Assembly: GCA_002269645.1 (NCBI GenBank)
Contig: NIVC01000212.1
Location: 434,001-498,000, forward strand
Source of the DNA: Macrostomum lignano
Lineage: Eukaryota
DNA: 64,000 bases
Direction: 5' to 3'
The notes beneath the pieces were generated by a model. That model ran no database searches and was not told the origin of the DNA. It saw only the letters and a program-made list of their open reading frames with translations. Made by a program: the position numbers and the translations under genes. Positions 1 through 64,000 of the stretch are shown here, piece after piece; the first letter of the stretch is position 1, and each line of letters starts with the position of its first letter.

Positions 1-152
1 TCAGTTAGTTAGTCAGTTAGTTAGTTAATCAGTTAGTCAGTTGGTTAGTTAGTCAGTTAGTTAGTTAGTTAGTTAGTTAGTTAGCCAGTTAGTTAGTCAG
101 TTAGTTAGTTAGTTAGTCACTTAGTTAGCCAGTTAGTTAGTTATTTAGTTAG
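1..152. repeat. (GTTA)n microsatellite, intronic
   Basis: Tandem GTTA/GTCA units ending ~30 nt before the acceptor GGGCAG at 184. Confidence 0.95.
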
Positions 153-184
153 TAATTGTTTCCCTGATTATTTATGTCGGGCAG

Positions 185-3100
185 TGTACACGCCCCCGCG
201 AACTCGAACCCTCAACCTCCACCCTTGCTTCCTGGCCAGATACCAGCCGGAAGCCGCCCATCAGCTGGTGGGCCGTGACCTCCTGCTATCCGGTCGCAGC
301 CAGGCGCAGGTGTACCTACGCTGGGAGACGCCGCTGCTGCCGCCGACTTCCCCAACTCTGCTAGCCGCCGAGCTGTCAACATCGCCAACATCGGCAGTAC
401 AGCGAGCCGTACGAGACTTTTTTACCAGTCGACTCGGCAGAGTTCAGTGCTTGTCAGTCTGGCGCGACTGCTCCATTGCTGTCCGGTTGCTGGCGAACAG
501 GATTTTAATAAGGAAGCAGCGTTGAACTTAGTCGGCGAATGCCTGCAGCTGGCACCCGGCCTGAGCGCCCCGGTGCTCTGGGCTCCTGGCCGGTGTCCAG
601 GCGATGGCTCGTTCAGTTTTAGTCGACTTCGCCTGCGGCAGGTCAGCTCCGGCTGCTGGCAGCGGCCGGTGACCGTTCGCGATGTGCACTCGCGCTTTCA
701 TGGACGCATCGGCCGGGTGACATCGGTTGCCTTCAGTAGCCGCGGCTTTATCGAAGTCTGGCTGGAAAATGATGATGATGGGCAGCGGAGTCGTCGGCGA
801 CTGTCCAGTGAACTCGCCGGGCGGAGCTTCCAATTGGCTACCGGAGTCGAACTGGTGGTCGTGGATGATTCCGACAACGACTATAGCTGTCGAACTCTAT
901 TGGCTTCATCTAGAGCTTCTTCCGCTCTCTACTCGTCAAAATCCGCTCCCTACCCAACTGCATCCGCTCCCTCTCCAATCGCATCCGCTCCCTCCCCAAT
1001 CGCATCCGCTCCCTTCCCAATCGCATCCGCTCCCTCCCCAACTACATCCGCTCCCTCCCCAACTACACCCGCTCCCTCAACAACTTCATCCGCTCCCTCC
1101 CCAACTTCATCCGCTCCCTACCCAACTTCATCCGCTCCCTACCCAACTTCATCCGCTCCCCACCCAACTTCATCCGCTCCCTCCCCAACTACACCCGCTC
1201 CCTCCCCAACTTCATCCGCTCCCCACCCAACTTCATCCGCTCCCTACCCAACTTCATCCGCTCCCTACCCAACTTCATCCGCTCCCTACCCAACTTCATC
1301 CGCTCCCTCCTTAACCACATCCGCTCACTCCCCAGCCCCATCCTTCCACACGGACGGGTTCGTACCATCAGGCGGCATCTGCCTGCTTCTCTCTGTCCCA
1401 CGCGGCGGACTTCTCACGCCCGACTCGGCACTCAGCTGCCTAGAGCGACTACTCAAGCATCAGTCGATTAAGTCGAACCTCCGTTGCTTAGCAACTCGCC
1501 GCATCGGCGCCGGCCTTGTCGAAGTGGCCCTGCCGGCGGAATTGTCAAACTCCGCCCTCGCTCTGGTCGGTCGGCGCTACAGATTACTCAATGAAGGTCA
1601 AACGGAAGTCGGCATCGAGCTTGGCCGGTCCTCGCTTCCGGCCTCGACTGTGCAGCTGACTGTGAAAAATCTTCCGTTTGGTACCAGCGTCGAGGACGTC
1701 GCTGAGGCGCTGCGTCAGCGCGGCTGTCGCGTCTTGCGCTGCTTTCTACCATTCAAGGACGAAGCAATGGCCACCGTGACTGAGCTAGTCGACGACGTTG
1801 AATGTAGCGTCGAAATGTCGGTACAGCGTCGCCTTGTCGGCTCCCTGCTGACGGTGGCTGGCGTACAGTGTCCGGTTTTTCTCTCGCTGGAGTCGCTGCC
1901 GCCTACGGCGCGACAGTTCATCGCTGAAACGACATCCGACATGTCGGAGGCGTTGGCGGAGACGGCGGCCAAGTCGACGGCAGTGCAAGCGGCGCTGACT
2001 GACTGGCTGAACGGCCTTGGATGCGGACGGCTTCTGCGGCTTAAGGTGCGTTGGCCTCATTGAATTTGGGATATTTCCCCTATTCTCAAAATAAGATATT
2101 TTCTATCCTCAAAAAGGGATTTTCCCTACTCTGTATGTGGGATATTTCCCCAATTCTCAAAATGGGACTTTTCCCTATTTTAAAGTGGGATATTTCCCCT
2201 ATTCTTAAAGTTAGATATTTCCCCTATTCTTAACTGGGATATTTCCCTATTCTCAAATTTAGGATTCCCCACGCCAGTACTGTTATGATTTTCAAGGTAA
2301 GTAAATTAGTACGATCGTAGTTACGAACGTATACCCACCTAAACCTAACTTGCATTTTCTTGCGTTCCAAAATTTAGGTACCGCTAAACTTTGCCCAATG
2401 TCGCTGTTTTTTCTTCGACCTAGACGTCGAAGAATCTTGTCGCAAATCGCTGAACCACCTGGTTGGCAAGCTGCTGCAACTACCGAGTTCAATATTTGGC
2501 GAGAGCTGCCAAATTCTGTTGACGCAACCAAAGCACGGGCTGCCGCGAACTGCCGGCTGGGTAAAGATCATTGACGAGGAAAAGTGTGCGACTTATGAAG
2601 GCCACGATTCTGCGTCAGCTGGCGGTGAGTTTTACTTTGATCTTGCCGCTACTAGACCCACATGCACTTTGATCTTGCCGCTAATAGACCCAAATGCACT
2701 TTGATCTTGCCGCTACTAGACCCAAATGCACTTTGATCTTGCCGCTACTAGACCCAAATGCACTTTGATCTTGCCGCTACTAGACCCAAATGCACTTTGA
2801 TCTTGCCGCTAATAGACCCAAATGCACTTTGATCTTGCCGCTACTAGACCCACATGCACTTTGATCTTGCCGCTAATAGACCCAAATGCACTTTGATCTT
2901 GCCGCTACTAGACCCAAATGCACTTTGATCTTGCCGCTATTAGACCCACATGTACTTTGATCTTGCCGCTACTAGACCCAAATGCACTTTGATCTTGCCG
3001 CTATTAGACCCAAATGTACTTTGATCTTGCCGCTATTAGACCAAATGCATTTTGATCTTGCCGCTACTAGACCCAAATGTACTTTGATCTTGCCGCTACT

Positions 3101-4286
3101 AGACCCACATGTACTTTGATCTTGCCGCTATTAGACCCAAATGCACTTTGATCTTGCCGCTACTAGACCCAAATGCACTTTGATCTTGCCGCTATTAGAC
3201 CCAAATGTACTTTGATCTTGCCGCTATTAGACCCAAATGCATTTTGATCTTGCCGCTACTAGACCCAAATGTAATTTGATCTTGCCGCTACTAGACCCAC
3301 ATGTACTTTGATCTTGCCGCTATTAGACCCACATGTACTTTGATCTTGCCGCTACTAGACCCAAATGCACTTTGATCTTGCCGCTATTAGACCCAAATGC
3401 ACTTTAATCTTGCCGCTACTACATGTATAATTTAGTGGGTTTAATCTTGCCGCTACTTAGCCGCTACTTGACTTTAAATCTTAACTCGATTAGATTCCAA
3501 ACACTCTGATCACGCTGCCATAACTAACCATAAGTGCCATTAGTTATAAAAACTACACGCCCTCATCATTATCCACTTCCAGACGTGCATCTTAAATCGC
3601 GCCTAATCGAAGCTCTTCAAAGTCGTTTCGGTCAGGTACTCTGTCTTGACACCGACTCCACCGGCTGGCTAGTTGCCTTTGATCTTGCCGCAAATGCCGA
3701 ATTGGCCCTATCGATTGGTCGCTTTGATCTCGACGACTGCCGACTGCGGCTTGTCCGACCGGAGACCGGCTTGGCTCTGCTGCGCCTGTCCAACCTGCCG
3801 CCAGCCGCGACTCGAACCCGGGCCGACGCTGTCCGACTGCTGTTCGGCCGAGACTTTCTCGACGACCTGATGGACGTGTCTGTTGATCGACATCGTCGCC
3901 AGTGCTACGCCGTTGTCGATTCGCGAGCCGGCGCGACACCAAGACAGCTGCTGGCTCGCCTGCGGCACCGCGGCATCGAAGTTGAAGTCACCGACTACAG
4001 CAGCAACCAACAGCACCGGCTTCTAGGCGATGACAATAAACTGTTGCTAAGCAACCTGTCGGATAGCGGGACAGATTATCGATTGGTAAAATGGCTGTCA
4101 ACCTACGGCCGGGTGCTGCGGCTCCAGACGCCGAAACCGTTCAACGGACAGTCGGTGACCACTTTGCTGAGCTCGCACTCGGCCAGAGACGTTGTTGCGT
4201 CTAGCGGCAAAGCGGATGTCGTATTAAACGACGGCATCAAAGTTGAATTGTTTCGTCGAGACGGATTGGTTGGAAATTTGAGCTGA
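185..4286 (+). CDS. Multi-RRM-like protein, 5'-partial, with S/P/T heptad repeat and apparent 1-nt frameshift at ~500
   Basis: Exons 185-2045, 2378-2624, 3583-4286; GT-AG with matching phases 0 and 1; stop TGA 4284-4286. Repeated RRM-like modules: VQLTVKNLPFGTSVEDVAEAL, LLRLSNLPP, LLLSNLSDSGTDYRLVKWLSTYGRV. ORFs 184-525 and 447-2063 join if one G is added at 500-501. No family name recognised. Confidence 0.7.
942..1319 (+). repeat. Coding 21-bp minisatellite, 18 heptads SAP(S/Y/H)PT(S/T)
   Basis: tccgctccctacccaacttca-type units, in frame within ORF 447-2063. Confidence 0.9.
2068..2268. repeat. ~23-bp intronic minisatellite (gggatatttcccctattctcaaa)
   Basis: About 8 degenerate units between donor 2046 and acceptor 2377. 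Confidence 0.85.
2634..3470. repeat. 32-bp intronic minisatellite (actttgatcttgccgctactagacccaaatgc)
   Basis: Roughly 25 near-identical units starting ~10 nt after donor 2625. Confidence 0.95.
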
Positions 4287-4319
4287 GTGCTTGGTGGCGT
4301 TGGCTTTTGTTTGATGAAG

Positions 4320-4660
4320 CTTCACTTTGAAGGGTAAACTTGAAGGTCACAGAGCTTGTGGGGGTTAGTTTCACCTTAAAAAAGTACACTTAAAGGTCAT
4401 TAAACTGAGGAAGGGTACACTTAGAGGTCAACGAGCTTGAAAGAGCTAGCTTCATCTTAAAGGGTACACTTGAAAGTCAACGAGCTTGGAAGGGCTAGCT
4501 TCATCTTGAAGGGTACACTTAAAGGTCAACGAGCTTGGAAGAGCTAGCTTCATCTTGAAGGGTACACTTAAAGGTCAACGAGCTTGGGGTCAATATATGA
4601 GGTCACAAATCTAAATAAAGTTACACCTGAAGGTCACTAAACTAGAGGGTAGATTTTATT
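4320..4660. repeat. Degenerate ~49-bp tandem repeat (agggtacacttaaaggtcaacgagcttggaagagctagcttcatcttga)
   Basis: Three clear copies at ~4425-4590 plus decayed flanking copies. Confidence 0.7.
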
Positions 4661-5157
4661 TTAAAGGTACATTTTGAATGAGGTTGACAGTCGTAGCCTT
4701 CTTTTTAAGGGTACATATGAAGGTCTCCGTGGTTGAGACGATAATCATCAATTATGCTTTAGTAAACTACGAGTATATATGATTTCAATCGCGCATTTAC
4801 AGCCAATTTCTATTGTTTTTTTTTGCTGTTGCAAAAGTATATAAAAGACGTAATTGAGATCTTTCTAGCAAACGAACTGCTGTGCATTTTTGTAAAAACC
4901 AGTTAGTTTTTGGCTTGGCTTTGTTGATTTCTTTTTTGTTTTGTTTTAACTTTAAATAGAATTTCCCTAAGCTCAGCGGTTAACGCGTCTGACTCTTTCG
5001 CCACGATCCCCCCCCCCCAAGACACATGTCTGACCATCCATTAGAAGTCAGAGCCGCTGTACACCCCGTGTGAGCGGGTGTGTGAGCCAGGAATCTCAGA
5101 AGTTAGCGGAATGGGAATTTCAGCTTTATAAATCAACAGCAAATCCAGCGCATCAGA

Positions 5158-8100
5158 ATGCACTCCATAACCGACGTGAACAAGCCGCTATGGGACCAGA
5201 GCACCTTCTGGGGCCGGTTGCGTCATTTCGCCTGGCTCACCGATCCGCGCTCCGTGTTCGCCAGCCGGGCCAAGCTGGAAGCGAGCCGCGACCTCATCTT
5301 GGCCTGCCGCTCTGGCGCTGTGGATCCGCGCACGGTGCCCGAAGCCGAGTTGATTCGGGCGAAACAGCTGTTCGAGAGCGCCTATCATCCTGACTCTGGC
5401 GAGCTGCAGAATCTGGTTGGCAGGATGAGCTTCCAGGTGCCCGGCGGTATGGCGCTGACCGGAGCCCTGATGGCCTTCTATAGGACTACCGCTCAGGTGA
5501 GACTTTGAGCTGACCTCTCTTGTCTGGGGTAGCTGCTCTCACTATCTGCCTGCCTGTCTGTCTGTTTTTCTGTCTGTCTGTCTGTCTGTCCGTGTGTCTG
5601 TCTGTCTGTCTGCCTGTCTGTCTGTCTGTCTGTCTGTCTGTCCGTGTGTCTGTCTGTCTGTCTGCCTGTCTGTCTGTCTGTCTGTCTGTCTGTCTGACTG
5701 CCTGTCTGTCCGTGTGTCTGTCTGTCTGACTGCCTGTCTGTCTGTCTGTCTGTCTGTCCGTGTGTCTGTTTGTCTGTCTGACTGCCTGTCTGTCTGTCTG
5801 TCTGTCTGTCTATCTGTCTGTCTGTCTATATCTGTCTGTCTGTCTGTCTATCCGTCTGTCTGTCTGGCTATTTTCTTTCCCTAAAAAGCCCCTTGCTCTT
5901 CTCTTGCATTCTGTTTCCTGAGACTGGCAATTTAGGCTTTACATAAAAAAATTGGTCACCAAAATAGGAATGCGCTCCTTTTTCAAACGACTTATTAGTG
6001 AAGACGCCATTGCACTGCTGTTAATAGGTGCTTGAACTCTTTAATCATTAATGACAGCAAACCGCCTTTAATCCAGGTAGTATTCTGGCAGTGGGTGAAC
6101 CAGTCGTTCAACGCTCTGGTGAACTACACCAACAGGAATGCCAACTCGGGCATCACCAGTCAGCAGCTGATGATTGCTTACACAAGCGCCACCGGCTCTG
6201 CCATTGCCGTGTCTCTCGGGCTCAAAGCTTTCCTGGCTAAACGAGCGCCTCCGTTTGCCCAACGATTCGTACCGTTCGTTGCTGTTGCCGCAGCTAATTT
6301 GGTTAATCTGCCGCTGATGCGACAGGCTGAACTGCTGCAAGGAGTGCAGGTCAAGGATGAGAACGGAAATCAGGTTGGCACGTCTCGGGTAAGTTTCATG
6401 CTCACTGCCTGGTAGGTGTGGCCCTACTAACCGCGACCAGCTCTGCTTAACTTGCAGCACTTCCAGATGTACATAGGGTCCAGTCTGATAGGACATCCGA
6501 GATGTACATAGGCTCAGTGTGTTTGTGCAATCTTCCAATCCAATTTTCCAGTACGCCGCTTGCAAAGGCATCGGTCAGGTCGTCACGTCGCGTATCACCA
6601 TTGCTGCGCCGGGAATGCGTGAGTAGTCATGGAAACCAAAAATTTCCATATAGACCTACATGTAGTTGCTTCTGCTGCATAGGCATTGTGTACCAAAATG
6701 TTTCCTTGCAGTTCAGGTACCCGAACCTAGCAATCCAGGTTTCTAACCTAGCAATCCAGGTTTCTAACCTAGCAATCCAGGTTTCTAACCTAACAGTCTA
6801 GATATTTGACCTAATAGTCCATGTACTTTATCTAGCCTAGCAGTCCGTGTACTCTACATAACCTAACAGTCCAGATATCTGACTTAGTAGTCTATATACT
6901 CTATCTAGCCTAGCAGTCCATGTACTCTACCTAACCTATCAGTCCAGATATCTAACCAGAAATTCGGCTATCTTTTAGCCATACATCTTTTACATGGTCT
7001 AGGTGTCCAATCCAGCCGACCCTAGTAGTCCATGTGTTTAACCCGCGCTCATAAATCCTCGCAGTGGTGACGCCGTTCATCATGGATCGTCTGGAGACAG
7101 CCCGTTGGTTTGCCAGGCGCCGAGCGGTCCTGGACGCTCCACTGCAGACGCTGTTTATTGGCAGCTTGTGAGTGCCTGTGGCTGCTGCTGTTAATGTATA
7201 GTTTAGCTTTTGTATTGATTCATAACATTTGAGTCTAAATGTTTTTTCTCAATTCAAGCCTGCTGTTCATGGTGCCGACTGGGTGTGCCATTTTTCCCCA
7301 AAACAGGTGAGTTATTCAGATGCAGTTCGTGACCCTATATTGTAAGTTAGGGTCTATGAGAATCGGCCTTGAATCATCCATTAGAATCGGCCCTGAACCA
7401 TCCATGAGAATCGCCCCTGAATCATCCATGGGAATCACCCCTGAATAATCCATGAGAATCGCCCCTGAATCATCCATGAGAATCGGCATTGAATCATCCA
7501 TGAGAATCGGCCCTGAATCATCCATGAGAATCGGCCCTGAATCATCCATGAGAATCGGTCCTGAACCATCCATGAGAATCGGCTCTGAACCATCCATGAG
7601 AATCGCCCCTGAATCATCCATGAGAATCGCCCCTGAACCATCCATCAGAATCGCCCCTGAATCATCCATGAGAATCGCCCCTGAACCATCCATGAGAATC
7701 GCCCCTGAACCATCCATAAAAATCGCCCCTGAACCATCCATGAGAATCGCCCCTGAACCATCCATGAGAATCGGCTCTGAACCATCCATGAGAATCGGCT
7801 TTGAACCAGCCATGAGAATCCGCCCTGAACCATCCATGAGAATCGCCCCTGAACCATCCATGAGAATCGCCCCTGAACCATCCATCAGAATCGCCCCTGA
7901 ATCATCCATGAGAATCGGCCCTGAAACATCTATGAGAATGGCCCCTGAATCGCCCCTTGAATCCCTAGTCAGAATACATGTTAACTGTTATTTCTTAGAA
8001 ACTCTATCAGGTCATTGCTCATTCCCTAGTAATAATTTATAACCGGACTCTTAAATTCTCTATTAATTTCTCCAACCCTCAGCTCCGTGTCGCTGCAACA

Positions 8101-8191
8101 GCTGAAGCGCTTTGACGAGCCTGAGTACGCCAAACTCAAAGCTAGAGGCTATTCTGATGGTCAAAAATTATACTTTAATAAGGGCCTATAA
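5158..8191 (+). CDS. SFXN2: Sideroflexin, SFXN2-like mitochondrial carrier
   Basis: Exons 5158-5496, 6077-6388, 6552-6618, 7065-7167, 7259-7306, 8083-8191 with consistent phases. Motifs [58 protein letters not shown] and C-terminal YFNKGL*. Confidence 0.95.
5545..5868. repeat. (CTGT)n microsatellite, SFXN2 intron 1
   Basis: Imperfect tandem CTGT. Confidence 0.95.
6722..7035. repeat. Degenerate 21-bp-based repeat, SFXN2 intron 3
   Basis: ctaacctagcaatccaggttt x3, then decayed cagtccatgtactctatctag variants. Confidence 0.7.
7357..7965. repeat. 24-bp minisatellite (gaatcgcccctgaaccatccatga), SFXN2 intron 5
   Basis: About 25 units; explains ORFs 7316-7909 and 7452-8042. Confidence 0.95.
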
Positions 8192-8374
8192 ATCTCTCAG
8201 ATCCTAACAGACTTCCGAGCTCAAGGAACATCCAATTAATCGATTAACTACTATAGACTCAGCCGAATTCCCTGTCATAAACATTATTCTGTATTCCAGT
8301 GCTTGATAAATTAATATTTTTTATTGCGATAGTGACATTTCACTATCGAATCATCTGGTTGAAGGTCAGGGTTA

Positions 8375-9014
8375 CAGTCAAATTGTCACTATAGACAGTC
8401 GAATTGTCACTGCAGTCAAATTGTCACTATAGACAGTCAAATTGTCACTGACAGTCAAATTGTCACTATAGACAGTCAAATTGTCACTATAGACAGTCAA
8501 ATTGTCACTATTGACAGTCAAATTGTCACTATAGACAGTCAAATTGTCACTATTGACAGTCAAATTGTCACTATAGACAGTCAAATTGTCACTGACAGTC
8601 AAATTGTCACTGACAGTCAAATTGTCACTATTGACAGTCAAATTGTCACTATAGACAGTCAAATTGTCACTGACAGTCAAATTGTCACTGACAGTCAAAT
8701 TGTCACTATTGACAGTCAAATTGTCACTATAGACAGTCAAATTGTCACTGACAGTCAAATTGTCACTGACAGTCAAATTGTCACTATTGACAGTCAAATT
8801 GTCACTATAGACAGTCAAATTGTCACTATTGACAGTCAAATTGTCACTATTGACAGTCAAATTGTCACTAGACAGTCGAATTGTCACTATAGACAGTCGA
8901 ATTGTCACTGACAGTCGAATTGTCACTGACAGTCAAATTGTCACTGGCAGTCAAATTGTCACTGACAGTCAAATTTTTACAAATTGTCACTATAGACAGT
9001 CAAATTGTCACTGA
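8375..9014. repeat. 21/18-bp minisatellite (gacagtcaaattgtcactata) downstream of SFXN2
   Basis: Mixed 21- and 18-bp units, each with an internal gaca/tgtc inverted repeat. Confidence 0.95.
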
Positions 9015-9547
9015 CAGGCGGTTATAATTTTTATCTTGTCGATTTTTCTTAGTCAGGTGGACGGTTCAACTCTCTGTAAAGCTTGCCAGAAAATAGTTAG
9101 CTGTTTCGATTTTTAACCCCTATTACATTTACATGAATTGTTTAACTTTGTTGAAAATTGGAGTTACTTCAGTGTGTGTAAATGTGTTTTGGAATTTACT
9201 AAATAATGTCTAGTGTGTAGTCTGTAGTAATTAAATAGATTTTAATTGTTGTGTTTCAGAACTTTTTTATTCTAAATTGCCTAAAAGTAATTCTTCCCTC
9301 AATATTTCAAAATCAAGTGGTGTAACACTGGCCCCAGGCAATTGTTATAATCTCGCATGCCCTATTTTAACTATTAAATCCACCGCATTAACTATTTTAA
9401 TTCTATCTATTATGATTCATTTTTTGCTCGACTTGAACGAGGTACAATTTTTATAGCTGTTTTTTGCTTCAATAAAATTCTAATTTTTATTCTCCTTCTG
9501 AATTAATTTCCTGTGTTTAAAGCAAATAGTGAGTCTTGACTGTTTTG

Positions 9548-9557
9548 CCCGACCCGC

Positions 9558-9590
<33 letters not shown>

Positions 9591-10675
9591 GGCAGACAGA
9601 CAGACAGACAGAGAGGACAGACACACAGAGCGAGCAGACAGGCAGACACACAGAGAGAACAGACACACAGAGCGAGCAGACAGGCAGACACACAGAGAGA
9701 ACAGACACGCAAAGCGAGCAGACAGGCAGACACACAGACAGACACACAGAGCGAGCCGACAGGCAGACACACAGAGAGAACAGACACACAGAGCGAGCAG
9801 ACAGGCAGACACACAGACAGACACACAGAGAGAACAGACACAGAGCGAGCAGACAGGCAGATACACAGACAGACACACAGAGCTAGCAGACAGGCAGACA
9901 CACAGTGCGAGCAGACAGGCAGACACACAGAGAGAACAGACACAGAGCGAGCAGACAGGCAGACACACAGAGAGAACAGACACAGAGCGAGCAGACAGGC
10001 AGACACACAGACAGACACACAGAGAGAACAGACACACAAAGCGAGCAGACAGGCAGACACACAGAGCGAGCAGACAGGCAGACACACAGAGAGAACAGAC
10101 ACACAGAGCGAGCAGACAGGCAGACACACAGACAGACACACAGAGAGAACAGACACACAAAGCGAGCAGACAGGCAGACACACAGAGCGAGCAGACAGGC
10201 AGACACACAGAGAGAACAGACACACAGAGCGAGCAGACAGGCAGACACACAGACAGACACACAGAGAGAACAGACACACAAAGCGAGCAGACAGGCAGAC
10301 ACACAGAGCGAGCAGACAGGCAGACACACAGAGAGAACAGACACACAGAGCGAGCAGACAGGCAGACACACAGAGAGAACAGACACAGAGCGAGCAGACA
10401 GGCAGACACACAGACAGACACACAGAGAGAACAGACACACAAAGCGAGCAGACAGGCAGACACACAGAGCGAGCAGACAGGCAGACACACAGAGAGAACA
10501 GACACACAGACAGACACACAGAGAGAACAGACACACAGAGCAAACAGACAGGCAGACACACAGACAGACACACAGAGAGAACAGACACACAAAGCGAGCA
10601 GACAGGCAGACACACAGACAGACACACAGAGAGAACAGACACACAGCGAGACAGGCAGACACGCAGACAGACATG
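9548..10675. repeat. CAGA/CA-derived compound minisatellite
   Basis: Recurring gagcgagcagacaggcagacacacagagagaacagac blocks. Confidence 0.95.
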
Positions 10676-10853
10676 AGCAAAGAACTAGCACGGACAGTCA
10701 TTTAAAGTGCCGTTATATCAAACAAACAAGAGAGTGCAGATAACAAAATTAGACATTAGCAACCACTCAACAACAAAGGTCTATACTGATTTTCAGTGCC
10801 GCAAAAGCCGGCCAACCCAAAGCAACCCCAGCCACAGCCTGCCCTAAGCCGCA

Positions 10854-11712
10854 ATGGCAAAATCAGACAGCGGAGTCGGCCGCAAGTTGCTGCTCAAATC
10901 TGAACGTGAGAAATGCTGGCACGCGAGAGATGCCTATTGGGCCTGTCTGGAGAGCGGTCGCGAGTCCGGCACAGGCAAGGCCAACAGATGCTCCAAAGAG
11001 CTGGCAGAGTTTCATAATGCCTGTCCGAGGCAATGGGTGAGTGTTATAGAGCTTTGGGGAGCACTCACGGGTGTCTTTAGGGATCGCTCGCAGGTGTAAT
11101 CAAAGATCATTCACAGGTGTCATTAAATATCGCTCACAGGTGTCATTTAAATCATTCACAGGTGTCATTAAAGATCATTCGCAGGTATCATTAAAGATCA
11201 TTCACATGTGTCATTAAATATCGCTCACAGGTGTCATTAACGATCATTCACAGGTGTCATTTGGGATAACTCACAGTTGTGATTGGGAATCACACAGGTT
11301 TCATTAAAGATCATTCACAGGTGTCATTCGAGATAACTCACAGTTGTGATTGGGGATCACTCACAGGTGTGATTGGGGATCACTCACAGGTGTAATTGGG
11401 GATCACTCACAGGTGTGATTGGGGATCACTCACAGGTGTGATTGGGGATCACTCACAGGTGTAATTGGGGATCACTCACAGGTGTGATTGCGGATCACTC
11501 ACAGGTGTAATTGGAGATCACTCAAAGGTGTGATAAGGTATCAAGCATAAACCCGACGCCCCCTATTGGATCCTCAGATTGATCACTTTGTCAGGAAGCG
11601 CGAATACGACCTGTTCAAGGAGAAAATCGAGAAAGGCGAAGCATCTGATAAGGATATAAAAAGTCACATGACTTTCTCCATCCCAAAGGAGGCCAGAAGT
11701 GGGCCAGCTTGA
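10854..11712 (+). CDS. COA6: Cytochrome c oxidase assembly factor 6
   Basis: Exons 10854-11036 and 11578-11712, phase 0. REKCWHARDAYWACL...C...FHNACPRQW|IDHFVRKREY matches the CX9CXnCX10C COA6/COX6B pattern. AATAAA at 11715-11720. Confidence 0.9.
11082..11535. repeat. 23-bp minisatellite (ggggatcactcacaggtgtgatt), COA6 intron
   Basis: About 19 units, degenerate on the 5' side. Confidence 0.9.
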
Positions 11713-12034
11713 CTAATAAAGTTGCATGGATTTGAATATAATTGTGCCGCCTATTATGTCATCCAGTGCACGCCTGTACTATATGAAAATCTATGTCTTT
11801 TCACTGTTCGGTTCAATTTTAAATTTAGTTAATAGCCGTTAATTAAATAAATCATTTGCTCGCGCCGTGCATGCGTAATAAGAAAACTTCAATTGTGTCT
11901 TTTTGTGTCGTTTTAATTCAAGGAAGATTTAGACAGTAGGTAGTCGATGTAAATAATAATGTGTATCATACTGCTAATTCGACCGGTAAACCTTAGTTGC
12001 CTATCTGATGTTTCAATTTTGTATTATCTTATCA

Positions 12035-12335
12035 TCTCTCACTCTTCTCTTCCCTCTTCTCTCCCCTCTCCTCTCTTCTCTCTCCTCTCCTCTCATCTCT
12101 TCTCTCTCTCATCTCTCTTCTCTCTTGTCTCATCTCTTTCCTTATCTCTTCTTCTCTCCTTTCCTCTCTTCTCTCCTTCCTCATCTCTTTTCTCCTCTCC
12201 TCTCTTCTCTCTCCTCTTCTCTCTCTTCTCTCTCATCTCCTTTCATCTCTCTCCTCTCCTCTCTCCTTTACTGTCATCTTTCTTTTCTCCTCTCCTCTCT
12301 TGTCTTCTCTCTCCTCTCTTCTCTTTCCTCTATTT
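12035..12335. repeat. CT-rich low-complexity tract
   Basis: Almost purely pyrimidine. Confidence 0.9.
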
Positions 12336-13371
12336 CTTCAAAGATCCATTATGAAATTATACGCGGAGCAATCGGCTGGCCTTTCTTCGAAAGAAATTTT
12401 TGTAAATATGCATAAACATCTATGATTTATTAGTCAGCAGTAGTACGGGTTAGTCACTGGAAACTGATGGTAATTAACTGCGAAATACAAACATCAAAAC
12501 AAAAATTGAAACATGAGAGCATTGTATCTGCACTTTGAGTTTTTTATCTTAGGAATGAATAGAAAACAAAAGATGTGTCATAAAATGTGTTTTTCTAAAA
12601 AGTTGATAAATATTTTATCTAAAAGAGAAAATCTACATAATAGAAAGTATATGCAACGGACTATTTCACAAAAACAATAATTTTGGGGATGTAGGGATAC
12701 CTGTTACGATATGACGGGTTTTATCGGTCCCAAGCAGTTGTCTATGTTTACACGCACCTCGACTGCATACGAGTGGTTCCACTATAGTCTATGGTCTTGA
12801 AGACATGATGTCTATGGTCTGAAAGGACATTAGCATGTAGTGGCCTGTTCGCAGACGATACAAAAAAGTTTGGGGCCGCTGTACACTCCTGTGTGAGTGT
12901 GTGCCTGTGCGTATGACTGCGTACGTATCCACGGGCTTGTGTGCCTGCTCAGGGGAGTCGGCGGAATGGGCAGTAATGCCTCTCACCGGTTGTGTGACAA
13001 TGTCGCTTAAAGCGCGCCAGGGTGACTATTCTGCTTTGCCAACGGATGTCGAAGAACAGCTGTCTGAGGGCGAACTTTATTCTTGAATTACTGTGGCTCG
13101 TGTCTAAAAAAACCAGAAAAAACAGACTGACAGATGGACAGAAAGACAACAGACACACGGGCAATTATAGAATTTTATAATGGAATCATTTTCTTGTCGG
13201 CACAATTATTAAAATATGATTCAGATTGCTTTTGTTATAATTCTCAACTTGGCTGACGAAAGCAACACTAATTTGTAATTATTCATCATTGCATTAGTTG
13301 CCATAGGGAATTCTGTTAGTAGTATTTTCCCACTCCAATCAAATCACTTGCGGACGTCGTTCTCTCTTCAT

Positions 13372-14176
13372 TTAGATTGGCGTCACGTCGTTCTTGATAT
13401 GATAGCAGAGCATGATTATGGCCAGAGCCGCTATGCATCCCTGGAATATATATCAGCGCGTGAAACAGTGAAAATGGCATAAAATTTTAAACAAATTGAA
13501 AGACAGAGAAAGAGAGAGAGAAGCAGACAGACAAACAGACAGACAGGCAAATAGACAGTCGGACAGACAGACAGACAGACAGGCAAACAGACAGTCGGAC
13601 AGACGGACAGACAGGCAAACAGACAGTCGGACAGACAGACAGACAGGCAAACAGACAGTCGGACAGACGGACAGACAGGCAAACAGACAGTCGGATAGAC
13701 AGACAGACAGGCAAACAGACAGTCGGACAGACGGACAGACAGGCAAACAGACAGTCGGACAGACAGACAGACAGGCAAACAGACAGTCGGACAGACAGAC
13801 AGACAGGCAAACAGACAGTCGGACAGACGGACAGACAGGCAAACAGACAGTCGGACAGACAGACAGACAGGCAAACAGACAGTCGGACAGACGGACAGAC
13901 AGGCAAATAGACAGTCGGACAGACAGACAGACAGACAGACAGGCAAACAGACAGTCGGACAGACGGACAGACAGGCAAACAGACAGTCGGACAGACAGAC
14001 AGACAGGCAAACAGACGGTCGGACAGACGGACAGACAGGCAAACAGACAGTCGGACAGACAGACAGACAGGCAAACAGACAGTCGGACAGACAGACAGAC
14101 AGACAGAAAGGCAGACAGACAGACAGACAGACAGGCAAACAGACAGTCGGACAGACAGACAGACAGACAGAAAGGC

Positions 14177-14207
<31 letters not shown>

Positions 14208-14224
14208 AAGGCAGACAGACAGAC

Positions 14225-14259
<35 letters not shown>

Positions 14260-17200
14260 CCAACTAAAGCATAAATGTCAGCACAAGAATCATCATATTA
14301 CTAATCACCAATATTTCATGAGTATTTGTATCACATACTGACAGTTTTGAGCAGTTTCAGTGTCACTATGCTATACTCGAACTCAATATTTGAAACGCTC
14401 TCACCGTGATAGCGGCTGTAATGGCCATGCCAGTCATGACAACATTAGCGTATGTTGTCAGGATGTCCCACAGTTTACCGTAGCAACTTTTCATGTAGTT
14501 ACTGTTGCTTGGCGTAGGATTGTAGGTGCAATTCTTGTCGACTGGTTCAAATGTGGTCATGCTGAGCTGACAGCAGGATAGGGGAGCCACTAGTGCTGCA
14601 ATATGGTGGCGTGTTTAAGTTTAGGGATTTGCTGCTTGATTCTGATTGACGCGTGAAGGTTTTTTGGCCTACAGATTTCTATAATAAACTGTGGTTCTAC
14701 TTGATGGGATTAACTCCATTACCTGTTAGGCTCAAATGCATTATACAATGGGATCAGCTTCATCACCTTAATATAGGATCAGCTTCATTACCCTAATAAA
14801 GGATCAGCTTCATCTACTTAATAAAGGATCAGCTTCATCACCTTAATATAGGATCAGCTTCATCACCTTAATATAGGATCAGCTTCATCACCTTAATATA
14901 GGATCAGCTTCATCACCCTAATAAACGATCAGCTTCATCACCCTAATAAACGATCAGCTTCACCACCTTAATAAAGGATCAGCTTCATCACCTTAATATA
15001 AGATCAGCTTCATCACCTTAATATAGGATCAGCTTCATCACCTTAATATAGGATCAGCTTTATCACCCTAATAAACGATCAGCTTCATCACCCTAATAAA
15101 CGATCAGCTTCATCACCCTAATAAACGATCAGCTTCACCACCTTAATATACATGTAGGATCAGCTTCACCACCTTAATATAGGATCAGCTTTATCTCCTT
15201 AATATAGGATCAGCTTCATCGCATTAATATAGGATCAGCTTCATCACCTTAATATAGGATCAGCTTTATCACCCTAATAAACGATCAGCTTCATCACCCT
15301 AATAAACGATCAGCTTCATCACCCTAATATACGATCAGCTTCACCACCTTAATATACATGTAGGATCAGCTTCACCACCTTAATATAGGATCAGCTTCAT
15401 CGCCTTAATATAGGATCAGCTTCATCACCCTAATAAACGATCAGCTTCATCACCTTAATATAGGATCAGCTTCATCGCCATAATATAGGATCAGCTTCAT
15501 CATCTTAATATAGAATCAGCTTCATCACCCTAATATAGGATCAGCTTCATCGCCATAATATAGGATCAGCTTCATCACCTTAATATAGAATCAGCTTCAT
15601 CACCCTAATATAGGATCAGCTTCATCACCTTAATATAGGATCAGCTTCATCACCTTAATATAGAATCAGCTTCATCAGCTTAATATAGGATCAGCTTCAT
15701 CACCTTGATATAGGATAAGCTTCATCACCTTAATATAGGATTAGCTTCATCACCTTAATATAGGATCAGCTTCATCACCTTGATATAGGATCAGCTTCAA
15801 TACTTAAAAGGAGCATTGGGTCTCAGAGAGGAAAAAGTGTGCAGATCTGAACTCACTGACATATCTCGACTCGGACGATAGGTAATAGGTTCGATTCCAC
15901 TGACTAGCCGAGTAGAAGTCAGTAAAGTTGTCTATACCGCAGCATTCGAGCTGAAATTTATTCGAAACGGTTACTGTACATGCACATGCGTTTATCGAAC
16001 TCGAACTTTAAAGTAATCCTTAACTTATTAAACTTACACGACCCTGAATAATGTCCAACACTTTGCTGAAATCGTTCTGACTACTCGACTGGCTGCCCTG
16101 GTACTGCTCGGTAATGAGTCGCTTCATCTCTTTGGCCCCGATGCTGCGCATGTCCTGTTTGAACAGCAGGTATCCGATCACGAATCCAAGCAGAGCTAGG
16201 GTTAGGGCCAGTACTAGGACCACGTACTGCGGGGATGTATGAATTGCAGAGCGTTTTCAAACATTAATTCAACCTTCAAGTGGCAATGCACAGTTTTAAT
16301 TTGCCTTTACACTACTGTTAGTAGATTTTGCTCGGAGAAATGTTAGAGTCAGGTTAAGAGTCAGGTTCAGGATTCTATAGAAGTTGTAATCCGCCAACCC
16401 GCGAGCAAGTGATAATGAATTATACGTACTTTATAGTTCCACTAGCTCCAATATGCAAGTTATCCCCTGTACAAATCGGTCCAGATCTTTGTGAGGACCC
16501 CTTCTATCTAGATTACCCTTTAATCATATGGTGCAAATTTTATAACCTAAATGTATATATAAATATTAAAATTCGAATTTTATTCTTTGTATTATCCAAC
16601 ATTACTCGCTTAATAAATCGGCAGAGCCCTCCCTGGGCTGACCCGAGGGTCAATACTTTTGACCCATTCGTTTAATAAGTACAGGTACTTTAGTACTACT
16701 TTAGTATTAGTATTAGTAAAGTTGGGAGTTCCTATATACACCAATACCCCTTGCTAATCAGCACTGTTTGCTCAAATCCTGCTCAGAGTTGGGGCTACTC
16801 AAACGCTAGTTATATGTTGAACGCATAGTTTTTTCAAACAATAAAGTACTCAACTCAGTCACGCTTGTTCGCCTGCTTTCCGTGTACTTTTATTGCTCGA
16901 AAAATTAGAACCTTATCTGTTGTGTTTTGTCTTACCTACTCTTCTATCTGAGGAGACCTTAATGAGATAGCTCAACCTGATCTGTCTCTAACCGTCTAAT
17001 AGCCTCAGTTGATCTGTCCCTGATCATCTAATAGCCTCAGTTGATCTGTCCCTAATCTTCTAATAGCCTCACCTGCTCTGTCCCTAATAATCTAATAGCC
17101 TCACTTACCCTGTCCCTAATCATCTAATAGCCTCACCTACTCTGTCACTAATCATCTAATAGCCCCACTAAAATTATAAACCACTGCAGTACAGTACATT

Positions 17201-20200
17201 CACTTACCACAATGAGAACGACCTTCAGTTTGCAGCAGGCGCCAACGCAGCCCAAAATGCTGCTGGCCAGAATAAATGCGCCAATTCCGAGGAGCACTAT
17301 GCCGGCATAGCCTGCAATAGTTTTAGTAGAAAATTATTGTTTATTATGTTTATTCTGATGTCAGATGGCGCCTAAAACTAGATGTCAGATGGCGCCTAAA
17401 ACTAGATGTCAGATGGCGCCTAAAACTAGATGCCAGATGGCGCCTTAAACTAGATGTCAGATGGCGCCTAAAACTAGATGTCAGATGGCGCCTTAAACTA
17501 GATGTCAGATGGCGCCTAAAACTAGGTGTCAGATGGCGCCTAAAACTATAGATGTCAGGTGGCGCCTAAACTAGACGTCAGATGGCGCCTTAAACTAGAT
17601 GTCAGATGGCGCCTAAAACTAGGTGTCAGATGGCGCCTAAAACTATAGATGTCAGATGGCGCCTAAAACTATAGATGTCAGATGGCGCCTAAACTGGATG
17701 TCAGATGGTGCCTAAAACTATAGATGTCAGATGGCGCCTAAACTAGATGTCAGATGGCGCCTAAAACTATAGATGTCAGATGGCGCCTAAACTGGATGTC
17801 AGATGGCGCCTAAACTGGATGTCAGATGGCGCCTAAAACTATAGATGTCAGATGGCGCCTAAACTAGATGTCAGATGGCGCCTAAAACTATAGATGTCAG
17901 ATGGCGCCTAAAACTATAGATGTCAGATGGCGCCTAAACTAGATGTCAGATGGCGCCTAAAACTATAGATGTCAGATGGCGCCTAAAACTATAGATGTCA
18001 GATGGCGCCTAAAACTGGATGTCAGATGGCGCCTAAAACTATAGATGTCAGATGGCGCCTAAAACTGGATGTCAGATGGCGCCTAAAACTATAGATGTCA
18101 GATGGCGCCTAAACTGGATGTCAGATGGCGCCTAAAACTATAGATGTCAGATGGCGCCTAAACTAGATGTCAGATGGCGCCTAAAACTAGATGTCAGATG
18201 GCGCCTTAAACTAGATGTCAGATGGCGCCTAAAACTAGGTGTCAGATGGCGCCTAAAACTATAGATGTCAGGTGGCGCCTAAACTAGACGTCAGATGGCG
18301 CCTTAAACTAGATGTCAGATGGCGCCTAAAACTAGGTGTCAGATGGCGCCTAAAACTATAGATGTCAGATGGCGCCTAAAACTATAGATGTCAGATGGCG
18401 CCTAAACTGGATGTCAGATGGTGCCTAAAACTATAGATGTCAGATGGCGCCTAAACTAGATGTCAGATGGCGCCTAAAACTATAGATGTCAGATGGCGCC
18501 TAAACTGGATGTCAGATGGCGCCTAAACTGGATGTCAGATGGCGCCTAAAACTATAGATGTCAGATGGCGCCTAAACTAGATGTCAGATGGCGCCTAAAA
18601 CTATAGATGTCAGATGGCGCCTAAAACTATAGATGTCAGATGGCGCCTAAACTAGATGTCAGATGGCGCCTAAAACTATAGATGTCAGATGGCGCCTAAA
18701 ACTATAGATGTCAGATGGCGCCTAAAACTGGATGTCAGATGGCGCCTAAAACTATAGATGTCAGATGGCGCCTAAAACTGGATGTCAGATGGCGCCTAAA
18801 ACTATAGATGTCAGATGGCGCCTAAAACTGGATGTCAGATGGCGCCTAAAACTATAGATGTCAGATGGCGCCTAAAACTAGATGTCAGATGGCGCCTAAA
18901 ACTAGATGTCAGATGGCGCCTAAAACTAGGTGTCAGATGGCGCCTAAAACTATAGATGTCAGATGGCGCCTAAACTGGATGTCAGATGGCGCCTAAAACT
19001 ATAGATGTCAGATGGCGCCTAAACTGGATGTCAGATGGCGCCTAAAACTATAGATGTCAGATGGCGCCTAAATCTGGGTTATCAAGAACAAACTCACTGA
19101 CAACGGTTGACCAGCTGCCAAGTATTTTCTGCACATCCGCGATGCTCAGTTGCACATTCGAGCCGCCAACGTTGCTGCTGGCCAGGGAGGACAGCAGGCC
19201 GCTGAACAGCTGGTAGATGGCGCTGCCGCCAAAGTGGAGAAGGCAGCCGACAATGCCCAGCAGGATGCCAACAGTCTGGTGACGGGTGCGGATCGAGAGT
19301 TGTTAGAGCCTAATGCGATTTGATATCGGTCTCCTAAGAGCCTAATGCGATTTGATATCGGTCTCCTAAGAGCCTAATGCGATTTGATATCGGTCTCCTA
19401 AGAGCCTAATGCGATGTGATATCAGTCTCCTAAGAGCCTAATGCGATGTGATATCAGTCTCCTAAGAGCCTAATGCGATGTGATATCGGTCTCAGCTAAG
19501 GGCCTAATGCAATTTGATATCGGTCTCAGCTAAGGGCCTAATGCAATTTGATATCGGTCTCAGCTAAGGGCCTAATGCAATTTGATATCGGTCTCAGCTA
19601 AGGGCCTAATGCAATTTGATATCGGTCTCAGCTAAGAGCCTAATGCGATTTGATATCGGTCTCAGCTAAGAACCTAATGCGATGTGATATCGGTCTCCTG
19701 ACTTAAGAGCCTAATTAATTTTAATTGATTTACTAAGAATATGATCAGTTTTAGATTAATCCCCGCCAGAACCTAAGTAGATTTTTAATCGATCGCCTAA
19801 GATCCTAATGGAATCCTATATACTAAAAATGAGTTGTCTGTGGGTAGGTAGGTAGGTAGGTATGCGATAGATTTCAGAAAAAATGGCTCAACCGATTTTC
19901 TTCAAACTTGCACCATTCGATCAGAAATTTTCCTGGGACGGTACATGCATCTTGGCTAAGAAATTGCTCAATGATAAAGGGATTAAATATTCGAAAAACA
20001 TGCTTTTTTGCAAAGGTCAAGCAGCTCTTTCGACCTAAAATTCATTGTAAGAATGCTAGAGAAATAAACTGACTGGCTGAATTCTGATTGTCATAAAGAT
20101 TGCATCACAACAAGTTGAAAACAGTGCCGAAAAAATGCACACACGACTTGATTTAAATTGCGTAACCAATATTGCTAACTCAAATTGAGACTGATACTGG

Positions 20201-23200
20201 CTGACTGAGAAATTGATTATGTCATAACTTTTTACCCCAATTGACTTGCTGTAAGAATTGAATTATAAGGGCCACAATTCATGTTCTCCAATTGAAAAGA
20301 GATAGCCTATATACGAACAGACTGGACTGCCAACGTAGCGACCTGGGTTCGAATCTTAGTAGTGAAAAATAATTTTTTTATTAAAACACCTTGAAAACAC
20401 GAAACTGCTAAACATAAAAAATCACAATGTCAAACATAAAAGAGGCACCATGTCAAACATTACATGGGCACCATGTAAAACATATACGTGACTCTATGTC
20501 AAACATTAAAGAGCCACCATGTAAAACATAAAAGAGTCACCAATTCGAACATTAAAGAGCCACCACGTCGAACATTAAAGTGCCACCATGTCAAACGTAA
20601 AAGAGCCACCATTCCAAACATAAAAGAGCCACTATGTCGAACATTAAAGAGCCACCATTTCGAACATAAAAGAGCCACCATTTCGAATATTAAAGAGCCA
20701 CCATGAAGAAAATTAAAGAATCACCATATCGAACATAAAACAGCCACAATGTAGAATATTAAAGAGCCACTATTTCGAACATTAAAGAGCCACTATGTCA
20801 AACATAAAAGAGCCACCATGTCGAACATTAAAGAGCCACCATATTTAGAATATTAAAGAGCCACCATATCAAACATTAAAGAGCCACTATGTCAAACGTA
20901 AAAGTGACTTTATGTCAAACATATCAGTGACTTTATGTCAAACATATCAGTGACTTTATGTCAAACATATAAGTGTTTTTATGTCAAACATTAAAGAACC
21001 ACCATTTCGAACATTAAAGAGCCACCATTTCGAACATTAAAGAGCCACCATGTCAAACATTAAAGAGCCACCATGTCAAACATAAATGAGCCACCATGTC
21101 AAACATAAAAGAGGCACCATGTTAACATAAAAGAGCCACCATGTCAAACATAAGAGAGCAACCATGTCAAGCATAAAATCTACACAATTTCAAACGTAAA
21201 AGTATTGCCAGCCAATGCCAATTTTAAGTCATGCCAATTTTAAAGGAGCCACTATAAAGCTAAGGAAATTTTCGCACTAGCTACTTATTGTCCGGTGGAT
21301 GCTTGCTATTTGGGGATACTTGCTATCTGGGGGGGGGGGTGCTTGCTATCTGGGGGATGCTTGCTATCTGGGATGCTTGCTATCTGGGGGATGCTTGCTA
21401 CCTGGTATCTGGGGGATGCTTGCTATCTGGGATGCTTGCTATCTGGGGGATGCTTGCTATCTGGGATGCTTGCTATCTGGGATGCTTGCTATCTGGGGTG
21501 CTTGCTATCTGGGGGATGCTTGCTATCTAGGGGTGCTTGCTATCTGGGGGATGCTTGCTATCTGGGATGCTTGCTATCTGGGGGATGCTTGCTATCTGGG
21601 GATGCTTGCTATCTGGGATGCTTGCTATCTGGAGGATGCTTGCTATCTGGGGGATGCTTGCTATCTGGGTGATGCTTGCTATCTGGGGGATGCTTGCTAT
21701 CTGGGGAATGCTTGCTATCTGGGGGATGCTTGCTATCTGGGGGATGCTTGCTATCTGGGGGCTTGCTATCTGGGGGATGCTTGTTATCTGGGGGATGCTT
21801 GCTATCTGGGGGATGCTTGCTATCTGGGGGGTGCTTGTTATCTATGCTTGCTATCTGGGGGGTGCTTGCTATCTGGGTGATGCTTGCTATCTGGGGGATG
21901 CTTTCTCTCTGGGTGATGCTTGCTGTCTTGGGATGATTTCTTTTTGCATTGCACTTCATTTGAGCAGTTTGTCGGTTTTCTTTGTGAAGGTTTTTTTGTA
22001 TGTCGAATATTAAACAGCCACCATGTCAAACATAAAAGAGACACCATGACAAACATTAAAGAGCCACCACGTCAAACATTAAAGAGCCACCACGTCAAAC
22101 ATTAAAGAGCCACCATGTCGAACATAAAAAGAGCCACTATGTCAAACAAACACGTGACTCCATCTCAAACATTAAAGAGCCACTATTTCAAACATAAAAG
22201 AGCTACCATGTCAGACATAAAAGAGCTACCATGTAAAATATACAAAAGCCTTCATGTCAAACATAAAACAGCCACATATACGTGACTTAATGTCAAACCT
22301 TAAGGAGCCACCATGTCGAACATTAAAGAGCCACCATGTCGAACATTAAAGAGCTACCATCTCAAACATAAAAGAGTCACCATGCCAAACATAAAAGAGC
22401 CACCATGTCAAACATAAAAGAGCCACCATTTTAAACATATACGTGACTCCATGTCAAACATTAAAGCGCCATCATGTCAAACATATATGTGACTGCATGT
22501 CAAACATAGAAGAGCCACCATGTCAAACATAGAAGAGACACCATGTCAAACATAAAGAGCCACCATGTAAAATATAAAAGAGCTACTATGTAAAATATAA
22601 AAGGGCCATCATGTCAAACATTTACGTGACTCAATGTCAAACATTAAAGAGCCACCATATCGAACATTAAAGAGCCACCATGTTAAACATAAAAGAGCCA
22701 CCATGTCAAACATAGAAGAGACACCATGTCAAACATAGAAGAGACACCATGTCAAACATAAAGAGCCACCATGTAAAATATAAAAGAGCTACTATGTAAA
22801 ATATAAAAGGGCCATCATGTCAAACATTTACGTGACTCAATGTCAAACATTAAAGAGCCACCATATCGAACATTAAAGAGCCACCATGTTAAACATAAAA
22901 GAGCCACCATGTCAAACATAGAAGAGACACCATGTCAAACATAGAAGAGACACCATGTCAAACATAAAGAGCCACCATGTAAAATATAAAAGAGCTACTA
23001 TGTAAAATATAAAAGGGCCATCATGTCAAACATTTACGTGACTCAATGTCAAACATTAAAGAGCCACCATATCGAACATTAAAGAGCCACCATGCCAAAC
23101 ATAAAAGAGCCACCATGTCAAACATATACGTGACTCCATGTCAAACATTAAAGCGCCATTATGTCAAACATATATGTGACTGCATGTCAAACATAAAAGA

Positions 23201-26200
23201 GCCACCATGTCAAACAACTAAGCTACCATGTCAAACAAAGAAGAGACACCATATCAAACATAGAAGAGCCACCATGTCAAACATAACAGAGACAACATTT
23301 CAAATGTAAAAGGGCCGCCATGGTAAACATAGAAGAGCCACTATGTCAACATTAAAGAGCCACCTTTTTAAACATAAAAGAGACACCGTTTCAAACATAA
23401 AAGAAGTGTCATGCCAAACAAAATGGAGCCACTATAAATCTAAGGAAATATCTGCACTAGCTAATTTCTCTGGTGGATGCTTGCTATTTATGGATGGATA
23501 CTTGCTATCAAGGGGATGCTTGCTATTGGGAGATGCTTACTCTTGGGGGGTGGAGGGTACTTGCTATCTAAGAGGGGGTTGCTAGATATCTATAAGGTCT
23601 CTTTGTATCCAGGTTAATGCTTGCTATCTGGGGTTGCTTGCGGTCTGGGGGATGCTTGCTATTTGGGGGAGCTTGCTATCTGGGGGATGCTTGCTATCTG
23701 GGGTTGCTTGCAGTCTGGGGGATGCTTGCTATTTGGGGCTTGCTTGGGGATCGATGCTTGAATGCTGTCTGAGGATGCTTGCTGTCTTGGGATGTTTTGT
23801 TTTTAGAGGGAATGTCTGTTGTTTTTTATGAAGGCTTTTTTTTGCTGTCTATTTGTTATTTGTGAAGAACAAGGATTCTATCCAGATGTCCCCCATCGGG
23901 GGGCGAAGATTGCTAGTCCAATATACTAAAAACGGTCTGTCGGTATATGTGTGTGTGTGTGTGTGTGATTGATTTTAGCAAAAACGGCTCAACCGATTTT
24001 CTTCGAACTTGCACCATTCAATCAGAAATTTTCCTGGGACGGTACATGCATCTTGGCTAAGAAATTGCTCAATATTAAAGGGATTAAATATTCGAAAAAC
24101 ATGTTTTTTTGCAAAGGTCAAGCAAAATTTTCGACTTGAAATGCATTGTAAGAATGCTAGAGAAAAAACTGACTGGTTGAATTCTGATTCTGAAATAGAT
24201 TGCATCATAAAAATAGGCTTTTATTTATCGTCTCTGTACTGGCTGAATTTTGACACTGAATTGAATTACGTCACAGTATCGAAAACGCAGTGTGGAAGCA
24301 TAGCACAATACTTGATTTATCTTGCGTAACCATATTGCTAACTTTAATAGACTGGTACTGACTTGCCTAAGAAATTGATTATGTCATAAGTGCCTCGTGT
24401 AATTTTTACTCAATTGACTTGGTGTGAGTGTTAAACTATAAGTGCTACAAATTCATTTATAATTTCAATGAGAGCTAGCCTAGCTGTAAACACACTGGAC
24501 TGCTAATGCAGCTACCTGGGTTCGAATCTTAGTAGTGTATAAAAGAATAAAAGTAGCATAATTTTTTTATTGAAAGCTTTTATTAAAAAACTAATTAAAA
24601 AGACCTAGATTATGGATTAGAAGCCAAGGATTACTGCACTTGATAAGCCAAAGATTATTGCGCTTGATAAACCAAGGATTATTGCACTTGATAAACCAAG
24701 GATTATTGTACTTGATAAGCCAATGATTATTGCACTCGATAAGCCAAGGATTACTGCACTTGATAAACCAAGGATTATTGCACTTGATAAACAAAGGATT
24801 ATTGCACTTGATAAGCCAAGGATTATTGCACTCGATAAGCCAAGGATTACTGCACTTGATAAACCAAGGATTACTGCACTTGATTAACCAAGACTTACCG
24901 CACTTGATAAACCAAGGATTATTGCACTTGATAAACCAAGGACTACTGCGCTTGATAAACCAAGGATTATTGCACTTGATAAACCAAGGATTATTGCACT
25001 TGATAAACCAAGGATTATTGCACTTGATAAGCCAAGGATTATTGCACTCGATAAGCCAAGGATTACTGCACTTGATAAACCAAGGATTATTGCACTTGAT
25101 TAACCAAGACTTACTGCACTTGATAAACCAAGGATTATTGCACTTGATAAACCAAGGATTACTGCACTTGATAAGCCAAAGATTACTACGCTTGATAAAC
25201 CAAGGATTATTGCACTTGATAAACCAAGGATTATTGCACTTGATAAGCCAATGATTATTGCACTCGATAAGCCAAGAATTACTGCACTTGATAAACCAAG
25301 GATTATTGCACTTGATAAACCAAGGATTATTGCACTTGATAAACCAAGACTTACCGCACTTGATAAACCAAGGATTATTGCACTTGATAAACCAAGGACT
25401 ACTGCGCTTGATAAACAAAGGGTTACTGCACTTGATAAACCAAGGATTATTGCACTTGATAAGCCAAGGATTATTGCACTTGATAGACCAGAACTTACTG
25501 CACTTGATAAACCAAGGATTACTGCACTTGATAGACCAAGGATTACTGCACTTGATAAACCAAGACTTACTGCACTTGATAAGCTAAAGATTATTGCACT
25601 TGATAGACCAGAACTTACTGCACTTGATAAACCCCCTTACTGCACTTGATAAACAAAGGATTACTGCACTTGATAAGCCAAGGATTTCTGCACTGGATAA
25701 ACCAAGACTTACGGCACTTTATAAACCAAGGATTTCTGCACTTGAAAAACCAAGACTTACTGCACTTGATAAACCAAGACTTACTGCACTTGATAAACCA
25801 AGGATTACTGCACTTGATAGACCAGAACTTACTGCACTTGATAAGCCAAGGATTACTGCACTTGATAAACCAATGATTACTGCGCTTGGCAAACAAAGGA
25901 TTACTGCGCTTGATAAGCTTGGCTATATGTATGGGATTCTTTCTATCTAGGGATGTTTGCTTTTTATGGATTCTTACTAACTGGGTTGATGCTTCTGCAA
26001 TATTTGGGTGGTGCTTGGTATCTGCAGGATGCTTGCTGTCTGGGTGGATGCTTGCTATCTGGGGGATGCTTGCTGTCTGGGTGGATGCTTCTACAATATC
26101 TGGGGGGTGCTTGGTATCTGCAGGATGCTTGCTATCTGGGGGATGCTTGCTGTCTGGGTGGATGCTTCTACAATATTTGGGGGATGCTTGCTATCTAGCT

Positions 26201-27242
26201 GGATGCTTCTACAATATTTGGAGGATGCTTGTTATCTGCAGATGCTTGCTATTTGGGTGGATGCTTCTACAATATTTGGGAAATGCTTGCTGTCTGGGTG
26301 GATGCTTGCTATCTGCAGATGCTTGCTATCTGGGTGGATGCTTCTAAAATATTTGGGGGATGCTTGCTATCTGGGTGGATGCTTCTACAATATTTGGGGG
26401 ATGCTTGCTATCTAGCTGGATGCTTCTACAATATTTGGGGGATGCTTGTTATCTGCAGATGCTTGCTATTTGGGTGGATGCTTCTACAATATTTGGGAAA
26501 TGCTTGCTGTCTGGTTGGATGCTTGCTATCTGCAGATGCTTGCTATCTGGGTGGATGCTTCTACAATATTTGGGGGATGCTTGTTATCTGCAGATGCTTG
26601 CTATCTGGGTGGATGATTCTACAATATTTGGGAAATGCTTGCTGTCTGCAGGATGCTCGCTATCTGGGTGGATGCTTGCTACGAGTATTAGGGGATGCTT
26701 GCTATCTGCGGTTGCTTACCTTTGGAGGGGGTGCTTGCGATCTGGAGGGATGCTTGCTGTCTTGGGAATATTTTCTTTTTAGGGGTAATGTCTGTTATCT
26801 TTGTGAAAGTTATATTTTGTTGTATATTTGTTAATTTTAGAAAAAAATAGATTCATAGCAAATATCATTGTCCGTGACAATTTTACATGAATAAGGTGAT
26901 TTTTAAAAGTTAAGAAGGAATTGGTGTTTAAGAAAATGTGCTTTTTTAATTGTTTTCCATTAACTATTTTTGCTCTGTGCTTATTGGGCGCCCCGAAGGG
27001 GGGCCGCACTAGATTGCTAGTTAAAACTGATCTCCTAAGAGTCTAATGAACTTTGAAAGTTGACTTGCTAGTAGTTGAATTTAATGCACTGCATTAAATG
27101 CGATGGTGCCTTTACATTATGTATGGTACATTACATTATGTAATGTAATACAGAAGGCCTTCAAACTCACAATTAGCAGACTGTTCACGATGTACAGTAT
27201 GCATGCAGCAATCTGGGAGGTGCAACAGCCGCAGGCGCCCAT
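13372..27242 (-). CDS. Tetraspanin A (~298 aa, 7 exons, 6-Cys large loop)
   Basis: Minus-strand exons 27242-27171, 19275-19098, 17311-17208, 16226-16038, 15950-15857, 14595-14405, 13440-13372; phases consistent. Starts MGACGCC; four TM segments; GCVGACC; LECCG motif; PLSCC; KNC; KSC. Confidence 0.92.
13500..14260. repeat. CAGA-derived minisatellite, tetraspanin A intron 6
   Basis: cagacaggcaaacagacagtcgga blocks. Confidence 0.95.
14752..15800. repeat. 25-bp minisatellite (taggatcagcttcatcaccttaata), tetraspanin A intron 5
   Basis: About 40 units. Confidence 0.95.
16965..17165. repeat. ~32-bp minisatellite (tctaatagcctcagttgatctgtccctaatca), tetraspanin A intron 3
   Basis: About 6 degenerate units. 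Confidence 0.8.
17357..19072. repeat. 23-26-bp minisatellite (gatgtcagatggcgcctaaaacta), tetraspanin A intron 2
   Basis: About 70 units; rare variants recur at a 713-bp offset. Confidence 0.97.
19306..19712. repeat. 32/35-bp minisatellite (gagcctaatgcgatttgatatcggtctcctaa)
   Basis: About 12 units next to the exon 2 acceptor, in intron 1. Confidence 0.9.
20301..20364 (+). other. tRNA-derived (SINE-head-like) segment inside Helitron copy 1
   Basis: B-box GGTTCGAATC at 20346-20355; weak A-box; no complete cloverleaf. Confidence 0.5.
20425..21200. repeat. 23-bp minisatellite (aaacataaaagagccaccatgtc), block 1
   Basis: Degenerate tandem units inside Helitron copy 1. Confidence 0.9.
21295..21935. 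repeat. 16-18-bp minisatellite (gggggatgcttgctatct)
   Basis: About 35 units; the same family recurs at 23475-23790 and 26010-26765. Confidence 0.95.
22005..23420. repeat. 23-bp minisatellite, block 2
   Basis: Same unit as 20425-21200; ~206-bp higher-order repeat marked by tttacgtgac at 22621, 22827 and 23033. Confidence 0.9.
23475..23790. repeat. 18-bp gatgcttgctatct family, decayed block
   Basis: Precedes the 3' end of Helitron copy 1. Confidence 0.8.
24474..24537 (+). other. tRNA-derived (SINE-head-like) segment inside Helitron copy 2
   Basis: A-box-like TAGCCTAGCTGTAA and B-box GGTTCGAATC at 24519-24528. Confidence 0.5.
24612..25918. repeat. 24-bp minisatellite (tgcacttgataaaccaaggattat)
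   Basis: About 54 units inside Helitron copy 2. Confidence 0.97.
26010..26765. repeat. gatgcttgctatct family variant with ttctacaatattt units
   Basis: Precedes the 3' end of Helitron copy 2. Confidence 0.9.
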
Positions 27243-27342
27243 CTTTGAATCAAGTCAGATTATTGCTTAGAGAATTCAAGCAGTATATGAGCAACTTGAG
27301 AGCTTGTAGTCCTGGTATATCCCAGAGCGATTATATCTTCCC

Positions 27343-27524
27343 GTTGCTAACGTAGCTTTTTTGTTTACGTTAGCAACCCAGTTCCTTGTGCAGTTGACGA
27401 GCGGAGACTGTTTTGAACAAAGAACATCTGCTCGGGTTCTGCAATAGCGCCTGGCAGTTGCAGAAGTTTAATAGCAGCAGGTATACATGGAGGCTATAGT
27501 TTTCTCATCCGTTGCTATGGTAAC
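27343..27524 (-). promoter_or_regulatory. Putative RFX X-box plus forkhead site upstream of tetraspanin A
   Basis: GTTGCTATGGTAAC at 27511-27524 fits the X-box consensus. TGTTTAC at 27362-27368 overlaps the spacer and right arm of the 12-bp inverted repeat gttgctaacgta (27343-27354) / tacgttagcaac (27366-27377). Confidence 0.55.
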
Positions 27525-27997
27525 TGGCTTCCCCCCCCCCCGGGCTCGGAGGGAAGGAAAGCAGAGGGCAATGCCTGCCAACCAGAAGAGAAATAGACAG
27601 GATGCGAGGGGATGAAGGGGACGCAGTGTGGGAAAAATGGAGTGAGAAAAGCTCTTCTAACCTGTAGCAGAACTGGCTATTGCCTGACAGACTTGTACTC
27701 TTTCTCGCCTTTTCTCTCTCTCCATTTCCTGCTAAAAGCTGCACGCGTTGCTTGTCAATGCAAGCAGTTTTTTCACCTGTATGTCCTCCGCTAATTCTAA
27801 TTCGTAAGACTTGATGTACTTTGCTGCTTTTTGGGGTGGGGTAGATTCCTGCGCCTATTGTGAGCAAATATCCACGCTTTACATGTACTGAGCAGCCGGC
27901 TGGTTCCAGTTTAGAGTTGTACAAGTGCAGCTTCCTGGCGACTCCAGCCGCACTGTATTACATGTATATACCATGATCAATCAATTCCTTATTCCTG

Positions 27998-28348
27998 ATC
28001 AAGTCTCATTAGGCTCTGACACTCCAGTCTCATTATTTGGCTCTGACACTCCAGTCTCATTATTAGGCTCTGACACTCCGGTCTCATAATTAGGCTCTGA
28101 CATTCAAGTCTCATTAGGCTCTGACACTCCAGTCTCATTAGGCTCTGACACTCAAGTCTCATTATTAGGCTCTGACACTCCAGTCTCATTAGGCTCTGAC
28201 ACTCCAGTCTCATTAGGCTCTGACACTCCAGTCTCATTAGGCTCTGACACTCCAGTATCATTAGGCTCAGACACTCCAGTCTCATTATTAGGCTCAGACA
28301 CTCCAGTCTCATTAGGCTCCGACACTCCGACAAGTCTCATTATTAGGC
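27998..28348. repeat. 24/27-bp minisatellite (ctcattaggctctgacactccagt)
   Basis: About 14 units between the two tetraspanins. Confidence 0.93.
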
Positions 28349-29139
28349 TTCAACGTTTGGGCTAGAAGCCTCTCATGGTGAAATCTTGAACGTGCTTTCT
28401 GTATGATCTATTTTTGAAAGCTTTATGAAAAATTCGTACATTCCTACTTATGCATTCAGCTGTCAGTCCGGTATAGTAGGGCATTCGCTATAGAAATTTG
28501 CTGGAATTGTTGTAAAATTTTAGTCACGCGGATTTCGCCTCTTTTTTGTTTCCAAAAATAGCATCACTATTTTCTCCATTGTTAAATAAAATTTTCAACA
28601 ATAATAGAAGCGTAATAAAATATACTCGTAGTATAGTCATTGCAGCAGCTGTGAGTCACTCATATCAACGACTGTATGGATATAATTTATGTCTGAACAA
28701 ATATTTGAACCAAACAAAATTTATACAAGAATAGCATGATTGATATTTAAGTCGCAGGATTAGTGGAATATTATCATAAATAACATTACAATTTACATGC
28801 AATTGTATTAGGCCGCATTCATACTGCTTTAAATTTTACTTTAAGTAAACAAGAATACGACTTAAAAATTTATTTTTAATTTTTAATTAAAATGGTTAAA
28901 ATTAAAACGAAAAATCGCGACTACTTCTGTAAGTTGGTAATTTTAATCTGATTTAAAATCTTGATCTTTTTAACCACAATAAAAACATCGGACCCTCGGT
29001 AGGTAAAAGCTGATATTTATATATTAAATGATTTTGTTAAAATGTGTCTGTTTTGTTTAACGCATGCACAGCTTGCATTTAGACGACAGCGAAAATTCCG
29101 GATGACATTTTGGCGATGCTGAACTGCCCGTGTGCACTT

Positions 29140-30753
29140 TTAGGTGACGCTCTTCTCCAGATTAATCAGAATTATGATGGCCAGCGCTGCTATGCAGCCC
29201 TGCGGATAGGGTGTTGGTGATAGATGTGTGATAGTTGTGTGATATCTGTGTGATAACTGTGTGCTGTAATACATGTAGCTGTGTGATAGCTGTGTGATAG
29301 CTGTGTGAAAGCTGTGATAGCTGTGTGATAGCTGTGTGATAGCTCTATGATAGCTGTGTGATAGCTCTATGATAGCTGTGTGATAGCTGTGTGACAGCTG
29401 TATGATAGCTGTGTGATAGCTCTATGATAGCTGTGTGAAAGCTATGTGATAGCAGTGTGAAAGCTATGTGATAGCTGTGTGATAGCTCTATGATAGCTGT
29501 GTGATAGCTCTATGATAGCTGTGTGATACCTCTATGATAGCTGTGTGATAGCTCTATGATAGCTGTGTGATAGCTGTGTGATAGCTGTGTGATAGCTCTA
29601 TGATAGCTGTGTGATAGCTGTGTGACAGCTGTATGATAGCTGTGTGATAGCTCTATGATAGCTGTGTGATAGCAGTGTGAAAGCTGTGTGATAGCTCTAT
29701 GATAGCTGTGTGAAAGCTGTGTGATAGCTGTGTGATAGCTGTGATAGCTCTATGATAGTTGTGTGATAGCTGTGTGACAGCTGTATGATAGCTGTGTGAT
29801 AGCTCTATGATAGCTGTGTGATAGCAGTGTGAAAGCTGTGTGAAAGCTGTGTGATAGCTCTATGATAGCTGTGTGAAAGCTGTGTGAAAGCTGTGTGAAA
29901 GCTGTGTGATAGCTGTGTGATAGCAATGTGATAGCTGTGTGATAGCTCTATGATAGCTGTGTGATAGCAGTGTGAAAGCTGTGTGAAAGCTGTGTGAAAG
30001 CTTTATGATAGCTGTGTGAAAGCTGTGTGATAGCTGTGATTCAACACTCACAATGACTCCGGCAGCGATGAACAGGCCGTATGTGGCGTAGGCTGAATAA
30101 GTGTCGAAGGCGTTCCACAATTTTGTGTAGCAGCCGCCCTCGTACATGTTGCTGTTCTGACTGTCCGGTGAGTAGGTGCAGTTCTCGTAGGTTGGCTCAA
30201 AGGTGGCTCCGGAGATCTTGCAGCAGGACTCGGGTAGGACTTCGTCTGGGAATTTCGGACACCGTCAGGTTTTTAATGAGTAAGGTCTAACCATCATCGT
30301 TCAATAGGGTCTAGCCATAGACAAAATGAGGGCCAACCCCCCAAGGCAAGGCCCAAAAGCCGTAAAAAGCTAATAAAAAAATAAACTAACTCACCTATGT
30401 AGGTTCCATTCTTCAGTTGATAAGTGCTATTCCAGGTGTTGAATTCATGGTAAATTGTGTAGTTATCAACTCCGCAACAGGGAACCTGCGGGTGTAGTGC
30501 AAATTTTATGGTGTTACGGCTTTATACAGTTAGAAGTAAAGAGTGGGCACAGATGTATAGATTGAATGGAATTTTTTATACGAGCTGCTTGCTGAAGTGG
30601 GGTCGAATTTTAGGGCTTTGGAATAATATCAATACAATTTTCGACTAGCAGAAGCCGTGCATCTCATGCAGCTATGCTCACAGAATAGGAAAGATGGAAC
30701 CGGGAAAAATGAAGAGGTAGAGTGAGGGAGAAGCAGAGAAGGGAGAGAGGTAG

Positions 30754-30787
<34 letters not shown>

Positions 30788-30794
30788 TGTGTGT

Positions 30795-30848
<54 letters not shown>

Positions 30849-31104
30849 AGAGAGAAAGAGAGAGAGAGAGGGAGAGGGGAGAGAGAGAGGTATAGAGGGA
30901 GAAAGAGGTAGAGAGGGAGAGTAAGATAAAGAGGGAGAGAGAGGTAGAGAGAGGGAGAGAAGGAGAAGAAGGAGAGAAAGGTAGAGAGGTAGAGAGGGAG
31001 AGAGAGGGAGAGAAGGAGAGAAAGGTAGAGAGGGAGAGAGGGAGAGGGAGAGAGGGGTAGAGAGGGATAGAGAGAGGGAGAGAGGGAGAGAGAGGGAGAG
31101 AGAA

Positions 31105-31135
<31 letters not shown>

Positions 31136-34100
31136 GGGAGAGAGGGAGATAAAGGTAGAGGGAGAGAGTCAGATGTCACTGCCTAATCAGTCGCAGCAGG
31201 ACAGCAAACAGAAGAGAGGCGGAAGAGAGATAAAGTATGAACTGGACAGACAATACGTTTTTACTGCAACAACCAGGCAGCCAAACTAGAATCGACAGCT
31301 GCAGTATTGCTGACTTACCCTGGCCTGAATAAGGTCCAGAATATTAGTAAACTCATTAGCCGAGCCGCGACCTTTGTACTCCGATTTGACCAGAGTAGTC
31401 ATTTGCTTCGCACCCTCCGTGCGCATCAGGTTTTTGTTGATGATGTAGCCAGCTGCCAGGCCCGCGCAGGCCAGAGCCAGGACCGCCATGATCACGATGT
31501 ACTTTTAATTGGCGAGTGCAAGGGTTGGAGTTAGGTAACTTGGAGAATTCCTTTCAACTATTAATTTTCTAGGATTATTGGACATTGGAATACTCGGACA
31601 CAGGGATACTCGGACATAAGGATACTCGGACACTGGGAGTATTCGGACACTAGGATACTCAGACACTGAGATACTTCGGACAGAGGGATACTCAGACACT
31701 GAGATACTTCGGACAGAGGGATACTCAGACACCTAGGATCTCGGACAACAAAGGCAGCAGTATAGAAGCTCACCACAATGATAAGCAGTTTAGAGTTGCA
31801 GCAGGCTCCAATAGCTCCAATTATGCCCGTGGCAACCAGAAACAGGCCAACAGCCAACAGAGCTATGCCAGCATAACCTGGGTTTCACAGTGCGAGTGTG
31901 GGTGGGCATGGATTATTATAGCGTGCGCAGGTCACGTACTTGTAACTTTCGAGGATCGATAAGTTTAATTATCTTTTATCTTTTTATCTGGGTCTGGGGG
32001 CACGATCTTCTAGCAACTTTATCTGGCACTGCTGGACTTCTCTCTACCCCTCTACCTCTCTCCCTCTCTACCTCTACCTCTCTACTTCTCTACCTCTCTC
32101 CCTCTCTCCCTCTCTCCCTCTCTCTCCCTCTCTCCCTCTCTCTCTCTCTCTCTCCCTCTCTACCTCTACCTCTCTACTTCTCTACCTCTCTCCCTCTCTA
32201 CCTCTCTACCTCTCTCCCTCTCTACCTCTACCTCTCTACCTCTCTCCCTCTCTACCTCTACCTCTCTACCTCTCTCCCTCTCTACCTCTACCTCTCTACA
32301 TCTCTACCTCTCTCCCTCTCTACCTCTACCTCTCTACATCTCTACCTCTCTCCCTCTCTACCTCTACCTCTCTAACTCTACCTCTCTACATCTCTACCTC
32401 TCTCCCTCTCTACCTCTACCTCTCTACTTCTCTACCTCTCTCCCTCTCTCCCTCTCTCCCTCTCTCTCCCTCTCTCCCTCTCTCTCTCTCTCCCTCTCTA
32501 CCTCTACCTCTCTACTTCTCTACCTCTCTCCCTCTCTACCTCTCTACCTCTCTCCCTCTCTACCTCTACCTCTCTACCTCTCTCCCTCTCTACCTCTACC
32601 TCTCTACCTCTCTCCCTCTCTACCTCTACCTCTCTACTTCTCTACCTCTCTCCCTCTCTACCTCTCTACCTCTCTCCCTCTCTACCTCTACCTCTCTACC
32701 TCTCTCCCTCTCTACCTCTACCTCTCTACATCTCTACCTCTCTCCCTCTCTACCTCTACCTCTCTACTTCTCTACCTCTCTCCCTCTCTACTTCTCTACC
32801 TCTCTCCCTCTCTACCTCTCTACCTCTACCTCTCTATCTCTCTCCCTCTCTACCTCTACCTCTCTACCTCTCTCCCTCTCTACCTCTACCTCTCTACCTC
32901 TCTCCCTCTCTACCTCTACCTCTCTACATCTCTACCTCTCTCCCTCTCTACCTCTACCTCTCTACATCTCTACCTCTCTCCCTCTCTACCTCTACCTCTC
33001 TAACTCTACCTCTCTTCCTCTCTACCTCTCTTCCTCTCTACCTCTCTTCCTCTCTACCTCTCTTTCTCTCTACCTCTCTTTCTCTCTACCTCTCTTCCTC
33101 TCTACCTCTCTTTCTCTCTACCTCTCTTCCTCTCTACCTCTCTTTCTCTCTACCTCTCTTCCTCTCTACCTCTCTTTCTCTCTACCTCTCTTTCTCTCTA
33201 CCTCTCTTTCTCTCTACCTCTCTTTCTCTCTACCTCTCTTTCTCTCTACCTCTCTTTCTCTCTACCTCTCTTTCTCTCTACCTCTCTTCCTCTCTACCTC
33301 TCTTTCTCTCTACCTCTCTTTCTCTCTACCTCTCTTTCTCTCTACCTCTCTTTCTCTCTACCTCTCTTTCTCTCTACCTCTCTTCCTCTCTACCTCTCTT
33401 TCTCTCTACCTCTCTTCCTTTCTCCCTCTCTCCCTCACTTACTCTCTTCCTGCTCTCTCTCTCTGCATCTCTCCCTCTCTGCATCTCTCCTTTTCTACTT
33501 CTCTACCTCTTCTCTACCTCTCTACCTCTCATTCACATTTAACAAATGAATCACATCGAGCTCACTTACTGACATAGACAGACCAGGTGCCCAGCACCTT
33601 CTGCAAATCGCTAAACGACAAAGGCGTGGAGGAACCAATCTGACTGCTGCCGATATTGGACAGGGCGGCGCTGAGTAGTTGAAATACCAGATTGCCGCCC
33701 CAGTGCAGAATGCACCCGATGATGGCCAGGACTACACCAATAGTCTGATCGATGGGTTGTGGAGTTGGCACAGATGTGATAGTTAGTGTACATTATCTAG
33801 CAATGCTTTGTGTGCTGATTTGAGTACCTTTGCGGCGCTGCTTTGTAATGGCACCGGTTAGGACGGCGCCTTTTAGGACGGCGCCTTTTAGGACGGCGCC
33901 TTTTCGGACGGCGCCTTCTATGGTGGCGCCTTTCTAGGGTGGCGCCTTTCTAAGGTGGCGCCTTTCTAGGTGGCGCCTTTCTAGGGTGGCGTCTTTCTAG
34001 GGTGGCGCCTTTCTAGGGTGGCGCCTTTCTAGGGTGGCGCCTTTCTAGGGTCGCGCCTTTCTAGGGTGGCGCCTTTCTAGGGTGGCGCCTTTCTAGGGTG

Positions 34101-34887
34101 GCGCCTTTCTAGGGTGGCGCCTTTCTAGGGTGGCTGCTTCTAGAGCGACGCTTTCTAGGGCGGCGCTTTCTAAGGTGGCGCTTTTTAGGGTGGCGCCTTC
34201 TACGAGGAAGCCTTCTAGGGTAGGGTGACGCCTTCTAGAGTGGCACCTTCTAGGGTGGCGCGTTTTAGAGTGGCGCCTTCTATGGTGGCGCCTTTCTAGG
34301 GTGGCGCCTTTCTAGGGTGGCGCCTTTCTGGGGTGGCGCCTTTCTAAGGTGGCGCCTTTCTAGGGTGGCGCCTTTCTAGGGTGGCGCCTTTCTAGGGTGG
34401 CGCCTTTCTAGGGTGGCTGCTTCTAGAGCGACGCTTTCTAGGGCGGCGCTTTCTAAGGTGGCGCATTTTAGGGTGGCGCCTTCTACGAGGAAGCCTTCTA
34501 GGGTAGGGTGACGCCTTCTAGAGTGGCACCTTCTAGGGTGACGCCTTCTAGAGTGGCACCTTCTAGGGTGACGCCTTCTAGAGTGGCACGTTCTAGAGTG
34601 GCACCTTCTAGGGTGGCGCCTTTTAGAGTGGCGCCTTCTAGGATAGGGTGGCGCCTTTCTAGGGTGGCGCCTTTCTAAGGTGGCGCTTTTTAGGGTGGCA
34701 CTTTCTATTGTGGCGCCTTGTAGGGGTGTCACCATAGAATTGAACCTCATGGAATTGAAACTGGCCAAACAAGCCAAGCCAGCTGCAAACTCACAATCAG
34801 AATGCCGTTGATGGCTCCAAGCACGCATTTGGCCACCTGAGCGCTGCAGCAGGTGCACAGCTTAACGCAGCAAGAGCAAACTCCCAT
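29140..34887 (-). CDS. Tetraspanin B (~299 aa, 7 exons, 6-Cys large loop), paralog of A
   Basis: Exons 34887-34795, 33744-33570, 31877-31774, 31501-31319, 30485-30395, 30245-30052, 29199-29140; same phases as A. Starts MGVCSCCVKLCTCC; GAIGACC; VPCCG; PESCC; ENC; GGC. Confidence 0.92.
29215..30040. repeat. 11-bp minisatellite (gatagctgtgt) filling tetraspanin B intron 6
   Basis: Runs from just beside the acceptor to just beside the donor. Confidence 0.95.
30720..31170. repeat. (GT)n/(GA)n compound microsatellite
   Basis: Tetraspanin B intron 4. Confidence 0.95.
31583..31733. repeat. Short degenerate repeat (gatactcggacactg...)
   Basis: Tetraspanin B intron 3. Confidence 0.75.
32040..33530. 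repeat. CT-rich minisatellite (ctctctacct / ctctctttctctctac)
   Basis: Tetraspanin B intron 2. Confidence 0.95.
33858..34722. repeat. 16-bp minisatellite (ttctagggtggcgcct)
   Basis: Tetraspanin B intron 1. Confidence 0.95.
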
Positions 34888-35584
34888 GACTGTTGCAGTT
34901 AAACTTCAAGGTGAGGATGTGAGAAACAGGATTAATAAGAGAAGCCGCACTGATGCTGCTCAACTCAACAATCTCTGCGCTAAGTCTTCTCTCTGCTCTC
35001 CCGAGTTTATAGACTATGGGGGTGGGTGGGTGTTAGGAAATGGAGGAGAGCGGGCACACGGATCGCACAGCAAACGCGCAGATTTATTATTTAAGTCTAA
35101 AAATAGAAGTTGAAGGACGACCCTGCAAGGTGAGAGAGAATTAGAGAGCTTAGGGAAGGGAGGGAGAGAGAGAGAGAGAGGGAGTTGACCAGTGTGCATT
35201 TGGGTGAGACCTTGCTCACGAGATGCTCAATGGCTGTTTCTGTCTCTCTCTGTGTATTTGTGTACTCACGGTATCCATTGGCGACTTTATGCCTACCAAT
35301 AATAAAGTTTTCTGGTCATGGACTGTGTGTGTTTTCTTGTCGTTCTTATTTGCCCATTGTGTTGGCGGGTGTGTTTCGTGTGCAGGGTTGGCAGAGCTCT
35401 GAGAGCAGAATTAAGTATGTAGGCTCTCAGCTGAATTGTCAAAGAGGTTTCTGATGCACTAAACAGGCTATTTATTATATCTGCAGTTGTATTACAATTT
35501 GCCTGCTTGAGTTCAGCTCACATATGCAGCTATTTTCTAGTTTCTATGAGAGCTTATTTAAATCTAGAATGCTCTATCTGATGA

Positions 35585-35915
35585 TGAGATAGAGATAAAG
35601 ATGAGATAGAGATAAATATCAGAAAGAAATAGAGATGAGGTAGAGATAGAGGTAGAGATAGAGATGAGGTAGAGATAGAGGTAGAGATGAGATAGAGATA
35701 GAGATGAGATAGAGATGAGGTAGAGATAGAGATGAGATAGATATAGAGAATGGACAAGAGATAAAGATAGAATAGAGAGATATAAGATAGAGAATAGAGA
35801 TATAAGATAGAGAATAGAGAGATAAGATAGAGAATAGAGAGATAAAACAGAGAATAGAGAGATAAGATACAGATTAGAGAGATAAGATAGAGAATAGACA
35901 TGAGATAAAGATAGA
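35585..35915. repeat. Purine-rich gagata/agaata repeat
   Basis: Low-complexity tandem units. Confidence 0.85.
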
Positions 35916-36479
35916 AGCCTGGCCTGCATCTATCTAAGTAAATCTCTCACATTATCTCTCATCTCTTATCTTAATCTCTTCTCACTATCTCCCTCTTCCA
36001 CTTGTAAAATACGGTCTCATTACCTACTTCAGATATTCGAAAGCATACCAGATCTCCATTATTCATTTCTCATTTCGTTCCATTCGAATTTCGCAGAGAA
36101 CATTAATTGCTCTATGAAAATGAGCCAAGCTCACATGGAATTTTCACAGCGTGTGACGGAGACAGCCAAAATGCATTTAAAGTGCTCTCTCATCTTGTTT
36201 GCTCACCATATACCTGTCTTGTCATATTCTCCGCCCAAGCTTTTGCTGACTAATTCCACTTTAAAAGCCAATGCGTTGTTGCCAATCATTAGAAATATTA
36301 ATAACATGAGAGTAGGTTTGTTTATCGTAGCTAAATAATTGTCTGCTCTAAAAAGATTTATTTTAAATGTGAAGCATTTAAAATAGACAGAACGTCCTTG
36401 CTATTCGGTGAAATGATCTATGTAATAATCAGTGTCGTAAAATACATGTAGATCTCGTGCTGCGCCTGCGTGTACAGGG

Positions 36480-37030
36480 AAGAGGGTGTGGGGAGAGGGT
36501 ATGGTAGATTGGGTATGGTAGAAAGGGTATGGTAGAGAGGGTATGGTAGAGAGGGTATGGTAGAGAGGGTATGGTAGAGAGGGTATGGTAGAGAGGGTAT
36601 GGTAGAGAGGGTATGGTAGAGAGGGTATGGTAGAGAGGGTATGGTAGAGAGGGTATGGTAGAGAGGGTATGGTAGAGAGGGTATGGTAGAGAGGGTATGG
36701 TAGAGAGGATATGGTAGAGAGGGTATGGTAGAGAGGGTATGGTAGAGAGGGTATGGGGAGAGGGTATGGGGTGAGGGTATGGAGAGAGGGTATGGGGAGA
36801 GGGTATGGAGATAGGGTATGGAGAGAGGGTTTGGAGAGAGGGTATGGGGAGAGGATATGGGGAGAGGGTATGGTAGAGAGGGTATGGTAGAGAGGGTATG
36901 GTAGACTGGGTATGGTAGAGAGGGTATGATAAAGAAACTATGGTAGAGAGCCATAGAGGGTATGGTAGAGAGGGTATGTCAGAGAGGGTATGTCAGAGAG
37001 GGTATGGTAGAGAGGTTATGGTAGACTGGG
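36480..37030. repeat. 14-bp minisatellite (agagggtatggtag)
   Basis: More than 30 units. Confidence 0.95.
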
Positions 37031-37699
37031 TAAGGTAGAGATGATAAGAGAGGGTACTGGAGAGCGGGTCATTGGGGGTGGTTGAGACACAAGTGCAATA
37101 TGAATAAGAACATGGTAGAACCAACAACTTAAAAACTTAATTTCCACTGACAGCCAAAGCGCTTAGGAAACAGGAATAGCCGATTAGAACTAAAAAATCT
37201 TTCTGGGCAAAGATTGAGCCGCGCCCTGCCATTGTCACCCCCCTTCACAGATTTTTTCCACAAGCAAGAAGCAGTAAGTGCCCCCCCCCCCCGAGAATAC
37301 ATATTCTACGTCCAATATGGTACAGGCAACAATTTCACTAAGGACGGTGAGGAAACGTAACTATGCTATTTGCATTTAAAGGCATTTGTCGCTTTGTAAA
37401 AAATTATTGTACTGTTTACATTGACAACAGCTGTCGTTAAGGGTTCGTACAGCCTTTAATCAAAGTCAACTGATCTTAAAAGTACATTTGTGTAGTTACA
37501 GATGCCAGTGCACAATATTTTACGATTGAATGATTTTTTCTAGCATTGGGTTTGTATAGCTGTGCAGTGATTCATTTAACTTGTATTAAAAATGCTCAGA
37601 AAATACTCTAAGTAGCACAGTGCGCATTTTAGAATGCTTTTCAATGCTGTGATTTCAAAAGTGAGGCTGAAGCTTACTGTTGTAAACTATATTCATATT

Positions 37700-38395
37700 G
37701 CACCAACCCCCACGCCCTAGCCCACACCCTACACTCACACTCTGGCCTCACACCCAGACCCACATTCTAGCCCCACACTCTAGCCCCACACTCTAGCCCC
37801 ACACTCTAGCCCCATAATCTAGCCCCACACCCTACTCCCACACCCTACACCCAAACTCTACACCAACAATCTAGCCCTACACTCTACACCCACACTCTAG
37901 CCCCACACGATAGCCTCACACTCTCTGCATATAGTCTAACCCTAAGTCCCACACTCCAACTAGTCCCACACTCCAGCTAGTCCCACACTCCAGCTAGTCC
38001 CACACTCCAGCTAGTCCCACACTCCAGCTAGTCCCACACTCCAGCTAGTCCCACACTCCAGCTAGTCCCACACTCCAGCTAGTCCCACACTCCAGCTAGT
38101 CCCACACTCCAGCTAGTCCCACACTCCAGCTAGTCCCACACTCCAGCTAGTCCCACACTCCAGCTAGTCCCACACTCCAGCTAGTCCCACACTCCAGCTA
38201 GTCCCACACTCCAGCTAGTCCCACACTCCAGCTAGTCCCACACTCCAGCTAGTCCCACACTCCAGCTAGTCCCACACTCCAGCTAGTCCCACACTCCAGC
38301 TAGTCCCACACTCCAGCTAGTCCCACACTCCAGCTAGTCCCACACTCCAGCTAGTCCCACACTCCAGCTAGTCCCACACTCCAGCTAGTCCCTCA
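37700..38395. repeat. 14-bp (cacactctagcccc) then homogeneous 17-bp (cactccagctagtccca) arrays
   Basis: About 25 essentially identical 17-mers at 37960-38395. Confidence 0.95.
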
Positions 38396-38974
38396 CTATA
38401 GACTGAAAGAGCACTCACTATATGCGGTCCTAGAGAGCGACGGATGCACAGCTAAAATAAAATTTTTAATGGCCTCCCTTAGCAACCCTATAAAAGTGCA
38501 ATAAAAGTGGTAGAATTGGCGGAACTCAAACTCAGCATGTCGTACTCAACCAGGATTTGCCGATTCCAATTATCCAAAAAATATACTTACCCGAAAAAAT
38601 GGTTAATTTGCAATTAAAGCAAGTTTCATAGAGCAGTATATTGCTGCTATTGAAATTTCATAAAAATTTCCCAATCGAGTAGATAATTAAGCTCCTGCAG
38701 GGGGGGGGATGGACAGAAGCCAGAGCTTGAGCACGAACAGTTTAAAAGATTTCAACTATCGGTCGCTTATAAAATAATTAGCATGGCAACAATGATTGAC
38801 AGGCTTTGTATTTTGCAGCACGCGATGTCAAACTGATTTCAGTTTAACAAAGTCACGTAATTAAAAATATAGGGGAGAATTATTTCAGGTGCCCAGACCC
38901 GTCTGACTACGTGATTTTATTGGATCTATTTATATTTCCTGGGCTCTTATCTCCCTGCATCTTTTAGTCCCTGC

Positions 38975-39330
38975 ATATCAGTCACTACATCTTCTATCTA
39001 GTCACTTGCATCTCATATCTAGTCACTAACTAATATCTAGTCCCTTAATCTCACATCTAGTCATTTGCAAATTATATCTAGTCACTTTAATCTTATATCT
39101 ATCGCCTCTATCTCATCTAATCACTTCCATCTCATATCTATAGTCGATCTCATATCTAGTCACTAACTAATATCTAGTCCCTTAATCTCATATCTAGTCC
39201 CCTTATCTGATATCTAGTCCCTTTATCTCAAATCTAGTCCTTACATATCATATCCAGTCTTTACATGTACATCTCATAGTCATTAGAATTCATCAATTCC
39301 CTACATCTCATACCCAATCTATCTCAAATT
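38975..39330. repeat. Decayed catatctagtc repeat
   Basis: Recurring atatctagtc core. Confidence 0.7.
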
Positions 39331-39580
39331 CCAAAGTATCTCTTCTCAAACACCTACAGGCCAGTAACAGATAAAACATCAGTATTTTCAATCTTTACAC
39401 TTTCATCACGGTTACTTGACTTGTAGCAAAGAACAGAAAAGACGTCCGTGATAAACTGCAGGAATCTGTTGCAGAAGTGTGCGTGTTATTAGTCCCATTA
39501 GCCACTCGATTAATGGACTCGTTGAAAATGTCGATAATTTATTTTGTCTGCTCAAAGAGATTTATATTTGTTTGTCAGCG

Positions 39581-42500
39581 TCAGCCCAGCATGCAGGCTG
39601 TGCGGCCGATTCGACAGCGCTTTCGAATTTGATTGACAGCTCGGTCGGCTGCCTCGTTGGCTCTCTCCTCTTTGTCCAGTTGTTCATCCTCTCGCAGGTT
39701 GGCCAGCAGTTGGCGAAGTTGCATCAACCAGTGCGGATTTTTTTTGCTAACGGGCTGCACAATCACCGCCTCGATGCTAGCCGGTGCAGCCACGCTCGCT
39801 GGGGTGTCAGGCGTGTTAGGTAAGGGTCAGAGGGATGTGTCAGATAATTACTCGTATCATTAAATGTGTCAGAATTTGTTTTTTTCAGGTGTCAGATGTT
39901 AGTGATTAGGTGTCAGATGTCAGTGATTGGGTGTCAGATGTCAGTGATTGGGTGTCAGATGTCAGTGATTGGGTGTCAGATGTTAGTGATTGGGTGTCAG
40001 ATGTTAGTGATTGGGTGTCAGATGTCAGTGATTGGGTGTCAGATATCAGTGATTGGGTGTCAGATGTCAGTGATTGGGTGTCAGATGTTAGTGATTGGTG
40101 TCAGATATCAGTGGTTGGGTGTCAGATGTCAGTGATTGGGTGTCAGATATCAGTGATTGGGTGTCAGATGTCAGTGATTGGGTGTCAGATGTCAGTGATT
40201 GGGTGTCAGATGTCAGTGATTGGGTGTCAGATGTTAGTGATTGGGTGTCAGATGTTAGTGATTGGGTGTCAGATGTCAGTGATTGGGTGTCAGATGTCAG
40301 TGATTGGGTGTCAGATATCAGTGATTGGGTGTCAGATGTCAGTGATTGGGTGTCAGATGTTAGTGATTGGTGTCAGATATCAGTGGTTGGGTGTCAGATG
40401 TTAGTGATTAGGTGTCAGAGGTCAGTTATTGGGTGTCAGATGTTAGTGATTGGGTGTCAGATATCAGTGGTTGGGTGTCAGATGCTAGTGATTAGGTGTC
40501 AGATGTCAGTGATTGGGAGTCAGATGTCAGTGATTGGGTGTCAGATGTCAGTGATTGGGTGTCAGATGTTAGTGATTGGGTGTCAGATGTCAGTGAGTGG
40601 GTGTCAGATGTCAGTGATTGGGTGTCAGATGTCAGTGATTGGGTGTCAGATGTCAGTGATTGGGTGTCAGATGTCAGTGATTGGGTGTCAGATGTTAGTG
40701 ATTGGGTGTCAGATGTTAGTGATTGGGTGTCAGATGTCAGTGAGTGGGTGTCAGATGTTTGTGATTGGTGTCAGATGTTAGTGATTGGGTGTCAGATATT
40801 AGCGATTGGGTGTCAGATGTCAGTGATTGGGTGTCAGATGTCAGTGGTGAGTTATCAGACGCGACAGCTGAAGTGTCAGATATGATAAATGCAGTGTCAG
40901 ATATAAGAGATTAAGCTACATTAGTCGAACAGATGGCCCAACGCTGCATAGTCTGCAGTCCCAGTTTTAGGCTAACTCGCACGCGCAAATCAGATTCAGT
41001 GAAAAGGATTTTGTGCACTTTCTTTTCGAGCATAACGTAGCGAAACGTTCTACAAAGTTATGTTGTACAGCCAGTCCTTGAGACATATTTTTTTCAAATT
41101 TCCCTGGATAAAAAGGGGAAGAGGGATAAGGAGGATCAATAGCCGATGAGGCTACCGATCTTTCCCGGAAGCTGAATGCTTTTGTCCTTCGCTGGACTTC
41201 ATGCTATCAGATTGCTTGCGGAATTGTTAATGACAGTCGGTTTGGCGTGCAGAGGACCGCAAATAGCTCGTATGATACGGCTGCACGGATACAGCAGTTC
41301 ATATGCTGCGACCGCAAAGTTAGACAACTTCGTAATTGAGGTTGGAATGAAATTTAGTGCTACAGTGGAGTTGGACAGATTTAGCATGCATAACTTGAAG
41401 TGAGAAAGGACTGGAGTTGAGAGGAATGGAGAGACGAGTGGATAGAGAGATTGAAGGGAGAGATAAAGGCAAATTTTGAAGGATATATAGTATGACAGAC
41501 AATTGGAAGGAAGACAGACAGACAGAAAGGAAAGTAGACGGGAGACAGATAGAGAGAAACGAGACAGACGGACAGGAAGGCAGACAGCAATGCAGACAGG
41601 AAGGCAGACAGCAATGCAGACAGGAAGGCAGACAGGAAGGCAGACAGGAAGGCAGACAGCAATGCAGACAGGAAGGCAGACAGCAATAGAGACAGGAAGG
41701 CAGGCAGCAATGGAGACAGGAAGGCAGGCAGCAATGGAGACAGGAAGGCAGACAGGAAGGCAGGCAGGCAGGCAGACAGCAATGGAGACAGGAAGGCAGA
41801 CAGCAATGCAGACAGGAAGGCAGACAGCAATGCAGACAGGAAGGCAGACAGCAATGCAGACAGCAATGCAGACAGGAAGGCAGACAGCAATGCAGACAGG
41901 AAGGCAGACAGCAATGCAGACAGGAAGGCAGACAGCAATGCAGACAGGAAGGCAGACAGCAATGCAGACAGCAATGCAGACAGGAAGGCAGACAGCAATG
42001 CAGACAGGAAGGCAGACAGCAATGCAGACAGGAGGGCAGACAGCAATGCAGACAGGAAGGCAGACAGCAATGCAGACAGGAAGGCAGACAGCAATGCAGA
42101 CAGGAAGGCAGACAGCAATGCAGACAGGAAGGCAGGCAGCAATGCAGACAGGAAGGCAGGCAGCAATGGAGACAGGAAGGCAGGCAGCAATGCAGACAGG
42201 AAGGCAGACAGCAATGCAGACAGGAAGGCAGACAGCAATAGAGACAGGAAGGCAGACAGGAAGGCAGACAGGATGAGACACTACAAAAAGGTTAGCAGAG
42301 GTACAATCTGTGATTCTGGATACAGATAATGGGAATAATCAGTGAGACTGACAAGCAAAGATCTCGTGGCGATCAGCTGCCTCACCAATCAAAAGCATGA
42401 CCTTGGAACAGTGGCTTTCTTTGAAAAAATTCAGAAAGGAAATCAAGGCTGAATTGAACGCGAGAGGTCAATAGAGGAATATTGCCAACTAACAATGAGC

Positions 42501-42600
42501 TAAGTGTTTTACCTGCGAATTGAGGATAGGCCCAGCAGACACTGTTGAGCAGAGCTGACACACAGATAACTGTCGCTAGACACAGCTGACACACAGCCAT
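39581..42600 (-). CDS. Secreted peptide precursor (101 aa), candidate neuropeptide
   Basis: Exon 1 42600-42513: MAVCQLCLATVICVSALLNSVCWAYPQFA, donor CAG|GTAAAA, phase 1. Exon 2 39798-39581: branch-like cctaac plus ccccag acceptor, phase 1. Ends ...NQIRKR-CRIGRTACMLG*. Confidence 0.72.
39888..40850. repeat. 21-bp minisatellite (gggtgtcagatgtcagtgatt)
   Basis: About 45 units in the precursor intron. Confidence 0.96.
41510..42275. repeat. 24-bp minisatellite (gacaggaaggcagacagcaatgca)
   Basis: About 30 units in the precursor intron. Confidence 0.95.
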
Positions 42601-43106
42601 AACCTCAGCCTGTCTCTTTGGTCACTGATGCTCGAAAATATGCCAGCAGTAAGTGACTGCAGACAGTGGGTGTTGACTCGCCTAGCAACGAGTCGGTTAA
42701 ATAGCTTGCCCCCGCGGAGCAGCTGACGATTGGCCCATCTCAGTGCTCGGGCCACCCACGCTGTAGGGGAACTGCAAGCTCTAGATTAAGAATCCACCAA
42801 TCCCATTAATTAGCAGACTTTGCTGCCGCTTGAAATTCCTCTGGGCCTTAAAGGGCTTGGCAAAAAATTCTTTTTGACCGATTTTGAGCACGAATTCTCG
42901 CCATTCAAGCTTTTAATTAGTTCCAAATTCTTGAAAACATGCGTGCGACAAGCAGCTGTTTGGTCTGTGTTTTGCATCCTTGATTAGCATTGTCTGACTG
43001 CGGAAGGACTGTTGATGGTCGTGACATTGACGGAATTGACTGGGTAATTTGTCAAGATGAAATTGTGACTAATTGTGACTAATTGTTACTAATGGCTAGG
43101 ATAACA

Positions 43107-43226
<120 letters not shown>

Positions 43227-44510
43227 CGTACTTGTTCTATTGTTGCTCTGTTGCAATTTCTGCAACAAGCGAATTATCTTCAGCACTGCAATTAGATTAA
43301 CGGGAAAAATAAAATCGAAATAAACAGTCAGCTTGTGCCTCCTAATATTATCCAGTCAAATTTAATTACTTTTCTGAGCACTTGGCCAAAAGGCAAAACT
43401 GCAGTATAATAAATAAAATTTAAAACAAAGAACTGAGCTGAGGTCCTCAGTCGATAAGTGATTCTGATGGCGGTTGCAATGTCCCCCATAAAACGGACTT
43501 CGTGCTTTTAGTTGCTGGGCTGCCATTTCAATTCGTTTCTTAGTTCCCGTGTGCGTGAGCCCCCCCCCCACTGTTTGCTGCTGTCCCGCTTGTCCTTCCC
43601 ATTGAAACTGGGAAATTCCTGCTTTGCCTGTCTCCTTGGATTTCGCCCTGCTTAGCCAGTCCGTCAGCCCGAACTGCCTATGCATTATCGTCGCGAGAGA
43701 GCGTCTCCCAGCCATGGCAGGAGCAGAAACTTATTTCAAAGTGAAGTCTCACCCACGCATGCTAGAGGCAACAACTTAGCAACTCTTGGCATTTTTGGGG
43801 TTGGCTCAAGGCGAGTTTAAACTAGACTTCTGGAGTCATTCTTTGTACACTATACGTGTTTGTATTTTTTGAGAAGTTGAGCATTCAGTGTAAGACACGG
43901 CCAATCATATTCAACGGCCATATGCTTCAACAATTGTCTATGGCCAAAACCATGAATGGGTGCAGATATCGTCTGGTGAACTCTCCAGCTCTCTCCAGTG
44001 CCCATGTGCCACAGATAATTATATTAGACGGTGTTTTGACCATAGACGAAAGTAGAAACAGAAGCTACAGACATCTTTCAGGGGGATAAACAACTTTTTG
44101 TACATAGAGCCTAGGAATTTTCATTATTACTGGCAGGCGAAATGCCGTGTGGTAAATATCGTAGAGACCCACCCTAATTATTAGCCTTCTTTTAAGTTAC
44201 TAATTTTGCATTAACCAGCTCACAAGTCAGGGCTAAGAGTATCTAACGCATCGGGGAATGAAGTTGACAAGCCAGGTCTCCTATAGTTGAAGATCGCCTT
44301 GGATTATTTCTCTACGCACCGTCTTTTTGGAGTTGGTTTGGAGGTGGAGGCAGTCAGTGGACAGCTGAAACTGAAACTGTGTGCAGAGTTGGATCGCCCT
44401 AATAAATTAACTCAACTAACGACTACTTAGCTTACTTTAGAGAGGCTTCTGTGACCCACCTAGCAACTACTTGAAGCTACTTGGGGAGAGAATTTAGCCT
44501 TCGTAAAACA

Positions 44511-46011
44511 ATGCAGCAAGCTGTACGCATCCGCCTGTTGGAATGCGGCGTCTGCTTAGATGAGATACAGGAGCCGCGAGCTCTCGACTGTTTGCACAGC
44601 TTCTGCCTGCGCTGCCTCCGAGGCCTACCCGGGGCTGACCAGGCCCGACTGTCATGTCCGCATTGTCGGCGTGTGACACGGAAACAGCCGGGAGAGCTGG
44701 AGAAAGACTTTCGCATTGAACAGGTGAGCGACAATTGTACTGTTTAACTTGGCTAGTGACTGCTTGATCGGATTATAAAGGCCCATCTCTCACATGGAGC
44801 AGTAAGATGATGCAATGCTGTAGTAAGACTATTGCTGTAGTTAGCCTTAAGGTTCGTTAAAAACGAGGTTGAAACGCACTGCAGACCGCTTGCTAAGAAT
44901 GTCTATGGCCAAAAGACCATTGAGTTTCGCTGAACCGAGGTTGAAAGAGGCTGTTTCTCCTACTTCTGTAGCTACGAGCTTGTATTTCTATTTGTCAAAG
45001 CCTCTTTGGCTACATGTAGCGGATACAGCTGCAGCCGCAGATGCAACTGGGAGAGGTGCTCGACTGATATCAAAGAAAACACCTATTTCAATGACGTTGA
45101 CTTTCCCAAAATAACTCTCAACAACGCGCAGAAAAATGTTGAGTGAATTGAAGCAAAAGCGCTAATGTACCAGTTATTAATTTTCAAAATGTCGTACTGT
45201 TGTTTTCGTCTAGCTTATGTTGTTGTTTTCTGATGTTTGTTAACTGTTGTTGTAGTTGCGTTTCTGTTGTTGTTATTGTTGTTGCCACTGTTGTTGCTTT
45301 GTTTACTGTTTTTTTACTTCTGTTCTTGGTTCAACAAAAGCGTTGAATTGATTTTTAGTCACCTCTCCTTCGTAGGTGCGCGAGATGAAGCCGCTGGTTG
45401 TCCGCGGCCTCGAGCAGCTCAGCGCCGAGGCCACCACCCGGTCCAGCGAGATTCTGGCCAGCCTCATCGAGGAGGGCCACCTCAGCGGCGTCATCGCCGA
45501 GTGCGACCGTCAGTTGGCGCTCCTAGACGACGACGAGACGGAATTCGACGCGGCATTTCGGCGCCACATGCGGCGCCTGGAACTGGCTACCAGGCGGCAC
45601 AGAGCCGACCTCACGTCGCAGATCGATCGGCGACGTCGACAGCTCTTAGCTAGGCGTCGATGGGCCGCCGAGACGCTGGATTCCAGAGCCGCGGCCGCCG
45701 AGGTGTTGGACAGGGTTCGACGAGGCGAGCACGACTTGGTAGCCGGCCTGCTGCACCGCCTTCGGCCCGCCGTCGGGTCGGCCGGGGCGGCGCCGCCGCT
45801 GACGGAGCCGCGGCTGCCTGCCGGCGACGAGGGCCTCCGACGGCTCCGGCGCCTGCTGACCGAAGCTGCCTGTCGGCTGCTGGCCGACGATACCGAAGAT
45901 GATGGCGACATTGCCAGTGGCGATGAAAGTCGAATCGATGACGAAGAGAGGAGTCTGGAGGCTGCGCAAGCCGCGGTGACAAAGAAGGGCAGGGCGGACT
46001 TTGACGAGTGA
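44511..46011 (+). CDS. TRIM-type RING finger plus coiled-coil protein (~282 aa), putative E3 ligase
   Basis: Exons 44511-44723 and 45376-46011, phase 0. LECGVCLDEIQEPRALDCLHSFCLRCL...LSCPHCR is a C3HC4 RING; a helical heptad-rich region follows. Confidence 0.85.
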
Positions 46012-48033
46012 TGACGCAATTTATTCAGGCACTTAGCAAATAATATACTCTTAAATATTTAACCAGCAAGTATTCAAGGCTCAGTATGTACTTTAACATT
46101 TCTTCAATTGCCTCTAGTTAGCAGTGAGCTGAGCTATCTCCAGTGTCTGTCACAACGAGGACTTAAACAGAAAGACGGTTAATTGGGACCCTAAGTTTGT
46201 AAGAAAATATTTTAAGGCTGGTTTTACACTCAAAAAGTTATCATTATAGAAAAATCAACTTTTAAACAAACTCATGATCAAATGCTTGCATTTTTCTGGG
46301 AGAGCGGCCACATAGTAGCACAGCAACCATGATGTAGGCTGTTTACCTTGGATACCAAATTCGGCTTGATTCGTAAAGATCAGCGTAAATCCTAAGGCTG
46401 TCTGAAGCTGTCTAAACTTTAAACACCTCCAATGAGCTTGCGACGATATTGCCTACTATAAGAATTTCTATTGGCAAAAGACTGTTTTGATTAAATTCAG
46501 AGTCACCGAGACTGTCTACGGTACATGCTATCGTAACATGCTATAGCATGTACCGTAGATACATGCTTAGATTCCGTACATACATGCTATCGATCACTTG
46601 GGCTCACACTAGCTACTATGAATCGGGTTGCTCTGCAGAAACGAGCTCTTCAATTGACAACCAGGATACAATTACAGCCTGAAGTATCTTAATAATCTTT
46701 TACTGTTTAGTTTTGTTAATATTGAGCATGTACACTGTATATTGTTCATATCGTAGCGTTTGAAGACATTTTTTGTCATGTTTCATGTTTGGAGTCGAAC
46801 GACAAATCTACCAATTCTTCGCCCTCTATTTTGGGGATGCAAAAGCTTTTAAAATCCAAATCGGATTATAAACTGCTTTGTTTGAAATGCACTTCGCTTT
46901 ACGAGTATTGGCCATATATGGTAATAGCAGTGCAATATTCAAATCCATCTTCCGGGTGAGCAGATGTTTCAGTAATGTAGCCAACAAAAAGCCGTCTACG
47001 GGTTAACATCTCGCTCTCACACAGATGCACGCAATTCCTGGAAGCTGTCTAGGAAGAACTCGCCACTAAAAAAACGTTTTGTCGGATGAAAATCTCCAAG
47101 ACAAAGGCTTTATCCATATCAGGAGCGTATATGCATCGTTTTTTTCTAACTGCTTTTTCAAACCTTTCATTTTTATCACCCCAAAAATACACTTAACCGA
47201 TCGGCACCGCGCTGCATAGAACAATGCTGGACTACCTGTCAACTAAAAAACGCCATGATGAGAATTCCTTTTAGTTTTCGATAAGAACTCACGAGTGCAG
47301 GCTACATTTGAACGTTTTGAATTGGTGCGCCTGTCAAGTATTATTTTTGTTTAATTGGGCCCATCTTCAGATTGACAAAATTATAAGAACAGTGCGTTGC
47401 AGTTTTAGTTCTGCTATTAACACGAAGCAATTTAGTTTATTTTTAATGTACGAGTAGCTTTTAAAGTAGAATTAAGTTTAAGACTATTCTCTTTATTGCA
47501 GAATTAAAGGACAACGTAGGTTACCTACAATCGTGAAAGGATGAGATCTGGAAACATTCAATATTCAGGCAAACTGTAACTGATGATAAATGATTCTAGC
47601 ATCATCTTACCTTGAAGTAACTGTCTAATTTTTTGTTGTAATACTTGAAGTACATGTGTATATTAGTAGTGCTTTGGAATCGAATATTAAAATTCAATTA
47701 AATAGGGTATCTCTATATGAATTCAATCAGAAAAGTTAATAAATTATTTATAAAGTTACGATAAAAAACGATATAATAACAATAATTATATAATATTTCA
47801 ATATTTAGGTGATGATTTAGTCCTTTTTTAGTACATAATAAACAATAAAATATTGGCCACAACCGAAAGGTGAGTTTGATCTAAACCCATAATGTAAAAG
47901 CTAAGCACACTGGCTATTTAATGGCAAAAAATATCCCCATACTATGAAACAACTTTTCCAATCATGCGTGGATAAACTTAATCACAAAATATATAATTTC
48001 ATGATTTTCACTTTTTGTAAAAGCAAATGTCCA

Positions 48034-49481
48034 CTACACGCTACTATCAGCAGAGCTGTCAGCAGTAGTAGCGGCGGTTGTAACGCGAGAAGCGGTGCTG
48101 TTGCTGGTTGCAGCGGTGCAGACGCACTCCGTGGGGCCGTTGGACAGCACAGCCTCGTAGAAGACCCACAGGAGAAAGGCCAGGCCCAGGATTAGTGCTA
48201 AGCAGACAAGGGCAGCACGATAGCGTTTAACCAGGTGTAAAAACTGATTACCCGGGTTGCTAGGCCGGGGCAGTTGTCCTGCAGAAACGGATTCTTCTCC
48301 TAGTAGCAGCTCAACGTCCCCGTCGTCTGCGTTTGTTGTGTTATTGTTGATCCTCAACTGATGCGGCGGCTGACCTGATGAAGAAGCCGGAGGCTGCACC
48401 TCAGACTCGATAGAGGCGAGTAGAGCTCTTGTATTGCTGATGAACAATCGGCGATTGTCTGTTAAGGAAGCTGACTGTTGGGAGCCCGGCGGCTGGTGCT
48501 GCAGCATCGAGCGCAGCGTCTCGTGCAGATCGTTCAGCTCCCAGGTCAGACTCTTCAGACTGCGAACCAGCTCGTCTGGGGATTTTTTAACAAACAAAAC
48601 GGTGGAGAACAAATTTTACTGGAGGGGGCCGGGGCCGTTGAGAGTGAACTAGCGCATTTGCAAGTTAAGCGCAGCTGGATGCGGTTAGTACAGTAGCGAT
48701 GTACGCAGCTACTCGCATCACCCCTTTAGTTTACCAGCTGTTATTACCTACCGATCGATACACTTGTCTCTGGGTCTGTCTAGCATTCTGCCTCTCCGGT
48801 GTCGAGAATGGAGAGCACTTCATCTGTGAATGTTCAGGACAGGCTCACCTACCTCGACCTAAACCCGGACCTCTCCGCTCCAACGTTTTCAGAACCGAGA
48901 ACTTCTGCCAGCTCGTAAACCGTAAGGGCTACCGGACGAGCGACCATCCACCTCCTGCTGGACTCTCCGGAGGGGACCGCGCTGCGGACACTGGCAGCAA
49001 CCGGATCTCCCTGCGGGATACCGCAACACTAGCTGCCCGTGGTCGCCAGCTGGGTTAGCGGAATGGGCATTCAGGTGCCCGGAGCCCTGCAGCTAAAAGT
49101 CAAGTCAGCTAACTCCAAGACAATCCAATAATTAATACTCATTCTAAGGGTTATACCCCTAACACCATAACTTTGCGTACGTCGTCACAGGTTACCCGGT
49201 GCGAATTGCGGCAACAAAAAACCGGCCTGGGCCAAAATGTCATCAACCTTTGCAGCAGGTCCATGGGCAGGCAATAGTTTCCAACGCTTACCTGTAAGCC
49301 ATCTGAACTCGTCCTGCAGCAAATCAGCTGGAACCGCGTCCGCAGCCCTGTCGCCGTCTCCATGCTCATGAGAATCAGCAGATTTAAGCGCTCTCCATCG
49401 ATCGAAGCTTCTCTGCAACGCTTTGAGCTTCTCCTCCAGAGCCTGCTGGTCTACAGAAAATGGATCAGTTTCTTGGTCCAT
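48034..49481 (-). CDS. Syntaxin-6/10 N-terminal (Habc) domain membrane protein lacking a SNARE motif (~243 aa)
   Basis: Exons 49481-49292 and 48575-48034, phase 1. MDQETDPF...FDRWRAL...FRWLTDELVRSLKSLTWELNDLHETL...RRLFISNTR parallels STX6 EDPF...FQRW...[24 protein letters not shown]...RKAFITSTR. One TM segment, AALVCLALILGLAFLLWVFY. Confidence 0.8.
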
Positions 49482-50724
49482 TCTTTTTCCTGCAGTAAAT
49501 ACCTTAGACCAGTAACACAGTTGGGTTAGCGTTTTATCGGCTATAGTGAGACACCATATATCTACGTGCATTTACAGAAATGAAATCAAAAGGTCTTATT
49601 AATCAGCCAAGTTAAACCTTATCTATCAATGATATGTGCTGGCAGCGAGTCCATTTGTTGGTGCTCTCTACCTTGTGCTTGCAATTTCAACCGTATTTTT
49701 AAAGCACAAGTACAATCGCTGCATATTTATTAAAAATCTGCAGTAGATTTTTAGTAGTTTCACACCAGGGAGCGCGGGCGCAATGAACAGATTCTTACTT
49801 TTAATTTTTTCCGAGTTATTGTACAAAAGCAAAAGACTTACATTTGTAGAAACACTGGAAGGGACCTCAAAATGTCTTTCTTCATTTTGCTTTTCAATAA
49901 TCGGCACAAATTTCATTATTCTATGGCTTTACCCCGAGTCAGGCTTGCAGCCAAGCCAAGTTGACAACCAAGCCAAAAAGTTGATCATTCTCATTTGGCA
50001 GCAGTAGATTTGGTCTTGCCCATAGACATAACATCGACGGGAAAAGGCAATCAAACTGATTATTCGGCCATAGACATTGCCACAAAGAATTAGGACGCCG
50101 GCAGCAAACCAGTTGAAATACAGACAACACTATGAACGACTATAAAAGTCCCACTCGTCACGGCGCATACTACACAATCTACCATTCGTCGTCTATTGTC
50201 CGAAGTACATGTAAGTAGCTTCCAAGAAGTACCCGTCTGTTATCTTAAGCTTTATAAAATTGGTCCATGGTAAAAGTTGTCCATGGGCGCACAGCGGCCC
50301 TGACTGGGGAAAAGTCGTGTAATACATTACACGATTCTCCAAAATAACAGAATCAAGGGCATTCGCTAATCAGCCTATCTGCTAAAAAACTGAATCAATG
50401 GAAAAATTGTTTTCTTTTTTTCGCAAGAAAATTCGCAAAAAAATACTATTATCTGTTTAGTCTTTATTCAAACTGCTGTGTAAATGAGTAAACAACGCAC
50501 TGATGTACATGTACATAGAATGCATGAAAATTGGATGAAAATGCAATGGGAAAAACAATTTGAACTGCAGATTTAAATTTTTTTGTACTTACTACTAAAA
50601 TGTTACTACTGCAAGTAAGAGGAGTAGGAATCTATCTAGAACGTCTTAAATAGATAAAGCGGAAACAATGCAATTAAATAAAAACAAAAACACAGTAAAT
50701 GCCAACTGAGATTGCACTCTTGTC

Positions 50725-51292
50725 ACTTTAGGGAATTTGTTTGGGGAATTAGTCAATCTGAAAGAGTTCATTCAGAGAATTAGTCACTCTGAGGGAACTC
50801 ATTCGAAGATATTAGTCACTCTCAGAGAATTCATTCGGGTGAATTAGTCAAATTAAGAGGAGAATTCATTTGAGGAATTAGTCATTTTAAGAGGAGAATC
50901 AATTTGGGGGAATTAGTCACTTTGAGAGGGGAATTAATTTGGGAAATCAGTCATTTTAAGAGTAGAATAAATTTGGGGGAATTATTCACTTTAAGAGGGA
51001 ATTCATTTGGGGAATCAGTTATTTTAAGTCATTCAATCATTTGGGCGAATTAGTCATTATAAGAGGGGAATTCATTTGGGGTATTAGTCAATTTAAGAGG
51101 GAATTCCTTTGGGCGAACTAGTTGTTTATAAGAGGGGAATTCATTTAAGGAATTAGTCACTTTAGGAGGGGAATTCATTTGGAGGAATTAGTCACTCTAA
51201 AAGGGGAATTAGTCACTCTAAAAGGGGAATTAGTCACTCTAAAAGGGGAATTAGTCGCTCTAAAAGGGAATTAATCCTGGGGGAATTAGTCA
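50725..51292. repeat. ggggaattagtcactctaaaa (21-bp, and ~32-bp degenerate) repeat abutting the CNTD1 stop
   Basis: Recurring gaattagtca core. Confidence 0.88.
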
Positions 51293-53615
51293 CCGCAGCA
51301 GGAATTCATCCGACGCCCCAGTCTGAGCAGCCAGCTGCGAGAAGATGAGGCCGGTGCAGGCCAAAACCAGTCCAACGGGCTGTCCAGTGACATCAGCCAG
51401 AAGGCCGGCCAGCTCTCGCAGACAGTTGCTAGGCCGTTGCTGGGCAGGCAGCAGGGCGGCTGCGCAGACAATGGGAGCCACGGTGTGCAGACAGAGCAGC
51501 CGACGCCGCCTCAGACAATGGCCGTCAAGATTGGCTAATTGGCTGTCATCGGCCCTGTACAGCAGGTCGCAGCGCCTGTAGCAGAAATTGATAATCCTGC
51601 GAAGCTGATCGAAAATCGACTGTCCGACAGTTAAAAACGCAAACCGGCGGCCCAGCTCGGCCAGATGATAGGCGGCAACCTCGACTGCGCAGTCGAAGTT
51701 TAACGAATAGTTCAGAGCGGCGAAGGCCAGTTGCTCTGTCTCCACGTATTGGCGCCTAGCAGCCCGGCGACTGTGCCCTGCCAGCGGCGGCACCCCCAAC
51801 AAGCCCAGCAAGTCGACAGCGTCGGTTTTGCCGAATAGAATTCGAGAAGCGCGCAGTTTCATGGCTAGCGAAAACGCCACGGTCAGCACTGTGAGCGGGA
51901 ATTTGCGCCGGACAGACTGGAAAGTTTTTAGGAAAAATTTGAAGCTTTTTATTATTTCATTTAAGCTGACCTACTAGCGGTAGTAGAGTTTGCAAACGCT
52001 TAGAAATTCGATAAAAATACTTTAAAACAAGACCATATTAAGGTTGCTTATACCATTGTAATTGAATTCTAAAAGTAGTTTATGGCAGATTCTTAAGGTA
52101 GTTCGGTGAGGCTCTGCAACCAACTGACTGCCAAACCTAACCCTAACCTAAAAACCGAAACCCTAAGCCTAAAAACCATAAGACTAACTTAAAACCACAT
52201 TCCAAACCTAAAACCATAACCCTAACCAAAAAAACCATAACCCAAACCGAAAACCATAGCTCTAACATAAAAAGCATAACACTAACCTAAAAACCAACAC
52301 CCCTAACATAAAACCCAAAACCCTTAACCTAAAACCATAACCCTAACCTAAAAACCAACACCCCTAACATAAAACCCATAACCCTAACCTAAAACCATAA
52401 CCCCAACCTAAAAACCATAACCCCAACCTAAAACCATAACCCTAACCTAAAAACCATAACGCTAACCTAAAAACCTTAACACTAACTTAAAACCATAACC
52501 CTAACCTAAAACCATAACCCCAACCTAAAAACTATAACCCTAACTTAAAAACCATAAGCCAAAAAAAAACCATAGCCCTAACCTAAATAACCATAACACT
52601 AACCTAAAAACCAACACTCCTAACCTCAAAACCGAAACCCTTAACCCAAAAAACCATAACGCTAACCTAAAACCATAACCCCAACCTAGAAATCATAACC
52701 CTAACCTAAATCCGAAATTTCTAACCTAAAAACTTAAACTCTTACTAAAAACCATAACCATAACCAAAAAACAATAACCCAAACCGAAAACCATAACCCT
52801 AACCAAAAAACAATAACCCAAACCGAAAACCATAGCCCTAACCAAAAAACCATAACGCTAACCCAAAAACCATAACGCTAACCTAAAACCATAACCCCAA
52901 CCTAAAAACCATAACCCCAACCTAAAAACCATAACCCCAACCTAAAAACCATAACCCCAACCTAAAAACCATAACCCCAACCTAAAAACCATAACCCCAA
53001 CCTAAAAACCATAACCCCAACCTAAAAACCATAACCCCAACCTAAAAACCATAACCCCAAGCTAAAAACCATAACCCTAACCTAAACCAGAAGATAGCTA
53101 CATGGTTTCACCTGGCTACTCCGCCGGAACGGGAACCGATTTCCCCACTCCACGCAGATCCAGTACCGCAGCAGCCGGCAGAAGATTTCCACAGCTAGCC
53201 TGGCAACACCGCCGGACAGTCTCAGCAGGCGACAGATCGTGAACAGCAGACGAGCTGCTTCGGCGATAGTCTGCTGAAGTCGGCCATCCAGCCGGCCGCA
53301 GCGGATTAAATAAACATTTAGCGACCGATCCCGGGGACGACAAACTCCTGTGGCCAGCTGGGGAAACCGACGACCAGTGATGTCGATAAGACCCGGCGGC
53401 AGCTGAGGATGAGGATATGATGAGGCCAACAGGGAGGCGGGCGAGAAGTCGGCAGCTGGAGAAGATAGCAAGTTATCGACATGCGGATTGTGCCGTGCAC
53501 TCTTCTGGTGTCGTTGCCGCCGTCGCTGCTGCCATTGTCGCTTTTGTGAAGCCTGTGGATGCTGCCACGTTGCGGGCGACGGCTGCTGCTGAAAGTTAGC
53601 AGACGGAGAGCTCAT
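51290..53615 (-). CDS. CNTD1: Cyclin N-terminal domain-containing protein 1 (COSA-1 family, meiotic crossover cyclin-like), ~376 aa
   Basis: Exons 53615-53112 and 51916-51290, phase 0. LLFTICRLLRLSGGVARLAVEIFCRL, RRKFPLTVLTVAFSLAMKL, ETEQLAFAALNYSLN and LADVTGQP align by eye with CNTD1. Start chosen at the first ATG; the ORF track uses an upstream GTG at 53660. Confidence 0.78.
52135..53088. repeat. 19-20-bp C/A-rich minisatellite (ccataaccccaacctaaaaa), CNTD1 intron
   Basis: Also present at 55259-55980 and 58160-58881 within the duplicated units. Confidence 0.93.
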
Positions 53616-53685
53616 TAGCACAGAAATGTGCAATAGAGCCAGCACTGCAACAGAAGCCACGTTTTATAAGGTCGACAGTATAAGT

Positions 53686-54155
53686 GCTAGGGTGCACCTG
53701 AATAACTGCTAGGGTGCACCTGAATAACTGCTAGGGTGCACCTGAGTAACTGCTAGGGTGCACCTGAGAAACTGCTAGGGTGCACCTGAAACTTCACCTG
53801 AATAACTGCTAGGGTGCACCTGAATAACTGCTAGGGTGCACCTGAAACTTCACCTTAATAACTGCTAGGGTGCACCTGAATAACTGCTAGGGTGCACCTG
53901 AAACTTCACCTGAATAACTGCTAGGGTGCACCTGAATAACTGCTAGGGTGCACCTGAATAACTGCTAGGGTGCACCTGAGTAACTGCTAGGGTGCACCTG
54001 AATAACTGCTAGGGTGCACCTGAGTAACTGCTAGGGTGCACCTGAGAAACTGCTAGGGTGCACCTGAAACTTCACCTGAATAACTGCTAGGGTGCACCTG
54101 AATAACTGCTAGGGTGCACCTGAATAACTGCTAGGGTGCACCTGAGTAACTTCAC
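53686..54155. repeat. 22-bp minisatellite (tgctagggtgcacctgaataac)
   Basis: Further copies at 56578-57057 and 59479-59958. Confidence 0.95.
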
Positions 54156-54699
54156 AGGAAAAGGATGCCGCATAGACTAGAATCAGTAAATATAAGTATA
54201 ATGCAACACGCAAAAGAATACACGAGTAAAAGTGCTCACAAGCTGCGGGACACAATTAGCTTGAATGTATTTCAGCTTGAACATAATAAAACTTTTTTCA
54301 TTAAAATTTTTAGAAGCAGTAGTAATGATCAAAAGAAAAGATTCAGAGTTCAGCTGATAAACTAATGAAGCGACTAGAATACATACATACAGCTAAATAA
54401 GGATCCTTAATACAGGAAATAATAGTACAGAATAGAAGATATATTACATCGGAACTCTGCAAGCATGACATCAGCACATCCGGAATTGGAAGAAATACTG
54501 TACACAGAGATTAAGCAGCATAAACTGTTATATCTGGTAAATCTGAATAAAAATCTGTAACTTCTAGTTCTAACTAGGTCATATAAGGGTCGTTAGACAG
54601 GGAAACTGGGTTAAATAATTATTTATTTATTTAGGTAAAAGGCTATCTCAGGGGTCAATTCAAGGTCAAAGAGGTCGAATAAGTCCCTACGGAATCCCT

Positions 54700-55125
54700 C
54701 TAGGTCACTCGGGGTCACGTAGCCTTCAAGGTCACTCGGGGTCACGTAGCCTTCAAGGTCACTCGGGGTCACGTAGGGACAATCCTTCAAGGTCACACGG
54801 GGTCAAATAGGGACAATCCTCCAGGGTCTTAAGGGGTCACGTAGGGACAATCCACCAGGGTCACACGGGGTCACGTAGGGACAATCCTCCAGGGTCTAAA
54901 GGGGTCACGTAGGGACAATCCTCCAGGGTCTTAAGGGGTCACGTAGGGACAATCCATCAGGGTCACACGGGGTCACGTAGGGACAATCCTCCAGGGTCTT
55001 AAGGGGTCACGTAGGGACAATCCACCAGGGTCACACGGGGTCACGTAGGGACAACCCTTCAAGGTCACACGGGGTCACGTAGGGACAATCCTCCAGGGTC
55101 TTAAGGGGTCACGTCGGGACAAAGC
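54700..55125. repeat. 34-bp minisatellite (ggggtcacgtagggacaatcctccagggtcttaa)
   Basis: Further copies at ~57600-58025 and, longer, at ~60500-61062 just after the SHKBP1 stop. Confidence 0.93.
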
Positions 55126-55191
55126 TACAATCAAATAGTGTCTCTAGCTTAAGCCGTGGAAAGTCAAGGTCACACGAGGTCACGCGCGGTC

Positions 55192-55258
55192 TCAGGTGTC
55201 CGGCAGGCCGCTAGACACGCTGCTAGACGGCGTCAGATGGCAGCTCTCTAACAGGCTG
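55192..55258 (-). pseudogene. Orphan fragment: last ~21 codons plus stop of SHKBP1 (also at 58093-58159)
   Basis: Encodes [21 protein letters not shown], truncated at the duplication junction. Confidence 0.8.
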
Positions 55259-56003
55259 CTAAAAACATAACCCTAACCTAAAAACCAACACCCCTAACAT
55301 AAAACCCATAACCCTAACCTAAAACCATAACCCCAACCTAAAAACCATAACCCCAACCTAAAAACCATAACCCTAACCTAAAACCATAACCCCAACCTAA
55401 AAACTATAACCCTAACTTAAAAACCATAAGCCAAAAAAAAACCATAGCCCTAACCTAAATAACCATAACACTAACCTAAAAACCAACACTCCTAACCTCA
55501 AAACCGAAACCCTTAACCCAAAAAACCATAACGCTAACCTAAAACCATAACCCCAACCTAGAAATCATAACCCTAACCTAAATCCGAAATTTCTAACCTA
55601 AAAACTTAAACTCTTACTAAAAACCATAACCATAACCAAAAAACAATAACCCAAACCGAAAACCATAACCCTAACCAAAAAACAATAACCCAAACCGAAA
55701 ACCATAGCCCTAACCAAAAAACCATAACGCTAACCCAAAAACCATAACGCTAACCTAAAACCATAACCCCAACCTAAAAACCATAACCCCAACCTAAAAA
55801 CCATAACCCCAACCTAAAAACCATAACCCCAACCTAAAAACCATAACCCCAACCTAAAAACCATAACCCCAACCTAAAAACCATAACCCCAACCTAAAAA
55901 CCATAACCCCAACCTAAAAACCATAACCCCAACCTAAAAACCATAACCCCAAGCTAAAAACCATAACCCTAACCTAAACCAGAAGATAGCTACATGGTTT
56001 CAC

Positions 56004-56507
56004 CTGGCTACTCCGCCGGAACGGGAACCGATTTCCCCACTCCACGCAGATCCAGTACCGCAGCAGCCGGCAGAAGATTTCCACAGCTAGCCTGGCAACA
56101 CCGCCGGACAGTCTCAGCAGGCGACAGATCGTGAACAGCAGACGAGCTGCTTCGGCGATAGTCTGCTGAAGTCGGCCATCCAGCCGGCCGCAGCGGATTA
56201 AATAAACATTTAGCGACCGATCCCGGGGACGACAAACTCCTGTGGCCAGCTGGGGAAACCGACGACCAGTGATGTCGATAAGACCCGGCGGCAGCTGAGG
56301 ATGAGGATATGATGAGGCCAACAGGGAGGCGGGCGAGAAGTCGGCAGCTGGAGAAGATAGCAAGTTATCGACATGCGGATTGTGCCGTGCACTCTTCTGG
56401 TGTCGTTGCCGCCGTCGCTGCTGCCATTGTCGCTTTTGTGAAGCCTGTGGATGCTGCCACGTTGCGGGCGACGGCTGCTGCTGAAAGTTAGCAGACGGAG
56501 AGCTCAT
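56004..56507 (-). CDS. CNTD1: Duplicate CNTD1 exon 1 (copy 2)
   Basis: Same translation as 53615-53112, with an intact GT donor. Confidence 0.65.
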
Positions 56508-58904
56508 TAGCACAGAAATGTGCAATAGAGCCAGCACTGCAACAGAAGCCACGTTTTATAAGGTCGACAGTATAAGTGCTAGGGTGCACCTGAATAACTG
56601 CTAGGGTGCACCTGAATAACTGCTAGGGTGCACCTGAGTAACTGCTAGGGTGCACCTGAGAAACTGCTAGGGTGCACCTGAATAACTGCTAGGGTGCACC
56701 TGAAACTTCACCTGAATAACTGCTAGGGTGCACCTGAATAACTGCTAGGGTGCACCTGAAACTTCACCTGAATAACTGCTAGGGTGCACCTGAATAACTG
56801 CTAGGGTGCACCTGAATAACTGCTAGGGTGCACCTGAATAACTGCTAGGGTGCACCTGAATAACTGCTAGGGTGCACCTGAGTAACTGCTAGGGTGCACC
56901 TGAGAAACTGCTAGGGTGCACCTGAAACTTCACCTGAATAACTGCTAGGGTGCACCTGAATAACTGCTAGGGTGCACCTGAATAACTGCTAGGGTGCACC
57001 TGAATAACTGCTAGGGTGCACCTGAATAACTGCTAGGGTGCACCTGAGTAACTTCACAGGAAAAGGATGCCGCATAGACTAGAATCAGTAAATATAAGTA
57101 TAATGCAACACGCAAAAGAATACACGAGTAAAAGTGCTCACAAGCTGCGGGACACAATTAGCTTGAATGTATTTCAGCTTGAACATAATAAAACTTTTTT
57201 CATTAAAATTTTTAGAAGCAGTAGTAATGATCAAAAGAAAAGATTCAGAGTTCAGCTGATAAACTAATGAAGCGACTAGAATACATACATACAGCTAAAT
57301 AAGGATCCTTAATACAGGAAATAATAGTACAGAATAGAAGATATATTACATCGGAACTCTGCAAGCATGACATCAGCACATCCGGAATTGGAAGAAATAC
57401 TGTAAACAGAGATTAAGCAGCATAAACTGTTATATCTGGTAAATCTGAATAAAAATCTGTAACTTCTAGTTCTAACTAGGTCATATAAGGGTCGTTAGAC
57501 AGGGAAACTGGGTTAAATAATTATTTATTTATTTAGGTAAAAGGCTATCTCAGGGGTCAATTCAAGGTCAAAGAGGTCGAATAAGTCCCTACGGAATCCC
57601 TCTAGGTCACTCGGGGTCACGTAGCCTTCAAGGTCACTCGGGGTCACGTAGCCTTCAAGGTCACTCGGGTCACGTAGGGACAATCCTTCAAGGTCACACG
57701 GGGTCAAATAGGGACAATCCTCCAGGGTCTTAAGGGGTCACGTAGGGACAATCCACCAGGGTCACACGGGGTCACGTAGGGACAATCCTCCAGGGTCTAA
57801 AGGGGTCACGTAGGGACAATCCTCCAGGGTCTTAAGGGGTCACGTAGGGACAATCCATCAGGGTCACACGGGGTCACGTAGGGACAATCCTCCAGGGTCT
57901 TAAGGGGTCACGTAGGGACAATCCACCAGGGTCACACGGGGTCACGTAGGGACAACCCTTCAAGGTCACACGGGGTCACGTAGGGACAATCCTCCAGGGT
58001 CTTAAGGGGTCACGTCGGGACAAAGCTACAATCAAATAGTGTCTCTAGCTTAAGCCGTGGAAAGTCAAGGTCACACGAGGTCACGCGCGGTCTCAGGTGT
58101 CCGGCAGGCCGCTAGACACGCTGCTAGACGGCGTCAGATGGCAGCTCTCTAACAGGCTGCTAAAAACATAACCCTAACCTAAAAACCAACACCCCTAACA
58201 TAAAACCCATAACCCTAACCTAAAACCATAACCCCAACCTAAAAACCATAACCCCAACCTAAAAACCATAACCCTAACCTAAAACCATAACCCCAACCTA
58301 AAAACTATAACCCTAACTTAAAAACCATAAGCCAAAAAAAAACCATAGCCCTAACCTAAATAACCATAACACTAACCTAAAAACCAACACTCCTAACCTC
58401 AAAACCGAAACCCTTAACCCAAAAAACCATAACGCTAACCTAAAACCATAACCCCAACCTAGAAATCATAACCCTAACCTAAATCCGAAATTTCTAACCT
58501 AAAAACTTAAACTCTTACTAAAAACCATAACCATAACCAAAAAACAATAACCCAAACCGAAAACCATAACCCTAACCAAAAAACAATAACCCAAACCGAA
58601 AACCATAGCCCTAACCAAAAAACCATAACGCTAACCCAAAAACCATAACGCTAACCTAAAACCATAACCCCAACCTAAAAACCATAACCCCAACCTAAAA
58701 ACCATAACCCCAACCTAAAAACCATAACCCCAACCTAAAAACCATAACCCCAACCTAAAAACCATAACCCCAACCTAAAAACCATAACCCCAACCTAAAA
58801 ACCATAACCCCAACCTAAAAACCATAACCCCAACCTAAAAACCATAACCCCAAGCTAAAAACCATAACCCTAACCTAAACCAGAAGATAGCTACATGGTT
58901 TCAC

Positions 58905-59408
58905 CTGGCTACTCCGCCGGAACGGGAACCGATTTCCCCACTCCACGCAGATCCAGTACCGCAGCAGCCGGCAGAAGATTTCCACAGCTAGCCTGGCAAC
59001 ACCGCCGGACAGTCTCAGCAGGCGACAGATCGTGAACAGCAGACGAGCTGCTTCGGCGATAGTCTGCTGAAGTCGGCCATCCAGCCGGCCGCAGCGGATT
59101 AAATAAACATTTAGCGACCGATCCCGGGGACGACAAACTCCTGTGGCCAGCTGGGGAAACCGACGACCAGTGATGTCGATAAGACCCGGCGGCAGCTGAG
59201 GATGAGGATATGATGAGGCCAACAGGGAGGCGGGCGAGAAGTCGGCAGCTGGAGAAGATAGCAAGTTATCGACATGCGGATTGTGCCGTGCACTCTTCTG
59301 GTGTCGTTGCCGCCGTCGCTGCTGCCATTGTCGCTTTTGTGAAGCCTGTGGATGCTGCCACGTTGCGGGCGACGGCTGCTGCTGAAAGTTAGCAGACGGA
59401 GAGCTCAT
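58905..59408 (-). CDS. CNTD1: Duplicate CNTD1 exon 1 (copy 3)
   Basis: Same translation, intact donor; T>A at 59439 upstream of the ATG. Confidence 0.65.
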
Positions 59409-61129
59409 TAGCACAGAAATGTGCAATAGAGCCAGCACAGCAACAGAAGCCACGTTTTATAAGGTCGACAGTATAAGTGCTAGGGTGCACCTGAATAACT
59501 GCTAGGGTGCACCTGAATAACTGCTAGGGTGCACCTGAGTAACTGCTAGGGTGCACCTGAGAAACTGCTAGGGTGCACCTGAATAACTGCTAGGGTGCAC
59601 CTGAAACTTCACCTGAATAACTGCTAGGGTGCACCTGAATAACTGCTAGGGTGCACCTGAAACTTCACCTGAATAACTGCTAGGGTGCACCTGAATAACT
59701 GCTAGGGTGCACCTGAATAACTGCTAGGGTGCACCTGAATAACTGCTAGGGTGCACCTGAATAACTGCTAGGGTGCACCTGAGTAACTGCTAGGGTGCAC
59801 CTGAGAAACTGCTAGGGTGCACCTGAAACTTCACCTGAATAACTGCTAGGGTGCACCTGAATAACTGCTAGGGTGCACCTGAATAACTGCTAGGGTGCAC
59901 CTGAATAACTGCTAGGGTGCACCTGAATAACTGCTAGGGTGCACCTGAGTAACTTCACAGGAAAAGGATGCCGCATAGACTAGAATCAGTAAATATAAGT
60001 ATAATGCAACACGCAAAAGAATACACGAGTAAAAGTGCTCACAAGCTGCGGGACACAATTAGCTTGAATGTATTTCAGCTTGAACATAATAAAACTTTTT
60101 TCATTAAAATTTTTAGAAGCAGTAGTAATGATCAAAAGAAAAGATTCAGAGTTCAGCTGATAAACTAATGAAGCGACTAGAATACATACATACAGCTAAA
60201 TAAGGATCCTTAATACAGGAAATAATAGTACAGAATAGAAGATATATTACATCGGAACTCTGCAAGCATGACATCAGCACATCCGGAATTGGAAGAAATA
60301 CTGTAAACAGAGATTAAGCAGCATAAACTGTTATATCTGGTAAATCTGAATAAAAATCTGTAACTTCTAGTTCTAACTAGGTCATATAAGGGTCGTTAGA
60401 CAGGGAAACTGGGTTAAATAATTATTTATTTATTTAGGTAAAAGGCTATCTCAGGGGTCAATTCAAGGTCAAAGAGGTCGAATAAGTCCCTACGGAATCC
60501 CTCTAGGTCACTCGGGGTCACGTAGCCTTCAAGGTCACTCGGGTCACGTAGCCTTCAAGGTCACTCGGGGTCACGAGGGGACAATCCTTCAAGGTCACAC
60601 GGGGTCAAATAGGGACAATCCTCCAGGGTCTTAAGGGGTCACGTAGGGACAATCCACCAGGGTCACACGGGGTCACGTAGGGACAATCCTCCAGGGTCTT
60701 AAGGGGTCACGTAGGGACAATCCTCCAGGGTCTTAAGGGGTCACGTAGGGACAATCCACCAGGGTCACACGGGGTCACGTAGGGACAATCCTCCAGGGTC
60801 TTAAGGGGTCACGTAGGGACAATCCATCAGGGTCACACGGGGTCACGTAGGGACAATCCTCCAGGGTCTTAAGGGGTCACGTAGGGACAATCCACCAGGG
60901 TCACACGGGGTCACGTAGGGACAATCCTCCAGGGTCTTAAGGGGTCACGTAGGGACAATCCACCAGGGTCACACGGGGTCACGTAGGGACAACCCTTCAA
61001 GGTCACACGGGGTCACGTAGGGACAATCCTCCAGGGTCTTAAGGGGTCACGTCGGGACAAAGCTACAATCAAATAGTGTCTCTAGCTTAAGCCGTGGAAA
61101 GTCAAGGTCACACGAGGTCACGCGCGGTC

Positions 61130-64000
61130 TCAGGTGTCCGGCAGGCCGCTAGACACGCTGCTAGACGGCGTCAGATGGCAGCTCTCTAACAGGCTGACTA
61201 ATTCGCGCGGCGTCGGCCCGCCGACGTGACCGGAGTAGCCACTGCCGGAGCAACCGCCGCCGGAAGCGGTTGCGGCGATTGTTGCAGCAGCCGCCGTAGC
61301 CGCGGTCACGTGACGTTGGGTGGCAACGCCAGCCGAAGCCCCGGACAAAAGGCAGCTGGGCGGTCGGGCGCCGGCGTCGGAGTTTGGCGGCAGCTGCTCC
61401 AACGCGGTGGTCAGATCCCACATCTGCAGACTGCCGTTGGCGTGGCCGGTGATGAGGTAGCGCCGCGGCCGGGACCCCAGTCGCGAGCTGCAGCCCTCGT
61501 ATTCGTGAGTGGCAAAGGCGGTGATTGCCGAGCCGTCAACAGAACGGATTGTGCAGACTCGGCGGCCATTCGGTGCCAGCCGGATGAAGAGGGAACTGGC
61601 AGCTGGGAGCACCTGAGATTGGGAGGCGGGTGGGGATAGGGATAGCCTCATGGGATACGGAACCAATGGGATACGGAACCAATGGGATACGGAACCAGTG
61701 GGATACGGAACCAGTGGGATACGGAACCAATGGGATACGGAACCAGTGGGATACGGAACCAATGGGATACGGAACCAATGGGATACGGAACCAATGGGAT
61801 ACGGAACCAATGGGATACGGAATCAATGGGATATGGAACAAATGGGATACGGAACCAATGGGATACGGAACCAATGGGATATGGAACCAATGGGATACGG
61901 AACCAATGGGATACGGAACCAATGGGATACGGAACCAATGGGATACGGAACCAATGGGATACGGAATCAAAGGGATACGGAATCAAAGGGATACGGAACC
62001 AATGGGATACGGAACCAATGAGATACGGAACCAATGAGATCCGGAATCAATGAGATACGGAACCAATGGGATACGGAATCAAAGGGATACGGAATCAAAG
62101 GGATACGGAACCAATGGGATACGGAACCAATGGGATACGGAACCAATGGGATACGGAACCAATGAGATCCGGAATCAATGAGATACGGAACCAATGGGAT
62201 ACGGAATCAAAGGGATACGGAATCAAAGGGATACGGAACCAATGGGATACGGAACCAATGGGATACGGAACCAATGGGATACGGAATCAATGGGATACGG
62301 AACCAATGGGATACGGAACCAATGGGATACGGAACCAATGGGATACGGAACCAATGGGATACGGAACCAATGGGATACGGAACCAATGAGATCCGGAATC
62401 AATGAGATACGGAACCAATGGGATACGGAATCAAAGGGATACGGAACCAATGGGATACGGAATCAATGGGATACTGAATCAATGGGATACGGAACCAATG
62501 TGATACGGAACCAATGGGATACGGAACCAATGGGATACGGAACCAATGGGATACGGAACCAATGGGATACGGAACCAATGGGATACGGAACCAATGGGAT
62601 ACGGAATCAATGGGATACGGAACCAATGGGATACGGAACCAATGGGATACGGAACCAATGGGATACGGAACCAATGGGATACGGAACCAATGGGATACTG
62701 AATCAATGGGATACGGAACCAATGGGATACGGAACCAATGGGATACGGAACCGATGGGATACGGAATCAATGGGATACGGAATCAATGGGATACGGAACC
62801 AATGGGATACGGAACCAATGGGATACGGAATCAATGGGATACGGAATCAATGGGATACGGAACCAATGGGATACGGAACCAATGGGATACGGAACCAATG
62901 GGATACGGAATCAATGGGATACGGAACCAATGGGATACGGAACCAATGGGATACGGAACCAATGGGATACGGAACCAATGGGATACGGAATCAATGGGAT
63001 ACGGAACCAATGGGATACGGAACCAATGGGATACGGAACCAATGGGATACGGAACCAATGGGATACGGAACCAATGGGATACGGAACCAATGGGATACGG
63101 AACCAATGGGATACGGAATCAATGGGATACGGAATCAATGGGATACGGAACCAATGGGATACGGAACCAGTGGGATACGGAACCAATGGGATACGGAACC
63201 AATGGGATACGGAACCAATGGGATACGGAATCAATGGGATACGGAACCAATGGGATACGGAACCAATGGGATACGGAACCAATGGGATACGGAACCGATG
63301 GGATACGGAATCAATGGGATACGGAACCAATGGGATACGGAACCAATGGGATACGGAACCAATGGGATACGGAACCAATGGGATACGGAACCAATGGGAT
63401 ACGGAACCAATGGGATACGGAACCAATGGGATACGGAACCAATGGGATACGGAACCAATGGGATACGGAACCAATGGGATACGGAACCAATGGGATACGG
63501 AACCAATGGGATACGGAACCAATGGGATACGGAACCAATGGGATACGGAACCAATGGGATACGGAACCAATGGGATACGGAACCGATGGGATACGGAATC
63601 AATGGGATACGGAATCAATGGGATACGGAACCAATGGGATACGGAACCAATGGGATACGGAACCAAAGGGATACGGAACCAATGGGATACGGAACCGATG
63701 GGATACGGAATCAATGGGATACGGAATCAATGGGATACGGAACCAATGGGATACGGAACCAATGGGATACGGAACCAATGGGATACGGAACCAATGGGAT
63801 ACGGAACCAATGGGATACGGAATCGATAAAGCCAATCTAAAGAAATCGCACCTGTTGCACAAAGATCTGCAGATCGTCTTTCTCGCCGTGCGGCCCCGGA
63901 TGCCGACCGGGCGAGCAGCTGAAGTGCAACACGTGAAAGCTAGCTAGTGGCGTACTGCCGGGCTGGGTGCTGATCATGCCGCGAAATCGGGTCACCTGCC
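61130..64000 (-). CDS. SHKBP1: SHKBP1/KCTD3-family BTB-WD40 protein, last two visible exons
   Basis: Exon 64000-63852: [21 protein letters not shown]...[15 protein letters not shown]. Exon 61612-61130: [12 protein letters not shown]...[10 protein letters not shown]...[28 protein letters not shown]. Phase 0. Confidence 0.92.
61648..63828. repeat. 16-bp minisatellite (atgggatacggaacca), SHKBP1 intron
   Basis: More than 130 units; source of all the long ORFs in this stretch. Confidence 0.98.

Follow-up and report, generated by a model that had tools for sequence, protein, structure and literature searches.

The DNA analysed here (the window) is a stretch of 64,000 nucleotides of contig NIVC01000212.1 of the flatworm Macrostomum lignano. 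It contains a small gene whose product ends in a short segment with two cysteines, and the question raised by this locus is whether that product is the precursor of a signalling peptide. In our study, the small, transcribed, TATA-driven two-exon gene was found to be best read as encoding the prepropeptide of one cyclic amidated signalling peptide, a reading to which we give a probability of roughly 0.55; an orphan neuropeptide or peptide-hormone precursor is, overall, plausible. What is shown here is the structure of the gene, its match to an annotation derived from transcripts and the way in which conservation varies along it.

Gene structure and transcript basis

The initial annotation had proposed two phase-compatible exons, split by two minisatellites and encoding 101 amino acids, and this model proved to be exact. 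On the minus strand, the exons 42600..42513 and 39798..39581 are joined across a GT..AG intron of phase 1 and encode a protein of 101 amino acids. The CDS contained 88 + 218 = 306 nt, and its product terminates in KR-CRIGRTACML-G-stop. The gene contained the following features.

42697..42733, minus strand: core promoter, CCAAT at 42733..42729 and TATTTAA at 42703..42697, some 100 nt before the start codon
42513..42600, minus strand: coding exon 1, 88 nt, Met1-Ala29 and the first base of codon 30
42512..42511, minus strand: GT donor of exon 1, GTAAAA directly after the exon
39799..42512, minus strand: single intron, phase 1, 2714 nt, GT..AG
39581..39798, minus strand: coding exon 2, 218 nt including the TGA stop, residues 30-101
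39538..39543, minus strand: AATAAA poly(A) signal, 38 nt past the stop, kept in 3/3 copies of the gene

The ATG in exon 1 has a G at minus 3 and a G at plus 4, and exon 2 is preceded by a pyrimidine-rich tract that ends in ...CACCCCAG. The minisatellites in the intron were found at 39888-40846 (21-bp unit, 45.8 copies) and at 41505/41571-42273 (24/48-bp unit). As had been noted, the list of open reading frames presents the gene as two unrelated short ORFs, of 72 aa (42382..42600) and 70 aa (39581..39793). The conserved AATAAA signal shortly past the stop argues against a downstream splice taking out the stop.

The 101-aa product was 100% identical to PAA87901.1 (UniRef A0A267GPE6) of Macrostomum lignano, which is titled "hypothetical protein BOX15_Mlig020507g1" and belongs to the gene Mlig020507.g1. 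The annotated gene span of 3020 bp corresponds exactly to the coordinates first noted, 39581-42600. The model of Mlig020507.g1 is therefore not new. The gene and the protein were already deposited in GenBank as a hypothetical protein, and of the novelty claimed earlier only the functional reading stands. The NIVC01 annotation rests on RNA-seq (StringTie/TACO), on a de novo transcriptome and on TransDecoder rather than on ab initio prediction (PMC5730564), so the splice of Mlig020507.g1 has transcript support, although indirect.

TransDecoder calls any long-enough ORF, which favours a reading of the gene as a fortuitous ORF devoid of peptide function; a related reading is that of a translated but unprocessed secreted protein of 77 residues with a C-terminal loop. 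The terminal motif alone is also not rare by chance. The motif [KR]R-C-x4-8-C-x0-3-G-stop was expected 0.085 times per 64 kb of Markov-simulated sequence, or about once per 750 kb, and by itself it is therefore not significant. The locus is considered real because the motif is in frame with a signal-peptide exon, lies in a transcript-derived model and is accompanied by two more intact copies.

Layout of the predicted precursor and substitution pattern in three gene copies

The precursor contained the following features.

42529..42600, minus strand: predicted signal peptide, residues 1-24 (MAVCQLCLATVICVSALLNSVCWA), from hydropathy and the (-3,-1) rule
39740..39745, minus strand: Lys48-Lys49 (KK site), Asn-Asn in the other two copies
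39617..39625, minus strand: tribasic Arg88-Lys89-Arg90, predicted prohormone-convertase site, invariant in all copies
39587..39616, minus strand: predicted mature peptide CRIGRTACML, residues 91-100, C-x6-C loop
39581..39586, minus strand: Gly101 (predicted amide donor) and TGA stop

In the signal region, residues 6-18 form a hydrophobic core (2.1-2.4 in 9-residue Kyte-Doolittle windows), which is followed by a polar c-region (NSVCWA); a basic n-region is absent. Cleavage is predicted before Tyr25, with Cys at -3 and Ala at -1. These heuristic criteria agree with the signal peptide and the cleavage between VCWA and YP that had been proposed, and SVCWAYPQ was kept in the other gene copies. The KK site was present in the window copy and was not conserved; because Asn-Asn was found in its place in the other two copies, it is probably not a required processing site. 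The spacer, described earlier as acidic and helical, was only mildly acidic overall (9 acidic and 8 basic residues, net -1), with the acidic stretch at residues 65-80. A helix was predicted at low confidence, and the single-sequence AlphaFold model (mean pLDDT 49.9, no fold) cannot back a helical spacer with confidence. The proposed KR-CRIGRTACML-G-stop end was found as described, with RKR directly before the C-x6-C peptide and Gly-stop after it, invariant in 3/3 copies. CRIGRTACML has a net charge of +2 and, if amidated and disulfide-bonded, a calculated monoisotopic [M+H]+ of 1120.554.

Two further genomic copies, with intact ORFs, were found in the same gene neighbourhood. The three copies of Mlig020507.g1 are homeologous or duplicated, and all three are syntenic, placed between syntaxin-6 and a tetraspanin. 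Pfam matched the syntaxin-6 exon alone among the neighbouring ORFs, and Rfam gave no match in the whole 64-kb window. The ATG, GT/AG, CCAAT, TATTTAA, AATAAA and an identical ...DRAVNQIRKRCRIGRTACMLG end were common to 3/3 copies. The introns were about 2.7, 2.9 and 3.8 kb long. The only CDS indel between copies was 9 nt, in frame, whereas the UTR indels included lengths not divisible by 3. Although the copies diverge by about 12% at the nucleotide level and the signal region has undergone a frameshift that is compensated, the ORF is intact in all three. The promoter from -99 to -47 (53 nt) was 100% identical in one of the other copies (L001).

The rate of substitution between the window copy and L001 differed along the precursor. 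In the signal region pN was 0.21 and pS 0.37, and in the spacer pN was 0.095-0.108 and pS 0.11-0.13, which is near neutral. The last 21 codons contain 46 nonsynonymous sites, none of which was changed (0 of 46), where about 5 changes were expected. The C-terminal 63 nt were 98.4% identical (1 difference), whereas the surrounding intron, UTR and spacer were 88-94% identical. One difference in 63 nt has a P of about 0.03 given the locally neutral divergence of 6-12%, and the low divergence of this end is a suggestive, not strong, sign of constraint. The invariant block extends 8 residues upstream of KR, and a second invariant block was found at residues 32-45. A conserved end with a drifting rest, as seen between these within-species paralogues that differ at about 11% of nonsynonymous sites, would fit, judged from sequence, the pattern of a neuropeptide precursor, for which the classic mark is that the mature peptide alone is conserved between species; it is the opposite of the pattern of toxins and antimicrobial peptides.

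The intact ORF in three diverged copies, the invariant C-terminal 21 residues and the conserved promoter core and poly(A) signal argue against the readings as a fortuitous ORF or an unprocessed protein. Most of the protein is near neutral and the AlphaFold model is of low confidence with no fold, as such readings would have it, and we consider them together to be very unlikely.

The substitution pattern also bears on whether the gene encodes a peptide of non-neuronal glands (prostate/seminal-fluid, epidermal or pharyngeal) or a cationic defence peptide, made by the same convertase and amidation route but not acting as a neurohormone. Many precursors of toxins and antimicrobial peptides are likewise laid out as a signal, an acidic pro-region, KR and a short C-terminal peptide. 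The secreted protein is small and lineage-restricted, its pro-region evolves fast and near neutrality, and no homologue was found outside the species; these features would fit such a role, as would the cationic, amidated and disulfide-looped character of the predicted product. In toxin and antimicrobial-peptide families, however, the mature peptide is hypervariable and the signal conserved, which is the reverse of what was found in the M. lignano copies. Ten residues with two basic ones are short for a membrane-active peptide, and a single peptide copy with no expanded gene family also speaks against a glandular or defence peptide. A glandular or defence role is accordingly rated as rather improbable, and a signalling peptide remains the preferred reading.

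Comparison with known peptide families

Apart from the protein itself, a word-indexed search of 5.8 billion proteins gave only the paralogue in M. lignano; exhaustive HMMER over 1.84 billion representatives, run with a profile of two sequences, gave the protein alone. Pfam gave no family at E<=10 for the 101-aa protein except a spurious ARC6 match (E = 0.06). The earlier statement that no known family can be assigned was borne out, there being no Pfam match and no homologue outside M. lignano in the protein searches. No paper was found with 'Mlig020507' or 'RIGRTACML', and the flatworm and Macrostomum neuropeptide literature searched contained nothing on Mlig020507.g1. Mlig020507 and Mlig034016 were absent from the supplements of the M. 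lignano papers covered.

The initial annotation had also seen an echo of calcitonin, in which a disulfide ring is likewise followed by C-M-L-G (CGNLSTCMLG...) and the C-terminus is amidated. This echo was found to be a four-residue coincidence, the ring containing six residues versus five in CGNLSTCMLG, with no C-terminal helix and no Pfam match. Calcitonin is a peptide of about 32 residues that starts with its five-residue ring, continues in an amphipathic helix and ends in Pro-NH2, whereas the M. lignano peptide stops two residues past the ring and its Gly would be the amide donor, unlike the in-peptide Gly of calcitonin. The CMLG tetrapeptide is not diagnostic, since melanin-concentrating hormone also has it, at its first Cys. 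Calcitonin/CGRP/DH31 was rejected because ring size and length were wrong and Pfam Calc_CGRP_IAPP gave no match at E<=10.

CCAP, vasopressin/oxytocin (platytocin), CCHamide and elevenin are likewise small, disulfide-looped and mostly amidated invertebrate neuropeptides, and were rejected on ring size or position. The ring contains 5 residues in arthropod CCAP, 4 in vasopressin/oxytocin and 8 in elevenin. In CCHamide the ring does contain six residues, but it follows the signal peptide immediately and the C-terminus is ...G-x-H-NH2; vasopressin/oxytocin precursors contain a neurophysin domain. The FCN and CxxxNCP signature residues were absent from the M. lignano peptide. CCWamide/agatoxin-like peptides, for which eight Cys are needed, and cone-snail doppelganger-related families, of unrelated architectures, were also rejected.

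The nearest known systems in layout are arthropod AstC/CC/CCC and the AstC/AstC2 of molluscs, annelids, brachiopods and nemerteans. The C-x6-C spacing shared with allatostatin-C that had been pointed out was confirmed (C91-x6-C98), and the likeness extends to the precursor layout. The gene could therefore be a highly derived member of the AstC family (a flatworm AstC), with a spiralian AstC gene as its ancestor and a GPCR of AstC/somatostatin type as its receptor; we regard such an origin as unlikely. The loops of protostome AstC always contain six residues (PMC9048919), and a loop of this size is predicted in the M. lignano peptide. The spiralian AstC precursors compared here were taken from the supplements of PMC8557429, and their plan resembles that of the M. 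lignano protein, in which the helix of the spacer is a low-confidence prediction: within 90-120 aa, a signal is followed by a helical spacer rich in Q/L/E/R and a dibasic site, and the precursor closes with a single C-x6-C peptide. Several AstC are amidated, such as those of Lineus (...CLVNLVACYGKRRRR) and Lingula (...CQVWIVSCFGK). The oyster ...ENDRNQIRERKRSHIRC... resembles ...ADRAVNQIRKRC... of M. lignano, where the likeness to the oyster precursor includes the short NQIR..KR stretch before the peptide, and the chiton ring CRVHAIAC resembles CRIGRTAC.

The residues of the ring, however, differ. The loop R-I-G-R-T-A is cationic and hydrophilic, whereas AstC loops are described as rich in aliphatic residues, with an aliphatic or aromatic residue in first place, Asn common and FxP in many; it is devoid of Asn or His at position 3 and of the FxP motif. 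Met follows the second Cys, where an aromatic residue was found in every AstC sequence compared. There is no N-terminal extension before the first Cys, which follows KR directly, and two residues stand past the ring, compared with one in AstC. Only three loop residues (R at position 1, shared with chitons, I at position 2 and A at position 6) were within the residues of 30 spiralian AstC/AstC2 sequences, which is about chance level by a rough estimate (about 1.4 matches expected). The pro-region intron splits codon 30 behind its first base (phase 1), whereas the introns of spiralian AstC genes are of phase 0 (PMC9048919).

AstC HMMs in hmmsearch matched the two M. lignano proteins at 4.9-12.2 bits, and hhalign against AstC gave a probability of 46% and a pairwise E of 2e-4. 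However, the profile tools aligned Cys98, not Cys91, with the first AstC cysteine, so the AstC score comes from the signal, the spacer and KR. When the spacer was shuffled and the signal and tail were kept, 0.6-28% of the nulls reached the real HMM score; in a local rerun of hhalign the score was 20.6 against 14.2 +/- 3.2 in the null, and 5% of the nulls were at or above the real score. With layout and composition controlled for, the profile similarity to AstC thus appears marginal. When the protein database was searched with an AstC profile, oyster proteins alone were returned, and this search is therefore uninformative on flatworm AstC.

It is possible, and we propose it only tentatively, that CRIGRTACML-NH2 founds a family of cyclic amidated neuropeptides that is specific to macrostomids or to flatworms and has a receptor of its own. 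Such a peptide would have either originated de novo or diverged so far from AstC that the relation is no longer recognisable. Predicted pro-neuropeptides restricted to one lineage are common, many of them still unvalidated. The Platynereis orphan pro-neuropeptides CCAa, PCNa, QRIa and QDNa are likewise short, amidated, with potential disulfides, predicted from a transcriptome, confined to a narrow clade and without a known receptor (PMC3890597). Their sequences are unrelated to that of M. lignano, and some had mass-spectrometric support, unlike the predicted CRIGRTACML-NH2.

Proposed processing, significance and regulatory motifs

The rules of prohormone processing are established, with a basic site before the peptide and Gly-stop after it. 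From these rules we infer every processing step of the signalling-peptide reading, and the cell type and the receptor are likewise inferred. The signal peptide (residues 1-24) would be taken off at entry into the ER, and the fast-evolving, partly acidic spacer of about 64 residues would serve as pro-region only. A PC2/PC1-type convertase may cleave after Arg88-Lys89-Arg90; planarians depend on pc2 for processing amidated peptides (PMC2953531). PHM/PAL would turn Leu100-Gly101 into Leu-NH2, and no carboxypeptidase step would be needed because the precursor ends in Gly-stop. With formation of the Cys91-Cys98 disulfide, the product would be the cationic cyclic decapeptide CRIGRTACML-NH2, which may be released from neurosecretory cells and whose receptor would most likely be a GPCR.

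Flatworm neuropeptide catalogues contain mostly linear amidated peptides and few cyclic ones, such as the vasopressin/oxytocin-type platytocin, and M. lignano is a flatworm model with transgenesis and RNAi. If validated, the peptide would be a cyclic amidated peptide in this species and a ligand with which receptors could readily be deorphanised. Were the AstC link true, it would also show how far ligands of the AstC/somatostatin type can diverge, namely a ligand of this type in the flatworm lineage with a cationic instead of an aliphatic ring. The present analysis overturns nothing; an unnamed hypothetical protein now has a testable functional annotation.

One further feature was found upstream of the gene.

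42784..42812, minus strand: homeodomain-type motif cluster (TAATTA, two GGATT, TAATC)

This cluster was nearly identical in the other two copies and may have a regulatory role.

Gene model and genomic context

In our study, the candidate gene Mlig020507.g1 was found to be real, and the initial annotation had observed its sequence correctly. The features of the locus and its neighbours are as follows.

Features of the locus (window coordinates)
~48034-49571, minus: syntaxin-6-like gene (PF09177), neighbour
42784-42860, minus: conserved upstream motifs TAATTAAT, GGATTGGTGGATT and TAATCT, homeodomain-type
42733, minus: CCAAT box upstream of the candidate
42703, minus: TATTTAA box upstream of the candidate
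42600 to 42513, minus: coding exon 1, 88 nt, from the ATG, ending in ...TTCGCAG followed by GTAAAA
42512..42511, minus: splice donor GT
39798..39581, minus: coding exon 2, 218 nt with TGA at its end, preceded by the pyrimidine-rich tract ...CACCCCAG
~34887 downwards, minus: tetraspanin (PF00335), neighbour

The two exons, proposed as phase-compatible, joined into 306 nt in frame with a phase 1 junction and canonical splice sites, and were translated into a 101-aa product, MAVCQLCLATVICVSALLNSVCWAYPQFAASVAAPASIEAVIVQPVSKKNPHWLMQLRQLLANLREDEQLDKEERANEAADRAVNQIRKRCRIGRTACMLG. The mechanical ORF list contained only two separate short ORFs at this locus, and the intron (2714 nt) carried two minisatellites (21-bp and 24/48-bp arrays), both as described initially. 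These arrays were unremarkable, because dozens of minisatellite arrays with a period of 8-50 were present across the 64-kb window; simple and tandem repeats were reported to make up 15% of the source genome (PMC5730564).

The 101-aa product was 100% identical to GenBank PAA87901.1 / UniRef A0A267GPE6 of Macrostomum lignano, titled "hypothetical protein BOX15_Mlig020507g1" (contig NIVC01000212.1), and the annotated gene span, 3020 bp, was exactly that of the candidate. The GenBank annotation of this assembly is a filtered genome-guided transcriptome, not an ab initio prediction, produced by StringTie/TACO on RNA-seq together with a de novo transcriptome, with ORFs from TransDecoder (PMC5730564). 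The 42513/39798 junction therefore has indirect transcript support. The claim of novelty fails for the gene model, which is already public, and holds for the functional reading: the gene identifier and the peptide string were absent from the searchable papers, and the gene was absent from the searched supplements of M. lignano papers. The most likely reading, with a probability of roughly 0.55, is an orphan prepropeptide from which a single cyclic, amidated decapeptide is released to act as a neuropeptide or hormone. This is a useful, testable annotation for a hypothetical protein and no surprise for the field.

The terminal motif by itself is weak evidence; in Markov-simulated sequence, 0.085 occurrences of [KR]R-C-x4-8-C-x0-3-G-stop were expected per 64 kb. 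The case for the gene rests on the conjunction of an in-frame signal-peptide exon, the promoter boxes with an AATAAA 38 nt past the stop, and two more genomic copies on contigs NIVC01001185.1 and NIVC01000312.1 (protein PAA71115.1/PAA85611.1). Both further copies had syntaxin-6 upstream and tetraspanin downstream, and kept the ATG, GT, AG, promoter boxes and poly(A) signal. Their sole coding indel was 9 nt long and in frame, and the UTR indels included those of 1, 2 and 27 nt.

The order of the syntaxin-6-like and tetraspanin neighbours was kept at 3/3 loci. Upstream of the TATA box, ~150 bp were nearly identical in all three copies (the window copy and those at L001 and L002, the other two loci). 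This conserved block could be a cell-type-specific enhancer, and would then be usable for a reporter transgene.

Conservation among the copies

The window copy shared 77-79% protein identity with the other two. Substitutions between these within-species copies were counted by the Nei-Gojobori method.

pN and pS by region
Signal peptide: pN 0.21, pS 0.37
Spacer: pN 0.095-0.108, pS 0.11-0.13
Last 21 codons (DRAVNQIRKRCRIGRTACMLG): pN 0 (0/46 sites), pS 0.06 (1 change)

The evolution of the spacer was close to neutral. DNA identity was 98.4% in the last 63 coding nt versus 88-94% in the adjacent intron, 3' flank and spacer, and one difference was seen in these 63 nt against ~5 expected (P roughly 0.03). 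A constrained product with a drifting spacer is what a neuropeptide precursor should show, at the modest power of a within-species comparison, whereas toxin and antimicrobial-peptide genes have the opposite pattern. A non-neuronal secreted peptide is quite unlikely, and an unprocessed or non-functional ORF very improbable. The invariant block also took in 8 residues ahead of the cleavage site; residues 32-45 formed a second invariant block.

Signal-peptide codons 3-7 read VCQLC in one copy and ANSFA in the other (window 42586-42594 versus L001 10046-10060), a difference that resembles a compensated -1/+1 frameshift around the CAGCT they share. A 27-nt indel between copies was located in the 5' UTR. 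Several kb away, the flanks compared (L001, L002 and L003) were 94-97% identical between copies, against 88-94% in the gene region (spacer, intron, 3' flank), and the coding sequences of L001 and L002 differed by 1 nucleotide; these values suggest uneven divergence or gene conversion among duplicated blocks.

Predicted product and known peptide families

The precursor contained the features predicted for a signal peptide cleaved between VCWA and YP: a hydrophobic core at residues 6-18 (Kyte-Doolittle 9-residue windows 2.1-2.4) and a polar c-region NSVCWA, with Cys at -3 and Ala at -1, followed by Tyr25. The proposed KK site was not conserved: Lys48-Lys49 was replaced by Asn-Asn in the other copies, so processing probably does not require it. 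Of the supposed acidic helical spacer, an acidic patch was found at residues 65-80, but the whole was only mildly acidic (9 acidic, 8 basic residues), and although AlphaFold without an alignment predicted helices, its mean pLDDT was only 50, which leaves them unproven.

The KR-CRIGRTACML-G-stop end was present in the translation, with a tribasic predicted cleavage site, RKR. How the precursor is processed, which cells express it and what receptor its product acts on are all inferences. Convertase cleavage after RKR would leave Cys at P1', which is compatible with such cleavage, as in pro-endothelin-1. The Gly would serve as amide donor, carboxypeptidase trimming being unnecessary because the precursor ends in Gly-stop, and a Cys91-Cys98 disulfide would close the ring. 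The predicted CRIGRTACML-NH2 has a net charge of +2 and a calculated [M+H]+ of 1120.554.

The suggested echo of calcitonin was rejected: its ring has 5 residues (CGNLSTCMLG) versus 6 in the candidate, and no profile match was found. In calcitonin, a long helical peptide, the ring is N-terminal, whereas the candidate peptide ends two residues past its ring and the Gly of C-M-L-G is its putative amide donor; the common C-M-L-G is a four-residue coincidence. CCWamide/agatoxin-like peptides were rejected for needing eight cysteines, the cone-snail-derived DREP families for differing architectures, and CCAP, vasopressin/oxytocin, CCHamide and elevenin for another ring size or peptide position in the precursor. 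Orphan pro-neuropeptides that are amidated, contain Cys and are restricted to one lineage are well known, e.g., Platynereis CCAa and PCNa (PMC3890597).

Pfam gave no family for the 101-aa protein, only a single spurious match. Of 7 candidates in the word-indexed protein search, the two M. lignano proteins were the only matches, and exhaustive HMMER with a profile built from these two, run on 1.84 billion cluster representatives, returned only themselves. No relative elsewhere was thus detectable in these collections, which may or may not include other Macrostomum transcriptomes.

The spiralian allatostatin-C (AstC) precursors in the supplement of Thiel et al. 2021 are 90-120 aa long and comprise a signal peptide, a spacer rich in Q/L/E/R, a dibasic site and, at the extreme end, a single C-x6-C peptide. 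This peptide is amidated in many cases (Lineus ...CLVNLVACYGKRRRR; Lingula ...CQVWIVSCFGK); for nemertean AstC2, DYVRDCFFHAVSCY-NH2 was MS-confirmed (PMC8557429). The candidate follows the same overall plan. According to Koch et al. 2022, the AstC loop of protostomes is always six residues long (PMC9048919). Oyster AstC ...ENDRNQIRERKRSHIRCLVNVIACYRKK resembles M. lignano ...ADRAVNQIRKRCRIGRTACMLG, as the chiton rings CRVHAIAC do the candidate ring CRIGRTAC. The AstC spacing noted initially thus stands for the loop and the layout, but not beyond them: the first AstC loop residue is aliphatic or aromatic and Asn is common, whereas the candidate loop is R-I-G-R-T-A; the residue after Cys2 is aromatic in every AstC sequence compared and Met in the candidate; AstC has an N-terminal extension ahead of Cys1, which the candidate lacks; and the intron phase is 0 in spiralian AstC genes and 1 in the candidate.

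The M. lignano proteins reached 4.9-12.2 bits with HMMs built from 27-37 AstC precursors. The alignment paired Cys98, not Cys91, with the first AstC cysteine; the score therefore stems from signal, spacer and KR. When only the spacer was shuffled (signal and 13-residue tail fixed), the share of nulls that reached the real score ranged from 0.6% to 28% between models. The hhalign probability was 46%; a local rerun gave 20.6, whereas the null averaged 14.2 +/- 3.2 and equalled or exceeded the real score in 5% of cases. The AstC-profile search of the protein database retrieved oyster proteins only. A very divergent AstC is unlikely; the candidate is laid out like an AstC precursor, yet cannot be filed as one.

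Other repeats in the window

At 52133-61060, a ~2.9-kb macro-tandem unit was present three times, each with a 20-bp telomere-like array (AAACCATAACCCTAACCTAA, with CCCTAA), a 44-bp array and a 34-bp array. Each unit contained one ORF of identical length (192 aa), for which Pfam gave no match:
53082..53660, minus: 192-aa ORF
55974..56552, minus: 192-aa ORF
58875..59453, minus: 192-aa ORF

An 8-bp CTCTCTAC array of ~191 copies was located at 32040-33530 and accounts for the extreme GC/AT-skew spike at 32-34 kb.
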